Source of the DNA: Gracilinanus agilis | Lineage: Eukaryota | Direction: 5' to 3' | Length of the DNA stretch: 64,000 nucleotides | NCBI RefSeq assembly: GCF_016433145.1 | Contig: NC_058135.1 | Coordinates: forward strand, 227,010,483-227,074,482 | Made by a program: the position numbers and the translations under genes | Part shown: piece after piece, positions 1 through 64,000 of the stretch | Layout: each line of letters begins with the position of its first letter | How positions within the stretch are numbered: the stretch's first letter is position 1 | The notes under the pieces: generated by a model | The model's database searches: none | Seen by the model: only the letters and a program-made list of their open reading frames with translations | Told to the model about the DNA's origin: nothing

Positions 1-71
<71 letters not shown>

Positions 72-97
72 GACACACACACTATATATATATATAA
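1..97. repeat. Compound microsatellite (TC)n-(CA)n-(TA)n
   Basis: Read directly. Confidence 0.95.
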
Positions 98-99
98 AA

Positions 100-1160
100 C
101 CACACGCACGCGCGCCTCTAGCAAATAGTAGGCGTTTAATAAATGCTTGTAGACACGAGACGTATATAGAGCCGCCCTGCGCAATACACCTGCGCGCCGG
201 TTTCCAAGATCGGAGCAACGCTCGCCTCCTTCCTGAGCTCCCTAGCACACACATCCACCGCGGTCCCTACTATGCCGACCTTCTCTTCTCAGATTTTCAC
301 TTTGCTTTCCGTTCCCAGAGCTCTCCCTGGGGTGCTCCAGGGCAGAGTACGGGGAACCGTTTCTGGTGCGGACTTTCTGCTCCCAGTTATCGAGGAGGGT
401 GGAGCCAAAAGCCGAAACACGCTACCTTGGCTCCGCCCTCATCTCAGGTACGGTGCCCGCCCTCTCGGTCCCTAAGCCAACAGCCTCCGAGCCTCGGTGG
501 AGGCTGAGTGCCGCTCTGAGCCACCTGTCTGAGTGAGGGCTTGGCTCAGGTGTCCACTCTGGGGCGGGGCTCTCCTCGAGAGAACTCTGGGCGGAGAGTT
601 CCTCCTCCTCGTTCCTGTCCTAGGTGTCCCCTCCCGAGGCAGGGGGCGGGTGAAGTTTGGGAGTAGAGTAATTGGGAGATTCCCGGGCTTTGAGAGTGGG
701 TGAGGGGGCTGGACCAGGCGTGGCTGGGCGTGAAGGGACAGGACAAAGCCAGGCAGGACAGGACAGGAGCCCAGAGGAGATGAGAGGAAGTCCGGGACTG
801 AGATTAGGGAAACCCGAGGTTTGGTGGTAACAGAAAACAAAACGACCAAAATAAAACTAACCAGACTAAAAAGACCTGAGGACGGGGCGGCCCGGGACAA
901 AAGAACCAGAGAAAGGGTCTGGGCCGTTCCGGTGTTAAGACCTGAGAATGTTTTCCCGGAATCACCGGAGTCGGGTCACTGTTGCCCGGGGTTCTGCCCT
1001 GGAGATGGAGTTCAAACGCGGCCGCTTTCGCCTCAGCCTCTTCTGCGACACCCCAGAGGTAGGAGACCCTTCTCACCCCTCCCAGCCTCGCTTGCCGCCT
1101 CCTACAGTTCGCCCCCCCTCCCCTTCGCCTGGAAGGGGTGGGGCAAGGGGTGGACTTTGT
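100..1160 (+). promoter_or_regulatory. RTKN: CpG-rich promoter/5' region of RTKN
   Basis: High GC and CpG density upstream of and across coding exon 1a; boundaries approximate. Confidence 0.6.
948..1058 (+). CDS. RTKN: Rhotekin first coding exon 1a (MFSRNHRSRV...CDTPE)
   Basis: Matches recalled mammalian rhotekin long N-terminus; 111 nt, GT donor at 1059, phase 0. Confidence 0.95.
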
Positions 1161-3607
1161 AAATACCACAATCAGGGTACCGAGGGTGTGCTGGCTTAGA
1201 ATGCACTTATTGTTGTTCTCTGTCTGTGCCCATTTCCCCCAGCTTCTGTTGTGTCCGATTGAACTAGGAAAATATCAGGACTGAGCCCCAACAGTGGCTC
1301 CAGGCAAGACTTCAAAACTTCTCTGTAGCTGGTCTTCCTTGGGCCACTCTATACTCACACGCCCCTGCACCCCTTTCCGTCATGCTCAGGACACTCGGAA
1401 CTTTCAGCACCAAAACCTCCTTCCTACCCCTAGTTTTTAGAACCCTTTCTTCTCCAAAGAGCCCTCTCTAAGTCCAGGTTTCTCGAGAATGATTTCCATG
1501 GAACCGACAAATGGCATATTCTTCTACCTCCAGGAGTTGGGGTACCCATGTGGTAGAGAATAGGGGACATGACTCTCATTCTACTTATTCCGGTTGTTGG
1601 ACCAGGGATGTCCCTAAATGTCCAAGCCATGGTCTGGGATACTTATCTGGAAGAGAGTTCTTTCTGTTTTTTCTTTTTATTGTGAAGGCGGAGGGAAATG
1701 GGGATTATTGGGGATTGTCCTTGTAGTTGAGTAGGGTCTAGGCTGGTGTGTGTATGGTTGTTGAGCAAGTAGGAAAAAGGAAAATTCCTGGAAGAAGTCT
1801 CCAGTCCCCTAGGGACAGCACCTTTCCCCCAGACAATTATGTAGTGTGCTGAAATAGCACCGTTTCATCAGAGGAGTTGTGTTTAATCAGATGTGGCTGC
1901 CCAAGGGAGAGATGCTGGGCAATTCCTTCTCTTTCGTCCTTTTTTCTTGTCCAACAGTGGCATTATATTAAATCAGGGGGTCTTAACCTTTTTTGTTAAA
2001 GAGACCCCTTTGGAATTCTGCTGAACCCTATGGACATCCTTCTGGGAATATTTTTAAATGCATTCAGATAAAATACAGGATTACGAAGGAAGCCAAAGGT
2101 TAGTGAAGATAAAGAGGGAATATTTTTTTCCTATCCAGTGCCTGGCTACCTTCTCCCACCAGACCTGAAAAGGGTTACATGCAGTGGCTCCACCTGCCCA
2201 TTCCCTCCTTCCTCCCTCCCTCCCAGCAGCAGATTCCAGTTGGAACTTCACTCTTTTCCTCCCCCAGGGAACAAAGGCCCTATTCATTCCTTCCAGCTCA
2301 CCTACTCTTCTCCCTCTGCACAGCTGCCTCGGGGAAGGGAAGGGCTAGGAAGGTCCTGGCTGACAATCTGAAATGCCACCCCCCAGATCCTGTACACAAA
2401 GGGTCACCTCCAGTACACTGTGGACCCAGGGCTCCGGAATCCCGGGGCCTAGGAATAGCTGAGGTGTTTACTGAGGGAGAACTTTTAAGTCCTGGAATGG
2501 AAAGGCTGTCTCCTCCTACCCGAGGAGGCCACTCTAAACTTGGATCCAAGAGGTGGAGCTTGGATCTGAGGGTGGAGCCGGAATCGAAGACAGCTGCGGG
2601 CCAGGGCCAGGCTACAGAGTTTGGGAACCCAGTCCTAGGCTAGAGGACACTCTGGACTGAGAGAGGGGCTGGGCTTGGCCCAGGATAATAAGGCGGAGCC
2701 TGGATTACTGTGACCTTGTGGGTCACCGTGTGCTCCAGTGGAAGGGGGGGCAAGGGCTGCAGCTGGCGGGGGACTGGGGCTGGTTTCCTGTCTGGAAGGG
2801 AAGGGGCCCAGAGAAGGGAGTATGTGTAGAGGGGGAAAAGAGCTGCATGCAGGCCCTGCCCACCTAGCCCCCTCTCTTTGCTGGAAGAGTGAGGTAACTG
2901 GGGAGAGGATGGGCTGGGTTGGGCTGGGCTGGACTGAGGCGGGGCACAGCAGAGCCTGGGAGGGGCAGTTCGGAGTGGATGGGCCAGGACTCCAGGTCTC
3001 ACCCGCTTCCACAACCCCGGCTCTGTAGCTGCCTCACTTTCTCCACACATTCATCCTCTCCACTAAAAAGCTGAACAAGAGCCAGGTTCCCAGTTGGAAG
3101 CCTCTAGCCTTCCTCCTGTGCTCCCTGGGAGCCCCCACGACCATGTGGAACCTAGAGCCAAATGCTGCATGACCCCCACCCCCCAGCACCGTCCTTCTGC
3201 CTCTCCCTGTCATACCACCACACTACCCCTCACCCCCATCCCTGTACACATTGGCCCTCTGTCCACTGGGCCAGTGATGTGGGCGGGAACTAGGGAGGGA
3301 ATGAAAGGCCCTTTCTCTTCCACAGCTGGGAGAACAGCTGCCATCAGCCCCAAACTGGATGCTCAACTCTGCCTAGGGGCCCCTTCTGCCACCAGCCCCC
3401 CTCCCCTCAGTCAGTTCTCCAGAACCTCCCTTCTCCCCTCCCACCTTCCTTTCCTCCCCCTCCCTCCATCCCTTGCTCCCGCCTGGGGCGGTGTCAGCAG
3501 CAGTAGGGAAAGTTTGTCGTGGCAGCCCAAGGGGCCTGACTCAGGGGAGTTAGGGGCTTGAAGGGAGGAATTGGGGCTGCTTCAGGGCAGAGCTGGGGGA
3601 CACAGAG

Positions 3608-3679
3608 ATGCAGGACAGATTGCATATCATGGAAGATCTCAACATGCTGTACATCCGGCAGATGGCGCTCAGCCTGGAG
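3608..3679 (+). CDS. RTKN: Rhotekin alternative first coding exon 1b (MQDRLHIMEDLNMLYIRQMALSLE)
   Basis: Matches the known MQDRL rhotekin N-terminus; GTAATG donor at 3680, phase 0 joins exon 2. Confidence 0.9.
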
Positions 3680-6127
3680 GTAATGCCCCCAACCCCAACC
3701 CTGCAGGGGTGCATGCTAACCCTGCATGTGCCTGAGCCATGCATAACTGGAATCTACCGGGGTTTGAGGATGGGGAGGGGAAGGGGAGGGAAACCCTCTA
3801 CAGCATTGTATACTTGCAGGCTGGATGTATACTTGCAGGCTTTCAGTGGAGCCACCCCAGTCCTCAAGCTGCCATCTTGAGAACAACCCATGCAATTCAG
3901 CTCACATTCAGTGTTTCTCACTGCCCTTTCTCCCACCCCCACACATTCTGGGAGTTGGTTGTTGGCATGTGGCTTTTCTGGAAACCAGAAGGGGGTGAGG
4001 ATTGAGGAAAACCAGTATCATGTAGCAGAAAGTGGGCAAGACATTTCTCTGGTCCTCAGTTTCTTCATCTATAAAATGAGGGCAGAGAAGTGAGGGGAGG
4101 TTGGGGCCAGATAGCTTCCAGAATTTCTTTCAGAAAAGAGGGACTCTAAAGTTGGCTGTGAGGAAGCCAGCTGAGAGGATGGATTAGGAAGTGGTCAGCA
4201 GTTGTAAAAGCTAGTGGTTGTAAGGCTTGAGCACAAAAGGTAAGGGACCCTGGGACAGTCTAGCCTTGTAAATGCCAATTCCCTTCAGCCCATTGTATAA
4301 CCAAGAGTCCTTCCTCACTGGCTGAAATCGGGCACATTGTCCGCTGACCACTCTTCCTTGCAATCTGGCCCCATGGGAGTTATGCTTACCAGCATGGCCC
4401 AAGTAAATGATTGTTGAATTGAACTGAATGGCTAGAGCTCTCTTTTCCCCTGCACTTCCAGCTCTTCCAAGATGGGGGAGGGCATGGAGACATACTTGTA
4501 AAAGGTTCCCAAAGTTGGGACAAGAAGGCTAGAGTGGATGGAATTAATTAGGGAAAGAAGACCACTTCTGGAGGTGACCTTAATGTGCCTGTGAAGGAAG
4601 CATGGAAATTAAAAAACAACAGTTATACGCAGGCACACACATATGCCCCCAAAACTGGGTTTGTGCCCCTTATGATCTTGAGCAAATGAGATCCCTGAGT
4701 TTCAATTTCCTCCCCTGGAAAATGGAGATAATGTTACTTGCATTATTACCTACCTCACAGGGCTGCTTCATGAAGGTTTATATGCCTATAAGATACCATA
4801 GAAATATATTGCTTTATATGGAGCAGCCAAGGCAAACTGGGGGGAAATCGGGGAAAAGTTGGGGTGGAGAGGGTGTCCAGGGAAGGTCGGAGTCAAAGAA
4901 TAGAAGACCAGAAGTAACAGTACTGAAAACTCTGAAGGGAGGAGTCAGAGCTGAAGCTCAGGATGCTACTAGGGAGACAGCCCAGAGTCTGGGAAGAATC
5001 TGGGGAAGCTGCATTTGGAATTCTGACCTAGAAAAGGTGGCTGTCCATCGTGCAAATGGGGAAATAGAGCAAGGGAAGGAGGAGGAGCCAGAGACAGATT
5101 AAGAAACAAGATTCACTGGTTCTCCTACACTTATAAGGCAGGGAAGAGGGAGGGAGGATCTGTGGTAATGGGATGCTGTCCTGGTGGCAAAGGGGAACAG
5201 TCATTTGGATGTTGGGCTGGCGGGTCTATAGACTTTGGAAAGGCTGACTCCAGGGTCCAAAGGCTGGAAAGCATAATGTACAAGTTGGGAGAGATTTTCC
5301 CCTCTTTCTCCTTGGGAGATGCCTTGGGCATCAGGTTCTCTGGATTTCCTGCTCTCTCTTTCTCCTCCTCCCTCCCACCAATATAAAAAATTACATTCCT
5401 ATACGTAATGAGTAGCTTCCAGGGCGGAATGAAGGGGCTCCTCGGACTCGGGCAGGATCTTGGGAGTTCTTCCTCTGTGCCTTGCTCTCTTGTGCTCTGC
5501 CCTCTCCCGCAGCAGTCCTTTCCCTCAACAGGTAGGACTTTGCCCATAGATCTTTGACTCCCTTGGAGAGGAGAGGACGAGAGTGGGCTGGCCGCGAGCC
5601 TTTTGCGAGGGGTTGTCTCCTTAGTCACTTACTGCTCCAGCCCTCGCTCCCTCCCCCCAGTTTCCCGGGGTGGGCCACGGTGCCTGATCTGGGACAGTGT
5701 ACCAAGTTCCGCTAGCCAGGACAGAGATGGAGGAGGGGAGAGGAGGTGGAGCTCCAGGGCGTGACCATGATGAAGCGGGGCGGGGCTTGGGCTCAAAGCC
5801 GAATGTCGTGGGTGGGGGCTGCTGCATTTGAGGAGGGGACTGTCGAGACCCCGGGATGGTGGCTCCGTGGCCTGGGAGAATTGAAGGACTGGACACATAT
5901 CCTTGCACCCCTGGCCTTCCCCCACCCCAGCTGCTCTCGCGTCGGTTTGGAGCTGATGTCACCGGAGCTCCTGAGCTCTGGAGGCGTGGGGAGGGCTCGG
6001 GAGCATCCCGGTGGAGCCTTGCTGAGCTGGCCAGGCGCTGGCCCTCCGGCCTGCAGCCCCGGTTAGCTAGCTCCTCACCGGCCCTGGCCCGGCCAGGCAG
6101 GGGCCGAGGGCCAGAGCCGTCGGCAGA

Positions 6128-6151
6128 ATGGACAGAACTGGGGAAGGACGA
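6128..6151 (+). CDS. RTKN: Candidate third first exon of RTKN (MDRTGEGR), 5' end unknown
   Basis: Strong-context ATG (agaATGg), perfect GTAAGT donor at 6152, phase 0, in a CpG-richer patch. No homology support. Confidence 0.4.
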
Positions 6152-8577
6152 GTAAGTGATGCCCGAGGGAGAGATTTCGGGTGGGAGACCCCAGAGCCTC
6201 AAAGCCCATCACTCCCTTCTGGGGTCTTGTGGTCTGTGCCTAAGGACAAGAGGCGTAGGAGAGAGGTCCTGGGAATAGACCCGTGTCATGTGGACTCCCA
6301 GTGTTTCCACACGCCCACACGCCCCTGCATAGACAGCCACTGCAGGGCTGAACAGCGTGGACAAACCCAGGGCAGGCAGGCAGCTGAACAATGACACATG
6401 GGTAAATCCCAATGGATTTAAGGGGAGCTGGCTCCCAAGGGTCTTCCTATTGACGGAGGAGGGGCTGGGAAGGTACTTTATTTGTAGAGGAATGAAAAGA
6501 AGAATTCCAGATGGAGACATCGTGGGTGATAGGTCTGGGGGAGGCAATAGGTAGTAGACTCAGGGGAGAGAAATAAATTGGCCAGTTCTGAAGTTAGGAG
6601 GAGAAGGGGGCTGTGGAGTCCATGAATCCAAGTTTGGGGTTCCTTGGGGGAGGGGATTGGTGTGAGGCAAGAAACTGAGGTAGAGGTCAAGGAACTTCAC
6701 AGAGCAGAACCCTTCTTTTCCAGTTGCTGCCCCCACCCCCTTAGGTTCAGGGCATTGAGGAGAGCCTGAACTGGGGCTGGGTAATGAGAGCAGCCTGAAG
6801 AGGTGGAGGCTGGGGGATGAGCATGTTATTTGGAATTGCTCAGTGACTCAGACCTGCACCTAAGATCTGGGAGCAGTGTGCTTAGCTCACTGGCATTAGC
6901 TGAAAAAACAACATTAATGGTTCCCCACTGGCAATGGGATAAAGGCATTTAAGGTACTTATATGCTGCATTCAGCCTCCACTACCTTATGGAAAAGTCTT
7001 AGTCCGGCCAGAACAGACCTTTTGCTGTTTACTTCTACAAAGTTCCTTCACCAGGAAAACAGTCTCTCTGCCCTCCTCCTGTCAAAATTCTATCCATTTT
7101 TCAAGACCCAGCTGAAATATCCCCTATCTCTAACAAGAACTTGCCCAGTTAACCCAATTAGAAGTTGGCCTTTTATTACCTGCAAATCCTTACGTAGCTT
7201 ATGCTATTGGTCTAACAGACCTATGTTATACTGCCTTTCTGTTGTAGTTATGTATGAATCTAGATTTCTCCAATGAGTTTCAGAAGGGCAGAAACCACAC
7301 TTTTCATGTTTCTATAACTCCCATGAACACCCAGGGCAGTGATTTATACAGAATTGGTGCTTTGCTGGTTGGATGAATCACCTAGGCCTCCATTTCCTCA
7401 TCTGTAAAATAGATAGGATGCTCCCTTTTCTAGCATTGTATTATTCTTTACTACTTTAATCAATCCTTGTGCCTTCACTCTTCCTTTCACCTATACTGCC
7501 CATTCTCTAGCATAATCAAAAGACCTTCTACTTTGAGATGAATTTAACTAAGACTGTCCCCTTTTCCTACTACAGAACTCGGGGTGGATGGCTCTTCTTA
7601 CCCTAGCATTCAATGATTTTCTAGGTTCAGATTGACTTGTAGGTCAAATGGAACAGAGTGTATTGTTCCCTCCTCTCATCTTTCCCATGTTTTAAATAGC
7701 CTCTCAAAAACTCAGACCATCTTGTAAGGTTTCTAATGTAGGAGACGCCCTCCTTCCTTGTAGTTCTCTTCCTGGTCCAGCATCCCACAATTCTTCAGTC
7801 TTCATTCTGAGTTATAGGATACCTGCATGTACTGCTTTGTGGCAATTCCAGTGACCTTTTTAATGGGTTCAGCACTCCAACTAGTAAGCAGATGAAAGGG
7901 GCATGTCATTTCTTTGGTGACTCCCTTCCATGTTTCAAATCATTCCAACACCACTTGCGTATGGTTGGGTACTTATTCTATGCAAAATATTGTTAAGGGC
8001 TGAAGTTTCAAAGATTCCTAATCTAGTCCCTTCTCTCTGAGGTTTTACTAAGAGGAGGAGATAAAGCATATAGACAATTATGATTTAAAAAAAATATTGC
8101 GTGATACCTGCATAAGAGAAATACCCAAAGATCACTTCTGCCTTAGCAATGTCTCAGCAGAGCAAGTGGCATTGAAGTCAGGCTGTACCAGGAAGGTTTA
8201 ATAGAAATTCTATAGGCAGAATTGGGAAGGTTGGCGGAATATGGTAATAACAGACTGTGGAGGGTCTTGAATGTTATAAGCAATGGGGAGCCGCTGGAGG
8301 TTCTTTTGAGCAAGGGAAGACCTCGCTTTGGGCTTTAGGAAGATCAGAGCTATGAATCAAGATTCTAACTTTGGCAATGTGTGTAGGATACATTGGAATA
8401 GAGAGAAAGAGGAGGCAGGGAGACTTATTTAGGAGGTCATAATGATAGTTCACTATTTATTTAACTAAATTTCTACCAAGATCTTCCTTGACTCTTATAT
8501 TAGTAGGGAGAGGGGGATGTCAGTGGACAGGGGGAATCCTGCCTTTCCAGTTGCACTAATTGTTTCTCTTCCCTCAG

Positions 8578-8777
8578 GATACAGAGCTGCAGAGGAAGCT
8601 GGACCATGAGATCCGGATGAGGGAAGGAGCCTGCAAGCTGCTGGCTGCTTGCTCCCAAAGGGAACAAGCCTTAGAGGCCACCAAGAGCTTGCTGGTCTGC
8701 AGCAGTCGAATCCTCAGCTACATGGGGGAACTGCAGCGTCGAAAGGAAGCGCAGGTGCTGGGGAGGACAGCAAGGCG
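8578..8777 (+). CDS. RTKN: Rhotekin exon 2 (HR1/Rho-binding: DTELQRKLDHEIRMREG...)
   Basis: CAG acceptor, GTGAG donor, 200 nt; near-identical to recalled human sequence. Confidence 0.97.
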
Positions 8778-8971
8778 GTGAGCAGGAAGAGAAGGAGATG
8801 AATTAGGGGGCCCCTCCTGCACTAAGCAAATGATGTCTGGAGCCAAAGGTGCTCCCCAAGGATGATTGATTGATTTAATCAATATTTAATGGGTGGCAAC
8901 TCTGTGTCCCCTGATGCCCCGTTGACCAAGACGACTGAATGGGGTAGGCTAACAGGTGTTGCATTTGGATG

Positions 8972-10494
8972 TGTAAGAGGGAGATTTTAGGTATTTTATA
9001 GATATATATTTAAAGTGTGGCTGCCAGGAATCAACAATTCAGATTGATTCCATAATTAAAATAGACCCAAGTCAGGATCGGGTTTAAGGTAGTTTATTTA
9101 CAATTAGGAAGGTAAAAGGTAGGGAAATAGAGAGAGGGAGAGGCTAGTCCAGGCCTGGAGAGGCCTGGACGGAGAGAGAGGGTTAAAAGGCTAATTAAAC
9201 TAGGCTACAAGCCACAAGACCATAGCAATCAGAGAGGCTATAAGCCTACTTAAGGCAGAGTCTGGAAATGCCAAGGTAGGCCAAGGAAGTCAGCCTAACT
9301 TACCCACGTGACCATTCAGAGTAGAAGCTGCCTGAGGTCTCACCGGAGAACCTCCAGCACCAAGTTCAAAGCCAGAACTGCCTCCTCTGGAAGTAACCAA
9401 CATACTTAAAGAGATAGTGCCTCTCCTCACTCCCTGTGGGTACACCTCTAATTTAAGTGGACAAATGGCAGTCTCTACACTGATTTGGACTGCCCAAAGG
9501 GCAGTCCCTTGTTTTTGATTTGTTACTTATTGTCACGTGTGGGTAACTGTCTCCCCTCCCACTAAGGGAGGTGGGGATGACATCTCTATGCCTAGTGTAA
9601 GTAGAGTTTGACTATGAATGGACTAGAGCTAATTCCATTTACACAATCCCCCCTGATGATCATTGGGTGCCTAGTCACCCCAAGTGATCATTTTACATAA
9701 TCCTCTTATACTCACAAAGGTCTTCTAACTACAATAGTTAGAGATAAGAGGGGAATGGAAGAGAGAGAAAGCAAACCAATGTTTGCTAAGCACATTGACA
9801 AGAAACCAATTGGGGGCAGTCCCCCATTGGCATAAAATGTACATTCAAAGTAACTGTTCAAACCTATCAGTCCATTCATTTATACCCAAAGTTCATTCTG
9901 GATTGATGGATGCAACAAACCCATCAGTTCAATCAATTGCAACCCAAAGTTCATTCTGGATCTCTTGATTAAATGTAGATTCTTCAGGCATCTCTCTGCA
10001 AACAGTTCATTCTCTGGATTAAGGAATCAGCAAGTTTCTTTCTCTGAGAAATTTTCTCGAACAAAATCAAAAAATTAAATTTTGGATTTAATAAAAATAC
10101 AATTAAATCTTGGATTTTATAAAAATACAATCCCCCCTGATGTGGGTATTTTAAAAGAAATACCCAGATCAGCTCAAGATATATAGTTGAGTCATGGGGT
10201 TGTATGAGTAAATTCAAAAGAAAAAACAAAAGTATAAAAAAATCAAATGGTCTTATGGCTTGTAGCCTAGTTTAATTAGCTTTTTAACTCTCTCTCTCCG
10301 TCCAGGCCGAGGCCTGGACTAGCCTCTTCCTCTCTGTATTTCCCTACCTTTTACCTTCCTAATTGTAAATAAACTACCTTAAACCCGATCCTGACTTGGG
10401 TCTATTTTAATTATGGAAGCAATCTGAATTGTTGATTCCTAGTGGCCACACTTTAATTATATATCTATAAAACACCTAAAATCTCCCTCTTACA
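8972..10494 (-). mobile_element. ERV-derived insertion: full LTR (9645->8972), PPT, internal fragment, inverted R-U5 arm (10247-10494); TSD GATG
   Basis: TG...CA termini, GATG at 8968-8971 and 10495-10498, ~250-bp inverted arms, AGGGGGG purine tract abutting the LTR. Confidence 0.8.
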
Positions 10495-10994
10495 GATGAC
10501 AGAATTTGGGGTATGTGGTGTCTAGGAGTGTCCAGAACAGATAGTTGGAGGGACCCCTCTGGGCCCAGAATGGCCATGGCATCAGGCTTCTAGAAATCTT
10601 TCACTCACTGACTGTCACATCCTAAGACAGGATTCTCCACAAGCTCTGGAAGGGAACTGTCCTGAACAGAGAACACAGTTCCAAGGCATTGGATATACTA
10701 AGCAAGGAGGCTAGTAGTATCCCTACCAGCTCACGACAAGAATGTTAAAGGGGGTAATTGCAAGAAGGGAAGATGAGAGGAAGGCTTTCAGGGTACATGG
10801 GAGCATGACTCCAACCAAGTGATGTATTGGAATAACCAGAGCTGTAGGCAGTTTAGGGGGGAGGCTAACTGGGCTATCAGATGTTGCATCCAGTGCTAGA
10901 GAGATACAAATGGCTCCAAATTAAAGACTTACAGACACAGGACCTGAAAGAGACTGGGTCCATGCAATACACTTTCTGTATGAGAAGCATCATG

Positions 10995-11160
10995 GCACTG
11001 TGGATAAAGGGCTGGGCTAGGAGGAAGACCAGAGTTCAAATCCCTTCTGAGATATGTACTCCCTGTGGTGACTCTGGGCCTCAGTTTCTCCATCTGTAAA
11101 ATGGGGAAGGGTTAGACTATATGGCCTCAGAGGTCCTTTCCAACTTTAAATCTATAATCC
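10995..11160 (+). mobile_element. Old MIR/CORE-SINE
   Basis: CORE motif CCTCAGTTTCTCCATCTGTAAAATGGG. Confidence 0.6.
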
Positions 11161-12354
11161 TAGTTGGTAAAATTTGAGGAATGCCATAAGACTCCAAAGT
11201 ATTGTTTTGTCAGTGTTGATGGGGTGGGAATTATCTTAGAGTTTAGATCACTGTAGTGGGAAAATGGTTAGTTAAAGGGCATCAAAAAAAGGTACTAGTT
11301 ACTTGGTTCAGAGGATAAATAAGTTGGCCTGGGGCCCAATGTGGGATTTAGAGCTGAAAGGGCCTAGTTCAACTCCCTAATTTTAAAAATGAAGAAACTG
11401 AGAAAAGAAAAATAACTTTCCCCAGGTGATAGAGGTAGTTGTTTTTTTAGGGCCAGGATTTCACCCCAAGTCCATAGAGAATTCTAATTGCCAATTCAGG
11501 GCACCATAGTCCCTTGCTCAACAATGGCAGGTCAGCAAAGATGAGCTTTATCTTCAATGTCCTTCCCATCAATCAGTCTACCAGGAGTTCCTTATTAATT
11601 ACCTCCTATGTTTTTTTAGGTTTCTCCCTCCCAATTCTCCACTCCTCAAAAATGTAATCGTCATATAAAAGAGAAAGGTTAATGGGATATAAGTCAAAGA
11701 GGAAGGAGTTGGGCAATATTAGTTGATTAATATTAAGAAGAAATCATTGGCATTTATAGGATGATTTGAGATTTAGAAACTTCTCACTTGAGGTTCATAT
11801 CTATATGTATACTATAATGTAGATATGATATATATTATGTATATTATTATCCCCCTTGTACAGACAGGAAAACTGAGTCTCAGAGAGAAAGCTCTGGTCA
11901 AAAATCTAGCATCAGAGAGCAGGATTCAAACTGAGCTCTCTCTTACTCCTGAATTTAGCACACTTTCTACAGTGGAGGAAGGGACCCCACATAGCAAGAT
12001 TATTACCCTTATGAGGCATCTGAGTCAGAGAATGTGTTTGAGTTCATACATCTCTGGAACCTTGTGTGTACACATGGGTGGAAGTACATTAAGTGATCAC
12101 TGACACTCCTAATGGGGATTAATGAGCTGTACGGAAATTCCTAGGGCCACCCAGCCCCTTATGCTATACTCTTGTCTCCTCCAGTGCCTACCATGTTGGC
12201 AACAAATCATCCTGACACAGGAGGGAACGAGGGGCGTAGCAGTCCCTGGTAGCAGGAGGGCCCGTGATCCCTATGTTTCTTGGCGAGGGGCTGGAGGGGG
12301 GAAGAAGAGGTGCTTAATTACAATAACCTGCTTATATCCTCTCCTTGACCCAAG

Positions 12355-12416
12355 GCCTTCAGAGACTGGGCCCCCAGATGAACGCTCTGCGTGTCGTGGC
12401 ACAGTTTGTATCTCTG
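12355..12416 (+). CDS. RTKN: Rhotekin exon 3
   Basis: AAG acceptor, GTAAG donor, 62 nt, PSETGPPDERSACRGTVCIS; phases fit. Confidence 0.92.
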
Positions 12417-12529
12417 GTAAGGAACCTCCGGTTCATCCTCATTGACATTTTACCTCACTGCCTCCCAGCATTGTGACTCTTCCTACCCACAGGCTCTATC
12501 CCTGGGATTAAAGAATATCAATCCAGAGC

Positions 12530-12720
12530 GCAGCTAGGTAGCTCCTTGGAAGAGAACCGGGCCTAGAGAGGGGGAAGTCATGGGTTCAAATCTGGCCTCA
12601 GACACTTCCTAGCTGGGTGACCCTGGGCAAGTCACTTAACCCCCATTGCCTAGCCCTTCTGCCTTGGAATTGATAAGCAGTGTTGATTCTAAGATGTAAG
12701 GTGAGGGTTTAAAAGAAGAA
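12530..12720 (+). mobile_element. Marsupial tRNA-headed SINE (SINE1/MAR-like)
   Basis: GCAGCTAGGTAGC head, GGTTCAAAT B-box, A-rich tail. Confidence 0.75.
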
Positions 12721-12815
12721 AGACTATTGTCCAAGGTGAATATCTTTTCTCCTGGGGTACCTCCTTTATTCTTTATTCCCTTGTTGTCTTAACCCACGCT
12801 GGGTTCCTTCTCTAG

Positions 12816-12869
12816 ACATCCGAATCCCCCTCATGTGGAAGGACACAGAGTATTTCAAGAACAAGGGAG
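12816..12869 (+). CDS. RTKN: Rhotekin exon 4 (DIRIPLMWKDTEYFKNKG)
   Basis: TAG acceptor, GTGAG donor, 54 nt. Confidence 0.95.
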
Positions 12870-12967
12870 GTGAGTCTCACAGACTGTTGTTTTCAAGGGA
12901 CCCTCGCAAGGTCTATCAGTCCAGCTTCCACTTCTCCTTATTTGACTTCTGGCTTCTCTGCCCTCAG

Positions 12968-13085
12968 ACCTACACCGATGGGCTGTGTTCCTGTTGCTGC
13001 AGCTGGGGGGGAACATCCAGGACACAGAGATGGTCCTGGTAGACAGGACATTAACAGACATCTCGTTTCAGAGCAGTCTTCTTTT
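12968..13085 (+). CDS. RTKN: Rhotekin exon 5 (DLHRWAVFLLLQ...ISFQSSLL)
   Basis: CAG/GTGAG, 118 nt, open in the expected phase. Confidence 0.95.
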
Positions 13086-13242
13086 GTGAGTCCTTGAACC
13101 CTCCTCCTTCCCTACTGTCCAACCCACACCTGATCCCTGGCATGGGAGGGAGGTACAGTCCAGATCCCTGTAGAACAGCGCTTCTGGGGCCTCCCTCGAC
13201 TCCCTCCAGAGACCTTTGTCACGTCACCCCCATCTTTTGCAG

Positions 13243-13464
13243 TATGGAGGCAGGACCAGACTTTGAGCTGAGGCTGGAGTTGTACGGGGCCTGCGTGGAG
13301 GAGGAGGGAGCTCTGGCTGGGGCCCCCCGGAGACTGGCCAGCAAGCTCAGCAACTCTCTGGGAAGGTCCTCTGGAAGGCGAGTTCGGGCTTCACTGGAGA
13401 GCGCCGGGGGCTCTGGGAGTAGCAGTGCAGGGAATCCCATCCTGCTCCCCACCCCAGCTGTGGG
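13243..13464 (+). CDS. RTKN: Rhotekin exon 6
   Basis: CAG/GTAAG, 222 nt, EAGPDFELRLELYGAC...PTPAVG. Confidence 0.95.
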
Positions 13465-13859
13465 GTAAGACATCATCCTGTGCCCTGTGGCTCTCTCCAG
13501 TGGTCTCTGAGCCTCCTCACAGACTCACCGGGCTATAGTGGGGGAAGGCAAGAGACATGGGAGGCAAGGATAGCCATTCACACCTAAACATATGGCCCAG
13601 GACACATCTGGGTGATTAATAGCCAAGTGGGCCAGTGTGGTTTAGGAAGGCCTTGGAAGGAAAGGACTCTGGACTGGGCTTTTTAGTGACTGAAGAGATG
13701 CCTTAGACAGCCCTCAATGAAAACGTGAAAATATAAAATTAAAATGGGGGGGGGGAAGCCCCCAATGTCAGAGGAAGAGGAGTTGCTTCACCACGTGATC
13801 CTTTGACTTCCCTCCCAAGCCCATTCTTGTTCCCACCTGTTTCTTTGTCCCTCCCACAG

Positions 13860-13954
13860 AGGACCCCGATATCACCTCCTGGCCCAGACCACCCTGACTC
13901 TGGCGGCAGTACAGGATGGCTTCCGAACTCATGACCTCACCCTCACTAGTAACG
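13860..13954 (+). CDS. RTKN: Rhotekin exon 7 (GPRYHLLAQTTLTL...)
   Basis: CAG/GTGAG, 95 nt. Confidence 0.95.
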
Positions 13955-14063
13955 GTGAGTGAGTGAGGGTCAGTCGGGGTAAAGTCTGGTTCTGGATGGA
14001 GAGAAGAGGGGCTCAGTTAAAGGGTCGCCCTCCTCTTCCCCAACATCTCTCTGTTTTCCCCAG

Positions 14064-14170
14064 AGGAGAACCCAGCCTGGCTGCCTCTCTATGGCAGTGT
14101 GTGTTGTCGCCTGGCAGCTCAGCCCCTCTGCATGACTCAGCCCGTCATGAGTGGCACCCTCAGGGTGCAG
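14064..14170 (+). CDS. RTKN: Rhotekin exon 8 (EENPAWLPLYGSVCCRL...)
   Basis: CAG/GTGAG, 107 nt. Confidence 0.95.
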
Positions 14171-14488
14171 GTGAGGGTGGGGAGGGAACAAGGGTGGGGG
14201 GAGGAGGGCAAAGGGATGGTTATGAAGAGGAACTAAGAAGGAAGAGGCAGGGAATTGTTTCAGGAATAAAGGCTGGAAATGGAGGCATCCAGTGGGCTGT
14301 GGGGGATGAGAGGTGAAATGATAAGTGAGGGAGCCATCCTCTGGAATCCCAGCATTAGTGTGAGGGAGAAGCAGAGACAGAAGTGTTACTGAGAGGCACC
14401 AGGAGAAGGGGAGGAGTGGAGGAGCCAGGTGGGGTGGGAAGGATGGGGGTAGAAATTCACTTCTCCCTTTGGCTTGTTTGCCCTCTAG

Positions 14489-14620
14489 CATCAGGTCGGG
14501 GGCCAGCAGAGCTGGGGCCAGGTACATGGCATCCTGAAAGGAACCAACCTTTTCTGTTACCGCCATCCTGGGGAAGCCAACACTCAAGAAGATCCATTGT
14601 TCACCATTGCAATCAACAAG
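14489..14620 (+). CDS. RTKN: Rhotekin exon 9 (PH domain)
   Basis: TAG acceptor (alternative CAG 6 nt downstream possible), GT donor, VHGILKGTNLFCY. Confidence 0.9.
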
Positions 14621-15054
14621 GTGATGGGTCCTCCTGAGCCTCCTGGGGCCAGGGAACATCCTCTCCAGACCACTGGGGAACGTGGGCCTTGGACAGAAAG
14701 GGGGCTCCTACTTCTGCTACAGCTCTTAAAGATGAAAACAGCCTAGCACCGATCCCCTGAGAGATACACCATAGTTACAGACCACATGTGCCTGAACTGC
14801 CTCCACTCAAAACAACAACCCTGGAGGAGACAGCAGAGACTAATTAAGCTCACTGTTTGCTGTCCGCCAGGCTCCTCCAGTCTCAAATCCCCCCAAAACT
14901 TTTACTGTGTGATTTTGGTGCTTACTCTCCTGCCTGCCTCAACCTCAGCTTCTTTATCAATCCAGTGAACCAGATGACTTCCTGTGCAATAGGCTCTCTC
15001 CTTCCTCTGTTTAGAGGTCTCCCTCCTCCCTTCTCTTTTTGTCTTTGTTTCTGT

Positions 15055-15128
15055 CTATCTGTCTCTCTTTCACTCTGCCTGTCTGTCTGTCTGTCTGTCT
15101 CCCTCTCTCCCTCTCTCCCTCTCTCCTT
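15055..15128. repeat. (CTGT)n/(CT)n low-complexity tract
   Basis: Read directly. Confidence 0.8.
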
Positions 15129-15808
15129 GACCGACTGTCTCGAGCTGCTCTTACTCTCCTTTTGGCAGGTTTTCCTCCTTTCTTTCAGAACAGGGGTTCC
15201 GAAGGTGGCCCCTTTTGGCTGGCTGATGAAATCTGTTGACCCCTTTTCAGAATATCATTTCCAATGCAAAAATAAGTCACATAAGATTGCAAAATGAACC
15301 AATTATATTGAAATATGGTTACCAATCTATTTTTTAAAAACAAGGTCAAGGTTTGGAGATTTAGGACTTTAGAAGATATTCTCCTCAGTTCAATATCTCT
15401 CTCCCATTCTGTCCTATTTTTCCTAGTGTTTAACTTTATCCAGCTCTGCCTTTGGACTGTCACTTTCTGACCCTGAAAGCTGGGCCTCAGTTTCCTTATC
15501 TGTGAAATGAGGAGATGAAAGGGGGTTGGACTCGATGTTTGCTAAGATCCAGCTGTAGACCTGAGTCCTAAATTTCCTTGTTCCTCCCTTTCCCTGTCAG
15601 TCTTGTGTTGTCAGACATCTTCTCTTAGCCTCTGATCCAATCTGGTCTTCAGTTCCCATTTTCCAGAGAGGGAAATGCTAGTAGTTTTTACCACTTGGTA
15701 GGGCACTCCATGATGGGTTACCAAAAAGGAGGGGATGGGGAGACCACCAGGGAGGAGGAAGATGAATCTGGCACTTGGGCTGGACCTGAACCTTTCTCCT
15801 TTCTACAG

Positions 15809-15977
15809 GAGACTCGGGTCCGGGCTGGGGAGAAGGACCAGAGCCTGGGGGGACCTCTCACCCTCAGCATCAGTAACCGGTATGGGGGAGATGAAGTGAC
15901 TCACACATTGCAAATGGAGAGCCGGGGGGCCCTGCAACGCTGGATGGAGGCTTTATGGCAGCTCTTCTTTGACATGA
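15809..15977 (+). CDS. RTKN: Rhotekin exon 10
   Basis: CAG/GTAAGT, 169 nt, ETRVRAGE...LWQLFFDM. Confidence 0.95.
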
Positions 15978-16293
15978 GTAAGTGGGTGTAGAGCTGACTG
16001 AGCCCCCAAAGGTGTTCCAGGGGTGGGGTCTGCAATGCTCCTGGGGGCTCTCATTGGTTGGGGACAGGTCAGAGAGAACCCACAGAGCTCCAAAGGGCTC
16101 TTACTGGCAGGAGAGATTGCAGATAGTAGTCCTCTTGTAAGACTGGAGGGCAGCCCAGCAGGGTCCTGTTGGGCTGACGCCCGTCTCTGTCCAATGACTG
16201 GAAGGGGAGGTTTATTGGAGAGAAAAGCCAGGGTGAAGCTGAGGTGCCCAGCTGACCCACCATGACAAGTACTCTTTTTCTCCCTCCCCTTAG

Positions 16294-16398
16294 GCCAATG
16301 GAAACAGTGCTGCGATGAGCTCATGAAGATTGAAGTCCCTTCTCCACGAAAGCCACCTCCTGCACTGGCCAAGCAAGGCTCCCTCTACCATGAGATGG
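16294..16398 (+). CDS. RTKN: Rhotekin exon 11
   Basis: TAG/GTAAG, 105 nt, QWKQCCDELMKIE...LYHEM. Confidence 0.95.
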
Positions 16399-16885
16399 GT
16401 AAGGAAGACTCTGGGAAGAGGAGGGAGGTGGGTGCTCATGAATGGAGGCAGATAGAAAAGGGTCCCCAGGCTTGGGCACGTCATCTTTGAGCAGAAATGA
16501 CCTCCAGCTCACTTCTTCCTGTCTGGTCCACTCTCTTCTCTGACTTATTCACTTCAAGCTCAGCCCTGTTCTCAGACCCACTCACCTCCCCCCTATTGTC
16601 ACCTCTGTCCCTCTTCTCAGACCCACTTGCCTCCCCCTTCCACCCTGCCAGGTCTCACTTTCTCTTCCTCCTTCTGGACTCTTATCAGGCCTCTCTCCCT
16701 CTGCTCTTAGATACCCCCCAAAATAGTTCCTTCCTGTAGAGTTCTCCAGGCCTTTCCCTTCCTAATGCCTTCTTTTCTGTTTCCCCTTCTTCATGCTGGT
16801 CTCGTCTCCTGGGACCCCTTCCCTTCCTTTTCTTGGTCTCTCTGTGTCGTGCCATCTTCTCCCCCTGTCCCCCTCCCTCCCTCAG

Positions 16886-16982
16886 CCTTGGTCCCAGGGG
16901 GCCCAGGCGAGGGGCTACTGCTCCAGGATAATGCTGTATCAGCCGAGATCCGGGCTCTGCTCTCCTCCTATTACAGCGACAG
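16886..16982 (+). CDS. RTKN: Rhotekin candidate cassette exon (ALVPGGPGEGLLLQDNAVSAEIRALLSSYYSD)
   Basis: Long pyrimidine tract + CAG, GTGAC donor, open in the phase of exon 11; 97 nt shifts the frame of the last exon. Confidence 0.7.
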
Positions 16983-17099
16983 GTGACAGCTGGCCTGGTG
17001 GCTGGGAGGGGGTCGGAGGGGAGGGGGGCAACACAGAGCAAGTCTGGGGCTGAAGCTCTGATGTGTACCCCATCCTCAAATCCTCCCCTGGTGCTACAG

Positions 17100-17464
17100 C
17101 TATTGACCCTTTAGATGACATCGCGGCAGTGACGGACATCCTGGCGAAGCAGGAGGGCCCCCCTCTGGATGTTCCCCCACCCTGGCTGGCCTTATTTACA
17201 GAGAAGCTACCCTCCTCGAAGCATCCAATCCATGCACCCCGAAGCCCCTCTCCACCCCGTGCCTGCCCAGGCTCTCGAGCCACTCCCTGGGGCCGGCCCC
17301 GTACCCTCTCCCTGGACGCTGCTCCCCGAGGCCGCCCCCCACTTCCTCCCCGATCCAGCTCTAGTTCCAGCTCAGGCTCTGGAAGCCCTGCCCCCCGACA
17401 GCGGTCTCCTCCAGCCCGGGGTTTCCGGGCAAAAGCTCGGCCCTGGCTCCAGTCACCTGTGTGA
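17100..17464 (+). CDS. RTKN: Rhotekin last coding exon, ending WLQSPV* (PDZ-binding motif)
   Basis: CAG acceptor; AIDPLDDIAAVTDIL; joined 1a isoform = 1740 nt, 579 aa. Confidence 0.95.
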
Positions 17465-17844
17465 GGGGTTGAAGAAGGGGGTGCTACTGGAAACAAGGTA
17501 ATGCTAGAAGAGGAATTGCTTTCTGATGTCCCTCAAAGGAGTGGTGTCAGGGGACAGTCAGTGGTGCCACAGATGAGGGTTCTTGGGATGGCCAACTTGA
17601 TGCCTGGCTCTGCTGTGGTTTGAGTGAGAATGTAAACCCCTTCCCAACTGTGGTGCCACCACAAGGGGACCTTGTCCACAGCTGGCTGGTGGACTCGGGC
17701 CAACTCCTGAGAGAAAACTGGAACACCCCCCAGCCCAACTGCACTACCCTATCTTGGGCAAGAGTGAGGTGGGCAGCCCCTGAGGCTCTGGAGGGAGGGA
17801 GGGAGCTGTAATGCCAGAAAGGGTGCCTGCCCCTACACTCAATC

Positions 17845-17971
17845 ATTAAAGTCTATTTAATATCATGAAGTTAAGCTCTAGTGTCTTGGCTGCTGAGAAG
17901 GCAGGTAAATCGGACTGCACCCCTACTTTCTCTGTCTAAAGTCCTGTAGTCGCCACTTTAAAAAAATAAAC
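17845..17971. terminator. Poly(A) signal region for convergent RTKN (+ ATTAAA 17845, AATAAA 17966) and WDR54 (- ATTAAA 17861-17856)
   Basis: Hexamers read directly; usage inferred. Confidence 0.5.
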
Positions 17972-18185
17972 AAAGAAGGATTGAGAGGTCATGCCATACC
18001 TTTTATATATTCAACAGTGGGAGTCACTGCTTCATAAGTGTCAGATAGGAAGGGAAAGCCCCCTTCCCAGGAAGATCCCAGTACTATTTAGGGGCAGAAT
18101 CAGGGGGCGGATTCTCTTCTTCCCATCTCACAGCTTGTTGTCAGGCAGTCCTGGCTCTCTTCCTCTTCGTCCTCTCCCTCCTTGC

Positions 18186-18317
18186 TTACGCACAAGTGTA
18201 TCTTAGGATCTCGGCCAAGTCATAGCCAGTCACAGCAAAGGAAGAGCCTTTAGGATCACAGAATCGGGCTCCACACACTAGAGTATCAGTCACACATTCT
18301 GCATGGCAGTGTTCCAC
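18186..18317 (-). CDS. WDR54: WDR54 last coding exon (VEHCHAECV...ILRYTCA*)
   Basis: CAG acceptor, TAA stop; matches recalled WDR54 C-terminus. Confidence 0.93.
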   Translation of the reverse strand: MEHCHAECVTDTLVCGARFCDPKGSSFAVTGYDLAEILRYTCA

Positions 18318-18441
18318 CTGGGGGAAGGGGAGGAAGGATCAGGGTCCTGCTCTTGTGGAAGAGAGGAATTTTGTGCTCTCTGTGGGGATTGGAGCACTAA
18401 AATTGTTCCCAAATGTGACTCTGCCCAGGCTTGGTACAGAC

Positions 18442-18516
18442 CTCAATGCACCCACTGTCCGGATTTCTGCTTAGCTTCCAGATATGCACAAAGGAGTCTT
18501 CAGCCCCAGAGAGCAG
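18442..18516 (-). CDS. WDR54: WDR54 coding exon 8
   Basis: 75 nt, LLSGAEDSFVHIWKLSRNPDSGCIE. Confidence 0.93.
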
Positions 18517-18651
18517 CTGTAGGAGAGGGAAATGACATGAAAAACCCCAGTTTGTGCATACAAGGATTCCCTGTCAAATGCCTCCATCATGGTTTCCTAC
18601 TGAGAAACCTAGAAGATGGTCATTGACACCGTGAGGCTTAGACTGACTCAC

Positions 18652-18814
18652 CTTGCCCGCTTCAGGTGCCAAGTCAAGGGCACTGATACTACGGGCATGG
18701 GCGTTGATCTGGACGTGCAAGGCCCCCGAGCTGGCCTCAAAGATTCGGATCTGCCCATCCCCAAAACCAGCAGCTACAGAGCCTTGCCACAACTGGACTG
18801 AGGGGCAAGGAATC
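18652..18814 (-). CDS. WDR54: WDR54 coding exon 7
   Basis: 163 nt, IPCPSVQLWQG...HARSISALDLAPEAGK. Confidence 0.93.
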
Positions 18815-18902
18815 CTGTGGAGATAAAGGACACTGGGTTAGCCTCCCCAATTGACTTCCCATCTAAACCCTGACCCTTCTCCCCTTCTTGGATCTCCCAT
18901 AC

Positions 18903-19003
18903 CCAAATCCTGAGATTCGGGTCAGCAGCTTAAATTCCGGCCCTGACTTCCAGACGCACAGAAGGCCTGAGTCATCCGCTGTCACCACATCAGCTACACA
19001 ATC
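18903..19003 (-). CDS. WDR54: WDR54 coding exon 6
   Basis: 101 nt, DCVADVVTADDSGLLCVWKSG. Confidence 0.93.
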
Positions 19004-20224
19004 CTGAGGGAAGAGAGACAGTAGGTCATCTCCCTAAGACCACCTCCCATGAGTCCTATACTCTGTTAGAGCCAAGGGAGCATTTGTCAGCCACTGCCCT
19101 TTGGTAGACTGGGGTCTGGAACTTAGAATAAAGATGGACAGCAGTACCGATAGCCAATCTTCTAGCTAGAGCTCCTCTCAGCCAGACTCCTGGCAGCAAA
19201 ACCTGCCTGCTCAGCTAGAATTTCACTGGGTGCTTATAACACCCTCAAAGGGGGTATCATCGTCCCTTTTGGAGACTAAGGCTGAGGCACAGAGAAAGGA
19301 AATTATTTAAAGAGGTCCTTGAGATGAGGACCCAGGTTTCTGAAATTTAGTCAAGCAATTTAAAAGTCTTTATTGAGCTCTAAGTTCCTGTCCTCACAAG
19401 ATATTGGCGTTCTGCACCTTTGTTATGTGTCATGGATTCATGGAAGAGTCGGTGAAACCTTATGGGTTCCTTCTCAGAATAATATTTCAAATGCATAAAA
19501 GAGGATTACTAAAGAAATCAATGATACTGAAATATGGTTAGCAAGTTATTTTTATAAAAATTTCATAAACCTCCAGGTTCAGAACCCATGCACTATATTA
19601 AGAAACAAGGGTGTCATATAATAAGGTGCTGTTGTGTAATGCCAACAGTAAAAAATAGCCATTTGTAGGAGAGATTGAATAAAGTATATTATTAAACAAT
19701 GCAAATTCTTATGGGAAGGCAAGATGAGAGAGGTGAGACATGAACTGGGCCATCATCCTTCAACAGGAAGGTTTTGGAGAAGAGAGAGGAAAGATCATGG
19801 AATAATAGAATTAGAAGAGAATTTAAATCTAGCCCAATCCACTTTACATTTGAGGCAACAGAAACCCAACCTAGACTGAGAAGTGACCTGTCTGAGGTCC
19901 CTCAATTAAGAAACTGTTAGGCCATAAGCAGAATCAAGGTCTCCTGAAGTCTTATTCAGGGATCTTTTCATGGAGAGGAAATGTGGCCTTGTACTGGATT
20001 TAGTCAACAAGACCTGGGTTCAAATCCTATCTTGGACATTTTCTAGGTGACGATGAGCTATCTTTCTGTGCCTGTTTTCTCATATGTTAAAAAAAAGGAG
20101 ATGGCACTCATTGTCCTCCAAAGTCCATCCCAGCTATGATCCTCTGATCATCTTGCTGGACTGGGCTATTGGGGAATGAGAAGTTCTTTCCCCACTTCCC
20201 TCCCTGTACAGAAGGATTCCTTAC

Positions 20225-20352
20225 CTGTCCCTGAGCAGGCTCAGCTGCAATGTCTGTCACTGGCATCCGGTGTTCATTCAGCTCCTCACTCAGCATAATG
20301 TTGGGTCCTTTGGCTGGCACATCAAACACCAGTACCCGGCCAGACCACGTCC
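20225..20352 (-). CDS. WDR54: WDR54 coding exon 5
   Basis: 128 nt, TWSGRVLVFDVPAKGPNI...AQGQ. Confidence 0.93.
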
Positions 20353-20502
20353 CTGTGGCCAGGGCCATGGTGGGCCTCAATGGCTGTCTCCAGTCACATA
20401 TCTTACTCCCCATCCCAGCCAGGCTCCTTCATCCCAATATTCTCTCCAATACTCCCACCCAGCCAAGACCCCTTACACATCACCTCCCCACAACCTCCTC
20501 AC

Positions 20503-20556
20503 CCACACAGATGTAGTGGCCACTGGCAGCAATTCCTCGGGCAAACAGGGCCTGCG
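20503..20556 (-). CDS. WDR54: WDR54 coding exon 4
   Basis: 54 nt, QALFARGIAASGHYICV. Confidence 0.92.
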
Positions 20557-20663
20557 CTAAGATAGGAGGATCATCAAATGCCCCAAAGAAGCCCAGTCTT
20601 TGCCTCCCTCCCAATTCTCCTCTTCTGCCTAAATTTCCCACCCCATTGCCTGCCCTGCAGTAC

Positions 20664-20730
20664 CTGGGAGGGCATCACTAGAATCCAGAGCATGCCAGTA
20701 AACCATGACAGAACCATCTGACTCATATAT
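20664..20730 (-). CDS. WDR54: WDR54 coding exon 3
   Basis: 67 nt, IYESDGSVMVYWHALDSSDALP. Confidence 0.92.
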
Positions 20731-20944
20731 CTGCAAGGGAGGAACAGTAGAGGTGGAACTAAGTTGTGGGAATAGATAAATACATTAAACCATAGCTGTG
20801 GGGAAGGTAGGGAGAACCCTACTGGGGATGTCAGCCTGTAGGTATGTGGAATGGGATGTCCTCGTGCAGAAATGCAGGGTCAAATACAAGGGAAAGGATG
20901 GAGGAGAGGGACCTAGGGACAGAAATGCCCTTTTTCTTGTTTAC

Positions 20945-21007
20945 CTGTATGCCTCTCTGTGAAGTCAATACTAGTAACACCCGGAAAGGCAGGACACACC
21001 AGTAGGC
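20945..21007 (-). CDS. WDR54: WDR54 coding exon 2
   Basis: 63 nt, AYWCVLPFRVLLVLTSQRGIQ. Confidence 0.93.
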
Positions 21008-21223
21008 CTGAGAAGAAGTCAATGTAGGAGTCAGAAAAGGAAAAATGCACAAGGAACTGTGGCATTAGTGGGGGTTTAGAAGAAACATTAACAGAATCAA
21101 CAGACACAATAGCATGGGGTAGAAATCAGGAGAGGCAGAGGGACCTGCCAGCATCAGGTCCTACCCTTAAAAGAACCTTCCTCTTAGGATGGTCCAGCTT
21201 CTTCCCTGGGTCAGATAACTCAC

Positions 21224-21445
21224 CTGGGTGATAAGAGGAAGGTTCAGCCCAGCCCCTTCTTTAGCGTGGAGCAGACGATGGGACAGAGGAAGGCCATTGG
21301 GGACTGCACTGAGGAGTTCACAATTGGACCCATGGACCAAAGCAAACTGGGCCAATCCTGAGGCTGGCAGGGGCAGCACACAGAGGTTGTTGTACAGGGC
21401 TGCAGGGCAGGACCGGAGAAGCAAAGGCCGTTCCCTGCGGTACAT
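21224..21445 (-). CDS. WDR54: WDR54 first coding exon (MYRRERPLLL...LITQ)
   Basis: CAG|G ATG acceptor; nine exons sum to 1005 nt = 334 aa, same length as recalled human WDR54. Confidence 0.93.
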
Positions 21446-21974
21446 CCTGGGGCAGAAATACTCAGAGGTTGAGAGGGAGCTAGGACAAGGTGAATGGACA
21501 CTGGAGAGATACTAGAAGGTCAGAGAAGTTTTTAAGGAAACCATGAAGATTCACAAGTCTGGAGGTCAGGAAATACACAGGACATCAAACAGTGGGTATT
21601 GGGATGGCAGTAGAGGGGGAAAATAGGCATTTATATAGCCCCAGAGCTATGCTTTACAGATATTTCATTTGATCCTCCTGGGAGGTAGGTGCTGCTGTTA
21701 TTTCCATTTTATAGTTGAGGAAACTGAGGCAGACAATGGATATGTGATTTGTCCACAGCTAATAATCCTCTGAGGATGGATTTGAATTTCAGGTCATGTT
21801 GACACCAAGCCCAGAACTCTGTCCACTACACTACAAACCTGGGGGGGGGGGTGATAAGGATGAGGGAGATGGGGATGAGAATACCTGGAGGAGAGACCTG
21901 GAACTGAGAGTTAAGTGGTCTACAGGGGTGGGGGGTTAGGGTGCAGGGAGGGGGTTGGGGGGGGTGAGGATGTG

Positions 21975-22155
21975 TGGCTCAGTGGATGGAGAGCAGGGTT
22001 GGAGCCAAGAGGATCTGGCTTCAAATCTGGCCTCAGATACTTCCTAGCTGTGTAACCCTGAGCAAATCACTCAACTTCCATAACTTAGTGCTCTTCTACC
22101 CTAGTACGGATACTTAGTATTGATTCTAAGATAGAAGGTATAGTTTTTTTTTTTT
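21975..22155 (+). mobile_element. Marsupial tRNA-headed SINE, diverged
   Basis: GTGGCTCAGTGGA A-box, TTCAAATCTGGCCTCAGA, ATTGATTCTAAGA tail. Confidence 0.65.
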
Positions 22156-22299
22156 AAAGAGGTCATCTTGGGGTGTGGCAATGGTGGGGCTCTCTGGAAT
22201 TAAGGAGAAATGCACCAGGAGTCAGGAAGCACAGGAGGGTCAGTATGGGTTATTCCTTGGACGGGGGTGTTTAATGACCAGATAGATGCCTGAGCTCCA

Positions 22300-23110
22300 G
22301 GGGGCAGTGTCCTGAGGGGTCCCCGGGCGCACCGGCCCCTCCCCACCCCCAACCCGGGGGGTGAGTGGTGGGAAAGGGGATGAAGAGGCAGAAGGACACA
22401 CATCTAGCCCTACAGGTGGGAGGTGCGAGGTCGCGGAGGGACACAGGTCGGGCTCACACTTGCACAGGAGGACCGCTGAGGGACACCGAGGCTCGAGGGT
22501 CTCACGCTGCCACAGCACCGGCGCTGGTGTACCTTCAACACACGGGGGTCGGGGCTACAGGAAGACGAGGGAGCAGGAGCCTGAATCAGACGAGAGGAAG
22601 GGGAAGCGGAGAGGGCAAATCAGGGCCCAGACCCCTCCCACCAGAACCCGGTTCCTTCCCCGCCTCTTCTGCCCTGGTTAGACGTCCCTTCCAGACCTCC
22701 CCGCGCCCCCCTTCCGCGGCACCGCGCCTCACTCTGCCTGTCAGTCCCCGCATCCGCCGCCACCATGGAGACGACGCACGGGGCGCCGCAGTGGCGCCTT
22801 ACGTCACACGCTGGGCAAGGCGCCGCGGGGGCGGGGAGGGGCGGGTCTGTATCTGGCACCGCCCACGGTTGCCTAGGTGACCGTTAGGGAGTGTTGGGGT
22901 AGCTAATATCTGGGTGGGGACTGAGGCAGAGGCTGGACCTGGAGCTTCCGAGCCACCAGACTCCGGCGGCTTGCAACTATGGCGCATGAAGGCACGGTGA
23001 GCAATTCCGGCTTCCGGGAAGTTAGGAACCATCTCGGGCTTTCCGGCGCGGGGGGGTTGGGGGGGGCGTTCACATCTTCCGCACTCTCGGAACGGCTCCT
23101 TCTCCCTGCC
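22300..23110. promoter_or_regulatory. CpG island / bidirectional promoter WDR54 (-) and C2orf81 (+)
   Basis: Dense CpG, GC boxes at 22827-22845, TTACGTCA at 22799, X-box-like GTTGCCTAGGTGAC at 22868-22881; genes diverge from here. Confidence 0.75.
22979..22996 (+). CDS. C2orf81: C2orf81 orthologue exon 1 (MAHEGT)
   Basis: Matches recalled human MAHEGS start; GTGAG donor, phase 0. Confidence 0.85.
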
Positions 23111-23408
23111 TGGTCTCGATCTCAATAAGTATAACAAGTACTACAAGTAATAACAGTAGGAAGGGATAATAGAGGTGATCCAAACCAATCATCTCCTCCA
23201 TTGATGAACGATAAGCTGGGGCTTGCCCAAGGCTACCCCGTTATAACACAAAGCCCAGGGTACAGGGCTCAGGATAGATCGGAATGGTGAGAAACCCTCA
23301 GTTAGGACACCTCTAGTAACTACCCACTAGACAGTCTGTTTCTGAGGACCAAATGAGGTAATGGGGATTATAAAGCTCTACCAAAATGCTAGCTATTACT
23401 ATTATTAG

Positions 23409-23921
<513 letters not shown>

Positions 23922-24002
23922 TGAGCTCAAGTCATTTGACTTCCATGTCCATTTTTTAACTATACTCTTATTCCTATCTCCTCACTCTCCCAAGCCCAGT
24001 AA

Positions 24003-24383
<381 letters not shown>

Positions 24384-24484
24384 TAAATCCCTTCCCAGAC
24401 TACCTCTTTGATGTTTAAATGAATAGCCCAGCCCTCCCCCCGCCCCCATAGCCCTCATTCTCCTGTTTCCTCCACTCCCCCCAG

Positions 24485-25831
24485 GGCACTGAGTGTTCGG
24501 AACAGCTCCCCTTGCATCAGAAGACTTGGATCTCATGTTCTGAGGAGCAGAGCTTATCTTTCTGGGAACCTCTTGAGTTGGGGCCCACCCCAGGTCCCCC
24601 CCCAACACCAGAACTCTCTTCACATAGCCCCCAACACTTTGTCTTACCTCACCCTTGTCTAGATTCAGCTCCTAATAGTTATCCCTGTCTTTCTATGTGG
24701 GAGAGTTCCCAGATTTCTTTAGAAACATCCAGTCCATTGAGTCCACATCCTTCTCTAGATATGTACTTATGGGGAAGTTCTCAGGCACCTCTAACTTCAC
24801 AGCCCGCTTACAGATCTCCTCAACGAAGTCCCCAAACCTCTTTACGTCCCCAGGGGGGTGGGGACACCCAAGACCAAATGGAGGAGACAAATTTACCTTC
24901 CCCCTACTACCTATCCGTTCCTCTTCCACCATTCCTGGCTAGTCCTCCCTGGGGCCTCCCAAAATCCCGGTCTCTTCCAACTCAGGTACCTTCACTAAGC
25001 CCCACTTTGTTACCTGCTGCCTCAGCCAAGTTCATGCGCTTACAGCTGGGACGGTCATACCTAGCACCAGGTCTGGTGTATGATAAAATGGGGCAAATCA
25101 TAGCCATGGATCCACTGGATCCTACCCATCTTCCCCAGCACCAAATTCAACCCCTGGCCAAAGTTGTGGTCCCTGATGCAGAAGTCCACCCACTGGAGTC
25201 CTACAAGGAACAAAGGAAGCATGTAAAGTATGGGAAAAAGTTCAATTTCAAGCTACCTACCCACCGCCGCCCCATACCCCACTTCCATCGTGGTTTCCAT
25301 TTCCCGAGCCCAGGCCTTCCCTTCCTAACCCCTGTCTTAGAACTCCAGAACCGACACTTCACTCCAAAGCATTTGCCTAATATCCAATGGCCTAGTGGGT
25401 TGGAGGGGAAAACAGATCTGTTGCAGATGCAGCCAGTGGGTTCAAGTCGGATGCCAAAGATGGAGTCAGGAAAAAGGCCAACTTCTGAGCTGATGAGTAC
25501 ACTTCCTCACCATGGTACAAAAGTCCTTGATGCTACCTCCCAGCTGATGTGGAAACCTTCATCCCTGCTGGACACAATGAAGCTGATGCCTAATGTGAGC
25601 CTCTGGAATCCAAGCAAAAACACTCATCGAAGTGGTTTTATTCCTTCTCGCAGAGAGAGAGAAAAAACCCTTGGTCCACTGACTGAGGAACCTTCTGAGC
25701 AGCGACCCATCCAGACCCATGCACTTAACCCTCAGGTCACGGTGGCTCAGCTGCTGAAGGGCTCCCCACCCAAAGTTCGGGCCCTTCCTTCTCAGGAGAC
25801 CCTCAACACCACCCTCCCTGAGGAAGCCTGA
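24485..25831 (+). CDS. C2orf81: C2orf81 orthologue last exon (Pro/Ser-rich)
   Basis: CAG acceptor in frame with the 439-aa ORF; WPSGLEGK and PQVTVAQL motifs; AATAAA at 25912. Acceptor position less certain. Confidence 0.85.
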   Translation, partial: GTECSEQLPLHQKTWISCSEEQSLSFWEPLELGPTPGPPPTPELSSHSPQHFVLPHPCLDSAPNSYPCLSMWESSQISLETSSPLSPHPSLDMYLWGSSQAPLTSQPAYRSPQRSPQTSLRPQGGGDTQDQMEETNLPSPYYLSVPLPPFLASPPWGLPKSRSLPTQVPSLSPTLLPAASAKFMRLQLGRSYLAPGLVYDKMGQIIAMDPLDPTHLPQHQIQPLAKVVVPDAEVHPLESYKEQRKHVKYGKKFNFKLPTHRRPIPHFHRGFHFPSPGLPFLTPVLELQNRHFTPKHLPNIQWPSGLEGKTDLLQMQPVGSSRMPKMESGKRPTSELMSTLPHHGTKVLDATSQLMWKPSSLLDTMKLMPNVSLWNPSKNTHRSGFIPSRREREKTLGPLTEEPSEQRPIQTHALNPQVTVAQLLKGSPPKVRALPSQETLNTTLPEEA

Positions 25832-26569
25832 GTGAAGAAAGTTCTATATGGCATTCCGATCCCATCCAATAATATCCTGACAACCAAATTCCCCTTTGCT
25901 TGCCTCCCAACAATAAATATTTGTGGGGCCCTAGATGTTAGGCTTATATATCCCTGCCCATTAATTTTTATAATTAGTCCAAAAGAAGGTCACCCTTTCA
26001 TGTCCAAAGCCCCTCTAACAAGGACATTTCCCCCCCCACTTCCTGACTTTAGGCATCCTCCATTCAGATGGAGGAGACATTCCCTCCCTTCCAAGGACCC
26101 TCTAAATGAATGCTGGTACATAGAGTCTCTTCTCTCAGAGAGAAAGGGAATATCCCAAATTGGGATATGTAGAGAGTGTATTAGAAATCTTGGGTCCAGA
26201 TGTAAGTATTAGTAGGTATGGTATTGTCAGAGATTAAGGATTCTTTTGAAATCATTCCACCACACAATGTGCTAGTCCTGTGGGCTGTGAAATGATGACA
26301 GGTTTCTGAAGAAGGAGACACCCATCACTATCTTTCCATACAACCATGAGCATCCTGAAGACCAAGAGAAGTGCTCACACTTCTAGGGAACTCCCAGACT
26401 GAATCAGAGACACCCCTACCTATGGGGAAACCCTTGTTTTGACAAAGAATCAAAACTTTTGTCTGAAAATACCTCAGAGGCCATCCAAGCAAGTCTATCA
26501 AAACAAGAGTCCCCTTAAACTCTCTATTAGGGGATGTTAAAGTTGATTCATCCTTTATTTGAAGACCTG

Positions 26570-27430
26570 TATGGAAAAGAAAATCCAACTGAGTCGTTCC
26601 ACTTTGTAATCTGAGCAATGTTAAGAACTTTTTCTTCACAGCAAGCCAAAATCTTCCAATGCAATTTTCACTTGTTGGTCATAGTTCTATCCTTTGAAGT
26701 CAAGAACAAGTCAATTGGCTCTTCTACATTGGAAGTCTTTCAAAACATGAAAAATGATATAGTGTGTTTCCTTCAATTATTCCTTATACAGTATGAACTT
26801 TACCATTCTGCATTGTCTGGTTCTAGATACATTCTAGCTTGAGAATATGTTTTCTAATATGTAGAACCTAGAACTGGATTTCAAAACATGGTCTGACCAA
26901 GGCAAGTAGATTCTCACTATATCTATTCTTGGTAAATCCACTCTGACAACATACATGGAGAGGAATTGTTATTTTATCATCTTTTCTCCAATATTGCTGT
27001 AATTTGTGGTTTTTTCATTCAGCTTTATGAATTTATAACTATTAAATTTCCTCTTAATAGACTTGTTCCATCATTCTAGCTGTGGAGATCTTTTTTTTGG
27101 ATTTAGATTTGGACATCAAATTTGTTATATCCTCCCTTCTCACCTCTGTATCATCTGTAAATTTGATCAGCATAGTGCCTTGTATATAATAAATGCTTAA
27201 TATCTGTCAAATTGATGTCATAATCCAAAACACTGATAATATTATCCAACACAGAGCCAAATACAATTCCCTAGAGCATTTCACTAAAAGTCCTCACCAA
27301 GTAGACAGCCTATCAGTGACTGTATTTTGGACCCAATCATTGTTATTCTGGCAACAAAATTAAGAGCCTATCACACCTCTTAATTTTGTTGCCAGAATAA
27401 CAATATGCTTTGTCAAATACTTTGCTGAAA
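26570..27430 (-). mobile_element. Ancient CR1/L3 LINE fragment
   Basis: Degraded GGTCATAGTTCTATCC block and reverse complement of the DFSK-x-FDK RT motif near 27410-27430. Confidence 0.55.
27339..27404. repeat. Perfect 28-bp inverted repeat, 10-nt loop
   Basis: 27339-27366 is the exact reverse complement of 27377-27404. Confidence 0.95.
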
Positions 27431-27494
27431 TCAAGTATATTATACTATATGAATATAAGCATTCCCCTTATCCTCCCACTTCTTTTGTAGTGCC

Positions 27495-28200
27495 TTTTTT
27501 ATTTTTTACAGTTTTATATTATTTTAAAGTATTTTCCATGGTTACAATTCCCTTGTGTTATACATATATTATTACTCAATATCTATTTCCACATTATTCA
27601 TTTTTGTAATAGAGTAATCTTTTAAAACCTAAATCCCAAATCATATCCCAGTGTAAACAAGTGATACATCATATGTTTTTCTTCTGTGTTTCTGCTCCCA
27701 CAGTTCTTTCTCTAGATGTGGATAGCTTTCTTTCTCATAAGTCCCTCGGAATTGTCCTAGGTCATTGCATTGCTATTAGCAGCAAAGTCGATTACATGAT
27801 GTAATCTTTCCATAACGTTTCAGTTTCTGTGTACAATGTTCTCCTGGTTCTGTTCATTTCACTCCACATCAGTTCATGGAGGTCTTTCCAGTTCATATAG
27901 AAATCAAGCAGTTCCATCACCACCAATGTTCCATCACCACCATATGCCACAATTTGTTTAGCCATTCCCCAATTGAAGGATATACTCATTTTCTAATTTT
28001 TTGCCCCCACAAAAGTGCAATTATAAATATTTTTGTACAACCATTTTTTATTATCTCTTTGGGGCACAAACCTAGTAGTGATATTACTAGATTAAAGGAC
28101 AGATATTCTTTTAAAGTCCTTTGGACATAATTCCAAATTACCTTCCAGAATGGTTGGATCAATTTGCAACAGTAGTGGTAATCCTGGATCAAAAGGCATA
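27495..28200 (-). mobile_element. L1 3' fragment (ORF2 C-terminus and 3'UTR)
   Basis: Minus ORF LIQPFWKVIW...LLGLCPKE typical of L1 ORF2 end; T-rich tail. Confidence 0.8.
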
Positions 28201-28941
28201 CAGTCTTTTAAAGCCCTTTGTAGTGCCTTCTTTATTGAGATTAGTGAGACTCTGTTGTAATCATGTGTATAAATGCAAACTTTAAAGCACTATATAAATG
28301 TCAATCATTGGTTTTTCTGAAATTTGGCACTACTTCCATTTCCAAAACCAACTTTCATTGCTTTTAGCTCAGCAATCACATCTGCCAAATACTTTTTCCT
28401 AGCCTGATGATTTGAATTTATTTGGGGCAATACGCTGCTCTCTTCCTATCTAATGGGTCAGTTGTCCTCAGAGCTAGGAAGACCTGGGATTTGCAAGTCC
28501 TCCTGACATACAGTAGTTGTATGATACTGTAGAAATCACTTTTTTCAGTGTTCTAGTCAATTCTCTAAGCCTACAAGTTGCTTGAAGGGTGCTGACCTTT
28601 ATTGAAAGAGTTCCCTTATTTAAGAACCTCCTATGCTAATTAAATCGCTGGTCCAGTCCCTGTCCTTAACCTTTCATCTCTCTTGACAGTTCTTGGCAAA
28701 GAAAATAGAAGCAAAACAACTTGTTCTGCCTTTTCTCCACTATCCATTACCATTGTTTGATCTACCCTGCAATGTTCCTATCTCTTCTCCTACTCTTTTC
28801 CTCAATAGAAAATCCTTTTCCTTTATTCTTAGCTTTCCTCACCAACTTTGGGTATTTCTGAGTTTTAGGAATCCTGAGAGAATTCTTAAAAGAATGAGTC
28901 TTGCTTTTATGTTATCTTCCTTTACCTCCATTTTCTGTGTA

Positions 28942-28949
<8 letters not shown>

Positions 28950-28994
<45 letters not shown>
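28950..28994. repeat. (TA)n microsatellite
   Basis: Read directly. Confidence 0.95.
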
Positions 28995-28996
<2 letters not shown>

Positions 28997-31055
28997 TGAA
29001 AAATCTGATTTGTTCAGTAAGTTCCTTTGTATGCAACATTGATATCTAAACAACTCCTTTTCTTCGCAGGAAATGTTTCATGTTCTGATTTCATTGTTGG
29101 AGTGAACAGACCCCCTAATCTGATTTTCCCTTAAGGTTTTAAGTCCATGTGACTCAAGTCATCTTTACTTTCTTTTTTTTAATTCAATTATATTTCCCTT
29201 CCAGTTACAAATTCAACCACTGAGAAGAAAAACAAAATCTATTGCAAATATGTATAGTCAGACAAAACAAATTATCACCTAATTGTGCAGGAAAAAAAGG
29301 AAAGTATGTGTTTGAATTCTGAATATCTCTGTCTGAAGGTTGTTAGTATGTTTCATCATGAGTCCTTTGGACTTGTCATTGGTGATCGTGTTATTCAGAA
29401 TTACTAAAATTAATTATCTTTATGATATTGTTATTGTATATATTGTTTTCCTTGTTCTTGTCACTCCATTTTGCATCAGCTCGTATGTCTTCTTAGGTTT
29501 CTCTGAAACCATTTCCATCATTTCTTACAGCACAATATTATTCCATCATATATAACTGGCTCGTTCATTCCCAGTTGTTGGGCACCCCCTCAGCTTCCAG
29601 TTCTTTGTCATCACAAAAAGAACTGCTGTAAATATTTCTATACCAATAGATCCTTTTCCTCTTTATTTGATTTTTTTCTTGTGGTATAGACCCAGGAGTG
29701 GTATTGGATCAAAGGTACACTTGAATAGCTTTTGAAGTATAATTCCAAATTGTTTTCTGGAATGGTTAGATTAGTCTAACCTGTCTTTTCTCTGAATCCT
29801 TTGATAACTGCTCTCCAAAAACATGTACTGCATCTCAGGGTACATGGTTTTACTATCACCAATTCTCCATTTCTGTTTTAGTCACTAGTTTCTTTTGGGG
29901 GGGTAGATTATAAATTTGTTCACTGCTTCCATGTTTGGAGAGGGAAATTACCATCAAGACAAACCAAGACGTTTTTTGTTGCTCTGCTTTTGGCAGAAAA
30001 AGCACTTCAAATATCTAGGTAATTGGAGAGTTTAAGACTATGCCACTATGTTGAATTCATCCTCCTTTATCAGTCCTTGCTTAAGAAACAACAACTGTGG
30101 GACTCCAGGCGTGTGATCTGCATCAGTGCAGGGAACTCTCAATATGTAAATTCCCTCTACCCAATCATATTAGCAATTTGGCGACTTCATAACTTGACTT
30201 AAAAAAATGGCCTGTGGCTATTGAGAAGGTAAGTGACTTATGGTCATATAGTGAATATCTACCAGTGGTAGTACTTGATCCCAGGTCTTCCTGACTCATA
30301 AGACCAACACCCTATCCTCTATGTTGTCATCTTCTCTGAAAGAGACTTATTTGACATTATTGAACCTCCACCTGTACTCCTTTGGCTCAAGTGTTGCTTT
30401 AGTTATAGGTGATATACCTAAGTGGTGAACTGGATAGAGTTCAGCTTATGGATGGAGGAAACTTGATTTTGAATGTGGCCTCGAAAACTAGAGGCATAAC
30501 TCTAAGTAAGGCACCTGACTTCTCTATGCCTTGGTTTCCTTCTCTAAAAAATAGAGATAGCACCTTGCAAGGTTTTGGGGGAGAATCAAATAAGCATCTT
30601 GAAGGTGCTATATGAATGTGAGCTATTAGCTATAGGATAGCTTGCTGCCATAGACATTTTTCCCTCAAGAGAATTTAATGTCTGAGTTGGGTACACCAGA
30701 TGGTGCTCTAATTGAGCAGACTGCCCAGTGAGCTTGTGTGTTGCTTATGTGGAAGTCTTCCTAAAGGCTGTTGTATCCCTCTTTGCCACCAGGTGGTGGT
30801 CAGCCTGAAAATGCCCACACTGGTCTCCCCTCTGCTCCAGCAATGCTTGGCAGGCAAAGCTAAGCAATTTGAACCAACCTTGGCTCACTATACCTGAAAT
30901 CAATCTAGAGAATGAAATGAATGAAGTAACTGCATAAAACATTAAAATAGGAAAATTACAGTCTGAAATGAGTTTGTGATGCCTGTCCCTCCCCTCCCCA
31001 CTCCTACTTCATCTGGTCTCTCCCCTCTGTAGTCAGGCTTGGATATTTACCTTGC

Positions 31056-31761
31056 TGTGATTTCATAATTTATTGTATATAAATAGAAAGAAAATAAATG
31101 AACTCCTCATATAAAGGCATGCACCTCTAGCCATTTCCTAACCTATCCCCTGGTTATCCCAAATCTTTAGATGTGGCAGAGAGGACAAATGTCTGAGATT
31201 CATGGAGAAGGAAAGGAGGAAGGAGTTTCCCAAACTCACTTTTAGGATCAGACTAGAAAAAAGGGAGAAGGGAGAAGGGAAGAGATGAGAGAAATCAATC
31301 TCTTATAGCTTTTCAGCCAAATGAGATTCACAGAAACCTGTCATTTTAGCAGCTTAGGATCTTCTTTCCCTGAGGACACCATTAGTCTCACTCTCAGGAT
31401 CGGGACTTTTCCCATAGTGCTAGCTGGGGTTGTCTCTATACTTCCCATTGTATTACCAGTCATGACTTCATGCCTTACCTTCATGGTAACGGGAAGGTTC
31501 AAATCCAAAGGAAGCTGAATGAAGAGGAGCCTACCCTGGATCCTGATTTGTACAGATCTCATCTGTTTTCCCATGAGGGAACCTGCCCCTCTTACACATG
31601 AGAACCCACCATGATCTCCATTGGAAGGATGAGAGGTGATTACCCTTTCATAAGCCAAGATCATCCCAAACCACCCAGTCTTGCCAGCAAACATTACTCC
31701 GGGAACAGGTGTAAACAACTCGTAGAGATAAGGATAGGCAAAACTAGAGGTTATATCCACA
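31056..31761 (-). mobile_element. Possible solo LTR
   Basis: TG/CA ends, minus-strand TATA-like and AATAAA in the right order; no TSD found. Confidence 0.35.
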
Positions 31762-32340
31762 CACACACCACCCTTTAATAATCTAAATTGGTTGATGTGC
31801 TGATTTCACCCTATGTATATACACTAGGTATAGCCCTTGTCTGAAGAGAGGCCTTTAGCCACAGGGAGCCCTTCTTCTTGGGGAAGAAAGAGCCCAACCC
31901 TCAGAGAACCCCCATTTGGAAGAAGGGTCTGTCCTTACCTTCAGGGAAGTTCTGTCTGTTAGGAAGTTGAACCTTTAGGAAGGTTCCAGTAGAGGGCAGG
32001 AGGCATCAACAATAGAACAAAAGCCAAGCCAAAATGGGAAGAAAGATCTGGGTTATTGTTAGATTGAGGCACAGGAACCAGCAACAATCTATGAAAAAGT
32101 TATATAGACAGTGGTATAGTAGGAAAAATAATCCTTAACCATTGCCATTTCTTCTGTACCACCTCAGACCAACTGAGAGGAGAAGCAGGTGGCAAAGAAC
32201 AATCCAACCCTGGCTGCCATTCCTATGCTGCACACGAATCATTGTAACATTTGTTGGTTCACTCCGATATTAAATCACATGACCATTCACATGGATTTTG
32301 TCTCCTCTTTTGAGTCAGTTCAAGATTGAAGATGAAGAGA

Positions 32341-32548
32341 GGGGCAGCTGGGTAGCTCAGTGGATTGAGAGTCATGCCTAGGGACAGGAGGTCCTAGGTT
32401 CAAATCCGGCCTCAGACACTTCCCAGCTGTGTGACCCTGGGCAAGTCACTTGACCCCCCATTGCCCACCCTTATCACTCTTCCACCAAGGAGTCAATACA
32501 CAGAAGTTAAGGGTTTAAAAAAACAAAACAACAACAACAATAACAAAA
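32341..32548 (+). mobile_element. Young opossum-type SINE1 with 13-bp TSD GAAGATGAAGAGA
   Basis: TSD at 32328-32340 and 32549-32561. Confidence 0.9.
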
Positions 32549-32940
32549 GAAGATGAAGAGAGCCAACCCATGGGGCTCACTTTGAGTAGAGGAGTAAAAA
32601 AAAAAAATGTAATTTTGGTCATTTCTGAGTATAGTTACCAAGAAGAGATGAGACTATAAATTGGGTGGGGGGGTGGTGGTATTGGCTCTGATTGACATTA
32701 CTCACAGCTTAGCCTAACACCCTACACATGACCTCACAGTGTGGGAAATGCCAGGTTCATTCTTCTGCTTGGTGCTGTCTTTTGGAACACCTTTTGGATC
32801 AATTGGTCTTAGCCAAATTATTTCAAATATTGCTTTGTCCTAGATACTCCATTCTCTTGCCAGGCTACAAACTCCTCCCCCTCCACATAAAGGGAGTGAG
32901 AAGGAAGGACAAAGGCTTAGTTAGATCTCCACCCAGTTTC

Positions 32941-33133
32941 ATGGAACCATTGGCAATGCTGGACTTGGAGGCCTGGAATCTAGGCAGTTATACTTTCTAT
33001 GTCCTTCCTTTCCTCTTCCTCTTCCTCTTGCTAGTTGTGAGGCTGGATGGATTGGGGTCAAATATTTGGACTCTCCAGAGTTGTCCTATAGACTTAACTG
33101 GGAAGACTGCTGTGGTCACTGGAGCCAACTCAG
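32941..33133 (+). CDS. RDH11/12-like SDR exon 1 (signal anchor + TGANSG)
   Basis: Hydrophobic YVLPFLFLFLLLVV then DLTGKTAVVTGANS; GTGAG donor, phase 1. Start ATG could be 32941 or 32956. Confidence 0.85.
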
Positions 33134-33382
33134 GTGAGAACTCTCTCCCACTGCCTGGGGTCCTATTTCTCTCTTTCCCTTCCCAGGCTCCTCATCCCTC
33201 TTCTAAACAGTATTCTCATTCCTTTTCCTAACATACACCCCATACCATATACATAGAACCACACACACATCCTTTTTCCTTTCTAGGTTTTCCATTCTTT
33301 TCATCTTTCTACATATGTAAAGGTCCCCATTTTCCCTCTTTCCAGGGTCTCTCTCTTTCTCATCACTGCTCTAACCTAAGAG

Positions 33383-33588
33383 CAGGGATCAGCAACGTAT
33401 GGCTCTTGAGCCATATCTGGCTCTTTTGAGGGCCAGATATGGCTCTTTCTGCAGGAGCCATAAAGTCAATTTTTTTTTCAGGCACTGTTACAGGAGTCCA
33501 CTGTGAGCACTGTACGGCTCTCACGAAATTACATTTTAAAAAATGTGGCATTTATGGCTCTCACAGCCAAAAAGGTTGCCAACCCCTG
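33383..33588. mobile_element. hAT-type MITE, 8-bp TSD CCTAAGAG
   Basis: TIRs CAGGGATCAGCAAC / GTTGCCAACCCCTG; TSD 33375-33382 and 33589-33596. Confidence 0.88.
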
Positions 33589-34489
33589 CCTAAGAGCTTC
33601 GTCTTCTCTTCATCTTATCACCACCACTTCCCATAACCCAGCCTAGAGTCTCCATCCTTTCTTTCCTCATTCATATTTGTTAATTATCTGCTTTGTGCAG
33701 ATACTCTCGTTTAAATGAGAAAAATTCTCTGTATTCAGGGAACTCAGTCTAACCTAAGGTTAAGACACATGAACAAATATCTAATACATAGTGATACACA
33801 CACATACACACACACACACATATTCTTTAGAGAGGTGCAAAATAAAGTGATATTTGAGGAAAGCTAAAGAAGACTTCTTGGAAGAGGTTATATTTAAGTT
33901 AAACTTTAAAAGTTTGAGTATAAGTTCAATAAAGGAGAGAGATTATTCCACAAGTAAAGAATAATATATGCAAAGGTTTAAGAGAGAGCGGGACATTTAA
34001 CAACTAGGCGGTGACATGGTACACAGAGTGCTGGACCTGGAGTCAGGAAAACCTGAGTTCAAACCCAGCCTCTGATGCTTCCTAGCTATGTGATCCTGGG
34101 CAGATCACTTAACTTTTGTTTGCCTCAGTCTCATCCACCTCAAAAAGAGGATAATAGCACCTACCTCCCAAAATGGTTGTGAGGATCAGATGGGATAATA
34201 TTTGTAGTGTTTTGCTACCATTAAAGTTAAATGCTAGCTGCTATTATGCTTTTTTTTTCAGTCATGTCTGACTCTTCATAACACTATTTAGGATTTTCTT
34301 GGCAAAGATACTAGAGCATTTTGTCATTTCCTTCTTCAGTTCAATTTACAGAGAAGCAAACTAAGGCAAACAGGGTTAAGTGACTAGCCCAGGCTTGAAC
34401 TCATGAAGATGAGTCTTCTTTACTTTTGGCTTGGAGTTCTATCCACTATGTGTCCATTATTTCCCCCCCTTCAATAGTATTTTAAAAAA

Positions 34490-35430
34490 ATGTTTTTTAT
34501 TGATTAATTAATTTAGAATATTTTTTTCATGGTTACATGATTCATCTTCTTTCCCTCCCTTCCACTCTCCCCCTCCCAGAGTCAATGAGTAATTCCACTG
34601 GGTTTTACATGCATTGTTCAAAACCTATTTCCATATCATTAATATTTGCAGTAGAGTGATCCTTTAGAGTCAGCATCCCCAATCATATCCCTGTTGAACC
34701 ATGTGACCAATCATTTTTTTTTCTTCTGTGTTCCTGCTCTCTGTGTCCATTATTATTGTTAATTATTATTATTACAGAGGCAAACATGCTCCCAGTTTTT
34801 TTTTAACATTTATTAATATACATTTTTAACATGGTTGCCTGATTCATACTCCTCTTATCCCCTTCACCCCCCCCCCCCCCCGCACTTCCNNNNNNNNNNN
34901 NNNNNNNATTAATATTCATTTTTAACATGGTTACATGATTCATGCTCCTACTTTCCCCTTCACCACCCCCCCCCCCCCGCACTTCCCCCACCCATGGCTG
35001 ATGCGCATTTCCACTAGTTTTGTCATGTGTCCTTGATCAAGACCAATTTCCAAATTGTTGGTAGTTGCATTGGTGTGGTAGTTTCGAGTCCACACCCTCA
35101 ATCACGTCCACCCCGACCCATGTGTTCAAGCAGTTGTTTTTCTTATATGTTTCCTCTCCTGCAGTCCTTCCTCTGAATGTGGGTAGCATCTTTACCATAA
35201 ATCCCTCGGAATTGTCCTGGGTCATTGCATTACTGCTGGTACAGAGGTCCATTACATTCAGTTTTACCACAGTATATCAGTCTCTGTGTACAGTGTTCTT
35301 CTGGCTCTGCTCCTTTCGCTCTGCATCAGTTCCCGGAGGTCTCTCCAGTTCGCCTGGAACTTCTCCAGTTTATTATTCCTTTTAGCACAATAGTATTCCA
35401 TCACCCGCATATACCACAGTTTGTTCAGCC
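34490..35430 (-). mobile_element. L1 3' fragments spanning an 18-N gap (34890-34907)
   Basis: L1 3'UTR/ORF2-end similarity (LNKLWYMRVMEYY in minus ORF). Confidence 0.75.
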
Positions 35431-35944
35431 ATGCTCCCAGTTTTGCTGAAGTATAGAATACATGAAAAGAAATCATGTGAAATAAAGCTGGAAAGATAGA
35501 GTAGTGCTTGGTTAATGGAAGAATTTTAAGGTAATGGGAGGGGTGCTGAAAATGTTTGGCATTTAGGGACATGGATAATAAAGATTATTCTGACTCCTTG
35601 TGAAGAATGGATCAGAAGTAGGAGAAAACAGAAGCAAGAAGCTCAATAAGGAAACCATTACACTAGTCCAGGAGAGTGATAATAAAGACTTGACAGGGAT
35701 GGCAATGTACATCTTGTCTATCACTATCTCGGTCCTCACTATTAGACTTAAACTACACAGGAGCAGGAACTAGATCTGATCTAAATTTTATCTGTCTTCT
35801 AATGCCCCACATAGAGTTCTGTGTAATTAATGTTTGCTGTATTGTTCAATATGAGGAAAGGAAGGGGCCATCAACTCAGTTCTAGCTTCTTCTCGACATT
35901 CCTTCCCTCCTCCAACTTCTAACCCTATGTCTCCTATGACCCAG

Positions 35945-36184
35945 GGATAGGGAAGGCTGTATCCTGTGAGCTGGCCCGACGTGGGGCCCGTGTAGTCCTT
36001 GCCTGCCGGAACCTGAGCCAAGGGCAAAAGGCTCTGTCAGACATCCAGAAAGCCACTGGGAGTAAGGAACTGCTGCTTCGAGAAGTAGACCTCAGTTCTC
36101 TGGCCTCCATCTACAATTTTTCCCAGAAGCTTCTTCAAGAGGAACCCCATATCCACCTGCTGGTCAACAATGCTGGGGCCACTG
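35945..36184 (+). CDS. SDR exon 2 (GIGKAVSCELARRGARVVLACRN...LLVNNAG)
   Basis: CAG/GT, 240 nt, no stops; completes TGxxxGIG and contains NNAG. Confidence 0.93.
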
Positions 36185-36327
36185 GTACATTTCTCCATAC
36201 CTCAGAGATTGAACCCTAACCCTAACCTTACTCAATCTAACCCTTTTCACCCTTAGCTGCAATACTTCAACTTTAGTGTCCCATCTCACCTCCTGGGTGT
36301 GGTATTCATAAATCTCATCTGAGTTCA

Positions 36328-36510
36328 GGGGCAGCTGGGTAGCTCAGTGGATTGAGAGTCAGGCCTAGAGACGGGAGGTTCTAGGTTCAAATCTGGCCTC
36401 AGACACTTCCCAGCTGTGTGACTCTGGGCAAGTCACTTGACCCCCATTGCCCACCCTTACCACTCTTCTAACTAGGAGCCAATACACAGAAGTTAAGGGT
36501 TTAAAATAAA
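36328..36510 (+). mobile_element. Young opossum-type SINE1
   Basis: Near-identical to the copy at 32341. Confidence 0.9.
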
Positions 36511-36628
36511 GATTTTTTAAAATTTCATCTGACTTCTCCAATATATATCATTTTCACCTACTTATATATTATTCAACTTGTAGATTTTGTGATTCTTGTA
36601 ACCCTTTTGTATTTTCATTTTCTTCCAG

Positions 36629-36721
36629 GGCTGCCCCCAAGGAAACTTACCTCAGATGGCCTAGAGTTGACTTTTGTGACCAACTACCTTGGGCACTTTC
36701 TTCTCACAAACTTGTTGCTAA
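36629..36721 (+). CDS. SDR exon 3 (LTSDGLELTFVTNYLGHFLLTNLLL)
   Basis: CAG/GTAAG, 93 nt; RDH11-14-like NxLGHFLLT motif. Confidence 0.93.
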
Positions 36722-36809
36722 GTAAGGACGAAGTGTACTACTTTCTCATTTTCTTCTCTCTTCCCAAACCTTTATTCTCTGTAAACAAGGCCATCCTTCA
36801 TAAAATCTG

Positions 36810-37250
36810 GAAGGGACTCAAAGATCATCTAGTAAATCATTACCTAAACAGAAATCTCTCTTACATAATTCCACTTCCAATCTCTGCCTGATGTGCTCCA
36901 ATGTTAGGAAATTCACCATCATCAAGAAGAGTCATATTCTACTTGTGGATAACTCTGATTATTAGAAAATTTCTTTATACTGTACAGGGAGGAAATGTGC
37001 CTCCCTGTTATGTTCTTCTCTTGTTCTTAGTTCTGTCCTCTGGGACCAAGGAGAATGAGCCTAATCTCTCATCCAAATGGCAGGGTTTCAGGTACTTAAA
37101 GATTAGTTGTGATTATCCCCTGGTAAGTGTTCTCTTCTCCAGACTAAATAGTCCCCAGTTCTTTGAACAGCCCATTCTCCAGCCTCCTTACCATTCATTC
37201 CATTTGTCACCTGGATATATTTCATCTTGCCCATCCCTTTCTTAATACGT
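36810..37250 (-). mobile_element. Ancient CR1/L3 fragment
   Basis: TAGTTCTGTCCTCTGGG...CTCTTCTCCAGACTAAA block. Confidence 0.6.
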
Positions 37251-37658
37251 GGCTTCTATAATTATTTCCTCTAGAGCTCTCACTTCACTTAAAATACCAT
37301 TTTGAATTCTTCATTTCTTCTAGGAATTCTATAGAACTTGTGGGGAAACTGCAGTTTTGTCAGATTCACTTTGGGATAATTTTTTGTAGATTCATATTTC
37401 TTTATGATTTGCATATACACATATGCACATACAAATATACATGCATGTATATTTCTATATACACATGTGGGTCTACATGCATGTGCATGCATGTACATCT
37501 ACACATATGTGGGTTTTAATTCATTTTTCCAACTTTATTCCTTAATTTGGACTTTGTGTCTAGGCCAGGTCTTTTATACTTCTGAAAAGAATGGGGGGGG
37601 GTCCTGTTTGGTCTTGTTATAAACAAAGGGGATCCTAAGAGATATAGATGTACAATGA

Positions 37659-38399
37659 TGTTGATGGACCCCTTTCTCTCTAACAGTTGCCCAAGAAAGA
37701 CCCTTGAGAAGTTAGATAGAGGGGTAACCTTTCCAGGTCCAACCTGGGGTTGGATAGATTATTATTGGGCTGTTGATTTGCCTTGGATGATGTTTGGTAT
37801 CTGACTGCGTTTGCCTCCCTCCCCAAAGGTTGTGATATAAGGACCACTCAGGAAGGTACTTGTTGAACTCTTTCTATAATCAGGGAAAGGATAAATAGGA
37901 CAAGGATTGGGGATTGGAGACCCTATCAGTCTATTATCTATAAACTAGTTGACAATCAGGACTGGAGGCTATCAGGTGGAAGCTGGAGATTTACTCTCTC
38001 TACTACCTCTGGCCCAGCCTGGCCACAGCCAAGCCAGAGAATAGGGGAGCTATTGATGCAGCTGTGTTGGTGATCTTATTCTCTCAGCTTTCTCACCACC
38101 AGTGTTTGGTGATGTACTAGCTCTCACAGTCTTTCAGGAAATAACTTCAGATTCTTCCTACTCTCTTCTTCATAGACCTCCCTGCCTCCCTTCACCACCC
38201 ACTCAGAGATTTCTCAGTCCAGAGACTCCTCCAGAGACCCCAGAGAGACTTCCCTCAAAGTGGCTGTTGGGTATTTATACTGAGGGGCCAACCAATGTTT
38301 GCCCCTGGCTCACGGCACCTGGGAATATTCTGAGTCTTCCAGTTGCCTTCCCTGTCATTCAAGGTGGCATCCATCATTTCCCAGATTATGAATATAACA
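37659..38399 (-). mobile_element. LTR, family X copy A
   Basis: TG/CA ends; homologous to copies B-D; TATAAATACC on minus. Confidence 0.65.
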
Positions 38400-38884
38400 G
38401 TCTCGATGTGTATTATCTTGGGTCCTGCCACTCTTTCGTAGTTCCTGAGCGTTGTATTCTTCAAGTACCTTAGGAGTAGCTCTGACAAACAAGCTGCAGA
38501 CTTTAATATCCCAGGATAAGAGGACAATGATCTGACCCAAGGGAGCACTCTGAACTCTACCTGCCTAGGCTGAGCTTTGCAGGATCCTGACACCAGTCCA
38601 GGTGCAGAGGGATCCAGTTGCATGACTCAGACTTCCATAGCTAGACCCTCATCCATATATAGTAGAATGTTATACTCCTGGATTATGCTTTTCTGACTGG
38701 ACTGCTTTCCTAGTACCTTCTGGTTGGCTCTTTTTTGTGGACTTGGGATGGAAAAAATACATTTAGTATATTTTGTCTTAAATTTCTTGATCATCATTTG
38801 GTCTTATGCTCTTTTTTTCACCCTTGCTAGAATTGTGAGAGCTCCTTACCACTTTGCCATATTAACTGTTCTATTAGTTTTGTT

Positions 38885-39067
38885 TTGCTTTAAAAAACTC
38901 TTATCATATGTCTCAGAATTGATACTAAATATCAGTTCAGTAAGGGCTGAGCAATGGGGGTTAAGTGATTTGACCAAAGTCACACAGCTAGAATGTGTCT
39001 GAGGCTAGATTTGAACCAGACCCTTCCATCTCCAGGCCTGACTCCATCCATTCAGCCACCTAGCTGC
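38885..39067 (-). mobile_element. Marsupial SINE, diverged
   Basis: Reverse complement of SINE head and tail. Confidence 0.7.
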
Positions 39068-41114
39068 ATCAGTTGTTATCAGTTCTTCCCACTTAAAAAA
39101 TCTAGTCTGTTTTTCTCTACCCTTTCCTCAAATATATCATGAATGATTTTTTCAAATGCCTGCGTACTATGGCTTTATACTTTTTAAATTGTTTTTCTTT
39201 TACTAATTTTTTTCATTTTTCCCCTAAAGTTTTTATTTAAAGACAAATAAACAAAAAAAGAATAAAAAAGAAAAACCTCCATCAGAAATTTAGAAATGAA
39301 GAATTTGGGAGAGGAAGAATTTGATCAAAGGTCACCCTCCTGGCCCCCTGACCTCTGCCTATGATAGAACACAGGGAGAAGCTTCTCTGTTGTCTCAGTG
39401 CCCTCTGAAATCCTAGGGAGGAATCTGGGGACAGAAAGATTCAGTGGAAGGGAAGCTGAATTCAGAGTTAAAGGAGCCAGGTTGGAATCTTGGCTCTAGG
39501 TCCTAGCTATAAAATGAAGGGGTTGTACAACATGGCTTTGAAAACCCCTTCTAGCTCAAAACTTAAGACTACCTACCAACCTTGTAATTCTGTCAGCAAA
39601 AGGGAATGACACTAATTGAGTCTGGCCTCTTGAACTCACGTTATCTCTTAGTGATCATTGGTTTTCCCCTTCAAACATGCTCTGTGGGGTGGGATGGGGG
39701 TGGGGCCTAGCAGTCCATCTCTAAAAGGTTCCCCATCAGTGGCGAAAGAACAGAACAACAATCATAGCTCAACCAGCTGGATGAAGATCCAGAAACACAG
39801 AGACAGGACAGACCAGATTCCCTAGAGAAGGGCTTTTACATGAACATAATATAATGTACCAGGGGTTGAGGACCCAAAGCCTAGATAAGCAAGGCCTTTT
39901 CCTTTGTGGTAGTGTGAGCAATGTGGTCCAAGCCCAGGACCACGATGGAACCTCTGGAGGACAAACATCATCTTAAATTTTCATGGGTTCAGGCACAAGC
40001 TATTGAATGTTTTTGTCAGATTATATAAAGCGTGTCCTGTATTATATGGTAGCTAAACTCCACATTTAGTCATTTTGGTTTACAAAGTGAGCTTCACTTT
40101 GGGTCAAGCAGTATAAAACACACCATCAAATCACCTGAGAAATTTTGATTGATGGGAGGGAAAGATTCTGGTACATAACACCCCATGAGCAGAAACCAGA
40201 AGATACTAGAGAGATTGCCAGGTTGGTGGGGAACAGAGATGGAGCAGGACAGGGCAAGAGTAGGGAAAAGCTCACTCAGAGTGTGATTTCTTGGGGACTG
40301 GAGGGAAGAAAGGGGGCTACTCAGTAGCTTCCTGGTTTAACTGTGCTTGCTAACTTTGGGTTAAATTAAACCAGTTTCTGCAAAAGATGTGTAAATAATA
40401 TCAGACTGCCCTAAATAGTAGTACTCTGGAGCAAAGCCTAAATGTCTCAATCCTAGTTAGGGAATAACTCTGGAGTAGCCTGAATCCTTGCATGTAAGTT
40501 GAAGAGCCTTTTCCATGAGGCCCAGACACAAGTCAAATGCTCTTGTTCCTAGGGAAGACCTTAAGTGAGGGCAAAATAAACCCCAAAAAGAGATGTTTAG
40601 TGAAAAGATTGTATGCCATCTGTATAACTCAGGAGCAATATGGCTTGGGGCGATCTGTTACAACTTCATTTAAAGGTAGTTATAAACCCTTTCCCAAAGC
40701 CCCTTGGTATGGGATTCCCTCTTTATGGGTGGAAATGAAGGTTTGGCTCTGATCTGCTCAAGACTTGAGAGTTTCATTTCCCTTTGAGTCTTTATGGGAT
40801 TCTCCAAGCTAGAGTCCCCTTTGGGGACTCACCAAGCTTTGAGTCTTCTCTAATCTTCAAACACTGAGTCACTTCAAGTGCTCCTGGCTTCCAGCTTCAA
40901 GAGAGAACATGGAAGATTTCAATCCCATTTCAGGTTGCTAAAGGAAAAGGTTATGAGAAGACAGGGAAGGAGAAGGCAGTCTCCAACATGTCCCTATATC
41001 TAGCTTGCTACACTAGAGATTGGGGAGTTTCTCCTTGTGTGAGAACTAAAACTCTCTCTTTGTTGAGCTGTTATCTCACTCCCAGTGGGAGTGCTCCTTT
41101 CCTCTGTATTATCT

Positions 41115-41116
<2 letters not shown>

Positions 41117-41162
<46 letters not shown>
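41117..41162. repeat. (TG)n microsatellite
   Basis: Read directly. Confidence 0.95.
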
Positions 41163-41165
<3 letters not shown>

Positions 41166-41367
41166 CTGCCTATATATTTGCCTTCTTTGATTTGTTTTGC
41201 TGCTGATTTGGATAAATGGGTTTCTTTGCTATTTGCTATGTGTGTTCATTGTAAAACTGATATCAAATAGGGAAAAGTTCAAGCCTTTAATATAGCTTAA
41301 GGTCTCTTTCCCCACAAAATGATAAGGTAATCAGAAGTTAGACAGAAACCAATCATATCCCTTAAAC

Positions 41368-41561
41368 CAGTGATTCCCAAAGTGGGCACCACCGCCCCCT
41401 GGTGGGTGTTGCAGCGATCCAGGAGAGCAGTGATGGCCACAGGTGCATTTATCTTTCCTTTTAATTGCTATTAAATTTTTTTAAAAATTAATTTCCAGGG
41501 AGCTAAGTAATATTTTTTTCTGGAAAGGGGGCCGTAGGCCAAAAAAGTTTGGGAACTACTG
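41368..41561. mobile_element. hAT-type MITE, 8-bp TSD CCTTAAAC
   Basis: TIRs CAGTGATTCCCAAA / TTTGGGAACTACTG. Confidence 0.88.
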
Positions 41562-42237
41562 CCTTAAACAAACACTATTTAAAGGAGCAGATAGCTTTAA
41601 CTCTAGCCCAGTATCCTCTCTCTTTCTGGACAATGGAGTGGCATTGGCCCCAGCCTCCTGCTTTCTCTCCAAGCAGGAATGAAAATATCCCTTAGAGAAG
41701 AAGGTATGGTGGAAAAGAGGCTAGAAATGTCTGTGTAGCCTTTGAGCCGCACATAAGGGCAGTGTCCTTCCCAACATGGGGACCTTCACTACCCATGTGA
41801 GTACCACCACTATCACCCTTTCTAGCCTTCTAGTGATATACAGCAGGCTTTAAATCCAGATCCTCTAAGTTCTGAGATTTTTCTGCTGAGATAGTTCTAC
41901 AGTCTTAACAAAACAACTCTTTGAATGGAGGCAATGTCTCTGAACTCCATCTAAGGAGCTGCTATTGTTTCTACAATGTCTTCTAGGCTTTAGAGTCCCC
42001 TCAGGAAAATAGTAGGGGTGTATGTGTTGGGGGCAGAATTAAGAGTTTCTTTGGATGAGAGCATCTATCCCAGTAAAGAAGCAGCATTGAATAGTGGGAA
42101 GAGCATTGAATTTGCAATCAGGAAATCTGGGTTCAAGTCCAAGCTTTTACACTTATTGACTATGGAATCCTGAGTAAGTCACTTTCCATATCTAGAGTAC
42201 TAGAGTAAGAAGAGTTCTTCTTTTTCTTTTACCTCAG

Positions 42238-42426
42238 AGGGCTTGCACCGAGCAGGCTCAGCCAGAGTGGTGAATGTGACCTCTTTTCGACAGCAGTATG
42301 GGTTTGTGGATGAACAGCACCTGGTAGGGGCTGGGCACCACCTTACTTCATCCAGTTCATATGACTGTTCCAAACTCATGTTGATATCCTTCACTGTGGA
42401 GCTTGCTCGGAGACTTCAAGGGACAG
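42238..42426 (+). CDS. SDR exon 4 (catalytic: RVVNVTS...YDCSK)
   Basis: CAG/GTAAT, 189 nt; catalytic Ser and YxxxK intact. Confidence 0.93.
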
Positions 42427-42467
42427 GTAATTACTCCTACCCCCATACCAACTATAGAGTTTTAGGG

Positions 42468-42662
42468 TTTTTTTAAACCCTTACCACTTTCCATCTTAGA
42501 ATCATTATTATGTATTGGTTCTAAGGCGGAAGAGTGGTAAGGGCTAAGCAGTCGGGGTAAGTGACTTGCCCAGAGTCACACAGCTAGGAAGTTTCTGAGG
42601 TCACATTTGAACCCAGGACTTCCTGTCTCTGGGCCTGGCTCTCAATCTATTAAGCCACCCAA
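42468..42662 (-). mobile_element. Marsupial SINE1
   Basis: Reverse complement of SINE consensus. Confidence 0.8.
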
Positions 42663-43174
42663 AGTCCTTTTATACCTCCTCAACCATAGCTTCAACCTCT
42701 CTCCTAGCTCCTCCCTCTTACATTACTCCTATAATTATGTCCACCTTTCCCTTAAATGGTCCTTTGATAGCTCCTCAATCTTAGATCCCATCATCTTTCC
42801 TTGCTCTACTACTATACTGAATCCACAGTTCCCTCCATTCCAAATGTTTTGCTCTCTTGCCATAGCCTTCCGCAGCCACATACATTACTATGTCTTCATG
42901 TCCCCTAGTTCTATTCTTCATAATGAACTCCATATTACATATGTGTAGTGTGTAGAATGGATTAGAGTAAGGGAAAACTAGAAAGTAGAGAACCACTAAT
43001 AACATTTGCCTTCTAGAACTCTACAGTCTAATACAAGGGTAATGTGAGGGGCACCCAAAACCACCCTTAATTGCTTGTTAAGGAAGTTGCCTGGAGGAGA
43101 TAGTCCTGAACTTGGAAAAGAAAGGAATAAACCCTTAGACATATTGCCTCTGGGCTTAGGGATGGTCCTTTTTA

Positions 43175-43250
43175 TCTTTTATTTATTTATTTGTTTATTT
43201 ATTCATTCATTCATCCATCCATCCATTTATTTATTCAATTTATTTATTTA
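43175..43250. repeat. Compound (TTTA)/(TTCA)/(TCCA) tetranucleotide tract
   Basis: Read directly; probable SINE tail. Confidence 0.8.
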
Positions 43251-43437
43251 GGTCCTTACTTTTCCTCTTAGAATCCATACTGTATATTGGTTCTGAGGCA
43301 GAAGTACCAGCCAGGCAATAGAGGCTAAGTGACTTGCCCAGGATTACACAGCTAGGGAATTTCTGAGGCTAGATTTGAACCTAGGACCTCCCATCTTTAG
43401 GCCTGACCCTCAATCTACTGAGCCACCCAACTTGCCC
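43251..43437 (-). mobile_element. Marsupial SINE1
   Basis: Reverse complement of SINE consensus. Confidence 0.75.
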
Positions 43438-44516
43438 TTGGGGATGATCTTTTTTAAATTTAAAAATTTGCATTCATATTATTTTATATCACCTTAATTT
43501 CCCAATATTTTCTCTTCTTCCCATAGTGATCCATTGTAACAAAGAAAAAATAGAATAAAGATCTAGTTCTACAAAATTAACAAACAACTGAAATCCCACA
43601 TTATAGCTCCATCTCCAAGGCCCCCCACTTTTTATTTTATATACTTGGGGGCAAACTAAATAATAATAGCTAACATTTATACAGCACCGACTATGTGCCA
43701 GGCACAGTGCTAAGTGCTTTACAGTTATTGTCTCATTTAATGCTCACAACACTAGGAGGTAGTCACTATTTTTATTACTATTTAACAGTGAGGAAACTAA
43801 GGCAGAGTTATGGTCATAACTTCACAGCATTCAGTTTCCAATTTTTCTTTTTGTTCTTTCCATTTACATTGCCATCCTATATTTTTGTTTTTTTAGTTCT
43901 GCTTACTTTACTTTGCATCCATGTATATCTCTTCCAATGTTTCTCGGTATTCTTCATACTCAACATTTCTTGTAGTACAGTAAATTTTCCATTCCTTTCA
44001 TGTATCCCATCTTGTTTAGCCATTGCTCAAATGATGGGCATTTACTTTGTTTCTAGTCCTTTGTCACCTAGAAACAAAGTAAATGCTATCATAAAGAGAT
44101 ATTATAAATATGTTATTTATATAACCGTTCTGTGTGAAGGATTCCTCTTTCAGGGTACCAGAGGGTCAGCAACTGAATTTAAAAATCACAGGGCGAGTTT
44201 CCCAACCTCCTTCTACTCTGTGATAGAATTCCACGAGCATGCTGCTCAGGGTCAAACATGCACAGTGTTAAAAGAACTAAAGAGGAGAAATCTTTGTATA
44301 TATCCTCTCTTACTCTTACTATCTCCCTATAGATCTTCCTTCTAGATAGTAGAGGATGGCTGGTGTGTAGATCTTAGGGATAGTACAGATGAAGGAGGAA
44401 TCAGAGCCCAAGGCCTAAGCCTACTGCAGTTGGTGAAGGAGGAACCCCACTCCTCTCATACTAGCTGTTGCTGCAATTTATCCCTTTTCTCCCTGACAGG
44501 TTTAATTGGCTAAACC

Positions 44517-45592
44517 TGTCAGTGACTTCTTTCTAACATTTGCTCAGGTTGGGACCTCTTGAGAGGTTAGGTAGATGATTAACTTCTCTAGGCCCAACCA
44601 GAGGTTGGATTAATTGTTAATGGGCTATTGATTGGCTTTGGAAGCGATTGAGACCTGACTTCATTCTTATTGATTCTCCCCTTCTCAAGGGCTGTGATGG
44701 AATAACCACTCAGAAAGGTACTTGTTGAATCACGATATTATCTATTGATGGAGAAAGGATAACAAGGTAATAGGTTTGGGGATTGGGAACCTTATTGCTG
44801 TAGTTTGGCTACTAAAGTAATTGTTGATCAGGACTGGAGACTGCTAGGCTGGTAGAGGCTTGAGGTCTTCACCCTCTTGCTATCTCTGACCTGACCTGGC
44901 CACAGCAAAGCCAGAGAATAGGGAAGGCTATTGATTAGATGTGGATTGATGATCTGTGTATTCTCTCAGCTCTACTACCAATAGTATTGATGGATCACTC
45001 GCTCTCAGTCAAGCACAGGATACAGGTTTAGGTTCAGGATTACCCTTCTTCTTCTTCTACCACCCTTCAACCATCACCTCCCTCTGTCCCAGTTCTTGCT
45101 CCAAGAGATGTTTGCTCCAATCTCATCTCTGAGTTCTGAGACCTCCCAACTGTAATTCCTATGGGGTATTTATAGGCTAAGGACGGTCCCCTAGCCCGGA
45201 TGAAAAAGGAGGAGGGTTGGGCGTGAGGCTAGCAACCCCACCCTGTAAAAACTACATCTGCTAAAGAAACTGCAACCTAAAGTAGGGGCAGCTGGGCTAG
45301 CTCAGTGGATTGAGAGCCAGGCCTAGAGACGAAAGGTCCTAGGTTCAAATCCGGGCTCAGACACTTCCCAGCTGGGTGACCCTGAGCGACCCATTGCCTA
45401 CTGGTTGTGGCCTATGCTCCTAGAATGGAGTCCCAGGATAAAAAAAAATAAAAAATAAAAAAAATTTATAGGGTGGGGTCAACTGACATTTGCTCCTGGC
45501 TTATGGCACCTGGAAACATTCAGAATCTCTCAATTGTCATCCCTGTAATCAAGGTGGCATCCAATTTATCCCAGATAATGACTTTATCAACA
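44517..45592 (-). mobile_element. LTR, family X copy B, interrupted by a composite SINE
   Basis: Homologous to copies A, C, D; boundaries approximate. Confidence 0.6.
45177..45463 (+). mobile_element. Composite SINE (RTE-like 5' part + SINE1 head + different tail), TSD ATTTATAGG
   Basis: TSD 45168-45176 and 45464-45472; SINE head begins near 45284. Confidence 0.75.
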
Positions 45593-46161
45593 GAGAATCT
45601 TACTTTAATTATGGACACAGCACACATTATGATTATTTCTTGATTATTCTTAGGATTATTATGTCTTATACAGTTATTTAATCAATCTAATAATTGGGGC
45701 TATCTTTTACTATGACTCACAGTTACAGAGTATCAAACAGTTATAAAGGAATCCTTAACACTAAGATAAGTGATTAAAAGTTACTTCATCTTAGAGCCCT
45801 TACCACTTTTCTGCCTTGGAATCTTAGTATCAATTCTAAGACAGAAGGTAAGGTTTTAAAAAATACATAAATAAATTAATAAGCTTCCTGTCTGTATTGG
45901 AGCACAAGACAGCTGCCTCTGGGAGGTCTCCCTTCCACCTTGTCAGGTTCATTCCTTGCTTCTGTCCTTCTCTCTTAAATTACTCTTCTTTCGCCTAAAT
46001 CCTCCACCAATCAGGATTCACATCCTATATTTAACATCACAGCTCTCTCTTGAGCCCAAGCCTGGGGAAGCCAAGCCTTAGAAAAAGAGAGATACAGAGT
46101 TTGGGAGCAGGAGTTTGTAGTCCTCCCCTTGAGGGGAATCACTTGACCTCTCCTGGCCCCT

Positions 46162-46405
46162 GGGCAGCTAGGTGGCACAGTGGATAGAGGTCTGGACCTG
46201 GTGTCCAGAAGACTCATCTTCCTGAGTTTGAATCTGGCCTCAGATACTAGCTGTGTGACTCTGGGCAAGACACTTCATCCTGTTTGCCTCAGTTTCCTCA
46301 TCTATAAAATAAACCAAAGAAGGAAATGCAAAACCAATCCAGTATCTCTGCTAAGAAAACCCCAGATGGGGTCGTGAAGAATTGGCCATGACTAAATAAC
46401 AACAA
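46162..46405 (+). mobile_element. MAR1-type CORE-SINE
   Basis: tRNA head, CORE, RTE/Bov-B-like tail AAGGAAATGCAAAACCAATCCAGTATC. Confidence 0.75.
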
Positions 46406-46545
46406 ACATTGGTAACAGGACTTTTCTTACCCTCTAGTACCCTTTACTAATGAAATCACAAATCCCTATTCTTCTCTCTAAATTCGTGTTTTTTGTTGTT
46501 TAGTATTTTAAACCATAAAACCTGTGATTTAAAACTTTATATCCT

Positions 46546-46745
46546 GGGGGCAGCTGGGTGGCTCAGTGAATTGGGAGTCAAGCCCGGAGATGGGAGGTCC
46601 TGGTTCAAATCTGGCCTGAGACACTTCCTAGGTGTACGACCTTGGGCAAGTCTTAACCCCCATTGCCTAGCCCTTACCACTTTTCTACCTTAGATCCAAT
46701 ACCCAGTATTGATTCCAAGATGGAAGGTAAGGGTTTAAAAAAAAA
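46546..46745 (+). mobile_element. Marsupial SINE1
   Basis: Full head-to-tail match. Confidence 0.8.
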
Positions 46746-47290
46746 TTTACACCCTTTGACTACATCAAATGAACAGTGGGGGGAGAGGGGAAAAATGGTA
46801 TACATAAATCTCTCTCCCTTATCCAGAAATTCTCTAATTCTGTGAAAACAAAGAAAAATCTCAGAGAAGCCCCAAAATGTGTAAGAGACAAAAGTGCTGT
46901 AAATTCAGATTAAAGATATTTTCAACTGGAGGGAATTAAGAAAAGCTTCATAGAGGAGTTGTCACCCTACATGACAGTTGTTAAAATGTCAAAAGGTCTG
47001 GGAGAGGAGGGAGAGAGAATTCCAGGCACAGGGAACAGTAGAAGATTCTTATTTTGACTAGAGTTGGTTTGGGCTGGAGGTTAAGTGAAAAGGAGTAGAC
47101 TGAGGTGAATCGTGAAAAGTAGGTTTGAACTAAATCATGGGAGGCTTTGAATGCCAGGGAAAGAAGTTGGGGCTTCATTCAGTAAGGGGCTAGCTCCATA
47201 ACTTTCCTTCCCCAACCTCCATTATTATAACACCTTCTTAAATCTTCCCTCCACCTCACATAGACTCATATTTTACCATCTGTACCTCAG

Positions 47291-47397
47291 GTGTGACATC
47301 CAATTCGGTGGAACCAGGGATTGTGAAAACAGAGATTATGAAGAATTACCACTGGTTGTTTCGCCTCATCTTCTGGTTCTTGAGTATCTTCTTTAGG
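47291..47397 (+). CDS. SDR exon 5 (GVTSNSVEPGIVKTEI...IFFR)
   Basis: CAG/GTGAG, 107 nt; PGxVxT motif. Confidence 0.92.
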
Positions 47398-47854
47398 GTG
47401 AGAAGATATTAGAAAGAGTATTCTTTTTCTCTTTCATGTCCTCCTTGATGATTTAGAAGGTGGTGGTCTCTGTACCCTCCCCTACCATCACCCCTCTCCC
47501 TTAGATCCTAGAGCCTCTGTGTTTGACTCCTAGAATCATAACCATATTTAGATAATAATTCTCTGTGATCTATTTATTTTCCCTATTTTTATTATTATCC
47601 CTATTTATTTTATAGAAGGGAAAAAGCAAGACTCAGAGAATGGCAACAGCTTTGCCTAAATCTCATAGCTTGTGTTAGAGCTGAGACTGTTATCCAGGAC
47701 TCCTTACTCCAAGATCAATCGGCTCTTTCTATTATGGATTAGAAGAAACTGGCTTTTCCCCTCACCTCACCTTACACCACGTGTCCCTGCATCCCTTGAG
47801 ATGGGTGTGACCCTCATGTTCTGACCCTTCTTTCTTCCTTTGCTGTCACCCAAG

Positions 47855-48052
47855 ACCCCTGAACAGGGGGCTGTTCCTGTCCTGTACCTGTGTATAGCGG
47901 AAGAACTGGATGGCATTTCAGGAAAATTTTTTAATTCCAAATGTATGCTGGCGTTGCCTGCTAAGCCTGCCCAGGACTCTCAAGTGACTCACAGCCTCTG
48001 GAATACCTCAGCCAGACTAACCAATCTAGAGAAATGGACCAAGAAAGAATGA
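47855..48052 (+). CDS. SDR exon 6 (TPEQGAVPVLYL...SGKFF...LWNTS...KKE*)
   Basis: AAG acceptor, TGA stop; six exons sum to 1020 nt = 339 aa; AATAAA at 48234. Confidence 0.9.
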   Translation, partial: TPEQGAVPVLYLCIAEELDGISGKFFNSKCMLALPAKPAQDSQVTHSLWNTSARLTNLEKWTKKE

Positions 48053-50741
48053 CTCTTCAAAGATCAAATGATCCCTGCCTCCCATCATTCTCATTCTCAC
48101 TGTAGTGACCTGATGTGACTTGTGCCTCATCACTGAACTACTCAGAAGACTTTTAAACTTTCATTTGGTCTTAGCTAACTGAAAAGGCTGAGACTCTGCT
48201 TATTGGAAAATTTGTGCCTTCTCAACATTTGTCAATAAATAGATGATGCCTTACGATTTTTCAGTTGTTTAGGTTTATGGTTGGGGGTTTTGGTTTTATA
48301 AGATTACTCACATGTATAGCCCAGATTGAATCACCTAACAGTACCACAAGGGAAGAGAGAAGAGAAGGAGGGAGGGATCTAAGTTTGATCATATAATTTA
48401 GGAAAACTTTTGTGGAAATTGTTATAACAAGTAATTGGTAATAAATAAAATACATTTAAAAATGGATGATGGTTGGCATTTTGTGCCTCAGTTTACCTTG
48501 ATTTCAATCTTAACATTTTGGCAATAGTGAAGGGACTAGGGGAGGGAGGCTGGTTCTTGGAGCAACCTCTTATGGGGCCCCCCAGAGTACTCAGGTGGAC
48601 TTTTCACTGTGGGAATTTTTCTCCAGACTATTGCATCAAAGACCTGATTCTCCCCTCAGTCTCAACTCTTCTGAACTGTACCGTGGTAATTAGAGTGAGA
48701 ATGTGACCTATGACTCCATGGAGAATATAAACTATCTCAAGTAACTGTAAATAGCAAAAGAAACTGCAATTATTCCATCAGGGAGTGAAGGGGTAAAAAA
48801 CTCCCACAGGTCTAGGAAATCTCGGTGGTGGGACAGCATTGGTGACATGACTGAGATGAATGATAGTAATTGGGTTTTCAGCCAGAGCCAGGCATCATAA
48901 AGATTGCTCTGGTCAGCTTTTGGGCTGTGTTTATTTTATACATGTTCAGGTCACACATAAAGTTGGCATGGAAATCCATTCTCACCATCCATCTTTTTCT
49001 TAGAGACAATGTGTTTGATGTATAGTGGTGGGAAAGTACAGGATTTTTCATGGGAGACAATTTCTTCATATTTCATTTATTGTTCTTTTATGTTAGCTTA
49101 TTGTACCAAATCAGGGAGGGGTGGAGGGAAACTTAGAAACTATTCTGGCCTGTTTTTTGCAGGCACCTGTGTATGGGAATCTGAGTCAGAGTTTTAAAAT
49201 CCTTAACATTAACTTACTATATGCTGGTTTGTTGTGAAGTGATTTCTGTGGAAGTTTCTGTATTATAACATATAAATGTGGGGTTTACTTAGGGGTTTGT
49301 GGGAGGTCTATGGGTGGCCTTGCTATTAGCCTGTATTGTTTTTCTGTGTTTCCCTGGGGCTGAGTAAGGATATTGATTTCAATAATTTCAGTAAAAGGGA
49401 ATGTTAGTGAGGAAAGAGTCACATTGGGGAAACTGAGTTAAACAACCATCCTTTTGACACCTGCCATGCCGGTTTCAGAACTAGTGATGAGCTGTGCTCA
49501 ATGACATGATCTTGATGGCTTCCCACAAGGAAGGACAACATGATTTTATGAAACTACAAATTTACCTTTGTTCCTGCCAACCTGTCTATAAGAAACTCCC
49601 TTAATGACTCTTGTCTCAGACTGAACCATAAACCCTCAAGCACCCCTTTACTTTAGAAATTAGATTACTTTAGAAAGGACTGGCAGATATAATCAAGTCT
49701 TAAGTAGCTTTTTTTGTTTTCTCAGTTTCTCTTGTATTCAGGCTACTCTCAGGTACCCTAGCCTTTGGTTATTTCATCTAGGCCTCTCCCAGGCAGTTTA
49801 GACTGTGACTAGTGCAGGTCCCAAGTGAGTGACAGGGAATAAGCTCTCCTCCAAAATCTCTATAAGCACCCTGCATTGTGTCACTACAGAAACAGTGGAA
49901 ATCCCAGGACTGAGCTTCTATGCGTCTTCCCAGATTTATCTTTCTACCTTGATTAAAGACATTTATCATAAATACTTTGGTAGTTCTATTTTTTTTTAAG
50001 GTTGATATATCTGGAAGGTTATCTGGGATTTTGAAGCTGCTTGTTGAAATGACCTTTGGATGTGTGGCAGGTAGGGTTTCTTTTCTGTTCCAGTTCAGGT
50101 TCAACACAACAGGTCAGCTTAGCCAAGTGATCTTTGGAAATCTGAACTCAGAAATCCATTTAGCTGGAGTTCTGGTTGGCTCATTAATCAGAGACTGGGT
50201 AAAGACCCATGGGAAATTTCAGAGTCCATTGGGACAGGTCCTGCTGAGGAGACCTGTTATATTTTTAGACTACGGACCATGTGGCAAGCCTGACTCCTGC
50301 ATCAATCCCTGGGCTCTTTGGGGAGCACATGTGGCCACTCTGACAGGCCCTCTGACCTCACAGGGTGGCTGCCAGGAGAAATGTTTTTTTCATTTGTGTT
50401 TGAGTTGCCATTTTTTATGATAAGCATGCCTATGTTCATCTAAATGTGTTTGAGTAAAGTAAGACGTGTGTCTCTCCTCATCCTTATCCTATGTGAGAAG
50501 CAAGAGATGGGATGGTGTGGTACCCATGAGAGAGGCAAAGAGCAGTAAGAAAAAATGTGTTTTAAAATTAAATTAAATTAAAGCTGGCTGAAGCTTTGAA
50601 TAGAAGTTGACCGTGTTATAAAGAAATATGGTATACTTCTACTCCTAGGGGATATATGGATATTGGTGAGGGAAGCTGTGTCTCTGTATTCCCCTAAGTT
50701 GCTGGTGATTGGAGAACACCAATCCAATCACCTTTGCTTGA

Positions 50742-51548
50742 TGTTATAATTCCTTTTCTAAATAACAGTGCCCAGACAGGACCCTAAATGGTCAGTTGGA
50801 CCCTTTCAGGTCCCACCTGGGGTTGGATCAATTATTAATATTGGGCTCTGATTAGACTTGGATCACGTGTTCCCTCCCCAAAGGTCCTGATATAATGACC
50901 ATTCAGGAAGGTACTTATTAAATATTTTATCTATGATCTTAATTAGGGAAAGGATAATCAGGATATGGATTGGAGATTGGAGACCCTGTCAAGCTAATAT
51001 CTATAGATTTTAATCCCTCAGGACTGGAGGCTATTGATTCAGTCAAGCTGGAGCTATTGTTCTTCACAACCCTCTCTGATTCAGTTTGGCCACTGCCAAA
51101 CCAGAGAGAGTCTGCTCTGCTGGATGCAGCTGTATTGATGATTTCTCTCAGCTCTCCTATTATCAGTTTGTGATGTGTTAGCCTTCACAGCCTTCAGGAA
51201 GTAACCACCCTTAAAACCACCCTTTTTCTTCTTAGACCTCCCTTCCTCCCGTTCACCATGCAGGCCCAGAGACCTAAATAGCTATGATGATTCAGATGCC
51301 TAAAGATCTAGGGAGATTCAGAGAGAACCAATAACCAATGGTCAGAGACCCACAGGTCAATGCTCCAATACCAAGACCCCAAAGATCAATGATCAAAGGC
51401 CCCTCCCAGATGGCTGTTGGGGTATTTATACTCTCAGGCCAACCGACTTCTGCCCCTGGCTCATGGCATCTGGGAACATTCTGATGTCTCCAACTGTCTC
51501 CCTTGTCAATCAAGGTGAGACCAACATTCCCAGGGTTTGAACAGAACA
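50742..51548 (-). mobile_element. LTR, family X copy C
   Basis: Homologous to A, B, D; TG/CA ends. Confidence 0.65.
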
Positions 51549-52625
51549 ACCTGTAATGTTGTGCTAAACCTGTCAGCCTTAAAAAATAGAACTACCAATG
51601 TAGTCATGTGTAAAAGAAACCTCCTTTCCTCTGGGGTCATCTGACCTGCATCCCTGTGCTGCGTGACTGAACAGTACGTGTTTGGGTCATGGGTGAAGAA
51701 TCCTAGGGACATGATCTAGAACTAAAGGTTATGGGTCAAAAGCAAGGATAAAATGTTGGAAACAAGGAAGTATGCTTTCTCTATTCCCTTGGACAGCAGC
51801 TTTGCAGGATGCTGGCTGAAGAGCCAAGGTGTGGAAGCACCATGTGGCTTTGTTAGCTGGTGAGATTTGAAATAGGCTTTAATCTCCCTCTATCTCTGTG
51901 CTATTTCAAGTAAAAGCAATAAACTCTATAGAAACTAAGAACCAGGAGTTTGTCATTTAACTTTAACAGTTTGAAAGAACAAGTCTTTAATTAGGACAAG
52001 GGAGACATACTCTATTGGACACCACACAAAGTCATGCACAAGATACCACACAGAGACAAGCTCTGGATTTTGGGAACACTGTCTCCCAGAAAATGTACCT
52101 CGAAAGGGGATTTTCCAATGAACTAAAGAACTCGGAGTCCTATATATGCTCTGAGGAATTAAAGAAAGGAAACTTACACAATGACTGGTTACATGGAGGT
52201 TTGGGAAAGAGGTTGTAGTCTGAAGCTGGGGTACCAGGGAATGGCCTTGGAGAGGCTAAGAAGACAAAAAGGGTATTTAAGGTTTGATTATTTCTATCAC
52301 TCCTATTCAAGGTGCTTAATGGATGCTTAATGGTCTACTGTCCAGTCATAAAACAAGGTCATCAAACCCCAACGTTAAAATTCTTAAATTATATTTAAAT
52401 CTACACTAACTGCTTTGGGACCAATTAAATGGAGGAAAGCTCTTCATGGTATGAGATGCTATAACTTAAGGTTTGGGGGATTGACAACCTTGTTTTATGA
52501 AACTCCAGATTTACCCTTGCCTTCAAGAAACTCCCATACTGACCCTTGTCCCAGACTGAACTTGATAGGCCCTTAAGGCACCCATTGAGCACCCTGGATA
52601 GGAATGGTGAATGTAGTCAAGTCTT

Positions 52626-52833
52626 TTTTTTTTTTTTTTTAAACCCTTACCTTCTATCTTGGAGTCAATACTATGTATTGGCTCCAAGGCAGAAGAGTGG
52701 TAAGGGTAGGCAATGGGGATCAAGTGACTTGCCCAGGGTCACATGGCTGGGAAGTGTCTGAGGCCAGATTTGAACCTAGGACCTCCCATCTCTAGGCCTA
52801 ACTCTCAATCCACTGAGCTACCCAGCTGCCCCC
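52626..52833 (-). mobile_element. Young SINE1, 14-bp TSD TGTAGTCAAGTCTT
   Basis: TSD 52612-52625 and 52834-52847. Confidence 0.9.
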
Positions 52834-53530
52834 TGTAGTCAAGTCTTAAGTGTTGTGGGAAAGCTTGGAAATCTGTGTTGGGAGGATGCTCTCAAAGAAT
52901 TACCAGGCTCCACTGAATAAATCTATTTAGTGGGGATTTAGTAAGGTTAATTATGGTTAACTTAATTTAGTTATTTTATAATTAAAATCCCCTAGAGACA
53001 GTATATTAATGTATAATTATTTATTAAAGAGTGAAAAATATGTCTGTCACTTGGTCAGTCACCTAACTAACCTGAACTCACTGTTCACTTTGAGTCCTGA
53101 TTGATTCTTGCTGCTTGGCTTGAAGAGTCCACACTTTGGCCAGGAAAAAGACCTGTGAGCTTCCTTGCTCCATAACTAATGCCCCCATGACGTTGCTTTT
53201 TCTGGGTCTCCAGACTGCAAAGACAACCTCAGTCTAGTTCAGAGGTTGGCCTTCTAGATGAAGGCCAGGAGTCACATGGGACAAGAAGCAAGAGTCTTCA
53301 AGGAAGTGACAGAGCCAGCAGGCTTCTGATGACCAGAGTCTGACCAGAACAAAGGATGGGAGGGAGGATAGGGGAGGTTATATTGATTAGAAAACCCTAT
53401 CAATTGGTACTCTGAATTCAATGCATTGGCATTCTCTGAGCATCCAAAGCTGGGAGTGTCCGCTTTCACAAATGAATCAACTGCAGTCTTATACTTTGAC
53501 TTCTCAACTCCAAGTTTGTGAATTTACTCA

Positions 53531-54310
53531 TGTTATATTGAATCTCTGGGAGCTTGAAGTTCACCTTTGATTGACAGATAAGTCAGTTGGATAGAATGTT
53601 CCCAGGGAGGCATGCAAAAGGCAGGAGGGGGCAGTTGAGAACCCTGAGAGAAGTTCTGGGTCTTGGACCTGTGCTGAGGCGAGAGATCGGTGGATCCTGG
53701 TCTTGGAGTGAGAGTGCAAACATCTCTCTCCAAGCTCTTCCTGTCCTCGATATACCGTTATCAACCTGTACTTGACCACCACTCGGTGTCTACTGCCCCT
53801 AGATATTAGGAGTTTCATCATCTAGCTATCTAGGCTTCCCAGGGCCCGGGAGGGATCCGGGAAGTGGTCAGGAGACGAAGAAGAGGGTGGAAAGGGTGGA
53901 CATAACTCAACTGTTAAGCTTAAGATCTACAGAAGAAGAAGCTGAAGATTTCCCAGCAGTTTACCTACTCTGGTTTAGTCCTGGCCAGGCTGAACCAGAG
54001 GGAAGCTAACATTGTTCTTCATTTGCCAGCAGTTGGGAGTTTCAATAGTAATAATTTAATAGGGTCTCCAGTACCTCAGTCCTTTACCCTTATCCTTCTT
54101 ATTAATATATAAAGTTTAAAGTACCTTCCTAAATCAGTTTCAAAGCTTGTTTTGGGAAGGGAGACAACGCAGTCAGAATATCGTCGTTATCCTAGCTGAA
54201 GAGCCCAAATCAATATATCAATTAACCCCAGGTGGGTCCTGAAGGGATCAACCTCTTTGACCTGAAGGATCCTGCCTGGGCAACTGTTATAAAGGAGAAG
54301 GGTCATCTTA
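53531..54310 (+). mobile_element. LTR, family X copy D (opposite orientation)
   Basis: Starts TGTTATATTG like the reverse complement of copy A; 3' end approximate. Confidence 0.6.
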
Positions 54311-55259
54311 TTCCTCTCTGTACATCAATTCTACTACCTCAAATAGATACAAGTGACCGCCTTTAATTATAACACTCTGGAGTGGTGGAGTCCACTGTTC
54401 ATGACCCTGTTCACACTTTTTTTTTTCTCCCCCACAAATAGTGATTGGTTTCATTGCTAGTTTTACAAACCTTGATAAGCCTGTATGGAAGGCCAATTCT
54501 ATTTTCTTAGCAAGTATGGCATATATATTTCTACTGGCTATAAGTAGGTTTTCATAGAAAAGTGGTAAGATGTTAAAAGCTGCACAATGAGGTTATTTTT
54601 CCTTATTGTTCTAAGCACAAATAATCTTTAGGACCATAAAAGTATTTCAGTCAGTTCAGATTACTGAATGTCTGCTGTGGCTGACTGCATAAATTAGGCC
54701 CATCCCGGCTTATGAGCAAATATCTGAAGAGTCAATCAGTTCCTATTTGAGAACCTAGTTATAGATTTCTCATGTTTTCTTTCCCAGCAATGAAACTGTT
54801 CAAGAATCTGTCTATTGCAAAGGAGATGTCTGTAGAAGAAGTAGGTTACAGAAGTCTACCTCAGACCCCCAAGCCTTGAAAGACAAGATAGATTTGGGGA
54901 AATGGGAGAGCTTTTTTGGTTATTGTTGTAAGATTTTCCCAAAGGGGAGTGCCTGTCTTCTGGTTGTCTATGCACCTTTGCTGATGGGGAGCGGGGCCTC
55001 CTCCACCCTCCCAGAGGCTAAATTAATTGTCCATTCATCAGCTTCTTTTTCTCTTTTACTACTTTTGGTGAACAAGAGGATGAGTGGGATATAATCTGTG
55101 TCTTTCTCATAAGAAGCATACAAAGTGTTTCTTTAAGCCTTTTCAGCCTGTACCCCGATATTTTCGAGAGCTCAGCTAAAAATTAGTTTTCTCCTCAGAA
55201 GAATACCCACTTTGGAAACTAAACCTTTAGCTTCTCCACTTTAAATTTCAAAGATCTTA

Positions 55260-55437
55260 GGGGAAGCTAGGTGGCTCAATGGGTTGAGAGTCAGACCCAG
55301 AGATGGGAGGCGCTAGGTTCAAATCTAGCCTGTGTGACCCTGGGCAAGTCACTTAACTGCCATTGCCTAGCCCTTACCACTCTTCTGCTTGATAGTATTG
55401 ATTCCAAAATGGAAGGTAAGGGTTTAAAAAAAAAATT
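55260..55437 (+). mobile_element. Marsupial SINE1
   Basis: Head-to-tail match. Confidence 0.75.
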
Positions 55438-55872
55438 TTTTTTTTCAAAGACCTTGAAGGGTTGAGTAGTTTTCTGGAGACAATTGGTTCTTTGAAATCA
55501 ATACTTGGGCATTCCCAAAGCATCCAAAGCTGGGAATGTCCTTTCATGAAAGACTAAACTGCTGTCTTACTTTTTGGCTCCTAAATTCTGAGTTTGTGAA
55601 TTTATTATAATAGTGGGGTCCACTGTTTTCGAGCCTGTCCCTCACAAGGGCCACTCTCAGGCCCTCCTGCACAGACTCCTTTTGTTTCTTGATAAAGTCA
55701 CTGGTGGGATTGCTATGACCAACAGGGAGAAAGGACAACATGATTTTATGAAACTACAAATTGACCCATGTCCCTGATAACCTGTCTACAAAGAACTCCC
55801 TTAGTGGCCTTTGTCCCACATTGAACCATAAACCCTTAAGCACCTGGGGATTACTTTAGAAATATTATCATC

Positions 55873-56081
55873 TTTTTTTTATTTTCTTAACCTTTATTTT
55901 CTGTCTTAGAATCAATACTGTGTATTGGTTCCTAGGCAGGAGAGTGGTAAAGGCTAGGCAATGGGGGTTAAATGACTTGCCTAGGGTGACACAGTTAGGA
56001 AATGTCTGAGGTTAGATTTGAACCCAGGACCTCCTGTCTCTAGGCCTGACTCTCAATCCACTGAGCCAGCCAGCTGCCCCC
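55873..56081 (-). mobile_element. Marsupial SINE1
   Basis: Reverse complement match. Confidence 0.8.
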
Positions 56082-57347
56082 AATAATCAAATTTTAAGTA
56101 GCTTTTTTGGTTTTTCAGTTTCTCTTTCTCAATCAAGGCTACTCTCAGGTACCTTGGCCTTTGGTTATTTCTAGGTCTCTCCCAGGCAGTTTAGACTGTG
56201 ACTAGTGCAGGTCCCAAGTGAGTGAAAGGGCATAAGCTCTTCTTCTCCAAAATCTCTGTAAGCACCCTGCATTGTGTAGTTCAGTGGAATTCCCAGGATT
56301 GAGGTTCTATGTGTCTTCCCAGATCAATCTTTCTACCTTGATTAAAGACCCTTGTTATAACTACTTTGGTAGTTCTGTGGGGTATTTTAGGTTGACAGGG
56401 AAAACTTGCACATGACCTTGGGTCATCCTGACACTATGCCTTCTTTGTTCTATTTCTATGTAATATCTGGTCTGACCTAGGGTTGGTGCTAGGATCCACC
56501 ATGTTACTTTGCCCTGCTGCCACCCAATGAAACTAATTAACACTAATAATCCTAATAACAACTAATAACTAATAATCCTAATAATAAACCCAATAAAACT
56601 TATTAATAACCAAGTTGGCTAGACTCCTCTTTCTTTGGTATCTCATATTCTCTTGGAGGATGTGTCACTCTATAAATGATATAATCGGTGTAGAACAAAT
56701 CTTCCTCTTACAATTAGTGTAGTCAGAAGAATAATCTGTCCCCTGCAAATCTTGCATCGTTACATGAGCCAAATAAGTCTCTACACTATTGGGGAAGTTG
56801 CAGTTTTGTTTCTTTGTCTTGCTGTCCTGTTTGTGTTTAGTGTATCTATTTGACAACCATTCCACCATTGCCATTTCTTCTGTACCACCTCAGACCAGCT
56901 GAGAGGAGAAGCAGGTGGGAAAGAACAATCCAACCCTGGCTGCCATTCCTATGCTGCACATACATTATTGTAATGTTTGGTGGCCTTTGTGCTATTTCAT
57001 TCTGCTATTAAATCGCATGGCCATACATATGGATTTTGTCTCACCTTGAGGAGAGGAATAAAAAAATATAATTTTGGCTATTTCTGAGTTTACCAAGAAG
57101 AGAAGAGACTATAAATTTGTGTGTGGGATGATGATATTGGCTCTGATTGACATTACTCCCAACTTAGCCTAACACCCTGCACATGGCCTCTTTTATACAC
57201 GTTAAGAAATGTGTATAAAATGAGTCCCAGTATGGGAAATGCCTTGTCAGGTTCATTCTGCTTGGTGCTGTCTTTTTAAACAACCTTTGGATCAATTGGT
57301 CTTGGCCAAATTATTTCAAATATTACTTTGATCTAAGTTCTGGGTAC

Positions 57348-57667
57348 TGTAAGAAATAAAATGGACATATATAAAAATATTAGGGTTTTATTGATAGCCA
57401 TATTGATAATTAAAGCCACGTGCCTGATAAGAGCTAGTTCAAATCCGCACCATATTTTCCCACCTGGCTTCTTCAGCAGGAAAGAGGAAGTACCAATTCT
57501 GCCCTGAGTCTTTATACCTTTGTTTATGTAATTTACACTTCCTGCCCACCTGTATTACACAAGAGGAATCATGGGAAATGTAGTTTGTAAGAGATCTAAA
57601 TGTCCACAGGAAGTTTAGACCAGAGACCTCAAGATCAGTTCAAGGACCCCAAATTTCCAATATCACA
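57348..57667 (-). mobile_element. Solo LTR, 320 bp, TSD GTAC
   Basis: TG...CA, TSD 57344-57347 and 57668-57671, minus TATAAA and AATAAA; absent from copy 1. Confidence 0.85.
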
Positions 57668-57822
57668 GTACTCTATTATTTTGCCAGACCACAAACTCCT
57701 CCTCCTCCATGTAAAGGAAGTGAGAATTTTTTAAGGTGAGAAGGGAGTACACTGGACATTGGATTGATCTGGGTGTCTCATCTTAGCTCTTAAAAGCCTT
57801 AATTAGATTTCCACTCAGTTTC

Positions 57823-58513
57823 ACGGAGCTGTTGCCCAGCAGGCTTGGCGAGCTGGAATCCAGGTAGTTATACTTTCTATGTCCTTCCTTTCCTCTTCCT
57901 CTTGCTAGTTGTGAGGCTGGATGGATTGGGGTCAAACAACTGGTCTCTTCAGAGTTTGTAGAGGCAGAACCTTAAACTATGCCATGTAGAAGTGGGCTTG
58001 TAAAGACAGCCTCAGAACTAAACCCTGATTCCCTTTCCTTCTCCTTTCCTTGGCGGATAGTTACCTTTACACAAGCTGCTTGCTGCCCATCACTTATCTC
58101 CCTTTACTCCTTCCTTCCTCTGGCTGTGTCCTGACCTTGAATCCCAGGACCATCAACTCCTGCTTCCCCTTAATGATCCACTCTGACTCACCCCTCCCTT
58201 TTCCTGACCTTGGGATTGCTGGGTCCTCCACAAGCTCTGTAAACAAGGATAGCCAGCTGTCTTCAGTCTTGCTTATGCTCTGGACCCCTCCCCTCATCCA
58301 TAGCTTCAGCATGTATGGAACCCTATATAAGCTGGCTGTTGCTTTTACTTGGGGTCTAATCTCTTTGGAAGCTATTCCAGGTTAGGGCCTGCACATTATC
58401 AATAAATCTGCCTTTCCATGACCCTGGGTGTCAGTGAGATTTCTCTTGCTGTAACAAGTTGTCCTATAGACTTAACTGGGAAGACTGCTGTGGTCACTGG
58501 AGTCAACTCAGAG
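57823..58513 (+). pseudogene. Disabled SDR exon 1 duplicate
   Basis: ATG changed to ACG at 57823, early frameshift, 500-bp LTR insertion, 2 extra nt before the donor. Confidence 0.85.
57957..58456 (+). mobile_element. Solo LTR, 500 bp, TSD AGTT
   Basis: TGTA...TAACA, TSD 57953-57956 and 58457-58460, TATATAA 58324, AATAAA 58401. Confidence 0.9.
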
Positions 58514-58776
58514 GTGAGAACTCTCTCCCACTTCCTAGGGGCTCCATTTCTCTCTTTCTTTCCCTTCCCAGGCTTCCCATTCCTCTTCTGGACAATGTTC
58601 TCATTTCTTTCCCCAACATATGCCCCATACCATATACATAGAACCACACACACATCCTTCTTCCTATCTAGGTTTTCCATTCCTTTCATCTTTCTACATA
58701 TATAAGGGTCCCCATTTTCCCTCTTTCCAGGGTCTCTCTCTTTCCCACCACTGCTCTCACTTAAGAGCTTCATCTT

Positions 58777-58959
58777 GGGGGCAGCTGGGTAGCTCAGTGG
58801 ATTGAGAGTAAGGCCTAGAGACAGGAAGTCCTAGGTTCAAATCTGGCTCCAGATACTTCCCAGCTGTGTGACCCTAGGCAAGTCATTTGACCCCCATCGC
58901 CCACCCTTACCACTCTTCCACCTATAAGCCGATACAGAGAAAGTTAAGGGTTAAAAAAA
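58777..58959 (+). mobile_element. Young SINE1, 14-bp TSD AAGAGCTTCATCTT
   Basis: TSD 58763-58776 and 58960-58973. Confidence 0.9.
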
Positions 58960-59088
58960 AAGAGCTTCATCTTCTCATCACCACTTCCCATAAACCAGCC
59001 TAGAGTCTCCATCCTTTCTTTCCTCATTCATAGCTTTACCTGTTGAAACAACCATTTGTTAATTATCTACTATATGCAGATATACTAA

Positions 59089-59290
59089 TTTTTTTTTTCA
59101 TTTTTTTAAATTTTTTAAACCCTTAACTTCTGTGTATTGACTTATAGGTGGAAGAGTGGTAAGGGTAGGCAATGGGGGTCAAGTGACTTGCCCAGGGTCA
59201 CACAGCTGGGAAGTGTCTGAGGCCAGGTTTGAACCTAGGACCTCCCGTCTCTAGGCCTGGCTCTCAATCCACTGAGCTACCCAGCTGCCC
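59089..59290 (-). mobile_element. Young SINE1, TSD TATACTAA
   Basis: TSD 59081-59088 and 59291-59298. Confidence 0.88.
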
Positions 59291-59664
59291 TATACTAAAT
59301 TTTAACAAGAAAAATTAGCTGTACTCAGGGAACTCAGTCTAGTAGGGGGCTAAGACACATGCTCAAATATTTAATACATAGTGATACATAGAATAATATT
59401 TCACCACATTTGTTTTCACATTCTCCAATTGGAGGACAACCCTTAGTTCCCAATTTGGGGAAGCAGCTACTATAAATATTTTGGTAATTATAGATGCTTT
59501 TTTCTTTCCTTCATCTCTTTGGCATATAGGCCTAGAAGTAATACAGCTGAGTCAGTGGTTATGCTGATATTTTTTAGCACTCATCTTCTAGATTGTCTCT
59601 GAACCTAGAGATACAGTGCTAACAAGAAGACAAGCCTGTGATCAGTGTAGAGCAGTGCTAAGGT

Positions 59665-60177
59665 TGTTACTGAATCTCCCTTATACATACTATCTCAGCC
59701 TGGCATCAGATAACCCTTTGTACATATTTTGTAATATGCAGAAATGAGTAGCCATTTCTGGGGGTGCAAGTTGGTAGTTGCCACTTTGGAATACAGAACC
59801 TGGCAGAGCACCCAGGGTGACAGTTAAGGACCGGATATAAAAGGGGGTCCTCAAACCCCTGGGAGCTTCACTTCTCTATCTCACATGGAAGGTTAGGGAG
59901 GAACAGGTTTGGGCCCCAGCGTGGTTTGGGAATGAGTTTCTATTAGGCAGGTAGGGACTAATTCCGTTATTAGCCAATATTCAGTACTTTCTTGGCATAG
60001 ATATCTTTAAATTACCAGCTAGTGAGAACCGCTACAACCAAGAATAGCAGCTCCTGACCCAAGAGCTTGCTAGCCTCTGGGCTCAGCAATAAAGCAACAG
60101 AGTTGGGATCTGCCCTCAAGGCTTTCTCATACTCTGCACCTAGGGAACATGAACCAGTCCTTCAGGATTAATTAACA
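59665..60177 (+). mobile_element. Probable solo LTR
   Basis: TGTTA...TAACA ends, TATAAAA near 59836, AATAAA 60088; no TSD found. Confidence 0.5.
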
Positions 60178-60685
60178 TCAATGATTTAGGCAAGATCTTA
60201 GGGTTTTCTTCACCCACCTTCCTACCCTTTACCTTCCCTCTGTTTAATTATAAATAAACCCTGGTTAATCCTAACCCTAAACAATCTTGGAACCTTGCTT
60301 ACCTTATCATCAAGCATCTAATCATTAGCAGTCAGATTTGAATTACAACTTAGTTGAGCAAGCCTTTCCAAGCCAGTTTATCATCTTCAATTCAAGGTTT
60401 CAGGAAGTCTCAAACTGCTTCCTGAAAACTTTTCTAACTGACTGGCTGGATTGGTTCCAAGCCCCTGGGCTGTGGCAAAGAATCTTGGGCTTAAAGGTGA
60501 CCTGACCCTGCTGGTGTGGGAGGTTATCTAACTCATATACAGCTGTGGTTTGGGACTTCCTCCCTAAATCATATATACCATCATCAGCATCTGCCTAGGC
60601 TACCTTGGCTGCTCCTAACAGTTCCCACATAAAATTTGCACATACCCTATTTCAAGCATCTGACTTGTTTCCTAAATACATTTTT

Positions 60686-60886
60686 TTTGTTTGTTTTTTT
60701 TTACATTTTTAAACTCAACTTCTATGTATTGGCTCCTAGGTAGAAGAGTGGTAAGGGTGGGCAATGGGGGTCAAGTGACTTGCCCAGGGTCACACAGCTG
60801 GGAAGTGTCTGAGGCCAGATTTGAACCTAGGACCTCCTGTCTCTAGGCCTGACTCTCAATCCACTGAGCTACCCAGCTGCCCCCCC
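60686..60886 (-). mobile_element. Young SINE1, TSD AAATACATTTTT
   Basis: TSD 60674-60685 and 60887-60898. Confidence 0.88.
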
Positions 60887-61519
60887 AAATACATTTTTAA
60901 AAGGTTTATTATTAACATTTTATTTTTTGTTCCATCTGTTTCCCGATAACCCATTTCACCTTTACCCTGTTGAAATTTACCTTTGTAAACTTAAAAAAAT
61001 TAAGCAAAAACCTCTGAGGCAATGACTACACTTGACAGGATATTTGACATTTTACATTCTCATCTGTTTATTTGGAGGAGGAAAATGTCATAGGATGTGC
61101 TGGACACAGCTTAACTGGAGAGCAGATTATTTCATTTTGGGAGTACTTGCTTTTTAGAAGTTGGTAAATGCTACAAATCAAGGCTTGATTTTTTTTGTCT
61201 ATTGTTTGTTTAAATAAAGAAAGTGGTGGAGAAAATGTTTATAAACACGTATTGAACTTAAAAGGGTCTAGTGAGTATTACTCCCCCCCCATCCCTGTTC
61301 CCAAAGAAGTTGATATGAAAATTTTACCTGGTCATGTTTCATTATCTGTTTTCTAGCTTTGAGACTTGTTATAGCAATGAAATCTTTTTCAATGTTGTCT
61401 TACTGTTGTTTTTGTTGAAGTCCTTTTGTATATTACTTTCTGTATTCTACTTTGTTCTGTATCAGTTCACACAAGAATGTCCATATTTTTGTGCATTCGT
61501 CATATGCTTTGTTTCTTTC

Positions 61520-61725
61520 TTTTCTTCTTTTTTTAAACCTTATTTTCTGTCCTATAATCAATACTGTGTGTTGGTTCTAAGGCAGAGGTGCAGTAAGGGC
61601 TAAGCAGTGGGGGTAAAATAACTTGCTCAGGGTCACCCAGCTAGGAAGTATCTGAGGTGAAGTTTGAACTCAGGACATCCTATCTGCAAGCTTAGCTCTC
61701 TATCTACTGAGCCACCTAGCTGCCT
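61520..61725 (-). mobile_element. Marsupial SINE, diverged
   Basis: Reverse complement match. Confidence 0.7.
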
Positions 61726-62176
61726 CTTGTTCTCTGTTTCCTAATGATGCAATAGTATTCCATTATACTTATATACTACAATCTATTCAACCAGTTCTCA
61801 GCTGACAGGCATTTGTTGATTCTGCTTCTAGAAATTTGAAGTGGAAGGGTTCTTTTCTTTTGCTCGTCAGAGCCTATCTATTGTATAATTAGGATTTGTT
61901 CCCCAGAACTCTCCCAGCATTCCATGTTCCTTCTCACTTTATGGGCTAACGTAGGGAGGATATAAGTTTTATGTAGACCCCTGTCCTCCGATCTCTTCTC
62001 CAGGAAACCGTGGCTGGTGGAGGTAAGAGGTGAGAGGCAGGAGAATTTTACTCAGGTTTTTACTTTTGTTCTTTTTATTTTATTTTACTTCAAGTGATTA
62101 TTAATAAACCTTATAAAATATCATACTTGGAGTTATTGGATATTAATTTAAATTTTATACTACTAATACTCTAACT

Positions 62177-62368
62177 CGGTGGTTCCCAAACTTTTTTGGC
62201 CTACCGCTCCCTTTCCAAAAAAATATTACTTAGGCCCCTGGAAATTAATTTTTTTTAATTTTAATAATAATTAATAGGAAAGATAAATGTACCTGTGGCC
62301 ATCACCACTTCCCCTGGATTGCTGCAGCACCCACCAGGGGCCGGTGGTGCCCACTTTGGGAATCACTG
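62177..62368. mobile_element. hAT-type MITE, same family as 41368 in reverse, TSD CTCTAACT
   Basis: TSD 62169-62176 and 62369-62376; TIRs match. Confidence 0.88.
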
Positions 62369-62709
62369 CTCTAACTTAATGGTTTTCAAATATTTTGGTC
62401 CCAGGATCCCTTTATATTCTTAGACATTATTGAAGTTTTGTTTACATGGGTTGCATCTATTAATATTTGTCATATTAGCAATTAAAAATGATAATTTAAA
62501 ATATGTCAAACTGACCAGCCCTTAACAATCTTCTGCCTTGGAATCAATACACAGCATTGATTCCAAGATGGAAGGAAAGGGTTAAAAATAAATAAATAAG
62601 TAAAATGTGTATTTATTTATTTAAAACATAATAATAGCATAAATAACATTTTAATGAGAAACAACCAATTTTCTAAAACAAAACAAAATTTAGTAAGAAG
62701 AACGACATT

Positions 62710-63000
62710 AAAGAACTAAAGGAATGCCTATCAATCCGGGAATGACTGAACAAATGGTGGAATATAAATGTGATGGAATATTATTGTCCTGTAAGAAATG
62801 ATGAAGGGAATGGTCTCCCCTGGAAAGACTTCTATAAACTGATGCAAATAGAAGTGTCAAACCAGGAGACAATCCTTTTAGTAAGAACAATATTATTAAG
62901 TTAATCAACTGTGAAAGACTTAACTGATCAACACAATGATCCATCACAATTTCAAAAGACTCATGATGAAAAATGCTATCTACTACCAGACAGGGAACTT
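62710..63000 (+). mobile_element. Old L1 ORF2-end/3' fragment
   Basis: TGTGATGGAATATTATTG..AAGAAATGATGAA motif. Confidence 0.6.
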
Positions 63001-63464
63001 AAACAGCAGATTAAAGCATCTCTCTGTCTCTCTCTCTTTCTCTCTTTTCTTTGAAAAATTATTTATTTTTAACATTCTTTTTATTACATTTTGAGTTCCA
63101 AATTCTCTCCCTATCACTAGGCCTTCGCTCACCCATTAAAAAGGCAAGTAATATTATATCTTTTTTTTTTCAAAACATGACTAAAGCAGAAATATGTTTT
63201 GCATGATTTCATATGTGTTTAGAATATTTTATTTTCTTGTTTTATTAATGACTAAGGGAGGGAGTAAAGGAGAGATTTTACAACTGAAAATAAACATTTT
63301 TTTAAAGAAACAAGTGGTATTGTTTATATATTTTTGCAAACGTCTTTAATGTTTACTTTAATAAAAGATAGTTGCATTTTCGTATTGGCTTCTTCATTTA
63401 GTCTACTGTGATATGTTGTGTGGTTGGAATGTATGAAGAAAATCAAACTTTGCAGAAATATGTA

Positions 63465-64000
63465 CCAGCACACCTTGTTTGTGCCTCACAGATACAGTAT
63501 TGCATTTTTTGCAGATTGAAGGTTTGTAGCAACCCTGGGTAGAACAAGTCTATCTGTTGCCATTTTTCTAACAAAAAGTGCTCACATTGTGTCTCTGAGC
63601 CATGTTTTAGTATTTTTCACAGTATTACTAACTCTTTCAACATTTTGTCATATCTATTATGGTATCTGTGATCAGTGATCACTAGTGTAATTGTTTTGGG
63701 GTACCACTAAACCTGCCTCTATAGGGCAGCCAACTTAACTGACAAATAATGTGTGTTTTGACTACTCCACCAATGGCTGTTCCCTGCCACCTCCCTCCTC
63801 CCCCCCGCATTTCCTGAGACACAATATTGAAATTCAGCTAATTAACAATTCTACACTGGCTTTTAAGCTTTCAAGTGAAAGGAAGAGTCAAAACAAACTT
63901 CGCTGTTGTCTTATTTTAAGAAATTGGCACTGCCACCATGACCCTGCTTAGTGAGCAGCCATCGACAATAGGCAAGACCCTCCACCAGCAAAGAGATTAC
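63465..64000 (+). mobile_element. Tigger1-like (pogo) DNA transposon, internally deleted, runs off window
   Basis: Resembles recalled Tigger1 5' end (TTGAAGGTTTGTAGCAACCCTG; TCAAGTGAAAGGAAGAG) joined to 3' part (GCAAGACCCTCCACCAGCAAA). Confidence 0.65.

Follow-up and report, generated by a model that had tools for sequence, protein, structure and literature searches.

A retroviral-type insertion with two mirrored U5 ends in a Gracilinanus agilis intron and the possible inheritance of its inverted junction

Introduction

What event could have produced an LTR-type insertion whose two tips are the same LTR end, mirrored? The window analyzed here, a 64,000-nucleotide stretch of Gracilinanus agilis DNA, contains a non-coding insertion of retroviral type and ~1.5 kb (8972-10494) with this arrangement. 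Integrase recognises the tips of its substrate only, and 4 bp is the TSD size of class I ERVs. The accessible text of PMC11054761 gives a TSD range of 4-6 bp, and that of PMC8742673 describes HIV-1 integrase as preferring U5/U5 pairs in vitro, with a normal TSD. The locus raises two questions: how a molecule with two U5 ends was inserted, and whether its inverted junction was made at this insertion or came from a parent copy.

Materials and methods

Contigs from four sequencing runs (X1-X4) of one organism and one study were aligned to 9224-11050, a stretch that excludes the left arm and the left end of the element. The contig evidence is drawn from the 32 pieces listed of 9,223 and the 24 loose ends listed of 841. 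By their size and profile, we take X1 to be genomic DNA and X2-X4 to be RNA; if so, depth in X2-X4 reflects expression rather than copy number, and summed depth is no copy number either. A contig was regarded as bridging a junction if it had at least 31 letters on each side. Contigs drop rare variants, so that missing letters prove little.

Results

Layout and ends of the insertion

The insertion consists of a complete 674-bp LTR on the minus strand (8972-9645), a polypurine tract (PPT), 601 bp of internal DNA and an inverted 248-bp copy of the LTR 3' end. Its termini read TG...CA exactly, and GATG flanks it on the left at 8968-8971, as seen by sequence inspection, and on the right at 10495-10498, where an exact contig (X3 record 24) bridges the end. 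Among the duplication lengths of 2 to 9 tried at the flanks, only 4 gave a match. The coordinates, ends and TSD proposed in the first-pass annotation are therefore borne out, and its figure of ~1/256 for a chance match of 4 bp becomes ~1/282 when recomputed from the frequency of GATG in the window (1/282).

The two LTR sequences are not in direct orientation, the second end being the inverted 248-bp LTR part. The PBS is absent behind both U5 ends, where host DNA is found instead, and none of the 13 CA..TGG sites found by a PBS scan of the sequence pattern, without a tRNA library, lies at an LTR end. There is no PPT outside either element end, and none would be expected if the 1.5 kb were the solo LTR of a giant LTR. 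Self-BLAST found no second copy of the element within the window, and Rfam gave no matches up to E 1. The LTR-end motif had no match in viral contigs; its one match in metagenome contigs was rejected as a chance 21-nt match.

LTR and internal region

The LTR contains its poly(A) signal, AATAAA, on the minus strand (9093-9098, starting at 9098), and a minus-strand PPT (9654-9646) abuts its TG at 9645. The LTR start is fixed at 9645 because heterogeneous loose ends of 70 X1 contigs lie behind this position. Both the sequence and this contig boundary agree with the earlier reading of the left part as a complete minus-strand LTR with AATAAA and a PPT before its TG. A weak hairpin precedes the PPT (9656-9691, z -1.6).

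The internal region (9646-10246, minus strand; 601 bp, 35% GC) is non-coding by sequence and high-copy by contig depth. Within it, a 58-bp spaced duplication occupies 9871-9961 and a 28-bp tandem repeat occupies 10073-10131. The longest stop-free frame of the element, 95 aa and non-coding, runs across the inversion junction and has no relatives in the two protein collections searched. Sequence and folding delimit a second module of hairpin, PPT and TGT on the minus strand (10127-10172), which the first-pass annotation had overlooked. The 16 nt of its PPT and TGT (10127-10142) are identical to those of the first, and its hairpin has a z of -3.1, with 0 of 200 shuffles equally stable. With this upstream PPT the LTR would measure 1,158 bp instead of 674 bp, and the LTR length of the family may have changed through such PPT duplication. 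A candidate 'relic LTR' behind the second PPT was rejected for lack of detectable LTR similarity (score 36; shuffles reach 45).

Three side observations concern the same region. Both PPT copies (9643-9691 and 10127-10172) have a hairpin before and TGT after them. The 58-bp spaced duplication, taken as 9861-9961, varies across the family, with contig joints that skip 56-108 nt. A 10-mer of the LTR (9499-9508) recurs in the internal region (9814-9823), with a GC-rich hairpin at both places, a recurrence that by itself is within chance.

Arms and inversion junction

Alignment defines a left arm, which is the 3' 252 bp of the LTR and comprises part of the putative R plus U5 (8972-9223, minus strand), and a right arm, its inverted 248-bp copy (10247-10494, plus strand). 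The 252 alignment columns hold 236 matches, 8 transitions, 4 transversions and one 4-nt gap (13 events; K2P 0.050), and BLASTN of arm against arm gives E values of 1e-106 to 4e-108. The ~250-bp inverted repeats of ~95% identity that had been estimated by eye are thus real. The arms are predicted to pair in a 241-pair duplex of -427 kcal/mol. With rates of 1.5-3e-9 and the assumption of arms identical at insertion, their divergence corresponds to an age of 8-17 Myr, which would be a maximum for an inherited arm. At all eight arm differences listed, the left arm carries the family-majority letter (89-100%), in a table that lists only places where the right arm differs (40 of 224 variant rows).

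The internal region meets the right arm at 10246/10247, a junction defined by alignment and by one contig with 35 and 129 letters on its two sides (X3 record 21). An A-rich tract evident from base composition (10207-10246, plus strand), U-rich in the element RNA, abuts the junction, and the last 30 positions before it (10217-10246) are 77% A; this feature had been overlooked in the first-pass annotation. The LTR side of the junction shows no microhomology, and the folding of the junction region is not unusual (z 0.19). Ahead of the arm start, a TATA-like TTAAGT occurs twice, at distances of 30 and 186 nt, and a donor-like GGTAAG occurs at a distance of 81 nt. A start of R at the arm boundary, as the first-pass annotation suggested, is a candidate reading.

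Such a junction could be the product of a single reverse transcription accident, in which one switch of the minus strand onto strong-stop DNA, at 10246/10247, gave a two-U5 molecule that integrase then inserted; the arms, near identical at that time, would have decayed since. We regard this one-off accident as possible, though not as the leading explanation. The 5% divergence of the arms fits symmetric decay, since their asymmetry, 9 of 13 events, does not reach significance (p 0.27). Comparable accidents are on record: the accessible parts of PMC9278108 report inversions in two HIV-1 proviruses (1.3% each class), and those of PMC5210030 describe a guppy ERV with an inverted 5' LTR. The lack of microhomology on the LTR side speaks against it.

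Abundance and boundaries in the sequencing runs

In X1, median bin depth is 222,168 in the LTR (9224-9650), 67,288 in the internal region and 309,874 in the arm, with 0-2 over most of the flank. The corresponding X3 depths are 853, 1,261 and 2,150, with 3.8 in the flank. The LTR and internal region are far above flank depth in all four runs, and both plainly come from a very abundant interspersed family.

The right end of the element is bridged without a difference by X3 record 24 (10462-10628; 33 and 134 letters), and X2 record 16 is exact over 376 nt, 16 letters of which are inside the element. X1 cover of the right flank is near zero; the records are filtered, so this has no evidential weight. 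These data bear on the idea of an assembly artefact, which would be helped by the nearly nil X1 cover of the right flank and by the fact that the contig alignment starts at 9224, with the left end (8971/8972) outside it. However, the arms can be told apart at 13 places, contigs span both the right end (exactly) and the inner junction, and the nearest N gap, the sole one of the window, is the 18 bases at 34890-34907. An artefact is therefore highly improbable.

Could the structure instead be a rearrangement after insertion? A normal provirus might have lost its 5' LTR when replication switched template and copied the opposite end in reverse, or a deletion might have joined two independent insertions of opposite orientation. 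A very abundant family is expected to provide neighbours in opposite orientation, and TGT is common to the start of a normal LTR and the inverted U5 end, to which the flanks add a near match. However, such a rearrangement would have had to break precisely at the TSD or to produce a 4-bp match by chance (1/282), host DNA is absent between the internal region and the arm, and the junction contig X3 record 21 is left unexplained. We consider this explanation very unlikely.

In each of the four runs the internal region keeps its high depth until roughly the junction (bin 10200-10260), and none of the 24 loose ends listed of 841 lies near 10246. This pattern would suit a PBS-less parasite that propagates itself. 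Its read-through RNA would be co-packaged with the RNA of a helper ERV; one helper strong-stop DNA would jump to the 3' R, a second would anneal to the copied inverted arm, and both ends would be rebuilt from helper U5 in each cycle. Such a cycle would explain why the inner-arm letters at 10281 and the 10308 deletion are shared while neither X3 nor X4 has any depth for the outer-arm letters (10419 and 10441). On the other hand, the loose-end listing covers only 24 of 841, no second complete copy is seen among the contigs listed, and the excess of differences in the inner arm (7/90) over the outer arm (6/158) is not significant (p 0.24). The cycle further requires packaging without the usual leader, and no precedent was found in the literature searched. 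A self-propagating parasite is accordingly unlikely.

Other signals in the runs stand apart from these explanations. An opposite-strand joint at 9224/10258 was rejected as an artefact of the left arm being outside the aligned stretch. Another opposite-strand joint, 9457/10339, occurs in X2-X4 at depth 8-18 and is most simply an LTR variant with a ~325 bp deletion, mapped onto the right arm. An X2 contig of depth 3.4 at 9865-9920 has several rare letters in common with this locus and the family letter at two places; it probably stems from a closely related copy of the internal region. In X1, the remainder depths at 10281, 10289 and 10328 (~1-2%) match what random mutation would give and were set aside.

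Is the junction shared with another copy?

Junction 10246/10247 is bridged by one listed contig, in one of the four runs: X3 record 21 spans 164 nt (10212-10375) with four differences and 0 gaps. Its depth is 24.9, compared with 3.8 for the exact flank contig of the locus in the same run, a 6.5-fold excess. The ordinary LTR form reaches depths of 370, 674 and 388 at the junction point in X2, X3 and X4. At 10281 in X3, the depth without the family-majority letter is 62.7, which equals record 21 plus record 23 exactly; record 21 therefore lacks the left-arm letter there. The 0 gaps in the contig show that it shares the 4-nt deletion of the right arm, and nowhere in its stretch do its letters conflict with those of the right arm.

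Is record 21 then RNA of this very locus, as the one-off accident would have it? The contig ends at 10375, beside the right-arm poly(A) signal (AATAAA, 10368-10373), and the compatible letters agree with an allele or an edited RNA ending at that signal. Editing of locus RNA is plausible because the arms form the predicted duplex. However, the four differences and the 6.5-fold depth count against it. The four differences in 164 nt compare with 0 in the 543 nt of the exact records (Fisher p 0.003). With the exact record from that run as the sole reference the contrast weakens to p 0.06, and heterozygosity of 1% would give four differences with P 0.08; both figures leave room for the same locus. 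Against it, too, the locus letters at 10152, 10043, 9904-9908, 9865 and 9703 have no depth in X3, the nearest of them 60 nt upstream of the contig, which argues against the locus's own RNA at depth 25. In favor of the same locus, X2 has no depth for right-arm letters at 10281 (beyond record 15) or 10328; it also has no junction contig among the records listed, which carries no weight as these are filtered. Record 21 can thus be read in two ways: it comes from a sister copy that has this junction and belongs to the right-arm lineage, or it represents this locus as a different allele or as edited RNA. On this evidence we think it somewhat probable that the inverted junction is shared with another copy, and was inherited rather than made at this insertion.

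Host locus and neighboring sequence

The element lies in an intron of a host gene, ~195 bp behind an HR1-encoding exon, a setting that the first-pass annotation had overlooked. This upstream exon (8578-8777, plus strand) is delimited by splice signals and assigned to a rhotekin-type gene by an HR1 domain at E 2.4e-4, below the Pfam cut-off. An Anillin domain follows downstream (13055-13465, E 9.9e-9), and the host gene is presumably rhotekin (RTKN). The LTR is antisense to the host gene, and the right arm carries its AATAAA (10368-10373) in the sense direction. The intron has thereby gained a 250-bp inverted repeat, a predicted duplex, together with a sense poly(A) signal.

Further along the window, a C2orf81 homologue (DUF4639) occupies 23409-25831. 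Its exon at 24452-25828 is identical at 449 of 450 positions to a Gracilinanus agilis C2orf81-like protein and at 415 of 454 to a Monodelphis domestica protein. Another exon is duplicated, at 33079-33383 and 58457-58768, with 89% identity and a shifted donor region in the second copy. We assume from its reading that it is the start of a short-chain dehydrogenase; the second copy may be a paralogue or pseudogene. Young SINE copies of 180-200 bp and 85-95% identity, which we take to be SINE-1_MD, are numerous within 32340-60900.

Discussion

Insertion of a linear cDNA with two U5 ends by a retroviral integrase very probably accounts for this element. The first-pass annotation had proposed that such a cDNA, produced by a minus strand switching template onto a second strong-stop DNA, integrated as a unit. 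Integration as a unit is supported by the TG...CA ends, the 4-bp TSD and the U5/U5 preference described in the accessible text of PMC8742673. The one-off switch fares less well, because a junction contig with right-arm features favors an inherited junction and the LTR side of the junction offers no microhomology. The alternative of the same annotation, a fold-back non-autonomous family that mimics a TIR element, gains support from X3 record 21, which is one contig; the mimicry of a TIR transposon is unsupported, as the arm belongs to a normal LTR of high copy number.

We tentatively propose that a two-U5 element was inserted as one cDNA by a class I integrase and that its junction was inherited from a parent copy; the one-off accident is close behind. 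Counting against this proposal, no parent copy is seen among the contigs listed, and neither the higher number of arm differences near the junction that it predicts (p 0.24) nor the asymmetry of the arms (p 0.27) is significant. RT stalls on U-rich templates, where rU:dA hybrids are weak. In an ancestor, minus-strand synthesis may have halted within the U-rich tract and jumped to R-U5 sequence, and this switch would have fixed an inverted R'-U5 segment in a member of a high-copy non-autonomous family. When RNA of such a parent was reverse transcribed, the growing minus strand would have copied the inverted R'-U5 segment, and its 3' end would then have been complementary over ~250 nt to strong-stop DNA, either its own 5' end or a co-packaged one. 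A switch at the strong-stop DNA, followed by run-off at the U5 end, would have lost everything upstream, the PBS included. Integrase would then have joined the two U5 ends and left the 4-bp TSD. The resulting PBS-less copy would be a dead end, while a parent with the inverted segment would present a strong switch cue in each round and could yield PBS-less two-U5 copies repeatedly.

The meaning of the element depends on how often its junction occurs: its significance is modest for a unique element and high for a junction found again at independent loci. If the event was single, the element would be a germline fossil of an integrase accepting two U5 ends in vivo, which the accessible text of PMC8742673 shows in vitro only. 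Recurrence of the junction at independent loci, each copy with its own TSD, would mean that there is an LTR subfamily whose ends are inverted. Such a subfamily would be missed by direct-repeat finders and misfiled by TIR finders, and it could serve as a possible model for the step from an LTR element to an integrase-type DNA transposon. Should the PBS-less parasite be real after all, which is improbable, it would represent a marsupial LTR family with TIR-like ends and a Ginger-type outline that moves through RNA and a retroviral integrase.

Comparison with known systems

DIRS elements have inverted terminal repeats and a tyrosine recombinase and produce no TSD. The element described here is likewise a retroelement with inverted terminal repeats; unlike DIRS, however, it has a TSD and a PPT and lacks an ORF. 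The outline of Ginger1 and Ginger2, as given in the accessible parts of PMC2836005, is closer: TGT...ACA ends, TIRs of 40-270 bp, a 4-bp TSD and integrase-type chemistry. A cut-and-paste origin as a non-autonomous DNA transposon of Ginger or MITE type could be suggested by the 250-bp TIR, the TGTNR ends and the 4-bp TSD, all within the Ginger ranges of that source. The target is wrong, however, GATG being unlike CCGG/CCGT of Ginger1 and RTATAY of Ginger2; the transposase is missing; and the arm derives from a 674-bp LTR with a PPT and its own boundary at 9645. In addition, the accessible parts of PMC2836005 name the opossum only for the domesticated Gin-1 gene. A Ginger or MITE identity is scarcely credible and was rejected.

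Defective proviruses with inversions resemble the present element in having inverted LTR sequence within one provirus, with RT template switching as the usual explanation (HIV-1, PMC9278108; guppy PrERV-1, PMC5210030). In contrast to it, neither case is reported, in the accessible parts of these papers, to have two U5 ends with a TSD or a junction common to several loci. U5/U5 concerted integration by HIV-1 integrase, as covered by the accessible text of PMC8742673, likewise joins two U5 ends with a normal TSD, but it used separate short donors in vitro, whereas a single molecule is fixed in the germline here. An ERV family with inverted ends and TSDs was not found in the literature searched, which was mostly open-access and in which PMC8232201 and PMC12221971 contained no relevant passage; one could be on file in Repbase or Dfam or in subscription papers. 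Inverted LTR accidents are thus already known elsewhere, and a recurring inverted subfamily is without a precedent found.

The closest comparison is with non-autonomous class I (ERV1-like) LTR elements, for example the MER4-group type of placentals. ERV1 LTR families are abundant in didelphids according to the accessible parts of PMC8056902. With class I LTR elements, the present insertion shares the TG...CA LTR, the PPT, the poly(A) signal, the AT-rich non-coding internal region, the 4-bp TSD and a very high copy number; unlike them, it lacks two defining features, directly oriented LTRs and a PBS: there is no 5' LTR, and its second end is an inverted partial LTR. In its workings the element nevertheless resembles a non-autonomous class I LTR element, and its LTR is from such a family.
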